From assembly GCF_963921235.1 (NCBI RefSeq), contig NC_086097.1:94862001-94926000 (forward strand): DNA of 64,000 bases. The letters run 5' to 3'. This DNA comes from Mobula hypostoma (taxonomy: Eukaryota). The translations under genes were made by a program, and so were the position numbers. Position 1 is the first letter of the stretch. The number at the start of each line of letters is the position of its first letter. Below are positions 1-64,000 of this stretch, piece by piece. The notes beneath the pieces are model-generated. The model did no database searches. It saw nothing but the letters and a program-made list of their open reading frames with translations, and was not told the origin of the DNA.

Positions 1-12622: not shown

Positions 12623-13413
12623 TAGGCACAGGCCGAGAATGGAGCCCGGGACTTTCCTGGTCAGCAGGACAGCAAGAGGCACACCAACCATGGCTGACTT
12701 TCAACAGAAAGGGGCTTCCCTCCCACCCAGTACTTGAGACCATTTCAGTTAGATTTGTGTTCCTACCTCTTCCTTTTCTTTCCAAGACTGCACCGTGAGG
12801 TGGAGAGCAAAGATGCTCCCAGGTTCGAACAGCTCGTGCTTACAGAACAGTGATGCAATGGGTTCGTACTGAGATGGCCCCAGCTCGGGTTTCTGGCTCT
12901 TCCCACCCATCCAGACTGATCAGGAATTAAAGCACAATCTCCTATCAGGCTGGGAAGAAATGACTGACTGATGGATGGATGCGGTTTTTAAATGTAGAAG
13001 TAAGACATTTGACCAACAGGAATCACCTTAGGCTCAAGAGTTTTATGCCATGGACCAGTACTGTAAAGTTAGAGGTCTGTGAAGCCCACTTTGTGAACAC
13101 CTGCAGCAATAGAAATGGGGAAATAAAACAGCAATCACTGGAGATACTTCTCCACCGTCTCGGGAAAGCAGACAAGGATCCCTCCCACCCTGACCATTCC
13201 CTCTTCTCCCCCCTCCCACTGGCAGAAGCTATTGACAGCTTTAGAGCCCATTCCACCAGGCTTGGGGAAAACCTCTGTCCTGTTGTTATCAGACAATTAA
13301 ATGGAGCTCTTGCACACTAAAAGCAGAACCCTTGATCCTCTAATCCACCTCATTTTGTCTGCTGCACTTTATTTGCCCACCTGCCCAGCAGTCCCTCTGT
13401 AACGGAAACACCA

Positions 13414-13915
13414 CACTCACTGGCCACTTTATTAGGTACACCTGTACACCTGCTCGTTAATGCAAATATCTAATCAGCCAATCCTGTGGCAGCAACTCAG
13501 TGCATAAACGCACGTAAACATGGTCAAGAGGTTCAGACCAAACACCAGAATGGGGAGGAAGTGTGATCTAAGTGACTTTGACTGTGGAACGATTGTTGGT
13601 GCCAGACAGGGTGATTTGAGTATTTCCTGGGATTTTCTCTAGAGTTTACAGAGAAACAATAACATCCAGTGAACGGCAGCTCTGAGGGTGAAAACGCCTA
13701 GTTACTGAGAGAGGTCGGAGGAGAATGGCCAGACTGGTTTAAGCCTACAGAAAGTTAACAGTAACTCAGATAGTTGTGTGTTACAACAGTGGTGTGCAGA
13801 AGAGCATCTCTGAACACAGAGCTTGTTGAACCTTGAAGCGGATGGGCTGTAGCAGCAGAAGACCACGAACATAAGCTCCGTGGCCACTTTCTTAAGTACG
13901 TCCTGGAGCTATTAT
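13414..13915 (+). mobile_element. Tc1-like non-autonomous element
   Basis: Starts CACTCACTGGCCACTTTATTAGGTACACC; contains the SDFDxGxIVGAR-type Tc1 transposase N-terminal remnant. Confidence 0.75.
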
Positions 13916-14851
13916 AAGTATTTAGCCTTCCTTTCTACCAGCTCAATGTATGGCATGATCTGCCTGCTAGCGTAAAAGCTCTTCACTGTACATCAGACGG
14001 TAATAAACCCAAACCAATACTCAGCAGGTCGGGCAGCCCTGTGCAGAGAGAAATGGTTGATGGTTCAGGTCAAGGACACTCACTCAGAGACAGGAGAATG
14101 AGGAAACAAGTGTGTTTTAAGTTGCGGGGAGGCGTAACGGCAATGTTTGTGACAGGCTGGAGAGTCCTCCAGGTTTCTTGGATTTCCTTGGTCTCCACCT
14201 TTCCCCCTGCTTCAGGTTTAAGAGACTAGAGCTCCACACCAGGGGAAGCTCTTTCAATTTATCAGCGTTGTCGCCAGCATAGACAGGATGTTGTAAGTGT
14301 GTCGGCAGTGGCCACATTCACATTGCTCCTACAACCCACAGCACTCCCACTCTCGCTACCCGCCACCCCAGGAACTGACCACGTCCTGCATGCTCGCAGA
14401 AATCGCTCTATACCGCACGCTCACCAACCTTGACGGGGCCATTCCACAAGTGGTGGAAAATGTGTGGTGTCCGTGAGCTGGGGGAAAACGTTGTGTCATG
14501 GTTACAGCGGAAGGAAGTAGGAGACGATGATGATTGATTGACCAAGGCACTGGGTGGCTGAGGGGGTGGGTCATTCTCCGCAGTCGGGTAAACAGGGAGC
14601 CAGATTCATGTACAACAAGCACAGGGCCAGGTTTTGATATGTGCCCTGGAGGGAAATGCTGTGAGTTATCCGCTTGTAATGCTCACCCAGTTCTCCCTCC
14701 CCTGACGCCACTTTGTCCACTGGTCTTTTCTCAAACTTCTCAGCTTTAGCATGAGCTCTTTGCTTTCTCACTTCAACTGCCCTCATCGACCTATGACGGA
14801 TAAAGGGTTATAAAATCTTGAGGGGCATAAATAAGGGCAGTCGCAGTATGT

Positions 14852-15245
14852 TTTAAACAAAATAAACTTTATTCATAATAAAAAAAACTTGATTTGCAAG
14901 AATAAGTCTGCAATGGTTTTTCATTCTTCACATTCCTAGTCAATGCTTTCTGTACTGTTCTTTTACGTTCCCGCGCATCAATAGCTCTGCCGACACTCAT
15001 GAGGACCCCTGGGGTGGCATCGTGCTGCCACTGTAACTGAGGGGCTTCCTCACCCAACCTGTCCCCTCCCTCTCCAGTAGCAGGACAACCCTATACCGAG
15101 GTCCTTCCCCGCCAAGCACTTGTGGTAGCTGCACCAGGCTCAGTGTGCCCCCCAGCACGCGCTCCTGCAGCCCGGGACGTGCCCGTTAGCAGCGTTCGTC
15201 CACCGACAACTCGATGTGTCGGCTGACCCACAACGTTCGGGCAGC
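14852..15245 (-). mobile_element. Tx1-type LINE 3' end
   Basis: Minus strand ELSVDERC...LQERVL...WRGRTSV resembles the Tx1 ORF2 C-terminus, followed by AATAAA and an A-rich end. Confidence 0.6.
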
Positions 15246-18134
15246 CGTAGGGGGTGAAAGGTAGTCACACTCTGTTCCCTAGGGTAGGGGAGTCTAAAAC
15301 TAGAAGGTGTAAGTTTCAGGTGAGAGAGGGGCCTCACGCCTCACACTTGCAGCAGGTCTCACCAGGTCACCGCTCCAGGCCACTGACAGTTCTCCCAGGG
15401 CAGTAGCAGTCACGGCAATGTAGAAAGCCTTGCACTGGGTGGTACCATCCACAGCAAAGTTCGCCATTGTTGGTGGAGTCCCCTGACCAGTGCCCTGGCC
15501 CCCTTTGCTCTCGCTGTCATGCAGATGCTGGAAAGATAAAACAAAACACAAACAGAAAATTCTGGAAATGCTTAATGAGATCTGTAGAGAGAGAAAGAAA
15601 GTTAACCTTTCAGGCCAGAGGCTGTCAGAATGGGGAAGGAGTTGTGTTATGATGCAGAGACGATAGAAAGCAGGTAGGGCGAAGGGAATATCCCTGTCTG
15701 GGTAAGGGTTGCCATAGTGATAATTGCTGATGAGAGTCACAGTTATAGTTATAGGCCCTTTAACCCTCTATGCTGAACAGGTTGACAACTAATCCAGTCC
15801 AATTTGCCCGCATTTGGCCCATGTTCCTCCCAGGGGGTCCACAGAGCACTTGCTTAAAGGCATTGCTCTAAGACATAAGAAAGATTGGGAACCTCTGCAC
15901 CTTCCCTGTCCACGTACATTACCTGTCCAAGTGTCTTTTAAATGCTGCATTACACCTGCCTCTGCCACACTCCACTTACCCACCAGCCTCTGTGTCAAAA
16001 AGGTTAGACCGTAAGGCATAGGAGCAGAATTAGGCCATTCGGCCCATTGAGTCTGCTCCACCATTTCATCATGGCTGATCCATTTCCCTCTCGACCCCAT
16101 TCCTCTGCCTTCTCCCCGTAATGCTTCACTCCCTACCTAATCAAGAACCTATCAGCCTCTACTTTAAATGCTCCCAATGACCCACCTTCGCAGGTGGCAG
16201 TGAAGTCCACAGATTCACCACCCTCTCGGTAAAGAAATTCCTTCTCATTTCCATTCTAACGCAACGTCCCTCTCTTCTGAGCTGTGCCCTCTGGTTCTAG
16301 GACCACCCATTATAGGAAACATCCTCTCCACATCCATTCTATATTCAATAGGCTTCAATGAGAGTCCCCCCCCCCCCCACCATTCTTCCAAATTCCAGTG
16401 GGTACAGGCCCAGGACCATCAAACGCTCCTCATATGAAACTCTGATGAGTTTCTCCTTGGGTCCCCTTTAAACCTTTCCCCTCTCATCTTAAACCTATGC
16501 CTTCTAGTTTTAGACTGCCCTGCCCTGAGAAAAATCCTGATGGTGATGGAGAGAGGAAACAAAGGGGTGATATTAAAGCAGTGAAATGCAGGTCAGGACC
16601 GGCAGTGTCAGTAGGAGAACGGAGTGAGTTTTACAGATCCATTACCCACAGAATTGTTCTCATTGCTGCCAAAGCTCAGCCCTACCCTACTGCTCATTCC
16701 AACCTGGAGTCACTTTGGAAGCCCAAATCCTTCAACAGTAAAGACTACACTCAGCATCTACAAATGAATAAAGAACAATCATTCTGCCCTTTCGAATGCC
16801 TCCCTCTTCACCACAATGACAGTGTCCACCCTTTCCAAGTTTTGAATAGCAGTGAGTTATCAATTGACCGTTTTAACAACCCTTAAGTCTTAAGTATACG
16901 GAAGCAGATAGTAGAAAGAAGGTTGGTTGCCCAGTCACTAAATGAGCCATGTGGATCAGGCTGATTTAGCTATTAAATAATAATGCAGCAAAGTCAACTG
17001 GTACATGATTGGGTCAAGAGTTGGTGGGAGGGGGAGGGAATACTCAGGCAGCCTTCCTGTTCTTTGCTAAAATCCAGATTGAGTTCTTGGTATCCTGAGC
17101 ACCAAGTAAATTTGACGGGCCCTCTGTCCTTTTAAAATTAAACTTGCAATAGAATGAGCTAAAAAGTAGGTTGTAAACACAAGAGATTCTGCAGATGCCG
17201 GAAATCCAGAGCAGTACACACAAAGTGCTGGAGCAACTCAGCAGGTCAGGCAGCATCAATGGAGGAGAATAAACAGTCAACGTTTTGGGCTGGGACCCTT
17301 CCTCAGGACTGTTGAATAAGGAAGTACACTGTTAGTTGTTTACAGGCTGCATCAGGAGGAAAAGCGAGATCAAGTAATCCATGTGACTCCAATCTGGTGA
17401 ATGAATCCAGCTTTTTCGGGGAGAACCCACTCCTCCTCTTCAGGATCATTGATGTCATCAGACTCTTTGGGAAGTTCTGGAGTGGACCATCGCTTTAGAC
17501 GTGAGCCCTTCACCCACCCCAGGAAGGAGCAGAATCTAAAGATATTTTGTACCCTCACATCAAGTCTCTCTTGAGTTGAGACCTTATCACTGTGTTGAAA
17601 ATGTGCCAACCCGGTTGCACAGAGCAAGATCCCACAAACATGATCAGGTAACCTGTTTTAGAGATTCCGGTTAAAGGGATAGGGAGTTACTAATTTCCAC
17701 TACCGCGCACAGCCAAAGCAATATTCCCCGTCTTATACCAATCCCCGGCCCCCAATCGCTGTTCTTATTCCAACAGTTCCATGGGATCCTTTAGATTCTT
17801 TTTAAAAGGTAGAGAAGGTCTCAATTTTTCTTAACTAAGAGACATCACGTCCAAACAACGGAACTCTCCACAGACGGTGTGCCTACAACCTGACTGGGAA
17901 TCAAGAAACAACAGCATTTACTGAAATCCTGAAATGTAAGCCGAAAACGCTCTGTGGGTCAGGCAGCATTTGTGGAGAGAGAAACCACTCAATGGTAACA
18001 GTTAAATTGAGACGTTAGGTGACACCACCTGACCTGCTCACCAATGACTACTAAGGGACATGAGCAGTTCTAGTTGTTGCACCCTAGGAAAGATGTATTG
18101 GTACTCGAGAGGGTGCAGAGGAGATTTAGCATGT

Positions 18135-18870
18135 GTATGTATTATTTCAGTAACAATGTAAATATATTGTTTGTTTAAGCATTCTCTGTTGTTTATGCAT
18201 TGTGGCTTATTTATTTACTCATTCATTTACTGAGATACAGCGTGGAATAGATCTTTCTGGCCCTTTGAACCCAGCAATTCCCCATTTTATTCCTAGCCTA
18301 ATCACGGGACAGTTTACAATGATCAATTAACCTAAACGTAAAAGTATGTAAATGGTATACGTCATCACGCTGCCACATCATAAGTGTGTGCCTCGCTTAA
18401 AGTAAAAAACAAACTTAGACATGTATTATGGACTCTCTGTGTTTTCCTTTCAATCAGATTTATATTTTGGAACCTGAGATGACTACCCACCTGTTGAAGC
18501 GCAGCGAGACGTTTGAGTTTAAAAAAAAGTGAAAAAGCAAAAATGGTTGAGTAAAGTAGACTGCAGAGCATGTGTTCTTCGGAAGGGAAGACAGCTGGAG
18601 TTTTAAAAATGGCAGAAAACAAAAGAGTGCACAGGTTCATAAAAAGTGAATACCGGCTGATAATAATCATAAATTTTAAAAAAGAACAGAAATGGCTGGC
18701 TATATTGTAAAACTAGACACATTCAATTGCACAGCAGATAACTGGAATATGCATACTGAGCTAATTGTGCAGTATTTTTAAGCAAATGAATAACCAATGA
18801 GAAACAAGTACCAGTTTTGTTGGGAAAATGTAACAAAATGCAACATGTTTTGGAGTTACAAAACACAACA
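18135..18870 (+). mobile_element. Gypsy-type LTR retrotransposon remnant (LTR plus gag start)
   Basis: From 18692, MAGYIVKLDTFNCTADNWNMHTELIVQYF...NEKQVPVLL, a decayed Gypsy gag N-terminus; LTR-like sequence upstream. Confidence 0.6.
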
Positions 18871-19709
18871 GGAGATTACCTAGACTGGAGGACTTCAGTT
18901 ATGGGGAGAAACTGGATAGGCTGGATCTGTTTTCCCTGTAGTTAATCACATTGATAGATTAGATGATCAATTTTTTTTCACAGGGTAGAGGTATCAAAAC
19001 AAGAGGGCAAAGATTAAATTGGAAGGAAGGAGTTTTAAAGGGTATCTGAGGCAAAATATTTATTTTACACAGTGATTGTGAAAGAGGTGGACTCAGACAC
19101 ACTATTTTTAAAAGGCTGTCAGACACTGACACACACCAAAGGGCTGGAGAACTCAGCAGGTCAGACAGTAGATGGGGAAGGAAAATGAACGGTTGACGTT
19201 TTGGTCCAAAGCAGGGCTTGGGCCAAAAACTTTACTGTTAATTTCCCTCCATAGATGCTGCCTGACCTGTTGCGTTCCTCCAATATTTTGTGTGTGTTGC
19301 TCCAGATTTCCAGCACCTGCAGAATCTCGTCTCCATAGACACTTAAAACAGACAAAATACAAAAGGATATGGTCCCAATGAAGGCAAATAGTATTAGTGT
19401 GGAGTGCAAAAGCCAGTACCGGCGTGACGGGCCGAAAGGCCCGTTTCTGTGCTGAACAACACGAAGGCTGTGCGCTCAAAAGGGAACGACTGGAACGCTG
19501 TGTCTTTAATTAAAAGCAGAGGGTGGGGAAAGCGAGTGGTGTGTTATTTAAGATTTTTAAAAAACTGGGTAAACGTTCCAGCGAACTATCCGAAGCGGGG
19601 GACGGGCGAATCGGGGCCTGTTTTGCGAGAGCCGGAATTGTTTATAGTATATGAGAGCAGGAAGTAGTGCGATACGCCGCCATCCCAGAGAGAACCTCCC
19701 CTCCCTGTC

Positions 19710-19770
19710 GCGGGGGAGGGGGGGGGTGGTGGTGGTGGTGGTGGTGGTGGTGGTGGTGGGGGGGGTGGGG
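19710..19770. repeat. G-run plus (GGT)n microsatellite
   Basis: Directly visible. Confidence 0.95.
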
Positions 19771-21299
19771 AATAGGTCCCAGAGCAAGACTAGGCATAGA
19801 CCCAGCACATGGAGAGACTAGAGTCGGCAGAACAAGGAGCAGTTGCAAACCCTCAGATGAATCTAAAGAGATTGTCTTTGGGTTCGAATTTCTACAAAAC
19901 ATATCACAGTGGCCGATAAGGTAATTAACTTACAAACAAAAACTTTCAAACTGACCCAGTCTCCGCTCATTCCGACATCCCTTGTTTTGAGAAGAATGTT
20001 CGTGTCGCTACAGCGTTTCCACAAAAATAAAGTTGAGTTCACGTAATTGACAACTTTCTGCCGAGCGACAGGCATGTGCGGATGGGTTTAAGAGTTTGGG
20101 GGTGGATGTTTGTGCGTTATTTTCATTTCCCTAAGGTGTTAAACTGGGGAATCAGCACATTTCTTTGACCTTTCCTTTGCGTCTTCAGTTCTTAGTTTAA
20201 TATTGAGGAACGCCGAGATGTGAGGGAATTTGACAGAAACTCACGCACGAAACATATTTAGTGAAAGTATGTCTTTTTTTTTGTTGTTGCTAATCCGGCA
20301 AGTATTTATTAAATTCAACAGGAAATTGGGACCATTTGGAGCGAGTTCTGTTTTTGAAAGAGGTAGGAAATGTAGTTTTTAATCTTCAAAAATTCCGTGA
20401 ATTAAATCGGAATTCTCGATTCTGTTTAGTTAAATAAAAAGCCTGCCGCATTCCTCCAGCCAAAAGACAAGGCAAAGAAAAACAGGCCTGGCTACTAATA
20501 TAAATACTGGTTTTCCCCTGTCAGCTGGTTTTAATAAGCTTTTTAAAAAAAAACCTCGGGGGTTATTTTGTTTAGGATTAACAGCTGGAATACTTGACTA
20601 TTTACTTTAGAAATAATCGCTTACCCTTTAAATTCGTTTTTAGATTTTAATAACATTACCCCCATTTAATTTGAACCCCCCTCCCCAGCTCAAAAAAAAA
20701 CCCTTTTAGCGCCATGTGCGCTCTCCCGCCAAAACCCGTTGCAACAGACCGAAATTGCAACCATCTGTTACACATGATAAGCCTCGCACAATGCAAATCA
20801 GTCGAAAACGAGTGCCAGAACACGGCTAGTGGACGTCAGGCTTTGCGGGGAAAAAACACTAATTTAGGCTTTAACAAACAACTCTACAAACTTTTAAGCT
20901 TATTCAACTTTTAACTGCCGTTAAAGAAACACAAGCACATCAAACCTAGACCCCTTGCAGTCGATTACATTTAAAAATGAGGGAGTGAAAGAAAGCGTTT
21001 TAAACGACCGTGCACTCCGTCCTCTAAAACATTTCGCAATAACTTTTACCCCCCCGTCCAGATCCAATCCCTTTCGAGCTAGCAGCTAGTCCAAATCCCG
21101 CCCCAGAAAACAAACAACAATAAAAAAACCCTTATCAATTAGTAACTTATATTTTCTCATTGAGGTCATTAGAGTGAATTATTTATTACAATAATTTTAC
21201 GATCCAAAACTTTTACTTCAAAAATGAAAAGATTTTAGATGGTTTTAAAATCGTTAAAAGTGTTTAATGTTTCTTTCTTGGGACGAGTTAAAAAAAATG

Positions 21300-21588
21300 T
21301 TGGTGGGTGTAGTTACTGTCAGTCAAGAAGTTGTTTCGCTTGCCCACAAGCTTGGCTGATTTAAATACCAGAGATCCGCCTACGGATGGAAGGGAAATTA
21401 TTTATGGCAGATGTCGGACTGCGAGTTGCTAAAAGTCTGTAGGTGAATTTAGCAGAGAGAGGAAAGAAAAATAATAGCAGCCGGGGACTCGCAGTGGTCG
21501 ATCGACTAGATCTAAGTCAACCCGTCCCGTCTCCGGCCGCCAGTCTCTCCTCTCCGCCGCGTGGCCCTGCTCGCTGTTAACATCGGCA
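21300..21588 (+). promoter_or_regulatory. Probable core promoter and 5' UTR of ZFP36L1-like gene
   Basis: TATA-like TTTAAATA at 21360-21367 and CpG-rich, repeat-free sequence upstream of the ATG. The TSS cannot be determined from sequence alone. Confidence 0.55.
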
Positions 21589-21642
21589 ATGTCCACGAAA
21601 TTAGTCTCTTGTTTCTACGATATTGGAGAAGCTTTATGCAAG
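21589..21642 (+). CDS. ZFP36L1: ZFP36L1-like (Tis11b/BRF1) mRNA decay activator, coding exon 1 (MSTKLVSCFYDIGEALCK)
   Basis: ATG at 21589, 18 codons, then AAG|GTAAAA donor. The peptide resembles the short first coding exon of ZFP36L1/L2 (MTTTLVSATIFDLSEVLCK type). The phase-0 join is in frame with exon 2. Confidence 0.92.
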
Positions 21643-23394
21643 GTAAAAAAAAACAAACTTCGAATCGTGTCGGGTAGGGGAGGGAGGGTGTGGAAAGAAG
21701 TGGGCGCTATTATTAACAACACACTGCAGTTTTTAAACACTCCTCTTGTACCATTCAATCCAAACTTGTTTGAAATTTTGCAGTTGGAAAACGAGTCTGT
21801 TTTCGCAGAGCCTACGAAAACAAATCTTTATTCGGGTGTTTTAATTTTTTTTAAATGCCATCGGATTTTTAAAATTTCATTCCAGTGTTGGTGGAGTTTC
21901 TGCGACTTTGGATTTTCTGTTGGAAGAGCCAGTTGATAGAAGTTTTTTAAATTTTGTCTAACCCATTTCTGTGTCTCTGTGTTGAATTTTAACTCTAGTA
22001 GCTATAACATTGAATCCACTTCTATCTGACTCCCCCTCGCCAAACTGGCTATTTTGAGTTCAGGATCAAAACCTTTCACTCTGAAAAGAGTAATGTTGAC
22101 TTTGTGTCTGGAGGTTCTGATTTTGAACGTCGCTGGTCTGATTTTGAAACGTTGGCATTGTGATTTAGAACGTGCCCGTGTTCTGAATTGGAGCGTTCGA
22201 TTCCCGCCAGCTTCGTTCCCCATTGAGTGTCTGTCCGTCTTGTGAACGCGACTCGAGAGGGTCGACCGCCTCCTTGAAACCACCCCCGCCTTAGAGATAA
22301 GGGGCTGGCAACGGATCCCGCGGGCGGGGATCTACAAATACGACCCGAGCCACATGCGAGGACTCTCACTCACCCGCCTTAAATATGCGCTATACATTTT
22401 GGGTTTAATTGCGTACTTTTTTTTTGAGATGTTGCTACTTTATTTTGTTTGCTGGGAGGTGTGTGTGTGTCTTATTTTCGGATGGGGTTCTCGGGGCATT
22501 GGAGGGAGAGGGAGAAAGTCGGGAGGTAGAGGGATAGGGTGGGCGACCCTGGCTTGGTGATTGCAGGAGAGAGAACCTTAAATCTGTAATCAACAGGTTT
22601 AACAAAACCACAGTGGGGCTTTTATTATAGCTGCAGGGGGACTAATTGGTGTCTACTTCCGCCCTGTTAACTGCAGTCTGCTTCTTGCCTGCTAATGAAT
22701 GTAAACAATATTTTATCACATTTGATGTCAAATTCACCCAGCCTCTACTGGGGGCAGCACTCTTTCTAACTTGTCAAGGCCATCAGGCAAAGAGGAAGTA
22801 GGCAAGGGGCACTTTTGTTTTAAGAGGGTGAAACTGGATCAGGAATAGGTACCAGGGCAGTCTTGCAGGGAGGGACAGATGAGGCTGAATTCTACTGCAC
22901 CCTCCAACACTGTTGGCTCCTTGTGCCTTCTGCCCAATCACCTACAGGGCAGACCGAGGGACATGTTCAACACCACTGCCTGCTCGCCTCCAATGGGGTG
23001 GCAGGCCTGGCCTACAGTACCCTTCCACTGGACAATCCTGCCTCCATAACCCCCCCCCCCACTTTGATGAAGTCCTATGCTGGTTCTCTTCCCCTCCCCC
23101 CCCCCCCAAATCCTGTACCAGCAACCCCTTCACCCAGGTTCATGAGCAGATTTTATATGGGGCTCATCTTTGGCAATATTCAGCAGATACTCTGAGGCCT
23201 GTGCTGAACTGTTAAGTTCTTTCTCCACTTGGGACAGTTGGTGCAGTCCTAAAGGGAAGCTGGGAGCAGGGATAAGACTAAAGCTTGCATTGGGCACTTG
23301 GGCCGAAAGGCCTCGCTCTGTGTTTTGGTGCTGCACAAGGTCTCTAATATGATGTGTCATTTTTCTTCCCCTCGTTGACCTTGCCCATTTGCAG
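21643..23394 (+). other. ZFP36L1: Single GT-AG intron of the ZFP36L1-like gene (1752 nt)
   Basis: GTAAAA at 21643 and CAG ending at 23394; a single early intron is the known architecture of the ZFP36 family. Confidence 0.9.
22881..23134 (+). pseudogene. Decayed intronic duplicate of part of ZFP36L1 exon 2 (second finger to NPFT region)
   Basis: Collinear blocks: 23028-23065 vs 23992-24029 (30/38 identical, ungapped); 23113-23134 vs 24069-24090 (20/22); 22985-23020 vs about 23911-23949; 22895-22920 vs about 23796-23820. Confidence 0.8.
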
Positions 23395-24378
23395 AACAAG
23401 ATGATGAGCTACAACAGCAACACGGGGGTGCCCCTGCTGGACAGAAAAGCGGTCGGGACACCAACGCTGGTCGATTACCAGAGGCGGCATTCGGTCACCT
23501 TCGGCAACACTAACTCCAAGTTCACGCAGAACCAGCTCCTCAACAGCCTGAAGCTGGAGCAGACCGGCGGCGGGGGAGTGGCCAACAAGGAGAACAAGTT
23601 CCGTGACCGCTGCCTTTCGGAGACGGGCCTGCAGAAGCCCCAGGGCCAGGTGAACTCCAGCCGGTACAAGACGGAGCTGTGCCGCCCCTTCGAGGAGAAC
23701 GGCTCCTGCAAGTATGGCGACAAGTGCCAGTTTGCCCACGGCATCCACGAGCTGAGGAGCCTTGCGCGCCACCCCAAGTACAAGACGGAGCTGTGCCGCA
23801 CGTTCCACACCATCGGTTTCTGCCCCTACGGACCCCGCTGCCACTTCATCCACAACGCGGAGGAGCGGAGATTGTCACCCGCCCATGAGCAGCAGCACCA
23901 GCTCCCCCTGTCCTCCTCCAACAAGGTGGACAGGCCCTGCCTGCAGCACAGCTACAGTTTCTCCGGCTTCTCCAGTTCCTCCAACAGGCTGCTGGACAGT
24001 CCCACCTCCATCACCCCGCCGCCCATCTTCACCGCGGAAGAACTGAGCTCCTCCCCCACCCTGCCAAACTGCGCCAGCAACCCCTTCACCTACTCGAGCC
24101 AGGAGCTGGCCAGCCTCTTCGCGCCCAGCATTGGCATCCAGGTCCCCTTGGCGTCCACCGCTGGCACCACCGAGGGCAGCTCCCACTCCCCGACTTCGTT
24201 CCTGCTCCGGCCACTGGCCGAGTCGCCACAGTTCTTTGAGACTTCGCCCAGTCCCCCCGACTCGTTGTCCGATGATTGCCTCAGCAGCTCCGGCAGCATA
24301 AGCGGCTCGGAGTCGCCCATCCTTGACTTCAACAAGCGCCTCCCCATCTTCAGCAGACTCTCCATCACGGACGACTAG
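23395..24378 (+). CDS. ZFP36L1: ZFP36L1-like coding exon 2: Tis11B N-terminal region, tandem CCCH zinc fingers, C-terminal CNOT1-binding motif; spliced protein 345 aa
   Basis: Polypyrimidine tract plus TTTGCAG acceptor ending at 23394. Contains [10 protein letters not shown] and RRHSVT, then [31 protein letters not shown] and [30 protein letters not shown] (two CX8CX5CX3H fingers; EENG, GDK, GIHE and NAEE match L1 rather than L2). Ends [13 protein letters not shown] then TAG. Confidence 0.96.
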
Positions 24379-26335
24379 CTCAGTTCCTCCTGCCCCATCC
24401 CAAAGAGCCGAGGAGCTGTCAGCAGAAATGAAACGTAGCCCTAATCTGAACAAGCATTTAAGATGGACCTTTTATTCCTTAATGTACCAGTTAGCCAGCT
24501 TTTGACCCACTACCCAGGTTAGAATTGACTTGCCAGCTATGTACCATATCCGCTGATGACCTACAATGCAACTGTTGAATTTTTCACTGTGATCAGCAGG
24601 GGTACTGCACAATTAATTTAGCTCTTTCTGTTTTGTGTGATCAGAAATTCAGATTTTGGAAATGTTTGGTTTCCTGACGTGTCAGCAGTTTTGGGATTTG
24701 CAGAGCATGTTCGTCCCAGTGTAATCTGGTAGGCTTGGACTGCCCGGTCGGATCGGCCCAGTTGAGTTGAGGCACTTTGTTGGAAGAGTTTGACGTCAAA
24801 CAGCTGCCTACCTGCCGGACTGTAGAAGTTTGTGTGTTGTGTTAAAGAGCCGCACGGTGTAATTTCCCGTCGCTCACTGAGAGAGACTGTTGAAGTAGCA
24901 GAACCTAGATGTGATACCCCTTTGCTGTAACTTTTCTGTGCCCTCCCCACTGGAGCTGCTGTACCTGTCTGTGACAGAAGCCTCTCTACCCCCTGCCAGA
25001 GTGCCTTTGCACAGCTAAGTGGGGATGTGCCGATAAACATCCTACCCTGATGCCTTTGTGACCAGAAAATGAACCGGGTATCAGGACACCTCTACTCACT
25101 CACCCACCCTTACAAACCTCCCATTAGTAGCAACCCTGCTTACCTCATCCCTCACCCTGTTTCACCCTTCCTTCAGAGCCCTCCAATGACAATCCACCAA
25201 TACCGAGACTGAATTTGACAAGCATGGTGCTGATTGCCTCCATTATGGCAGCTGGGATTGACAGTGGCTGGTGACTTTCTATTGCGATTCTGGTTGGCTT
25301 GTTTCCGAGCACCCATTGGAGGAAACAAAACAACTGTAGCAATTAGCCATTTCTTTGTGTTGGGGAAGGGGACAGGGATAACTTCCTTGCAGGGGTTTAA
25401 AAAAAATAGTTGGATGGTCAGTATTCCAGCTTCCAAATGGGTGGGGAGGGGAAGGTGAGAGATACAATATAACCAAGCTAGTCCTTAGCTTTTGGCTTGT
25501 GCCAAGTTAATTCATTTTATTTCCTTCTTTTTATCTCCTTTTAAAAAAAGTTCCGCAGAACATTCAGAAAGGATTTAAAATATCGCTTGTCACTGCATTC
25601 ACTTACACATACACACAAAAAAATGCTTATTTAACTTATCAAAAACATATTTATTGCAAAACATATGCATTTTTGTTTGTATTTATCACAATGACGAACG
25701 ATAGAAATATATTTTTCTTTTATGTTTAAATTATGATCATTAATCTTAAAATTGTGAGGTTTTTCCTTTTCTTATTTTCGTTTTGACAGTTTAATATATT
25801 ATACTACAATGACGAGGGTTTTTGTAACTTTACTGTTCAGTTATTTTATTTAATAAAAAAGTAATTTAAAAACACAAAAACATTTTGAATTTATTTATTT
25901 TTTAGTTTCCCCTCCCTGCCCCCTTCCTTTCTAAGATAAAATAGTGTTTTTCTCATGTATTTTTATGTCAGCCTTGTGCTTACTGCCTTTTTGCTCTTGT
26001 TGCCAACGATGGCCTTTATTTTAGGATTTTGGGTCAGCTTCCACAATGCAAGAGAGTTAAGAAAATGCAGATTCAGTACTGTGACACAAAAGTGCCTGTT
26101 GAATACATTCCAAGCATCGATGTGTGCTTTCCATGTAATTAATACTTGTATTGATAGGTCCTGCCCTCTTTTAGAGAAAAACAAGCAGGACTTGGCACAA
26201 AGAGAAATTGAATGTATTTTTTTTCTCAGTTGTTCACTACATTTGTTTATTTTTAATGTCTGTTTATACAGAATGCTTTTGTAATGACTGGTTCTGATGT
26301 AAACCAATAAACCCCAATGTTCTTTTTCCAAAATG
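24379..26335 (+). promoter_or_regulatory. 3' UTR of ZFP36L1-like gene with AU-rich elements and two candidate poly(A) signals
   Basis: TATTTAT at 25648-25654 and 25680-25686; TTATTTATT at 25891-25899; AATAAA at 25852-25857 and 26306-26311; U-rich and repeat-free. Confidence 0.7.
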
Positions 26336-29300
26336 TGGTAACTCTGCATTTGTTCCCCTGCCCGGAGCTGTTGCCTAGAGCTCTGCTAAAAATCCGTGAC
26401 AAGGTAGTGCTAGGGTGTGCTGGTGTTGAATGATGTGCTAATGATGTGAATTAATGCTTTCCTAACAGAAATTTAATGCAAACACAACGGTCACTGAACT
26501 TGCAGAACCTGATCTCAAACTTCGACTTGCTTTTCCAGCATGTGACAGCCAGATCTTAAAACAAGCTGATACTGCTCCACTAAAGCCTAATTAGAGGAAA
26601 TTGGAACCCGCTAGGGGCCAGGGAACAGAGGGAAGGTTGGTATTGCCTTCACAGCTCAAGTGACCTGGATTTGATCCTGACCGGGACTGCTGTTCACATG
26701 GAGTTCGCACATTCTCCCTGTGACTATGTGGGGCTTCCCCTGCTCTTCCAGTTTCCTCCCATCCCCCAATGATTAATGGGTGGGTAGGCCCATTGGCTAC
26801 TGCAACTAGGCCCTGCTATTGCAGGTGAGTGGCAGGATCTGGGGAGAGGTGATGGAACTGTGGGCAGAGTAAAATGGGGTTAATATAATTGGATGGTTGA
26901 AGGTCAGCAGGGACTTGATGGGTGGAAGGGCCACCTCCTATGCTCTGACTGACTGATGGAAGTTGCTGTACTTCCAGGGTGGACTGGGAAACTGTGTGCT
27001 GGGGATAAGTACATTGGTCCAGGCAGTAATGATACACCAGAGGCAGAAGATCGTAACCCAGCCTTGGGCAGTCTGGTTATAATGGAGGTGAGCGGTACCT
27101 CCATTATGGGAGAGATGAATGTGAATATTAGTGAACAACGAAACAAGGTCATCTTTAACACCATAAAAATCTATTGTGTGCTCCAGTGCTGGCTGTTCTG
27201 AGATATCAAACTTGCAACTGAGTTGAGTTAGCTTTGACATGTTGCACAAGTAGCTTTTCCCTGCCTTGGAAGGAAGGGGAACAAGTGCATGTTTCAAGGT
27301 GCTTGTCGTTTGGAATATTGAACTGAAAGGACCTCTTGCCCCAACAACCCCACCTGGATTGGTGCAAAATGCGAGCTTGAAGAGCCCTATGCTGTCTGTA
27401 TAGTAGAAGATAATACACAAATTGGAACTAAGTGTGGTATGGGGACATGAATAACAAGTTCCTAGGATATGGTTCTAAAGTGGTGCTGTCAATTGCGGTC
27501 AATGTGCAATTAGTGCATTTGTGATTCAACTACAGTTAATGCTTTATGGAAAAGGCTGATCCATATATATGGTATATTGTTTTAATATATGGACCAGATT
27601 CACTGTGTTCCCTTACAAGGGTGTTTTACACATGGACCAGATTGACTGTTCCCTTACAAGGCTAGCTACCTAACAGTGTCTGGTTCCTCACCAACACCTT
27701 TCTGCCATGGTGCTGTCAATCTATACTTGACCAGTGAGGGGAAAGAATGGAGCCAGTTTTAAAGGAATACTTTTGTGGCATCTCAAGTGGACCAGATCTG
27801 GATTGCTGTGGCTGCTTGGAAACCTACTGCCATCTCAGATCAGACCCTCAGCCGCTGGAAGTCTTGAAGCAACTGACCCTCATGTTTGGTGATTTTCCTT
27901 TTTTCTTTGCTTTCTGAAACAGGCAAAGAATTTTTTTCTTGATCTATTTAAAAGCGAAGCTCTCTGTTTAAGCAGCCAAGCAATAATGAATCCAACTCAA
28001 CCTGCCTGCAATGCCTCATGCGCATGTGATGGTGAACTCCATCTTTCAACTGAAAGGAGACTGGAGGATTTAGTTATCCTCCTACCCTTTGAAACTTGGA
28101 CCAGTTGAAAGTATGTCTTTGCAGGGTAGAGTGTGGACTAGTGCACTCGTTTCATTCCCTTTATCTTGTGTCGCAATCCAACTATTTTGACACTGTCCAC
28201 CATTGGTGTGCCTGAGAAGTCAATGAATATGGGCCTTGTGGTCCATGGGTGAGGGATTCCTCTCCCCCTTCTGCTGTGTTCTTCTCACCTTCTCAAATCT
28301 GACTGCCCCTGCCCCTCTCTAGTTCCCTGCCCTTTTCCTTGATCCAAGACTTATCACCTGCTTTTGTTTTCTCTGCCCTCCACGTTTCCCATTCTGTTCC
28401 CTAACTTGCTGCTCCTCCCTAAGCCCTCCAGGAGATCTGAAGGTGGGTGGGTTTGCGGAAAGAAAACTTCAAGCAGTATTGAGGAGGGAGTAGTGAGGTG
28501 GGGGGGCAATGTGAGTGCCAGCAGGTGTGTGGGTGCTTGCCCATCTGGAGTGCCATGACATACTTTCAGCTGAGAGCCTGGCAGCTCCGTTTGCCCTGGG
28601 CTCCCTTGCCACTGGTCTAAGACCATCCTCTGTCAGGACTGTGGCAGCTGGTCTGTACAACCACCCCATGTTCTTTTAAAAAAAAACCTTGTATGGCTAC
28701 CTTTCACTCTAGTGAGATGTCCAGTATCCTCAACCTATTTGAACACAGGGACTGATATTTTGACATTGGTATTGGTGAAATACATCAGACAGGAGGCAGC
28801 AGCTTGACAAGACATTGCAGCAAGCCAGAGATTTTGGATCATGGTGTGGGATAGACGTCTGAACAACCTCCCTCATGAAACAAATGAATAGGTCATGATC
28901 TTCTGGCTCATTTGAACACAGAAACAGCAGGTCACAATCATGAATACATTTGCTCAACGTGGGGAAACTCCAGATGAAGCCCAATGAAAATCTCTGCTTT
29001 GATTTTGGAAAAACCCTGGACCACAGCCCAGAAGGAGATAATCTGATTCCTCCTGGGCAACTTCAATATTGTGTTGGATAACATGCAATTTTCTGGAATA
29101 GGGGAGGGTAACTCAATTCGTAGTGTTTTGTCGTAGTTAATAAAAGTCAAGCGCAGGAGTTGAGGGTAGTGGTTCATGTTATCTGAGTGAGAGACTAAGA
29201 CTGCGCTCGTCACTCATGCCAGGCATTTTTGACTGCCTCTTAGCCAGCTCTGCTACCTCCAACAGCCCAGCCCCAGAACAGGGATAGCAGCAGGAATTCT

Positions 29301-29430
29301 ACTCAAGGGTCATAAAATCCAGTGAGTCTCTTCTAAAAATGAAGGTCTTCCATACATTTTGACAGCCCCAACCAAATGGAGAGACAACCCATAGTGTTAG
29401 CAGAGAAATTCCTGTCTTCTCTACCACAAA

Positions 29431-29728
29431 GTGTGGGCACGTGACCAAGCAGTTAAGGCATTGGACTAGCTACCTGGAGGTCGTGAGTTCGAGCCCCAGC
29501 TGAGGCAATGTTTTGTGTCCTTGAGAAGGCACTTAATCACATATTGCTCTGCAATGACACTGGTGCCAAGCTGTATGGGTCCTACTGCCCTTCCCTTGGA
29601 CAACATTGGCGTCGTGGAGAGGGGAGACTTGCAGCATAGGCAACTGCTGGTCTTCCATACAACCTTGCCCAGGAAGAAGACTTTCCAGGTGCAGATCCAT
29701 GGTCTCACAAGACTAACGGATGCCTTTA
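29431..29728 (+). mobile_element. tRNA-headed SINE
   Basis: A-box-like start and B-box GAGTTCGAGCC at 29485-29495; 10-bp TSD CTACCACAAA at 29421-29430 and 29729-29738. Confidence 0.8.
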
Positions 29729-30268
29729 CTACCACAAAACACTGGAGAAGAGAGGCTTTGATGTTAATGATTGTGACATTTAACCACAAATACAAGATGT
29801 CTGTGGATTGGAAACTCCTTTGTACTTAAAGGAAAAAGGAAACAGCTCTCCAGGCATCCAAAGCACATGGTCCAATAGAAAACCCATCACAGCAGGAGGT
29901 CCAGTAACTTGCTGGTAACCACAACATGAGCTTACCTCAGAGCTGGTAAGACCACCAGTTATAGCTCAAACATCCAAGAGCTTGTCCTGTTGAGAACAGA
30001 GAATGGAGGGAAGCAAAGATGGTAAGAACTCCAGTGAGATTTGTCTCAATCCCACAGGGCAGTTTCCTCTCAGCCACAGAGCAACAAAAGCACACAAAAC
30101 AGCCCTTTGGCCCAACTCATTCATGCTAACCAAGTTGCCTACTTGAGCTAGTCCAATTTGTGTTTGGTCTGTATCCGTCTAAATCTTTCCTGTCCGAGTG
30201 CCTTTTTAAGTGTGTAATTGTACCTGTCTCTACTATTTTTTCCAGCTGTTCATTTCATATACCTACCA

Positions 30269-30480
30269 GGCAGCATGGTAGAGTAGTGGTTAGGACAATG
30301 CTTTATAGTCCTAGGGACCCGGGTTCAATTCCCGCCACTGCCTGTAAGGAGTTTGTATGTGATCTCTGTGACCATATGGTCTCCTTCGAGTGCTCCAGTT
30401 TCCTCCTACAGTACAAACACACAGGTTAATTGGTCATTATAAATTGTCCTGTGATTAGGCTGGGATTAAATCGTGGAAAT
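30269..30480 (+). mobile_element. V-SINE/HE1-like tRNA-derived SINE (other copies about 26615-26945 +, 40400-40625 +, 42850-43150 -)
   Basis: GGCAGCATGGTAG...GGGTTCAATTCC head and GGAGTTTGTATGT...TCCAGTTTCCTCC V-domain-like core. Confidence 0.7.
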
Positions 30481-32032
30481 GCTCCTTTATTCCTGGGAGA
30501 AAAAGTCCCAGCCTCTCCAGCCTCTCCTTGCAACTTGAACCCTACAGTCCCAGTAATCGCCTCAAACCTTCTTTGTATCCTTTCCAATTTAATGACATTC
30601 TTCCTCTAACAGGATGACAAGAACTGAACTCCAAATGTAACTTTACTAGTGTGCAGCTCACATGTCCTGTAAAGATGGTACATCAGCCTTACTGAGGAGA
30701 AGTCAGAAAGACCAGAAGTCACCTGAAAACTAGCGAACTGTGTACCTGCCCATGCTGTCAGTTTTAGTGGGATGGAACTTTCACAGCCTCAAAAGGAAAG
30801 AGAAGGTTATGCCTTGGAGACACTGTAATCATAACTTTTCTTCAAGACTCTATACCGCTGATGATACCAATTCAGGAAATCGAGATTCTTAAAGTGCAAT
30901 CTGATTCCACTTGGTTGTGTCACACCAGAAATGAAACTAATTACCAAGGTCTGTGCAGATCTGCTTCCTGTCCAATTTGATCTCAAACTATATAGTACCT
31001 CTGAAAACTGGTATTTCTCGACTCCGGAACATGCCATTACACATCCATAACACCATTTGGGATACACCCTTTAATTTACAAAGCTATTTCCTTACGCAAT
31101 AAATAACATGCCACTTCCGGCCTCGAGGAATGCATTATACTAAACTACCCATACTGAATGCCATCTATCTTTTTAAAACTATAAACATTTGCTGAAAACA
31201 TTTTCCGGAAGGACAGCCTCAAGTCAGGTGGAGTTTATCGTCATCTGCACAATTACATGTGTGTACAGGTGTAGTGAAAAACTTGCAGCTCCATCATGGG
31301 CATATCTCATTAAATACACAACGTTCAAAACAAAAACATTAATTAAACAAATTATTTATAAATTATACAGAAGTTGTATGAACGAACACAATCGGTAAAA
31401 AACAAGTAAACCGAGTCCATTGTGATGCAAAGTTATCATAGTGTTACTACACAGAGGTAGTGATTAGAGTTGTGCAGTTCTGTGCAAGAACCAAATGGCA
31501 TTGAGATATGGCAGAAGGGTTCCTATTGTTCTATGATCCTTGCTGACTGCAAATCCTCATTGTTCAGCATTTCAGCAGCGAGTCTGTATGGAGCAAAGCA
31601 GCAAACTGCTGGAGAGACACAGTGGGTTAAAGAGCATCTGTGAAGACTCGATAAGGAACGGTTGATAATATGGGTCAAGACTCTTCATCGGAGAGTGCAG
31701 AGAGGAGATAGCCTGTACAAAGAGCTGAGAGGGAAGGGTGAGGCAGGGCAAGTAGAACCATGTGAGAAAGGAGATGATGGGCAGATAGGTGGGGTGGAGG
31801 AGGAAAGGGGGAGTTGGGAGATGGGGGTCAGTGGGTGATAGAAACTCAATAGAGTGTTAAGGGGGCAGATTGAGCCAGGGGAGGGGGGATGGAGGTAGGG
31901 AGAGGTGGACGGTGGCAAATGGAGACGCAAGAGGCTGCAAGATTGTAGAATTTTGATGAGTAAGGAAGGTGATAAGTGGAACTGGGTAAGAGAATTGATG
32001 AGCAGATGGAACAGTTGGGGACTCTGTGAACC

Positions 32033-32515
32033 ATGGGTGAACGGAGATCCTCAAGATCAGTTCAAGCTTGTACTTGTCGGAGATGGCGGTACTGGTAATA
32101 CAACTTTTGTGAAGCGTCATTTGATTCGTGAAATTGCAAAGAATTATCACAAAGAAGAGAAAATCTGCAGACACTGGAAATCCAAAGCTACAAACACACA
32201 CACAAAATGCTAGAAGAACTCAGCAGACTGGGCAGCGTCCATGGAAGAGTAAACAGTTGAAACTTCGGTCCGAGACCCTTCATCAGGACCGGGAAAAAGA
32301 TGAGCAGTTGGAGGGAGGGGAGCCCTTTCTCGGTCTGACTTCTCAACCTTTTCCCCAGTCCTGACAACTCAAAGCGTCAACTGTTTACTCTTTTCCATAG
32401 GTGCTGCCTGGCCTGTTGAGTTCCTCCACCATTTGGCGTTCATTGCTTTGAAAATAAGTTTGTAGCAACTTTGGGCTTTGAAGTTAACCCATTAATGTCC
32501 CATACTAGTATAGGT
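32033..32515 (+). pseudogene. RAN: Ran GTPase processed pseudogene fragment (N-terminal ~57 codons) interrupted by an insertion
   Basis: 32040-32147 reads [36 protein letters not shown] and 32447-32515 reads FENKFVATLGFEVNPLMSHTSIG, versus Ran [54 protein letters not shown]-loop K is replaced by N, the ATG is out of frame and the copy is truncated. Confidence 0.88.
32148..32447. mobile_element. Older Penelope-like fold-back insertion inside the Ran pseudogene
   Basis: Degenerate inverted arms of the same family; decayed ~14-bp TSD TTGCAAAGAATTAT / TTGAAAATAAGTTT. Confidence 0.75.
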
Positions 32516-34262
32516 GAAAGACAGATGGAATCTCCCTTTGCTTAAGCTTCCACTTCTCAAACACTTATGTCACCTCTTTCTTCTTCCACTGCGATATATT
32601 CTGCACCCACAGAAGCTAAATATTGCTTGACCATTATTTGGTTGACTCATTTTTAATATTACAGAACCTCCTCCTCTGATTGGATGCCCTTCCTCTTTTT
32701 GGGATCTTTTGCATCTATTCCCAAAATGCGAACAGCTTCAGAAGCTGTGCTGGTACAGGGTGGAGAATACCCTGCTGCACTACTGTTCCCTTGGGGCTCT
32801 GATGTTCCTATCATTCATTCTATGGGGTTTCGTGTTTCGTGGATGTCTGTGAAGAGTACGAATTTCAGGTTGTACTCTGTATACATTCTCTGATATTAAA
32901 ATGAACCTTTGAGAGTCCGATAAAAAGGACGGTGACAATCAGCCACACAGAGGGCAAGGACTTGCACCTTTGTCCACTCAAACCTTGAGAGAGTTACTCA
33001 GGTGATGGGTGAGGGTCCTGATACAAGGAGAGAAGAATCAAGCCCATGATATTGATAACCGAAAAAATGGCGCGAAGCAGGGTTTCAAAGGAGAAGACGC
33101 TAAAACCAAAACAGAAACATTTGGAAACACAGCAGGTCAGACAGCATCTGAGGGCAGAGAAACAGGGTTATAGTTTTAGGTCTGAGACCCTTTGTCAGAA
33201 GTTGTCAAGCTGCAAGGTTAGGACGGGATGCTGCCGGGATAGGAGACCGTGTACTATAGAGAGAGATTGGACAAAGTAGGGTTTATTTTCTCTGGTGCGG
33301 TAGAGGCTAAGGGGTTACCTGATAGAAGTTTGTAAAATCATGTGATGCACAGGCAGAGCAGAGGGCTGCTATCTCCTTCCCAGGGTTGAAATATATAATA
33401 ATAAAGAACATGTATTTAAGGTGAAGGGGGAAAGTTCAAGTTTTTTTAAGAGTCGTATATGCTGTCAGGGGTGATTTTGGGGCAAATATGATAGAGACGT
33501 TTAAGAGTGTGTGAGTTGGAGGGATATGGACATTGTATAGGCAGAAGGAATTAGTTTAGTTAGGCAATTAATTACTAATTTAATTCATTTGACACATCCA
33601 GTACTGTACCGTTCTACGTTCTAGGATAGACTCCTTGGTGGGATTTCAGAGCTGGAGACCGAGGCAGCTGAAAGCACAGTGAAAGTCTGACTTACACAAG
33701 ACCTGAACTGGAGTAAGGTAAAGGTTTCAGAGGGGCTACAGAATGGGAGGGCATTACAGAGAATTAAAGACAAGGATGAAAATGTTACAAAACACTGAGG
33801 GTTCTTGGCAGGGAGGATATGAAAACAATGTTTCCTCTTTGAAAGAATTTAGAACAATGCTTCACTGTTTAGAAATAAGAGGCAGCCCATTAATGAGAGA
33901 TGAAGATCATAAGGTCATGAATCTTTGGAACTGTTTCTCAAAGAGCAATGGAAGCAGAGTTTGTGACTGAGGGGCCAGTGATTAGCTCCTCCTAATTCCT
34001 ATGTTTGTATAACCAAGCATTTTCTGTAATGGGATCCACCGCTGTCCGGTGAACACGAGCGATCGGTTCTGGTTGATGACCAGTGACAAGTGGTGTCCCA
34101 CGGGGATCAGTGTTGGGGCAGCTTCTTTTCACATTATTTGTCAATGATCTGCATGGTAGAATCAATGGCTTTGTGGCCAAGTTTGCATAGAATACGAAGA
34201 TACTGTGGGTGGAAGGATAGGTAGTGTTGAGGAAGCAAGAAGTCTGCAGAAGGACTTGGAGG

Positions 34263-35690
34263 GAGAGAGAAACCGGGGAATTATAGGCCGGTTAGCCTAA
34301 CGTCGGTGGTGGGGAAACTGCTGGAGTCAGTTATCAAGGATGTGATAACAGCACATTTGGAAAGCGGTGAAATGATCGGACAAAGTCAGCATGGATTTGT
34401 GAAAGGAAAATCATGTCTGATGAATCTCATAGAATTTTTTGAGGATGTAACTAGTAGAGTGGATAGGGGAGAACCAGTGGATGTGGTATATTTGGATTTT
34501 CAAAAGGTTTTTGACAAGGTCCCACACAGGAGATTAGTGTGCAAACTTAAAGCACACGGTATTGGGGGTAAGGTATTGGTGTGGGTGGAGAATTGGTTGG
34601 CAGACAGGAAGCAAAGAGTGGGAATAAACGGGACCTTTTCAGAATGGCAGGCGGTGACTAGTGGGGTACCGCAAGGCTCAGTGCTGGGACCCCAGTTGTT
34701 TACAATATATATTAATGACTTGGATGAGGGAATTAAATGCAGCATCTCCAAGTTTGCGGATGACACGAAGCTGGGTGGCAGTGTTAGCTGTGAGGAGGAT
34801 GCTAAGAGGATGCAGGGTGACTTGGATAGGTTGGGTGAGTGGGCAAATTCATGGCAGATGCAATTTAATGTGGATAAATGTGAAGTTATCCACTTTGGTG
34901 GCAAAAATAGGAAAACAGATTATTATCTGAATGGTGGCCGATTAGGAAAAGGGGAGGTGCAACAAGACCTGGGTGTCATTATACACCAGTCATTGAAAGT
35001 GGGCATGCAGGTACAGCAGGCGGTGTAAAAGGCGAATGGTATGCTGGCATTTATAGCGAGAGGATTCGAGTACAGGAGCAGGGAGGTACTACTGCAGTTG
35101 TACAAGGCCTTGGTGAGACCACACCTGGAGTATTGTGTGCAGTTTTGGTCCCCTAATCTGAGGAAAGACATCCTTGCCATAGAGGGAGTACAAAGATGGT
35201 TCACCAGATTGATTCCTGGGATGGCAGGACTTTCATATGAAGAAAGACTGGATGAACTGGGCTTGTACTCGTTGGAATTTAGAAGATTGAGGGGGGATCT
35301 GATTGAAACATATAAGATCCTAAAGGGATTGGACAGGCTAGATGCAGGAAGATTGTTCCCGATGTTGGGGAAGTCCAAAACGAGGGGCCACAGTTTGAGG
35401 ATAGAGGGGAAGCCTTTTAGGACCGAGATTAGGAAAAACTTCTCCACACAGAGAGTGGTGAATCTGTGGAATTCTCTGCCACAGGAAACAGTTGAGGCCA
35501 GTTCATTGGCTATATTTAAGAGGGAGTTAGATATGGCCCTTGTGGCTACGGGGGTCAGGGGGTATGGAGGGAAGGCTGGGGCGGGGTTCTGAGTTGGATG
35601 ATCAGTCATGATCATAATAAATGGCGGTGCAGGCTCGAAGGGCCGAATGGCCTACTCTTGCACCTATTTTCTATGTTTCTATGTTTCTAT
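34263..35690 (+). mobile_element. Young 5'-truncated CR1-clade LINE (RT plus C-terminus plus 3' UTR), inserted in an older CR1 (about 34070-37480)
   Basis: QHGFVKGKSC, YLDFQKVFDKVPH, GVPQGSVLGP, FADDTKLGG, VRPHLEYCVQFWSP; a single stop at 35026-35028; (TTTCTATG)n tail. Confidence 0.95.
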
Positions 35691-36300
35691 TAGGAGAATG
35701 GACAAAGAGAAGGTAGATGGAATATGGTATATGGAAGTGTATGGTCGTGCATTTTGATAGAAGGAATAAAGATGCAGACTATTTTCCAAATAAGAGGTGC
35801 AAAGGGAGTCCTCATGCAGGATTACCAAAAGGTTGACATGCAGGTTGAGGTGGTGGTGAGGAAGGCAAATACAATGTTCACATTCATTTCAAGAGAACTA
35901 GAATGCAAAGACAAGGATGTGATGCTGAGGCTTTGTGAGGTGCTGGTGAGGCCTCACGGAGTGTTGTGAGCACTTTCGGGCTCCTGATCTAAGAAAAGAT
36001 GTGCTGGCATTGGAGACGGTCTTGAGGAGGTTCATGAGAATGATTCTGGGAATGAAAGGGTTAATGTATGAGGAGCATTTGATGGCTTTGGACCTGTACT
36101 GGCTGGAGTTTAGCAAAATGAGGGGAGATCTCGCTGACATCTATCAAATATTGAAAGGCCTAGTTAGAGTGGATGTGGAGAGGACGTTTCCTGTAGTGGG
36201 GTGTCTCGGACCCGAGGGCACAGCCTCAAAATAGAATGATGTCCATTTAGAAAACAGATGAGAAGGATTATTTTTAACCAAAGGATAGTGAATCTGTGGA

Positions 36301-37282
36301 CAACATGAGGAATTCTGCAGATGCTGGAAATTCAAGCAACACATATCAAAGTTGCTGGTGAACACAGCAGGCCAAGCAGCATCTGTAGGAAGAGGTACAG
36401 TCGACGTTTTGGACCGAGACCCTTCGTCAGGACTAACTAAAGGAAGAGTGAGTAAGGGATTTGAAAGCTGGAGGGGGACGGGGAGATGGAAAATGATATG
36501 AGAAGACAGGAGGGGGAGGGATAGAGCCGAGAGCTGGACAGGTGATTGGCAAAAGGGATATGAAAGGATCATGGGACAGGAGGTCTCGGGAGAAAGAAAA
36601 GGGGGAGGGGGGGAAAGCCCAGAGGATGGGCAAGGGGCATAGTCAGAGGGGCAGAGGGAGAAAAAGGAGAGAGAGAGAAAGAATGTGTGTATATAAATAA
36701 ATAACGGATGGGGTAAGAGGGGGAGGTGGGTCATTAGCGGAAGTTTGAGAAGTCAATGTTCATGCCATCAGGTTGGAGGCTACCCAGACGGAAGGTAAGT
36801 TATTGTTCCTCCAACCTGAGTGTGGCTTCATCTTTACAGTAGAGGAGGCCGTGGATAGACATAACAGAATTCCCATTCCATCTGGGTAGCCTCCAACCTG
36901 ATGGCATGAACATTGACTTCTCAAACTTCCGCTAATGCCCCACTTCCCCCTCGTACCCCATCCGTTATTTATTTATATACACACATTCTTTTTCTCTCTC
37001 TCCTTTTTCTCCCTCTGTCCCTCTGACTATACCCCTTGCCCATCCTCTGGGCTTTTCCCCCCCTCCCCCTTTTCTTTCTCCCGAGACCTCCTGTCCCATG
37101 ATCCTCTCATATCCCTTTTGCCAATCACCTGTCCAGCTCTTGGCTCCATCCCTCCCCCTCCTGTCTTCTCCTATCATTTTGGGTCTCCCCCTCCCCCTCC
37201 CACTTTCAAATCTCTTACTAGCTCTTCCTTCAGTTAGTCCTGACGAAGGGTCCCGGTCCGAAACGTCGACTGTACCTCTTCC
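36301..37282. mobile_element. Penelope-like element 3' end in inverted-repeat arrangement, inserted in an old CR1
   Basis: ~400-bp inverted arms; includes the GIY-YIG C-terminal peptide (HGLLYCKDEATLRLEEQ...LGSLQPDGMNIDFSNFR-stop); 15-bp TSD TAGTGAATCTGTGGA at 36286-36300 and 37283-37297. Confidence 0.88.
37235..37272 (+). ncRNA. Minimal type-I hammerhead ribozyme motif in Penelope-like terminal repeat
   Basis: UAGUC-CUGACGA-A-GGG(UCCCGG)UCC-GAAA-CG-UC/GACUG; 5-bp stem I UAGUC:GACUG; predicted cleavage after C37267. Confidence 0.72.
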
Positions 37283-38084
37283 TAGTGAATCTGTGGAATT
37301 CATTGCCACAGACAGCTGTGGAGGCCAAGTCATTGGGGATATTTGAAGCAGAGGTTGATAGGTTCTTGATTAGCAAGGGTGTCAAAGGTTATGAGGAGAA
37401 GACAGGAGTATGGGGTTGTGAGGGATAGTAAATCAGTCATACTCGATGGGCCAAATGGCCTAATTCTGCTGCTGACTTTTATGGGTGAACAGAGTTTGGT
37501 GCATTTTAGGACAACAGCTGCAGGACTTCAGCAGGGCAACAAATGGCGGAGAGAGGGACAAAGGAGATAAACAGGAGTGTGGCAGTACACTCTGGGGCTC
37601 CTCTGAACCCTCAGCTTAGATTTGCCCCACCCTTGCAACACTCCTGAAAGAACACTCCAGTGCACTCGTAACACCCAGCTCCCCTCCAGTTTCGTGCTGT
37701 CCTTTGTAAAGCATGTAATCTGGACCTGACAGCGGCCGACCAGTGTAGATTTACATTCTAAGGCCTTTAGTCATATCCCTTTCGTATTTTTTATTAAGTG
37801 CAGTCATGAACAATAACCAGATCAGAAATGCTGATCAAGTCAACTAGTTCCCAAAGAGAATTCTGATAGGCCAATCAGATGGTCCACTGCGGCTCAGCGA
37901 TAGAACACAAAAAAATTTCTGTCCTATTGTCTCTGATTTCATTTTGATCTCTTCTTGCCCCTTTTCCAGTATGAAATCTAATAGAAGTTGGACAAATTTG
38001 GATTGTTTCCTTCTGGGAACTTCGGAGGCCTAGGGGAAGTGTATAAGATTATGAGAGGCATAGAGAGGGTAGGTTCCTAAAGTT

Positions 38085-38680
38085 GTCATAGCCGGGGTTG
38101 GTAGTGGGGATAAGCTCCCACTACCTATAAGGTGCTCCAAATGGCGTGCGACTCTAACAGCCTCTGACAACCAAGTCCAACTCTTGGCCTTCACGTGTGG
38201 CTGAGTTACTAGGCCCAGCGGAACTGTTTCTACTGACAAGAGAAGGGGCAAAGGCGGATCACTGGCATCTCAAAACCAGTTGCTTTGGGCAGGTGGGGCT
38301 CGTCAGCCTCGGACGGCAGCCCGGCTAGGAGAAGGAAAACTCTGATTTTAAACCTCCGCTGCCTTGCAGCCAAACCCACCCATCGGAGAGGCTTTTGGAG
38401 TAAACCCCGAGGAAGAAATCTGGAACTATGGTCCCTAAGGCAGTTTGATGTTGTTTACAACTTCACTCTGGCAACCTCTGTGACGACACTGGTGCCAAGC
38501 TGTATGGATGCTTGCCCTTCCCTTGGGCGACACCAGTGACGTGGAGAGGGGGATCCCACTGCGTGGGCAACAGCTGGTTCCTCAAACCTTCCCGCCCAGG
38601 CTTGCGCCCTGGAGAGGACAGTCCACCAGAGGCACAAACCCATGATCCCCTGGGATCGACGGCTGTCTACTACTACTACT
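38085..38680 (+). mobile_element. SINE-like non-autonomous retroelement with (TAC)n tail
   Basis: Shares a ~130-bp core with 29431-29728; inserted in a CR1 fragment. Confidence 0.65.
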
Positions 38681-41600
38681 AAATAGTCTGTGCCATCTTC
38701 CCTAAAATGGATGTGTCAAGTAACGGAGATTAAGGTGAGAGCGGGAGAGTTTAAATGAGGTAAGTGTCTTACATAGAGAGTGGTTGAAGAATAATACATT
38801 AGCAATGTTAAAGAGGCATGTAGGTAGACACACGAACAGGCAGGGAGTGAAGGGGATATAGATCATGTGCAGGCAGATGGAATTGGTTTAATTTGACATT
38901 GTGACTGGCGTAGACACGATATGCTGACGGGTCTGTTACTGATCTTTGTTCTGACGAGGAAGCCTCTCTGCATATTTATTAGTTTGGCAGTGGTTTGCAG
39001 GTATCACTGGCAAACCAGACACTTCCTGCCCATCCATTATAAGGTGCGAAGATTCAAGCTTCTTTGCATCACTGTTCCCACATTACTGAAGGGTTGGGAT
39101 TCAGAGAATTTAGACACACCTACGATAAAGGAATTAACATTAAAAAAAATTGCAGGTGTGGGAAATCTGAAATAAATACAAAAGAAGCTGGAAAACTTGG
39201 CTGGCCGGGCTGTAGTTGCGGGACGAGAAACAAAACTGATGTTTCAGATCAAAGAACCTTCATCAGAGCTAGCAAGACAAATAAACTCATTAGTCTGCAG
39301 GGAGGGGGTGGGGTGGGGGGTGCGGAGAAGGATGTTTCTGATAGGGTGACCATGGCAGTGAACTATAAATAAGGTGGTTTGGTCAATGAGGAAATGGGAG
39401 TAGTTAGAAGGTGACAGCATGGCCTAAAGAACTCAGGCAAAACAATATAGGAGCTGCAAAATGCAGAGTAGGAAGACCTGCCTGGCTGGGGATACCTTCC
39501 GTTCCCAGAGGAGAAAAAAACAAGCTGAGCCAGTACCACAGATGGAAGGCTGATATTCAGAGATGCAAAGTATATTTATGATTAAAGTATATATGCAGTA
39601 CACAACCCTGAGATTTGTCTTCCCACAGACAGCCACGAAACAAAGAAACTAGATGGAGCCTGTTCAAAGAGAAGATCAAACACCCAATGTGCAAAAGGCA
39701 AAAAACGAGTGAAAAACGCACAGAATATAAAATGTCAAGCCGCGAAATCCTTGAAACAGTCTCGGAAAGTTCAGTTCAGTTCAGTTTAGTGCTGTGTCGT
39801 TCACGGAGTGCAGACCGTGGAGCCAGCTCACCCCAATCAAAATTGCACAGAATAGCGATAAATAAAGGAGCAAGCAGAAACCAGAAACACACGTGACATG
39901 AATTGCAGAGTCCAATCCAGAGTCCATGTCAATTAAACCCAAGACTCCAGCAGCAGCGAGTGGCAGGAAGAGAGATCGGCCAAACGCAGGCAAACGGGGT
40001 TGAACAAGCATCAAGTAACCCCAAGTGATCACGGATGGACTGGTGATATGCTTCCAAGTCAGGATAGTGTATGACATAAAGGGGAATCTTCACGTGGCGG
40101 TGCTCCCATGTACCGGCTGCCCCGGTCCTTTTTAGTGGCTGGTGTCAGGAGTCTAGGCTTTGCTGTTGAAATACCTTGGCGACTTGCCTCGGTGTGGAGC
40201 TGTAGCAGGGCAGATGCTAATTAAGCCAGCTTCTCTCTTCCGAGACGGAGCCAGAGTGTTGACAGAGGGATACTCATCCAAGCAGGAGAGAGGTATTCAG
40301 TCACACTGACAAGTAAAATCCTCAGGATGCTGGAAATCTGAAGAAATAGGAATGCTGCTCGGTATCCGTAGCGAGAGAGACACACACTGACTGAGATGGC
40401 ACTTACAGCACACAGTGGTCTGAGCAGCAGCAACTGGGGATCAATTCCACCGCTGTCCGGAAGCAGTTTGTTTGTTCTGCCCACGACCTGTGGCTTTCCT
40501 CCCTGTGCTGCGGTTTCTTCTCTCGCTCTGACGATGCGTGAGTTAGTAGGTTAATTGGTCACGTGGATGAAAGGGGGTGCTGTGGGCCCGCTGGGCCAGA
40601 GGGGCCTGTCACTGTGCTGTATCGCTAAAAACGTTTCGGGTTGATCACCTTCCACATCTGACTTGATGATGGAAGAGCTTTGAGTGAGTCTCTCATCACA
40701 AGATACTCAGCCTCTGACCTACTCTCGGAATTTGAAAGGTTACAGCACAGGAGCAGGCCCTGTTCCCCCCCGCCCACCAAATCCACACTAACCACGATGC
40801 CATTCTAAGCCAATCCTGTCTGCCTGTATATCTCCATCCCCTGCTTTCACATGTCTGTCTAAACGCCTCTTATTGTATCTACTTCCACCATCATCCCTGG
40901 CACCCAGCTCTCTCAGGGCAAAAGACTTGCCTCACACATCCCCCATGTGGCCAGAGTATTTAATGTGGTTGGGCCGGCTGAGTTTCAGGTTCATAATGTT
41001 GACTGTGGGTCTCTCAGCGGCAGCGTGACTGTTGAACCTCAAAGATGGGCAGTTAGACTCTCTTGTTGGAGAGGTTCATTGCCTGTTGTCAGAGACACTT
41101 TTCTTGGATGTAGTTCTCAATATCTGGCTGGTTACCCACCTTGGAGCAACATTAAAGGTGCTCTCTGTATTATCAATACCATACAGATGGGCCAAGTGGC
41201 ATCCAGTATCTTTATTTATCTTTCTCAGCAGTATGATTGCGCCCTCCTCTGTGTGTAAACAGGGCAAAGTTTAGCATGTTGCTCTGATAGCGACAGATTT
41301 CAAAGGCAAAGCAAACAGCGCGAGATAAGAAATGGAAAAGGCAAAGAACAAAGTCTGGCCATAGAACTTGAAAAGACTGGGATCACAACCTTCATGTCCC
41401 TCCATTATACTGTGGCACAGGTGCATACTTCACTGTAATTGGGGTAAGAAGTACTTCATTATCTGTAACATGGTGCCAGAGTCTACAAAACAGGATCTGC
41501 CGATAAAACAAAGACTTCCAGTGGTCGATGTTCACCATAGGAAGCATCCTTATCAGAAGCGTGACAGCCACAAGAGAGTTGTGAACGCAGCCTCCCCCAG

Positions 41601-44534
41601 TGACACGGTCCACACTTCCCACTACCTCAGGAAAGCAAACAGGATCATCAAAGACCCTTCCCGCCTTGGACATACTCCCTTCTGCCCACCTCCCATCAGG
41701 CAGAAGACACAAAAACACGAGGCATGTACCACCAGACCCAAGAACAGCTTCAATCCCACTGTTATGGGACGCTTGAATGAAGCTCCTATACAATAACTCT
41801 TCATCTCTCAATCTACCTCAACATGGCCACCGGACTCTGTGTGTCTCCCTGCACGGCAGTCCGTCTGGAACTGTAACACTACATCCTGCATTCTGTTTGC
41901 TTTTCCTTTTCAATGCATGGAGTGATCTGGATGCATGGCATGCAAACAAAAGCTTTTCGCTCTATCTCGGTCTATGTGACAACAGTAAACCAATTACCAA
42001 TTACCACTGATTACAAGTAATCAGGGGAAAATCGTACAGCGATCTCAAGGGCAAAGCCAGAGAGTTCAGAACCACCAGATGAGATGATAGAGGAAAGAAG
42101 CACAAAACGACTGGACAGTAGGTCATTAAGTCTCTCAAACCTTATCCTCAAATCATTAAGGACAAGGCTGATCTAATTTCATCAGTCCCTTCCTTCACAT
42201 CTATCAATCTGAAATTAACCTCCTGGCTTCACTTGCTGTTTGTGAAAGAATTCCGCCACACTAAACAGGAGTTTCCTAACCTAGCTTCTGAGAGTCCAGT
42301 TCTAATTTTTAGTCCATGTATCCATTACTAAACCCCCAACCACTACAAGTAGTTTCTACTAAACATTAATTCCCCTTGATTTTTGAAAACCAGCCAGCCT
42401 TTAATCTTTGAAATTTGGGGAAATACAACCATGGTTTGTGTTACCCTAGTCTGTCACCCCCTTCTCCCTCTTTCTTATGCTAAACTTTTGGAGACCGCAT
42501 ATTATTCAGGTAAATCTATGCTGCAATATATTACCCAAAGTGAACAGCTATAGTCAACCCAGGATTTGCTAAGCCAAAGTGTAGCTTCTCCCACTGTGTG
42601 GAGATCTCTAACCATCAGTATTCCAGAAATCTTTTCCATAATTATGGGGAGAAGGCCAGGGAGTGGGGCTGAGGAGGGCAAAAAAGGATCAGCTATGATT
42701 GAATGGTGGAGCAGAATCAATGGGCCAAATGGTTTAATTTAATGACACATGGTCTTATGGTCTAATGATAGAACAGACTCGATGGGCCAAATGGCCTAAT
42801 TCTGCTCCTATGACATATGGTCTTATGGGGTGATGAGAGACACAGCTCAGGAACGTGCACTTTGACCCATCTAGTCCACAATGACCAACAAACACCCATT
42901 CATATCCTGTGTTATTCCCATTTTTATTCTCCCCATATTCCTATTAGCTGTTCCTAGTTTCCACCACTCACCAACACACTAGATGTAATTAACCTACCAA
43001 CTCACCCATATGAGAAGAAACTGGAGCAACCAGAAGGGCGCCCGTACACGCACAAGGTGAGTGTGCACGCTTCATGCGGACAACACCCGAGATCAGAACT
43101 GAACTTGGGTCTCTGGGCCTGTGAGGGAGCAGCTCTACCAGCTGTTCCACGACCTCACCCACGACATCTTCCCACAGGTACCGTACATCTGTGTACATGG
43201 TCTCCCAAGACTTTGGACTGGCAGTTTCATTGCGTTTAGAAAGAGCTTGGTTCTGTCTTTCCTGGCTTCAAAGTGGGTGACCTCACATTTGACAAGATCC
43301 AAAAGTATTTGCGTTAGATTTTCCCATTTGCTCACACTGTTAATTATTGGTTTCATAATTTGGTTCATTACATTGCTGTCGAAGCTGGTAAGTTATTTTC
43401 TGTCTGACCATTGATAAAAGTGATGAAGCTGTAATCTGTCAACATCAGTTACACTCGGTGTGGGGGGAAGGAAATGTTTGTTGTACAGAGTGGTGTTCCC
43501 ACATAAGGAACGTGTTGCAATGTTTGTGCTTCTGGCTAAAGCCTCTTGAATCTCGTGTGTTCCCAGGAAGGTCGGCTGAGGGTTTTGCAACGGATGCACA
43601 GAGGATTCTCCATCTCAGAGTCAGTGCTGGATTGGAGCGTTTATCAAACGAGAGTTTTTCTGAATGATGCAGCTCATGAGGTTTTTATTTACCCAATAGG
43701 AAACAGGTTCATTTACCTGCCCATATTCTGTTCTGCAAGTCATTTAGCCAAGAGCAGAGTGCTCCTTGGAGTCTTAATATCACTTGCATGGCCTCATTCC
43801 TACCCATGCCATCAAACATGTCATCTTGTCAGTCACTAAGTATTGTCACACCTTATAATGATTGCATTTCATGCTGAAAGGACTGAAGGAGAAAAGGGTG
43901 AAGGAGAGAAGGAGAATAAGCAAAGGGGGAATATGAGAGGAGCCCTGAAGTAAGAGTGCACATGGTGATATGAGAAAGAAAATCATAAGGGAAATAGTAA
44001 AAGACCAGATTTTGGGCTTAACTGCCTTGGAGGATGTCACAGGACTGTAATCACAATGCCAGTGCACAGTTACATGCGAAATTTGATCACTAATCCGGTA
44101 GAATTAATTTAGATCACCAGTCAGAACTCACGGTCACCGCAGATTAGTCAGGCCAAAGGTCCTGTGTCTCTGCTGTATCACTCCGTGACTCTGATTTCAA
44201 GTTCACGTTTATTGATGTCACAAGCAGGGTAGCAATCCCATCGGAATTAGCCCTTTTGCTGCAGTAGCACGGGACATACGTTTATAGAAACTTAAATTAA
44301 CTTAACTTCTGCAAAACGGACAGGTGCACAAAACTAAACAACAGATAAAGTGAACAACACCAGGGAAAGGCTCCTTAGAGCATGGTGGCTTTACAACTTA
44401 CTCCAGAGAGCAGCTTTCCTAAGGCGGTTAGAGTCATAGAATCATACTGCAATACAGAATGGACACAGGCCCTTCGGCCCACTAGTCCATGGTGACCACG
44501 GTGCCCACACAACTAGTCCCAAATCCCTCCAAGG

Positions 44535-44613
44535 CAGGGGTTCCCAACCTATTTGTGCCACAGACCAATACCATTAAGCAAGAGGTCCGTGGACCCTAGA
44601 TTGGGAAGCCTTG
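44535..44613. mobile_element. Small hAT-type MITE
   Basis: Starts CAGGGGTTCCCAACCT with a degenerate inverted end AGATTGGGAAGCCTTG; TSD only partly preserved. Confidence 0.55.
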
Positions 44614-44614
44614 C

Positions 44615-45023
44615 TCCTTTAAATACCTACCTAAGTGCTTCTTAATAATGTTATTGTACCTGTATCACCCACTACTTCTGGCAGCTCATTCCAAACACTC
44701 ACCACCCTCGGGGTGAAATATTTCCCCTCGGGCCCCTCTTAAATCTTTCTCCTCACCCAAAATATGTTCCCACTAGTTTTAGTCTGCTCTACCCTGGGGA
44801 AAGAACTGTCATCACCCACCTTATCAACGCATCTTACTATTTCAAACAAGGAATAAAGACCCAGACTCTCCTTGTAACTCAGGCTCTTTAGCCCTGGCAA
44901 CATCCTCATGAATCTTTTCTGCACTCTTTCCACTGTGACAGCACCTATCCTACAACAGGATGACCAAATGGAATATAGTACTCAAAACGAAGCATCATCA
45001 GCAACTTACACAATTACAACAAA
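44615..45023 (-). mobile_element. Old CR1 3' fragment contiguous with the minisatellite
   Basis: ERVQKRFMRMLPGLKSLSYKE-type CR1 C-terminal remnant on the minus strand, reading directly out of the repeat units. Confidence 0.75.
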
Positions 45024-45666
45024 ATGTGCAAACTCATGTACTCAATGTCCTTATTATTGAAGGCCAGGCCAGTGTGCAAACTCCTAAACTCAATGTCCTT
45101 ATTAATGAAGGCCAGGCCAGTGTGTAAACTCCTAAACTCAATGTCCTTATTAATGAAGGCCAGGCCAGTGTCCAAACTCCTAAACTCGATGTCCTTATTA
45201 ATGAACTCCAGGCCAGTGTGCAAACTCCTAAACTCGATGTCCTTATTAATGAAGGCCAGGCCAGTGTCCAAACTCCTAAACTCAATGTCCATATTAATGA
45301 ACTCCAGGCCAGTGTGCAAACTCCTATACTCAATATCCTAATGAATGAAGGCCAGGCCAGTGTGCAATTTCCTACACACAATGCCCTAATTAATGAAGGC
45401 CAGCGTGCAAACTCCTATACTCATTTCCCTGACTGATGAAGTCCTGCATGCAAACTACAATACACAATGCACTGACTAATAAAGGCCAGGCCAGTGTGCA
45501 AACTCTAATACTTAATGCCCTAACTAATGAAGGCTGGTATTGAAACTCCAATACTCGATACACTGACTAATGAAGGTCTGTGTGCAAACTCCTATACTCA
45601 ATGCCCTGACTAATGAAAGCCAGGCCAGGGTGGAAACTCTTATACCCAATGCCCTGACCAATGAAG
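45024..45666. repeat. 48-bp minisatellite, block 1 (CR1 ORF2-derived)
   Basis: Unit AATGAAGGCCAGGCCAGTGTGCAAACTCCTAAACTCAATGTCCTTATT; minus-strand translation repeats HTGLAFINKDIEFRSL. Confidence 0.92.
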
Positions 45667-48600
45667 CATGTCAACATCAGTGAGTTAGATTGGCGGGAAG
45701 AATTTAAAAGGAAGATGGCTTTATAGAGCAGGTGTTAGAGTAGAGGGGGACAGAGTAAGAGGGCTTTGGCTCAACAGGGTGAGGCGAGGTACGTTACTTG
45801 TGTAGAATAGAAACAGGAAGTATGTGTGTGAGGCCGGTGTTCTGTACTGGGAGTCAGATGTGGGATCTCTGGGGGACTCCCGGCCTCCCGGACAGCCACA
45901 TCTGCGCCAGGTGCGTCAAGCTGCAGCTCCTTAGGGACCATGTTAGGGAACTGGAGCTGCAGCTCGATGACCTTCGTCTGGTCAGGGAGAGTGAGGAGTT
46001 GATAGAGAGGAGCTATAGGCAGGTAGTCACACTGGAGCCTCGGGAGACAGATGAGCAGGTAACAGTCAGGAGAGGGAAGAGCAAGAGTCAGATACTGGAG
46101 AGTACCCCTGTGGCTGTACCCCTTAACAATAAGTACTCCTGTTTGAGTACTGTTGGGTGGGGGTGGGGAACAGCCTACTTGGGGGAAGCAGCAGCGGCCG
46201 TGCCTCTGGCACACAGTCTGGCCCTGTGGCTCAGAAGGGTAGGGAAAGGAAGAGGATGGCAGCAGTGATAGGGGACTCTATAGTTAGGGGGTCAGACTGG
46301 CGATTCTGTGGATGCAGGAAAGAAGCACAGATGGTAGTTTGCCTCCCAGGTGCCAGGGTCCGGGATGTATCTGATCGCGTCCACAATATCCTGAAGTGGG
46401 AATGTGAAATGCCAGAGGTCGTGGTACACATTGGTACCAACGACATAAGTAGGAAAAGGGAGGAGGTCCTGAAAACAGACGACAGGGAGTTGGGAAGGAA
46501 ACTGAGAAGCAGGACCTCAAAGGTAGTAATCTCGGGATTACTGCCTGTGCTACGAGACAGTGAGTATAGGAATAGCGTGAAGTGGAGGATAAATGTGTGG
46601 CTGAAGGACTGGAGCAGGGGGCAGGGATTCAGATTTCTGGATCATTGGGACCTCTTTTGGGAACGGTGTGCACTTGAATCCGAGAGGAACCAATATCCTG
46701 GCAGGGAGGTTTGCTAAGGCTATTGGGGAGAGTTTAAACTAGAATCGCTGGGGGGTGGGAACCAAACTGAAGAGATGGAGGAAGGGGTGGTTGGCTCACT
46801 AATAGAGAAAGCTTGGAGACAGTGCAAGAGGGAGGATAGGCAGGTGATAGAGAAGGGATGCGCTCAGACCAATGGTTTGAGATGTGTCTATTTTAATGCA
46901 AGAAGCATCATGAACAAGGCAGATGAGCTTAGAGCCTGGATCAGTACTTGGAGCTATGATCTTGTGCCCAATACAGAGAACTGGAAGGCTCAGGGACAGG
47001 AACGGTTACTTAGAGTGCCAGGCTTTAGATGTTTCAGGAAGGACAGGGAGGGAGGCAAAAGAGGTGGGTGTGTGGCACTGCTGGTCAGAGATAATGTCAC
47101 GGCTGCAGAAAAGGAGGAAGTCATGAGAGGATTGTTTATGGAGTCTCTATGGGTGGAAGTTAGGAATAGGAAGGGGTCAATAACTCTACTGGGTGTTTTT
47201 TATAGTCCACCCAATAGTAACAGGGCCATCGAGGAGCGGATAGGGAGACAGATTCTGGAAAGGTGTAATAATAACAGGGTTGTTGGGGAAGGAGATTTTA
47301 ATTTCCCAAATATTAATTGGCATCTCCCTAGTGCAAGGGGTTTAGATGGGGTAGAGTTTGTTAGGTGTGTTCAAGAAGGTTTCTTGACACAATATGCAGA
47401 TAAGCCTACAAGAGGAGAGGCTGTACTTGATCTGGTATTGGGAAATGAACCTGGTCAGGTGTCAGATCTCTCAGTGGGAGAGCATTTTGGAGATAGTGAT
47501 CACAATTTTATCTCCTTTACCACAGCATTGGAGAGGGATAGGAACGGACAAGTTAGGAAAGCGTTCAATTGGAGTAAGGGAAAATATGACGCTATCAGGC
47601 AGGAACTTGGAAGCAGAAATTGGGAACAGATGTTCTCAGGGAAATGTACGGAAGAAATGTGGCAAATGTTCAGGGGATATTTGTGTGGAGTTCTGCAGCA
47701 TCATTGTAGACCCATCACACCCTGGACATCACCTGTTCCGACTCCTTCCTTCTGGTAGACGCTTTAGATCACTGTATGCCAGGACAAATAGGTACAAGAA
47801 CAGTTTCTTTCCGTATGCCATCAGTTTTATGAACACTTGAATTTTAGTCTATTATAAACCAAGTCCACCTGTACATACACAGGTATACCTCATTGTATAT
47901 AGTTCATGATTATTTGCACTATTGTTTTGTTTGCTTTTTGATTCTGTACAGCGAGAGCTCAGGGAAACCAGCATCAAATTCCTAGTATGTGTCCATGTAC
48001 TTGGCGGTAATAAAGGATTCTGATTCTGATAGGTATGTTCCAATGAGACAGAGAAAGGATGGTAGGGTACAGGAACCGTGGTGTATAAAGGCTGTTGTAA
48101 ATCTAGTCGAAAAGAAAAGAGAGCTTACGAAAGGTTCAAAAACTAGGTAATGGTAGAGATCTATAAGATTATAAGGCTAGCAGGAAGGAGCTTAAGAATG
48201 AAAATAGGAGATCCAGAAGGGGCCATGAGAAGGCCTTGGTGGACAGGATTAAGGAAAACCTCAAGGCATTCTACAAGTATGTGAAGAGCAAGAGGATAAG
48301 ACATGAGAGAATAGGACCAATCAAGTGTGACAGTGGAATAGTGTGTATGGAACCTGAGGAGATAGCAGAGGTACTTAATGAATACTTTGCTTCAGTATTC
48401 ACTACAGAAAAGGATCTTGGTGATTGTAGGGATGAATTACAGCAGATTGAAAAGCTTGAGCATATAGACATTAAGGAAGAGGATGTGCTGGAGCTTTGGA
48501 AAGCATCAAGTTGATAAGTCTCTGGGACTGGACAAGATATACCCCAGGCTATTGTGGGAGGTGAGGGAGGAGATTGCTGAACCACTGGCAATGATCTTAG

Positions 48601-49368
48601 CATCGTCAGTAGGGACGGGAGAGGTTCTGGAGGATTGGAGGGTTGCAGATGTTGTTCCCTTATTCAAGAAAGGGCGTAGAGATAGCCCAGGAAATTATAG
48701 AACAGCGAGTCTTATTTCAGTGGTTGAAGGCATACGGTGCATTGGCCTTCATCAATCGTGGGATTGAGTTTAAGAGCCAAGAGGTAGTGTTACAACTATA
48801 TATATATGACCTTGGTCAGACCCCACTTGGAGTACTGCGCTCAGTTCTGGTCACCTCACTACAGGAAGGATGTGGAGACTATAGAAAGGGTGCAGAGGAG
48901 ATTTACAAGGACGTTTCCTGGATTGGGGAACATGCCTTTTGAGAATAGGTTGAGTGAACTTTGACCTTTTCTCCTTGGAGCGACGGAGGATGAGAGGTGA
49001 CCTGATAGAGGTGTATAAGATGATGAGAGGTATTGATCATGTGGATAGTCAGAGGCTTTTTCCCAGGTCTGAAATGGCTAACACAAGAGGGCACAGTTTT
49101 AAGGTGCTTGGAAGCAGGTACAGAGGAGATGTCAGGAGTAAGTTTTTTACGCAGAGAGTGGTGAGTGCGTGGAATGGGCTGCCGGCAATGGTGGGGGCGG
49201 GGGGGGCAGATATGATAGAGTCTTTTAAGAGACTCCTGGATAGGTACATGGAACTTAGAAAAATAGAGGGCTATGGGTAACCCTAGGTAATTTCTAAAGT
49301 AAGTACACGTTCGGCACAGCATTGTGGGCCGAAAGGCCTGTATTGTGCTGTAGGTTTTCTATGTTTCC
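45667..49368 (+). mobile_element. Near full-length but disrupted CR1 LINE: ORF1 (Cys-rich, coiled coil, SGNH esterase), ORF2 APE endonuclease, RT core deleted
   Basis: ORF1: VIGDSIVRG, CLPGARVRDV, VHIGTNDI. APE: YFNARSI, GDFNFPNI, LDLVL, GDSDHN. C-terminus: LAFINRGIEF, RGDLIEVYK. TTTCTATG tail; ATGAAG at both junctions. Confidence 0.93.
47697..48028 (+). mobile_element. Rex1/Babar-type LINE 3' fragment inserted in CR1 ORF2
   Basis: SIIVDPSHPGHHLFRLLPSGRRFRSLYARTNRYKNSFFPYAI, then AATAAA and a (GATTCT)n tail; the CR1 sequence resumes afterwards. Confidence 0.85.
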
Positions 49369-49795
49369 ATGAAGGCTAGGCAAGTGTGCAAACTCCTATC
49401 CTGAATGTCCAGACTAATGAAGGCCAGAACAGTGTGCAAACTCCTAAAGTCAATACACTGACTATTGAAGACCAGGCCAGTGTGCAATCTCCTGTACACA
49501 ATGCCTTGACTGATAAAGGGCTGACCAGGGTGCAAACTTCAATGCTAAACGCCCTGACTAATAATGGCCAACCCAGAGTGCAAAATCCAATACGCAATGG
49601 CCTGACAAGTGAAGGCCGGTGTGCAAACTCCTATTCTCAATGCCCTGTAAAATGAAGACCAAGCCAGTGAGCAAACACCTATTCTCAGTGCCCTGACTAA
49701 TGAAGGCCAGGCGAGCGTGCAATCTCCCGTATACAATGCCTTAACTGATAAAGGGCTGGCCAGGGTGCAAACTCCTATACTCAAAGCCCTGAATG
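49369..49795. repeat. 48-bp minisatellite, block 2
   Basis: Degenerate units of the same repeat (AATGAAGGCCAG...GTGCAAACTCCTA...AATGCCCTGACT). Confidence 0.88.
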
Positions 49796-49799
49796 ATGG

Positions 49800-51182
49800 A
49801 CTCCTATTTAAGAAGGATGGGAGGCAGCAGGAAGGAAACTATAGACCTGTTAGCCTGACTTCAGTGGTTGGGAAGCTGTTGGAATCAATTGTTAGGGATG
49901 AGATTACAAAGTACCTGGAGGCACATGACAAGATAGGCCAAAGCCAGCATGGTTTCCTGAAAGGAAAATCCTGCCTGACTAACCTACTGCAATTTTTTGA
50001 GGAAATTACGAGCAGAATAGACAAAGAAGATGCAGTAGATGTGGTGTACTTGGATTTTCGGAAGGCCTTTGACAAGGTGCCATACATGAGGGTGCTCAGC
50101 AAGATAAGAGCCCATGAAATTACAGGGTAGTTACTTGGGTGGGTGGAGCAGTAGCTGGTTGGCAGAAAACAGAGAGAGGGAATAAACGGATCCTACTCTG
50201 GCTGGCTGCCAGTTACCAGTGGAGTTCCACAGGGGTCGGTGTTGGGACCGCTGCTTTTTACGATGTACGTCAATGATTTGGACTGTGGGATTAATGGATC
50301 TGCGGCTAAATTTGCTGATGATACAAAGATAGGTGGAGGACCGGGTAGTGTTGAGGAAACAGAAAGTCTGCAGAGAGACTTAGATAGTTTAGGGGAATGG
50401 GCAAAGAAGTGGCAAATGAAATACAATGTTGGAAAGTGTATGGTCATGCACTTTGGTGGAAGAAATAAACGGGCAGATTATTATTTAGATGGGGCAAGAA
50501 TTCAAAATGCAGAGATGCAAAGGGACTCGGGAAACCTTGTGTAGGATACCCTAAAGGTTAACCTCCAGGTGAGTCAGAGGTGGAGGAGATGAATGCAATG
50601 TTGACATTCATTTCTAGAGATATAGAATATAAGAACAGGGATGTGATGTTGAGGCTTTTTAAGGCACTCGTGAGACCACACTTGGAGTATGGTGTGCAGT
50701 TTTGGGTTCCTTATTTTAGAAAGGATATACTGACATTGGAGAAGGTTCAGAGAAGATTCACGAGAATGATTCCAGGAATGAAATCATTTCAGGTATGAGG
50801 AACGTCTGACAGCTCTTGGGCTGTATTCCATGGAGTTCAGGAGAATGAGGGGGGATCTCATGGTAGGGGAGTCTAGGACAAGAGGGCATGACTTCAGGAT
50901 TGAAGGACATCTATTTAGAACAGAGATGCGGAGAAATTACTTTAGTCAGAAGGTGGTAAATCAGTGGAGTTTGTTGCCACGAGCAGCTGTGGAGGCCAAG
51001 TCATTGGGTGCATTTAAGGCAGAGATAGATAGGTTCTTGATTAGCCAGGGCATCAAAGAGCATGGGGAGAAGGCAGGGGAGTGGGGATGATTGGAAGAAT
51101 TGGATCAGGCCACGAATGAATGTCGGAGCAAACTCGATGGGCCAAATGGCCTACTTCTGCTCCTATATCTTATGGTCTTATG
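49800..51182 (+). mobile_element. 5'-truncated CR1 LINE (degenerate RT plus 3' UTR)
   Basis: NYRPVSLTSVVGKLLE, QHGFLKGKSCLTNLL, KFADDTKIGG; several stops; (CTTATGGT)n tail. Confidence 0.92.
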
Positions 51183-51783
51183 GAAGCTACAATACCCAAT
51201 GCCCTGACTAATGAAGGGCAGTCTGCAAACTCCTATACTCAGTACCCTGATAATGAAGGCCAGGACAGTCTGCGGTCTCCTAAAGTCAATACACTGACTA
51301 TTGAATGACAGGCCAGTGTGCAAACTCCTGTAGATAATGCCTTGATTCATAAAGGGCAGGGCAGGATGCAAACTCCTATACTCATTGCCCTGACTAATGA
51401 AGGCCAGGCCAATGTGGAAACTCCTGTACCAAATTTTCTGACCAATGAAGGCCAAGTAAGTGTGCAAACTCCTATCCTCAATGCCCTGATAAGAAGGCTA
51501 GTGTGCAAATTTCTACACTCAATGTGCTGACTAATGAAGGCCAGTCTGCAAACTCCTAATACAAAATGCCCTGACTAATGAACTGAGGCCAGTATGGAAA
51601 CTCCTATACTCAATGCCCTGATGGATGGACAGGCCAGTGTGGAAACTCCTTTACTCAATGCCCTGGCTAATAAAGACCAGTGTGCAAACTCCTATGTTCA
51701 GTACACTGACAAGGGAAGGCCAGGCAATACCTTGACTAATGAAGGCTAGGCCAGTGTACAAACACCAATACTTAGCGCCCTGA
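51183..51783. repeat. 48-bp minisatellite, block 3, followed by (CA)n to about 51893
   Basis: Same degenerate unit as blocks 1 and 2. Confidence 0.88.
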
Positions 51784-54732
51784 CACACACTCACAAATAC
51801 CCACACATCCATACACACACAAACAACTACGCACACACACACACACACCAACACAATTACATGCACAATCACACACACACACACTCACACACTGTGCTCC
51901 AACCCCAGGTCAGCTTCTAGTGCTCTCTTACATACAGACATTGGGCCTTCAACTTCCTCTACAGATACACAGAGATTAACAGACTCAGGGCTTGAGCCAC
52001 TGGGACTCAACTTGTCAACGTCCAGTCAAACTTTGGGCTTCAGTCCTCAGTTTCGACCCCAGCACTTGCTGATGACAATGAATGAGGTCCTGGATGAGGG
52101 CCTGAACAGCAGGCCTTGAACTCCGGGCTCGCCAACGATGGGACCCTGAACACTAGGCCTCAAATTCTGGTCTTGCCAATCTGCATTCCTGGGGAAACAT
52201 CATGCCTCCTGCCCACATGGAACTCCAATCCTGGTAACCACCAATGACTTGCTGACCTGGGGAGCTGGGGGGCCCTCGTTTTTTCTGGTCTGTCAGCCTG
52301 ACATCTGACCAAGGATGTCCTTCATCCCACGTCCACTTCACTGGCCTTTGAATGCAGAGCGGAGGCCTAGATTCCAGCTTGACCTCTAATCCCTCCAAAT
52401 TCTTGTCGCTAAGTTCCATTCTGACCCTTAACTCCTCTCTGTCCCCAAAACCATCCCTACAAACCTAAAAATAATGAAAAAAGAACAAGGTCACAGCTGT
52501 GTCCTTGACAGTAACTGGAGCTAGATGCCATCTTGTTAGTGCTAAGGGGTGCTGGATGCTTGGTGTGGCCCTGTTAGGCCAAATGGTCTGTTTCTGTACC
52601 ACAGGATGCTAGGTTCTTCTTTTGTGGCAAGAAAATTCAGTCTGAATGAAGACCCATGCCTGTATTTAAAGGATAAACCATGATTTAGCTTTACATTGTT
52701 ATCACACACTGGTTCTGCACACCTAGTTTAATCCCAATATGGACGTGGGTTCAGACCTCTGCACAGCCATCCCTATTTTGGAAACATCGATGCTTAGGAA
52801 TTGGAGAATCCATGATGGTTCCGAGAGATTGGCTGGACAATGGAGTATCTACATCTTCGGCTTATTGGTAATGCACAGATAGGTAGCATAACCTTGTCAA
52901 ATGATTGGGTTCCATGCAGTTCGGGTGCATGCTGTGTGGTGGTGAGACTCACTTGCTCATGAGAGTAGTTATCAGTGGACATGTAATCATCATTCCTTGG
53001 AGTAGAAGAGACTAAAGGGATTACCGATAGAGGCAGATGAAATTGTGAGAAGCATAGACAGGGTAGACAGTAAGAAACATTTCTCCATAAGTAGAATATC
53101 TAGGATCAGACAGCATAAGTTTATGGGAAAAGATTTAGAGGGGATCGGGGAAGAAGTTTTTTTTTCTCCTAGATGGTGGTGGAAATCTGAAAAACAAATG
53201 ATCATGGAGCCAGGTAGTCACAAGACATTTAGCAAGGACTTGAATGAGGCTTTGAATCAACATGCCACACTGGGCGATGGACCAAGTGTTGAAATTGGGA
53301 TTGGTGTAGATCAGCATTTGGTGGTCAGTATAAACAAGGTGGGCTGAATAGCCTGCTTCTGTTCTGTACGATTCTATGACTCCAACACATGGTCATGACA
53401 TTGGCAGCCAGCAAGATACAGTACAGAGCTACATTCAGTTGTCAGCAAAGGCATATCGAAACTAACACCGCACAGCTTAAGGAAATCATCAAGTTCTAGC
53501 TTGTTTTCATTAAAGATTCCAAGATCTGAAATGGTTTTCTCAAAACCTGGCACTGAGAGATTAGAGAAAGCAGCCATCACCAGCACAGAGGGCGAGGTGT
53601 GATTGTACGCAAACATTCTTTCCTGCACGCCTGCTTGTCTGACCCTGGGTCACCAGTAGGAGCAGGGTGGTATGACTGAGCTCCTCTGTGATGCCATTTA
53701 TGATAGTTTTGGAGGCGTGAGAGATTGCACGTGCTGGAACCCAGCGCCACAAACAATCTGCTGGAGGAACTCAGCGGGTCGAGCAACATCTGTGGGATGA
53801 AAGGAACTGTTGACATTTTGGATTAAAACCCTGCATCAGGGCCCAAAACTAGACCTCCATATAATCTCCATTTCACCTCACAGTCGACTCCCAGTACAGA
53901 GTCTAAGGGTAATCTGCAATTAAAATTTTGTAAGTAGTAATGGTGACCACTGAAGCTACTGAAATCTATTTAAAATAAAAACATTACAGCTCTTTAGAGG
54001 AACTAAGCTCCCATCCTTGCTAAGAGGGGAGCCTCCGTCCCAGGTCTCATAGTTTTTGAGGAGATTTGGTATATGATAAAAGACTGTTGGCCAGTTTCTG
54101 TAGATGTACAAAGGAGAGCATTCTGACTGGTTGCATCACCGTCTGGTGTGGAGGATCACCAGGGGCTGCAGAGATACCAAAGTCCCAAGATTCCAGATGA
54201 TTGGTATTTTATTATAATTGCTGCTTTTATTCAGGTTTATGATACTAGTTTCATACCTAAATTCCTCACTCGTAAACTGAATGTGAAATTGCATCATCCT
54301 GTGATCACTCTTCCCCAGAAGATACTTTACTAGATAAATGCCCAATTTCCTGGTTGGTGCCACAACGTATTGTTCTAAGGAACTGTTGGAACACTTAATG
54401 AACATCCTCAAGGCTACTTTTAACAAATTAATTTGTCCAGTCTCTACAAAGATCACGTTTACTCATGTAAACACGAGGAATTACTCATGCTAACATTTTC
54501 TGCTTGGTCCCATTATATTTTGGGTTACATTTTGTCCTACTGTATAGTTACTGCTGAGATGATGACCACTACACCCACACCTGAGGGCATGGTTGTAGGA
54601 TGTGTGGCATCCACGTGTGTGGGCAGCTTGCATGCCCGTCTCTATGTGACTGTTTTACAGTATGTGCCAGTGGTGCAATGATCCAGCTAAGTATGTGGTC
54701 CAGATTTGTGTGTACATTCATATCTACACCCA

Positions 54733-55055
54733 GTTACCACTTTATTAGGTACACCTGTACACCTGCTCGTTAAGGCAAATATCTAATGAGCCAATCATAT
54801 GGCTGCAACTCCATGCAGAAAAGCATGCAGACACAGTCAAGAGGTTCAATTGTTGTTCAGACCAAACACTTGGGGAAGAAATGTGATCTAGGTGACTTTG
54901 ACCATGGAATGATTGCTGGTGCCAGACGGGGTGGTCTGAGTATCTCAGGAACTGCTCATCACCTGGGATTCTCATGCACAATACTCTCCAGAATTTACAG
55001 AGAATGGTGTGAAAAACAAAAAAAAACACATAGTTCTGTGGGCGAAAATGCCTCG
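54733..55055 (+). mobile_element. Second Tc1-like fragment, same family as 13414-13915
   Basis: CCACTTTATTAGGTACACCTGTACACC start; KKCDLGDFDHGMIAGARRGGLSIS peptide. Confidence 0.75.
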
Positions 55056-55784
55056 ATAGAGTCAGAATCTTTTTCTCAGGTAGAAATGTCAGGAAATAGA
55101 GGACATGCATTTGAAGTGACAGGGAGAAAGTTTAAAGGAGATATGTGAGGCAGATTCTTTTCTTCACAGGGAGTGATGGGTGCTTGGAATGGGCTGCTGG
55201 GCAGAGAAGTGGAAGCAGATAGGATAGTGGTTTTTGGCAGACATTGGATATGCAGGGAATAGAGGGATATGGTCATTCCAGGGCCAGGCAGAAGGGATTT
55301 AATGTAATGTGGCATCATGTTCAGTAGGATCATTGTGGGCCGAAGGGCCTGTTCCTGTGCTGCACTGTTCTGTGTTTGTTTGAAGGTATCTGTATCCTTC
55401 TACTGGATCTGAGCCTGCACCTCACTGCCATGTAATTGATATTTTGCAAACTCGCAATGAAATATACTTGAGCCTGCCAACCATTGCTGGGTCTTCATAA
55501 ATTACCTTTAATCTAGAAGGACAAGGCAGCAGGTGCATGGGAACACCAGCATATATACAGTATATCAGCACAATTCATCATCACGGGGTCTAAATCCTGG
55601 AGCACCCTTCCCAACACCACCATGGGAATGGCTCAAAAAGGCAGTTCACCACCACTTTCTTCAGGATAATGAGGGGTGGACCATCACCATGAGCAGATCC
55701 TAAAACATGAGTAAGTAAAATTATTAATGACTACATCTTCCTATCGTTTACAGGAAATTCTGCAGATACTGAGCTCCCAGAACC

Positions 55785-57110
55785 ACACACACAAAATGCA
55801 GATCAGGCAGCATCTATGGAGAGGAATGAACAGTTGACGTTTTGGGCCGAGACCCTTCTTCAGGACTGGTAAGGAATGGGGAAGAAGGTAGGGGGATAGG
55901 TTAAACCAGTTGAAGGGGAAGGTAGGTGAGATGAAGTGAGATGCTGGGGGTGATAGGTGGAAGAGGTAAAGGGCTGAAGAAAGAGGAACCTAATGGGAAA
56001 TCAGTGGGACTGACCAGTAAACAAAGGAATCACAGAGGGAGTGATCTGCATTGAAAGTGGAGGGTTGGGAGTGGGCAAGGAAAGTTGTGTTTAGTGGTTG
56101 GATCCCATCAAAATAGTGTGAGTTACCAAGAATGGTGTGCTGGATGCAAAGGCTCGTGGGGTGGTAGGTATGGACAAGGAGAACTATATCCCTGTTATAA
56201 TGGCAGGAGGGAGATCAGTGGTGAGGAAGGACAAGGGGAACCATATCTCTAATAAGGCCGTGTGAGGAAGGCTGAGGGCAACTGTGTGGGAAATGGAGAA
56301 GATGTGGGTGAAGGTAGCATTGGTGGTAGAGAAAGGGAACCCCCATTCTTTGAAGAAGGAGGATATCGCAGACGTTCTGGAATGAAAAGTCTCATTCTAA
56401 GAACAGATGCAGGAACTGAGAAAAGGGAATAGCATTTTTACATGACAGGATGGGAAGAGGTATAGTCAAAATAACTGTAAGAGTCAGTAGGTTTATAAAA
56501 TATATTATTTCAGTCAGTTTATAGAGATGGAGACAGATAACAAGAAAATGGAGAGGGGTGACCGAGATGGATCAAGTAAATTTGAGGGTAAGATGGAAAA
56601 TGCAGGCAAAGCTGACGTTTCAACAAGATCTGCACGGGTGCAGGAAGCAGCACCAATGCAGTCATTGATGCAGCGTAGGAGTTGGGGAGTGTTCCCAGTA
56701 TAGGCTTGAAACATGGACTGTTCCATGCAGTGGCTGCAGGCATAGCTGGGGGCCATGCGGGTCCAAATGCCAATACCTTGGGTTTGGAGTAAATGGGAGG
56801 AGCTGAAAGTGAAATTGTTGAGGGTAAGTATCAGTTCCACCAGATGGAGGAGTGAAACTAGTTAGGTCTGTTGTCCAGAAAGAAACAGAGAACTTCGAGG
56901 AGGACAAAATGGAGTTGAGGTATGTGGACATGAGTTCAGTGGGGCAGGAGCAGGCAGAAACAATGAGATTAGCCACATGGTCAAGTTTGTGGTTAGGACA
57001 TATAAGCAAGCAATGGGGGGGAAGGGAGCAATGAGGTCGGTGGCAGTGGATGTGAAATGTCCAGAGTGGATGAGGCTGGTGAATATGCAGGAGACAATGG
57101 CTTGGTGCCA
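55785..57110 (-). mobile_element. Decayed Penelope-like element (RT fragment to 3' terminal repeat)
   Basis: ELILTLNNFTFSSSHLLQTQG...RMAPSYAC...LLRCINDCIGAASCT is a degenerate PLE RT (GxAMG and YIDD region); terminal repeat at 55785-55870. Confidence 0.8.
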
Positions 57111-60100
57111 TTGATCCCATCTTTTACATCTCTGGGCAATACAATGAACTGAGCAAGTTAGTAATTGTGTGATTGCACCAGTTTTATGGTTTCAACATAG
57201 ACACAGTGTCTATCAGGCTTGCGGCACAGAGGATTCCATGGTAAATTGGTCAAGGCAATCTTTTTCTAAGGTGGACCAAGTGGTCACCTGAAATAAATAG
57301 AGCTGAATTCAAGCTGAAACAGAAACCCTGCCCAACCTAGGTTTCTAAACTCGGTCAGCCTATTGTGGGTTTTTGGTGTATAATCTCCAGTCAAGATATC
57401 CACGTAAAGAAGAGGGCTAACTGGTGAAATACAGAAGGCTAAGGGAGGAAAGAGGATAGTAAATCATTGGGATTCTCTGCTCTGAAGGGTTGTAGAGGGT
57501 GGGTCACTGGAGGGAGATACATTTTAGAAAGATTAGGGAATTGAAGTCTGTGGGGAAATGAAACAGAGAAGATGAGGCCGGGAACAGACCAGCCACGATT
57601 ATGTCAAATAGTGGAGCAGGATTGAGAGGCTGAGAGCTCCACTCCTGCAGCTATTTCCTTGTGTTCTTATCAAAACTACGAGAGGCATTTTGCTTTGCCT
57701 TGTTGATCCTGTTGCTCACTGTTCCACAAAACCAGCACAGCCCATGCTCCAACCGGCAACTGATCCTAGCTCTTCACTGGAGACCTCGCCTCAAACCAAA
57801 GCTGAGCAGGCCCTGGGCGTCAATGTGGCAGTGTCAATTCAGCGGCACCAGACAATCCTGGCCTTCCTTCTGTGGGCACTTGTCTGCCACTACTGAGCTC
57901 TGTTGCACCCACACCTCCACCTTCTGTTCTCAGACTCCGCTGAATTCCTAGTAAGAGCTGGCAATTCCCCACTGGAAGTCTCCCTCAAAAAATCTCCCTC
58001 ATTCCAATGGATATCTGTGGAATTCTCTGCCCAATGAAGCAGTGGAGGCTATCTCAGTAAATATATTTAAGATAAAGCCGGATAGATTTTTGCATAGTAC
58101 GGGAATTAAGGGTTATGGGGAAAAGGCAGGTAGGTGGAGATGAGTCCATGGCCAGATCAGCTGTGATCTTACTGAATGGCAGAGCAGGCTCGACGGGTCA
58201 GATGGCCGACTCTTGCTCCTATTTCTTATGACAAGTTGGAATTAGGGAATTTCTGATCCCAGCCCTGCCTGCATTTCCAAACAGATTAACACTGACTGCC
58301 TGCGCCCATGAATCGGTATTATGAACATTGCCTATGAGTCAATGGCCTCTCTGTGGAAAGAATCAATCGCAAATGTCTAATGGGACTTGGAGGCTGACAG
58401 CAAATGAAAAGATAATGAATTGTACATAGCAGACTCGCCTAATCAGGAGTTTTTCAACACACCCATCCTCATTATCTGTGCACTGCATAGAACGGACAAG
58501 GCAAGACCTTGTTTATCCTTATGAATATGAGTCCATATTGCAGTCTCCTGCTTGACAGGGGAAGGCAGGGTGGGGGAGGGCAGTGGAAAAACAGAACAAA
58601 AGGACCCTTGGAGCACAGAAAACAGGAGAAAGTATGTAAGCTGGGAGATGGAAGCGCAAAACTTGAGGGAGTGTTCTTACAATCTTTTAAGTGCCGTGGT
58701 GATTGGAGAGCCCAAGAGAGCAGGTCTGCACTGTTCACAGTGCAAGGCATTATCTGTCCTGTATTCCTCCTGGTCCCTGCAATTAGCAGGCCTCTTCCCG
58801 TAAGTGGGCCATCTTCAGACAGTTCTGTCTCATTCAATATTTTCAGTTTGGTTGTATCCCAGGTTAAAAAAACAATTAGGACCTAGAAATTCCTTGACGG
58901 CAGAAGTTGCAAGTTAATCCATCATTATGTACAGGCCAGTGACGGGCAGAGGGTCAGTGTTGCATAACACTTCAGGCTACAGATTGAGTCCATTGGTGCA
59001 TGAGACCACTGGCATAGGGCCTTAGGGAGGAGGTCACCCTCAGGACATCAGTGCGGGGAGGGAGTTCGTGGACTACCTGAAAGGGGACATGGCCCAGTTG
59101 GGTTCCCAATGGAGTAGGATTGGAGGAAAAGGCCAGTTACTCTGAAGAAGCATTTCACAGGTAACATCATCGTTAGGTGTGGAACTCATGTAGAAGACAC
59201 GTAATCCATATGAATTCCTAGTTAAATTTCTGGACTCGAGCAATCTAAGCCAAAAATGATCATTCTCACTTTCTGCTCTGGTGCAAAATAACTTGTCCTT
59301 TGCACAGAGTGCAAAAAAAAGAATAGTGCTACGCATTCAAATTCCCACATCCAAGAACTTCTCCCGAGTGGCTCCTACTCCTACTTTAGACTCAGAGGAT
59401 AGGGGTGCAAGTCCTCTACGACTGGAGGACAGAAACCTAAGTAAATTCCCAGCGTGCTGTATTGGTATTATGATTTATGGTTTTCACATGTACCAAGATA
59501 CAGTGGAAAGCTTTTGTTAGCCTGCCTTCCAGACAGATCATTCAATGCTCAAGTGTATCCAGGTAGTAAAAATGAATACAGAATGCAGAAAGAAGTGTTA
59601 CTGTTACAGGGAAAGTACACTGCAGGCAGACAAATAAAGCAGCAGAGGCCACAAAGACTGAGAAATCATAAGAGACCCACTGAACTTTTAGCATACAAGG
59701 TTCTGTCAAGAATCTTATAATGGTGAGATGGAATCTGGCTTCAAACCTTTGGGGGGGGGGGGGAAGAAGTGATAATGACTGGGAATGGAGGGGTCTTTGA
59801 TTATGTTGGGTGTTTTCCCAAGGCAGTGGGAAGGGGAGACTGAATCATTGGGGAGAGGTTGGTTTGTGTTATGGACACGGCTGTGTTTGGTAAGGAAGTA
59901 ACGGGGGAGATCTAGTTGACTTGAGGACCTCCAAAGTAGACAGAAATATTCTACATCCTAGTGAAGAGCAAGCAAGGTACAAATTTATAAATTAGGGGCA
60001 TCAGCCTCTCAGGCATGCTACACCATTGAACAAATTCATGACTGATCTGATTTTAGCTTTAAAACTCTGCATTTTTGTCTACCCTTGGAAACCTCCCACT

Positions 60101-61359
60101 CGCTTGCTTATCAAAAATCTTTCGATCACTGCCTCAAAAATATTCAAAACCCTCTGCTTCCACAGTGCTTTAAGGAAAGGAGATCCAAAGACTACTGACC
60201 CTTTGAGAGAAAAGGGAATGATCTAATCTCTTCCTTAAATATTTTTAAATACTGACCTTTCATTCTAGATTCTCCAAGAGTAGGAATCATCCTCTCCATA
60301 TTTATCCTCTTAAAACTCATCAGGATCTGATATGTCAATGAAGTCACCTTTCACTCCAGTGCCTACAGGCCCCATCCATCCAACCCTAGTACAGATTCTT
60401 AATGGTGCCCTCACCAGTGTTTGCCCCTCATTTAGCTTCACCACAAAGAGTATTCTTTGAGCATTACTGTGCTGCTGTTTGTGGGCCCTCACTATGCACA
60501 GATTGACTGGTGTCTTGCCTGCTGTTCAGACCCAGAAGGTTTCCATGATGTGCCAGGGCCATTGAAATGCTTTCAAATTGCAAGTTTATCTCTTTTCACC
60601 TCTTGACACTTTAATTTCATTATTCTTTTGTCTTTGCAGCCATAAAGATGGAAATGGCAACAGGGAGGTCAAACTAATTCATTATCAAAAACCACTGTGT
60701 CTCATCTGTCAAGACTCTAATGGTTGCGACCTTTGGAGCTGGTTTATGCCTCTGACACATATCGCCCTACTCTGTACACACTGCTTATCTGTGTCCAGTA
60801 TATGTAACACCGATCCATTTCCCTCTGCCTGTAGGGCTGATCTTCCACGGCATCATTGCCATTTATGGGTAGATAACACTGATATGTATCTACACTTGCA
60901 AGATCCTGTCTTCCACCCGAAGCATTCATTCTATTCATCTTCCCACAGACCCTACCCAGAACCCAGAATCAGGTTTACAGTCACAGTCTTGAATGACATG
61001 ACATTTGTTGTTTTGTGGTAACAGAACAAATAATAAATAACAGAATAAATAGTTAAAATATAGAATAATGGACCGTTCAGAAATTGGATGGTGGAGGGGA
61101 AGAAGCTGTTACTGATTCACTGAGTGTGGTTTGTCAGGCTCCTGTACTTGCTCCCTGTTGGTAGTAATGAGAACAGGCCACATTTCCGATGGTGAAGGTC
61201 CTTAATGATGGATGCTGCCTTCTTGGGCACTGGCTTTTGAAGATACCCTCGATGGTGTGCCTGTGACAGAGGCGGCTGGGTCTGCAACCTTTTTTGATCC
61301 TGTGCATTAGGGCCCCCAGACCCAGGCTGTGATGCATTTGATCAGAATGCTCTTCACCG

Positions 61360-63047
61360 TTAGGAGGGTTACAACTTCCAGACTTTAAGAATTATTGTAA
61401 AGCAAATCAACTTAGATTTATTGTAACACACATCAAAGTTGCTGGTGAACGCAGCAGGCCGGGCAGCATCTCTAGGAAGAGGCACAGTCGACGTTTCAGG
61501 CCGAGACCCTTCGTGACAAAGGGTCTCGGCCTGAAACGTCGACTGCACCTCTTCCCAGAGACGCTGCCTGGCCTGCTGCGTTCACCAGCGACTTTGATGT
61601 GTGTTGCTTGAATTTCCAGTATCTGCAGAATTCCTGTTGTTTTAGATTTATTGCATCTTTCTTTGACGATTGAAAACCGGCATGGATTAGAATAGAATTA
61701 GATAAGATAGGAGAAAATATACCTGAAGATTTTATATATAAATGGGAATCTAAATGGATACGGGAAAAGAAAGAATCTCCCATATTAGAACGTTTGATTG
61801 ATCTATGGAATAAGATAAATGTTGATAGTGAAATAAAGAAATCTTTATTAGCAAGGAGACCTTTGTTCCAAAACAGACTTATTCCTTTTACAATGGATAA
61901 TCAGCTCTTATATAATTGGTACCAAAAAGGGATTAGATCTATAGGAGACTGTTATGAACGAGGTATAATGATGTCATTTGAATAACTAGAGAATAAATAT
62001 AAAATATCAAATAACACTTTCTTTTGTTACCTTCAATTAAGGGCTTACCTAAAAGGCAAACTGGGTCAAACAATGTTTTTGTCAAAACCCAATGAAATTG
62101 AAATTTTAATTCAAAAAGGAAAAATTAAAAAATTTATTTCTTGTATGTATAATTTGATTCAAAAACAGACAATTAAACAAGGAATCCACAAGCCAAAACA
62201 AAAATGGGAAACGGATCTGAATATTAATATTGATGAAACAAATTGGTCAAGACTGTGTCTTGACAGTATGACAAATACAATAAACGTTCGACTTAGATTA
62301 GTACAATATAATTTTTTACACCAATTATATATTACACCACAAAAAATAAATATATTAAATTCAAATTTATCTGATAAATGCTTTCGGTGTAATCAAGAAA
62401 TTGGTACTTTCTTACATTCTACTTGGTCTTGTTCTAAAATTCAACCTTTTTGGATACATTTAAGAGTCTTATTGGAACAAATTACTGGAACTCAACTTCC
62501 ACATAACCCTGTATTATTTCTATTAGGTGATATTGAAGGGATAAAACCGAAACTTAAATTGAATAAATATCAGAAAGAATTCATAAAAATTGCATTGGCA
62601 GTAGCTAAGAAGGCTATAGCAGTTACTTGGAAATCCGATTCGTATTGAAGTATGAATCGTTGGAACAATGAAATGGCTAGTTCTATTCCACTGGAAAAAA
62701 TTACTTATAATTTAAGAGATAAATATGAAACATTTCTGAATATTTGGCGCCCTTATTTACAAAAGATAGGATGGCATATTTAGTTGCTCCGATGATAAAG
62801 ATCTTGGTCCCCTGGGGAAAGTAATAAATAAATATACTAAATTTATTTTGAATCTCATGGAGCATGTGGCAACCTTCCAATATCCAGGCAGTTCTTCTTT
62901 TTTTTCTTCTTTCTTTCTTTCTTTCTTTCTTTTCTTTTTAGGTAGGAGTATATATCGGGGGGGGAAGGGTTAAGGGGAGGGGGGAGGGTAGACATTATCT
63001 TTTCATGTATTCACTTTGAAAACTCAATAAAAATTATACTAAAAAAA
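61360..63047 (+). mobile_element. 5'-truncated L1-clade LINE (ORF2 C-terminal region with CCHC motif, 3' UTR, polyA)
   Basis: GGLQLPDFKNY at the start; KCFRCNQEIGTFLHSTWSC; AATAAA plus A-tail; TSD AGAATGCTCTTCACCG at 61344-61359 and 63048-63063. Confidence 0.93.
61424..61641. mobile_element. Penelope-like fold-back insertion nested in L1
   Basis: Same family as 3756-3971, palindromic; TSD TTAGATTTATTG at 61412-61423 and 61642-61653. Confidence 0.85.
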
Positions 63048-64000
63048 AGAATGCTCTTCACCGCACAGCTATGGAAATTTGCAAGATGCTTCATGACGTA
63101 CTGCACCAAATTTCATAAGACCATGAGATATAGGAGCAGAAGTAGGCCATTCAGCCCATCGAGTCTGCTCCACCATTCAATTATGGGCTGATCCAATTCT
63201 TTCAGTCATCCCCACTCCCCTGCTTTCACCCCATACTCTGGCTAAATAAGAACCTATCTATCTCTGCCTTAAATGAACTCAATGACTTGGCCCCCACAGC
63301 CGCTCATGGCAACAAATTCCACAGATTTACCACCCTCTGACTAAAGTAACTTCTCTGCATCTCTGTTCTCAATGGACGTCCTTCAATCCTGAAGTCGTGC
63401 TCTCTTGTGCTAGGCTCCCCTACCATGGGAAATAACTTTGCCATATCTAATCTGTTCAGGTCTTTAAACATTCAGAATGTTTCAATAAGATTCTCCCCCC
63501 CCACCCATTCCTCAAATTCCTAACGAAGTAGAGCCATTGGCATGCCTTCTTCAGGATTGCATCAATGTGTTGGCCCAGGACAGACCCTCTGTGGAGCTGG
63601 TACTCAGGAACTTGAAGCTGCTCACTCTTTCCACCACTGATCCCTCAATGATGTGTGTTCTCTTAACACCCCCTTCCTGAAATTGATTCCCTCATCTTGC
63701 TGACATTAAGTGTGACGCTGTTGTGATACCACTTAACCAAATGATCTCTCTCTCTCTCTCCTGCACGCCTCCTCGTTGCCATCTGAGATTTTACCAGTAG
63801 TGTTGTTATCTGCAAGCGTATAGACGGTGTTTGAGCTGTGCTTAGTGGAACACACGACCTTCAGGTGCACCTGTGTTGATTGTTCAGTGAGGAGGAGATG
63901 TTATTTCCGATTTGCACAGACTGCAGTCTGCTGATGAGGAAGTCAAGGATCCAGTTGCACAAGGAGGTACAGAGGGCAAGTTTAGCACTTTGGTGATTAA

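Follow-up and report, generated by a model that had tools for sequence, protein, structure and literature searches.

A decayed copy of part of its own exon 2 in the single intron of ZFP36L1 in the ray Mobula hypostoma

That a piece of an exon can be copied locally into an intron is already known, and the relic reported here belongs to this described class. According to the accessible text of Pace et al. (2009, PMC2671141), the repair-mediated duplications (RDs) of that study lie within annotated transposons and have empty sites in outgroups; most of them come from primates and are of high identity. In the same accessible text, 824 human cases lie within 5 kb, with an apparent peak near 1.2 kb; the mean length is 162 bp and the maximum 619 bp, poly(A) was seen in 0 of the 39 inspected cases, and in one case an entire exon was copied to an intron of the gene it belongs to, with no coding constraint thereafter. 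Partial intragenic duplicates and tandem exon duplications, as described in the accessible part of PMC3449122, resemble our locus in that part of a gene is duplicated within the gene and in the same orientation. Class 2 of the templated sequence insertion polymorphisms (PMC5110952, accessible part) consists of templated patches of DNA where a break is presumed, and the retro-derived Zfp36l3 and zfp36l4 (PMC3546996, accessible part) are also ZFP36-family sequence copied within the genome. Finally, the chimeric or templated LINE insertions presented in the accessible portions of PMC13174262, PMC11702581 and bioRxiv 2024.08.27.596794 likewise carry a host fragment 5' of a same-strand retroposon tail.

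The single intron of ZFP36L1 in Mobula hypostoma carries a worn copy, 170 to 260 bases long, of the middle of exon 2 of the same gene, in the same orientation. Compared with the RDs, this relic is far more decayed, it is found in a ray and its breakpoints are unreadable. Unlike tandem exon duplications, it is an internal exon piece with a broken frame and with no detectable splice site copied. The insertions of PMC5110952 have distant templates and are polymorphic, as far as its accessible text goes, whereas the relic is local and old; Zfp36l3 and zfp36l4 are, in the accessible text of PMC3546996, whole genes at other loci, whereas the relic is a broken fragment inside its parent. The relic was not found in titles or abstracts among the matches listed for ZFP36L1 introns and sharks, for the evolution of the family and for decayed intragenic copies, a coverage that mostly excludes subscription journals, and the accessible part of PMC8484758 contains nothing on the ZFP36L1 intron.

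The host gene is a two-exon ZFP36L1 with its ATG at position 21589 of the window, i.e. of the whole 64 kb stretch of DNA analysed; the exons, the intron, the relic and its donor segment, the real and the proposed acceptor, the stop-free frame and the intronic retroposon tail are on its forward strand. The coding part of exon 1 (21589..21642), 18 codons matched to the N-terminus of the protein P0001, is followed by a phase-0 donor at 21643, by the single intron (21643..23394; 1752 bp, GT..AG, phase 0) and by the intact coding part of exon 2 (23395..24378), with the Tis11B_N domain and two zf-CCCH domains. The protein encoded by exon 2 has 100% identity with a record that bears the name Mobula hypostoma ZFP36L1-like X1, and a 325-aa short form is listed as product of the window. 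A two-exon, phase-0 structure is the conserved norm in the ZFP36 family, according to the accessible text of PMC3546996. The real 3' splice region (23344..23394) contains branch-like motifs at 23344 and 23375, a pyrimidine tract and the AG at 23393-23394. The 5' half of the intron is CpG-rich and the sequence from about 22560 to 23300 is CpG-poor. Among 24 sequencing-run entries listed for a 4.5-kb stretch, 20, from 7 studies, contain all or part of it, with no RNA run among the listed holders.

Several other features of the gene were recorded. Four 17-nt direct repeats with a spacing of 21-23 nt lie at 22114-22196, in the CpG-rich half of the intron, and could form a factor-binding array of an internal promoter; Tandem Repeats Finder called no repeat inside ZFP36L1. 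Just 3' of the CpG-rich intronic stretch, a donor-like site at 22459 (within 22456-22464) agrees with the consensus at 7 of 9 positions and ties the real donor; since shark, ray and chimaera annotations include X2 forms that begin with the methionine of exon 2, this site may mark the end of an alternative first exon. The CpG-poor gap of about 740 bp (22560-23300) separates the CpG-rich promoter-intron from the CpG-rich coding exon; the relic accounts for only one third of it and the remainder matched no source. In exon 2, the motif that precedes the first zinc finger (P0001 residues 88-94) lies in a known phosphorylation region of ZFP36L1 and contains, in each of the two Mobula species, a cysteine where the remaining rays and the sharks and bony vertebrates in the comparison have serine. 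The 3' UTR (25648-25898, 25852, 26306) holds three AU-rich heptamers and two AATAAA signals, features to be expected in a self-regulated member of this family.

The core of the relic (22968..23136) is certainly homologous to exon 2. It is a decayed copy of 23896-24092, from the post-finger linker to SNPFT, at offsets of 928 to 968 and with deletions; a decayed copy of exon 2 with deletions had been noticed in the preliminary description of this DNA. BLASTN of the intron against exon 2 returned two collinear matches (E 3e-6 and 1e-4). In the local alignment with shuffled controls which that description had proposed as a check, gapped alignment of the intron to the CDS paired 22968-23136 with 23896-24092 at a significant score of 455, when the shuffle maxima were 181 (global), 225 (50-nt) and 253 (25-nt dinucleotide), none of the 200 shuffles of each kind reaching 455; two further scoring schemes for the intron-CDS local alignment again gave 0/200. 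A pair-HMM aligned relic and donor at 61.5 bits, against at most 2.8 bits for 30 local shuffles. Similarity by chance was rejected as an explanation. An ungapped run of 30 identities in 38 positions, claimed beforehand, does exist, from 23028 at offset 964, and so does the 17-nt exact match (23118-23134 = 24074-24090), which is found twice in the window.

The 5' limit is less firm. Seven blocks of the intron were tested against parts of the gene with 200 shuffles each; the linker block was matched by 0/200 shuffles and the finger-2 block (22876-22955), taken alone, by 4/200, with a posterior of 0.4-0.7, and part of the latter block has a second possible alignment. The segment 22881..22967, which would derive from zinc finger 2 and the first part of the linker (offsets 901-908, beginning at 23782 of the donor), thus belongs to the relic only probably, as a weak 5' extension, and the donor segment inside exon 2 then runs from finger 2 to SNPFT (23782..24092). 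The copy initially delimited at 22881..23134 is therefore secure in its core and weak at its finger-2 start. At the other end, a 3' extension to 23195, plausible by eye, failed the block test (97/200). A loose alignment covering 22543-23394 was set aside as an over-extension, its flanks failing the block tests, and a weak match between the left flank and 5972-6100 (E 0.14) was not confirmed in a later check. The relic is unique in the window: 121 of 122 tiles gave at most 1.1 bits and the remaining tile holds part of the donor.

Decay is visible even in the best columns, where the two copies differ at 20 of 108 positions, and an assembly duplicate was rejected on this ground. The 20 mismatches in these confidently aligned columns comprise 15 transitions and 5 transversions, and 4 of the 6 CpG positions among them are changed in the relic. 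The loss of CpG reported earlier was confirmed: the relic contains 2 CpG and the donor 16. By codon position, mismatches number 7/37, 4/36 and 9/35, counts of low power that concern well-aligned columns only; at that low power, the pattern fits an absence of coding constraint. The relic frame departs from the donor frame, through frameshifts, in 3 of 6 blocks. Alternative exons can originate by exon duplication; here neither a copy of the acceptor nor a conserved donor frame with mostly synonymous differences was found.

The donor is ZFP36L1 and not ZFP36L2. Protein-only profiles of eight cartilaginous-fish ZFP36L1 scored 32.2-48.0 bits on the relic, those of four chondrichthyan ZFP36L2 only 4.4-14.3 bits (9.5 for the L2 of the same species), and a paralogue donor was rejected on this difference; the only other paralogue in the comparison was TTP, represented by one lizard record (-3.3 bits). 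To date the copy, the codons of the ray donor were changed in silico to the residues of 16 other species, the codons being inferred, and the relic was rescored. The donor state of the sawfish Pristis was the best of the 16 tried, gaining 6.4 bits over the present ray gene. Gains were also obtained with the states of Narcine (2.6), Heptranchias (2.3) and Leucoraja (1.0 bits), and the remaining twelve species states lost, including Hypanus (-3.6) and Callorhinchus (-9.3 bits). The Pristis gain was positive in all five parameter sets (4.4-7.1 bits), and only 1 of 1000 random controls with seven changes and one codon deletion reached 6.4 bits.

By site, the Pristis gain comes from E234D (+3.5), Q187H (+1.3) and the loss of Q184 (+0.9 bits), and at these three sites Mobula and Hypanus have the derived state in common. 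The ray residue V196 is favoured over the shark M or I by 2.4-4.6 bits, and one site is contrary, N243, found only in Mobula among the species compared, which beats S by 1.8 bits. The sawfish-state donor also changes the alignment: the segment 22959-22976, which against the present gene is either finger-2 start or linker (posteriors 0.53 and 0.29), becomes linker at a posterior of 0.94, and the mean posterior of 22881-22940 rises from 0.21 to 0.66. Since the relic fits the sawfish state better than the present gene, the copy probably predates the stingray-order changes, and the copying would date to early rays, after the ray-specific and before the stingray-order amino-acid changes, as judged from three or four sites with N243 contrary. 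Sawfishes and stingrays are sister orders in the accessible text of bioRxiv 2025.08.19.671162, and 159 My is a preliminary calibration for the sawfish order in that of PMC10671267. Taken together with the relic being probably older than the stingray-order changes, these two points make a Mesozoic age likely. Substitution is slow in sharks and rays, which would let a neutral copy stay recognisable.

We consider it very probable that the relic is a neutral local relic, whatever the mechanism that made it, and, with less assurance, we favour repair-mediated copying as that mechanism. On this reading, a DNA break would have occurred once in the ZFP36L1 intron of an early ray and would have been patched by copying about 300 bases from exon 2, 0.9 kb away, by synthesis-dependent strand annealing or a similar template switch. 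The inserted copy would then have been tolerated, because no splice site was detectably copied and splicing from 21642 to 23395 was left undisturbed, and has probably decayed without use. The relic measures 169 bp for its core and 256 bp with the weak extension, and 645 bp separate its end at 23136 from the donor start at 23782, with offsets of 901-968; size and distance fit those of repair-mediated duplications (more than 50 bp, less than 5 kb; 50-619 bp). No poly(A/T) of at least 5 bases stands next to either apparent end, these ends being blurred and age being able to erase such a tract. We liken the relic to the RDs, as something that would work in the same way, by length, distance and orientation, its breakpoints being too blurred to read. 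With the traces of a head-to-tail duplication and of ordinary retroposition missing, the relic is left as a short, interspersed copy on the strand of its donor, taken from 0.9 kb away. An old local tandem duplication or retro-insertion had been proposed at the outset; the old local duplicate of the gene's own exon 2 stands, the simple tandem duplication lacks its predicted traces and the retro-insertion is disfavoured.

The best surviving rival, although unlikely, is a tandem duplication of the 3' end of the intron with most of exon 2 (about 0.9-1 kb), likewise neutral, in which the acceptor and finger 1 of the upstream copy were later deleted or replaced. The same orientation and the collinear offsets of 901 to 968 are as it predicts, the 3' flank is faintly like later exon 2 in one of the seven block tests (8/200), and the CpG-poor zone of about 740 bp exceeds the recognisable relic. 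However, the approximately 390 bp expected before the relic were not detected (5' flank against the exon 2 start, 110/200), and neither was finger 1 or a duplicated intron piece (3' flank against upstream intron, 46/200). A copy of the real acceptor at the site proposed as an alternative acceptor (see below) was not detected either: 715 of 1000 shuffles score as high, and the posterior is 0.0 even when very long deletions are allowed. By eye, 22861-22890 resembles the real acceptor and the beginning of exon 2, a resemblance that did not hold up when tested. The tandem reading must thus assume extra deletions.

Retroposition enters the question in two forms. A canonical retro-insertion or processed pseudogene is disfavoured, the relic being internal to the CDS, with no 3' UTR, poly(A) or exon-1 sequence detectable in it (64/200 for exon 1). 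The second form starts from a 53-base fragment (23299..23351) of the 3' tail that an interspersed family of retroposons (LINE/SINE) has in common; it lies 162 bp downstream of the relic and contradicts the earlier description of the gene as otherwise TE-free. The 15-nt tail motif occurs 16 times in the window where 0.28 are expected, with one exact match in the intron. A profile of five other tail copies aligns over 23299-23351 at 14.7 bits, a score reached by 0/300 shuffled introns, and 3 of 4 profiles recovered the site; this test is partly circular because the motif was chosen with the intron site already known, but the alignment extends well past the motif.

A LINE reverse transcriptase could accordingly have switched from the tail to ZFP36L1 RNA or nearby DNA, inserting 22881-23351 as a chimera, a course of events that we hold to be quite improbable. 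Relic and tail are on the same strand and in the order of 5' fragment then 3' tail, and chimeric as well as locally templated insertions are described for L1 in the accessible parts of the three LINE studies cited above. But 162 unexplained bases lie between fragment and tail, and this spacer is unlike exon 2 (97/200) and unlike 15 repeat-copy bodies (best 0.7 bits), which did not match the flanks of the relic either. L1 templates typically lie within 15 bp of the site, according to the same accessible texts, and not at 650-900 bp. No target-site duplication was seen among the 20 largest of 21 direct-repeat families, a trace that would be lost at such divergence. Moreover, with 16 occurrences of the tail motif in 64 kb, its presence beside the relic by chance is unremarkable.

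Other repeats of the window include a broken reverse-transcriptase ORF (34231-35589; RVT_1, E 5e-33), presumably CR1-like from its appearance, in a segment (34231-35660) closed by the shared tail motif, and a LINE remnant at 46133-47755 whose first ORF is GDSL-esterase-like and whose next ORF encodes an endonuclease. The accessible part of PMC5499810 gave no name for the tail family. Three arrays (45025-45666, 49369-49792 and 51192-51725) are built of one 48-bp tandem unit. At 5515-5672, a young retroposon end, truncated, 106 bp long and sharing 96% identity with the one at 35639, lies directly upstream of an older tail of the related family.

Present-day function of the relic is unlikely, as far as its sequence can tell. 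The relic might serve as an alternative acceptor, yielding a 126-aa product that lacks the fingers, as a 269-nt frameshifting cassette (110 aa) or as a regulatory element, and we give these uses together a very small chance, slightly below that of the chimera. A used acceptor or cassette would, we propose, damp the output of ZFP36L1. The proposed acceptor, TCTTGCAG at 22861..22868, is indeed in frame with exon 1 and open to the TGA at 23193-23195, which would give the 126-aa product; a finger-less product had been announced by the preliminary description. SNPFT falls outside the frame of this product. The stop-free frame (22869..23195) runs for 108 codons across the relic; only 65 of 2000 shuffles (3.3%) are likewise open from the proposed AG, which mildly favours a functional reading. 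A frame of 123 codons somewhere in the region arises in 252 of 2000 shuffles, and the source of the relic is itself stop-free, GC-rich coding DNA. A GT at 23138, which agrees with the donor consensus at 6 of 9 positions, could close a cassette, the relic is still recognisable although probably old, and alternative 5' isoforms are annotated in sharks and rays, which makes the intron a site of transcript variation.

Against use, the splice signals at the proposed AG are weak. It has 8 pyrimidines out of 20 and ranks 74th of 95 intronic AGs. A further AG precedes it by 8 nt, and the interval 12-50 nt upstream lacks a YTNAY motif, whereas the real acceptor ranks 5th of 95, with 15 pyrimidines out of 20 and two branch-like motifs; by likeness to the real junction, the proposed site ranks 63rd of 92. 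The alternative acceptor thus keeps its open frame and lacks the signals of a good splice site. The frame is foreign to the donor in half of the blocks (3/6), none of 17 candidate proteins of 59-189 aa matched it at E up to 10, and Pfam gave no match for the enclosing 123-aa frame. All members of the ray protein cluster (7/7) are 345 or 325 aa long, Rfam found nothing anywhere in the window, and the folding of the relic is ordinary (z 0.37). The neutral relic is the best of the three functional options first put forward.

A bolder combination is as doubtful as present-day use: the relic would be a Mesozoic fossil of the ancestral ray linker, kept across ray orders by co-option, either as a weak acceptor or cassette diverting the immediate-early transcript to a finger-less product or as a control element of the intron, and possibly made from the nascent RNA of the gene itself through a retroposon template switch. 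Least probable of all, and hardly credible, is a multi-copy mobile element that carries the fragment as a host-derived module and has one of its copies in the parent gene by chance. A retroposon tail is nearby, but there is no second copy within 64 kb, no look-alike in the index searched (where short DNA is detected only near 90% identity), and a chance landing 0.9 kb from the donor is improbable.

As a neutral relic, the favoured reading, the copy matters little and has modest value as a marker. Ancestral residues that the functional gene no longer has seem to be preserved in it, and whether skates, electric rays, sawfishes and stingrays have the copy or lack it would give ray phylogeny a rare genomic character. 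If the relic were used or conserved, it would be a self-derived splice or regulatory switch in a family with an ancient, fixed two-exon structure, and such a switch, if true, would be of interest for the control of the tristetraprolin family.
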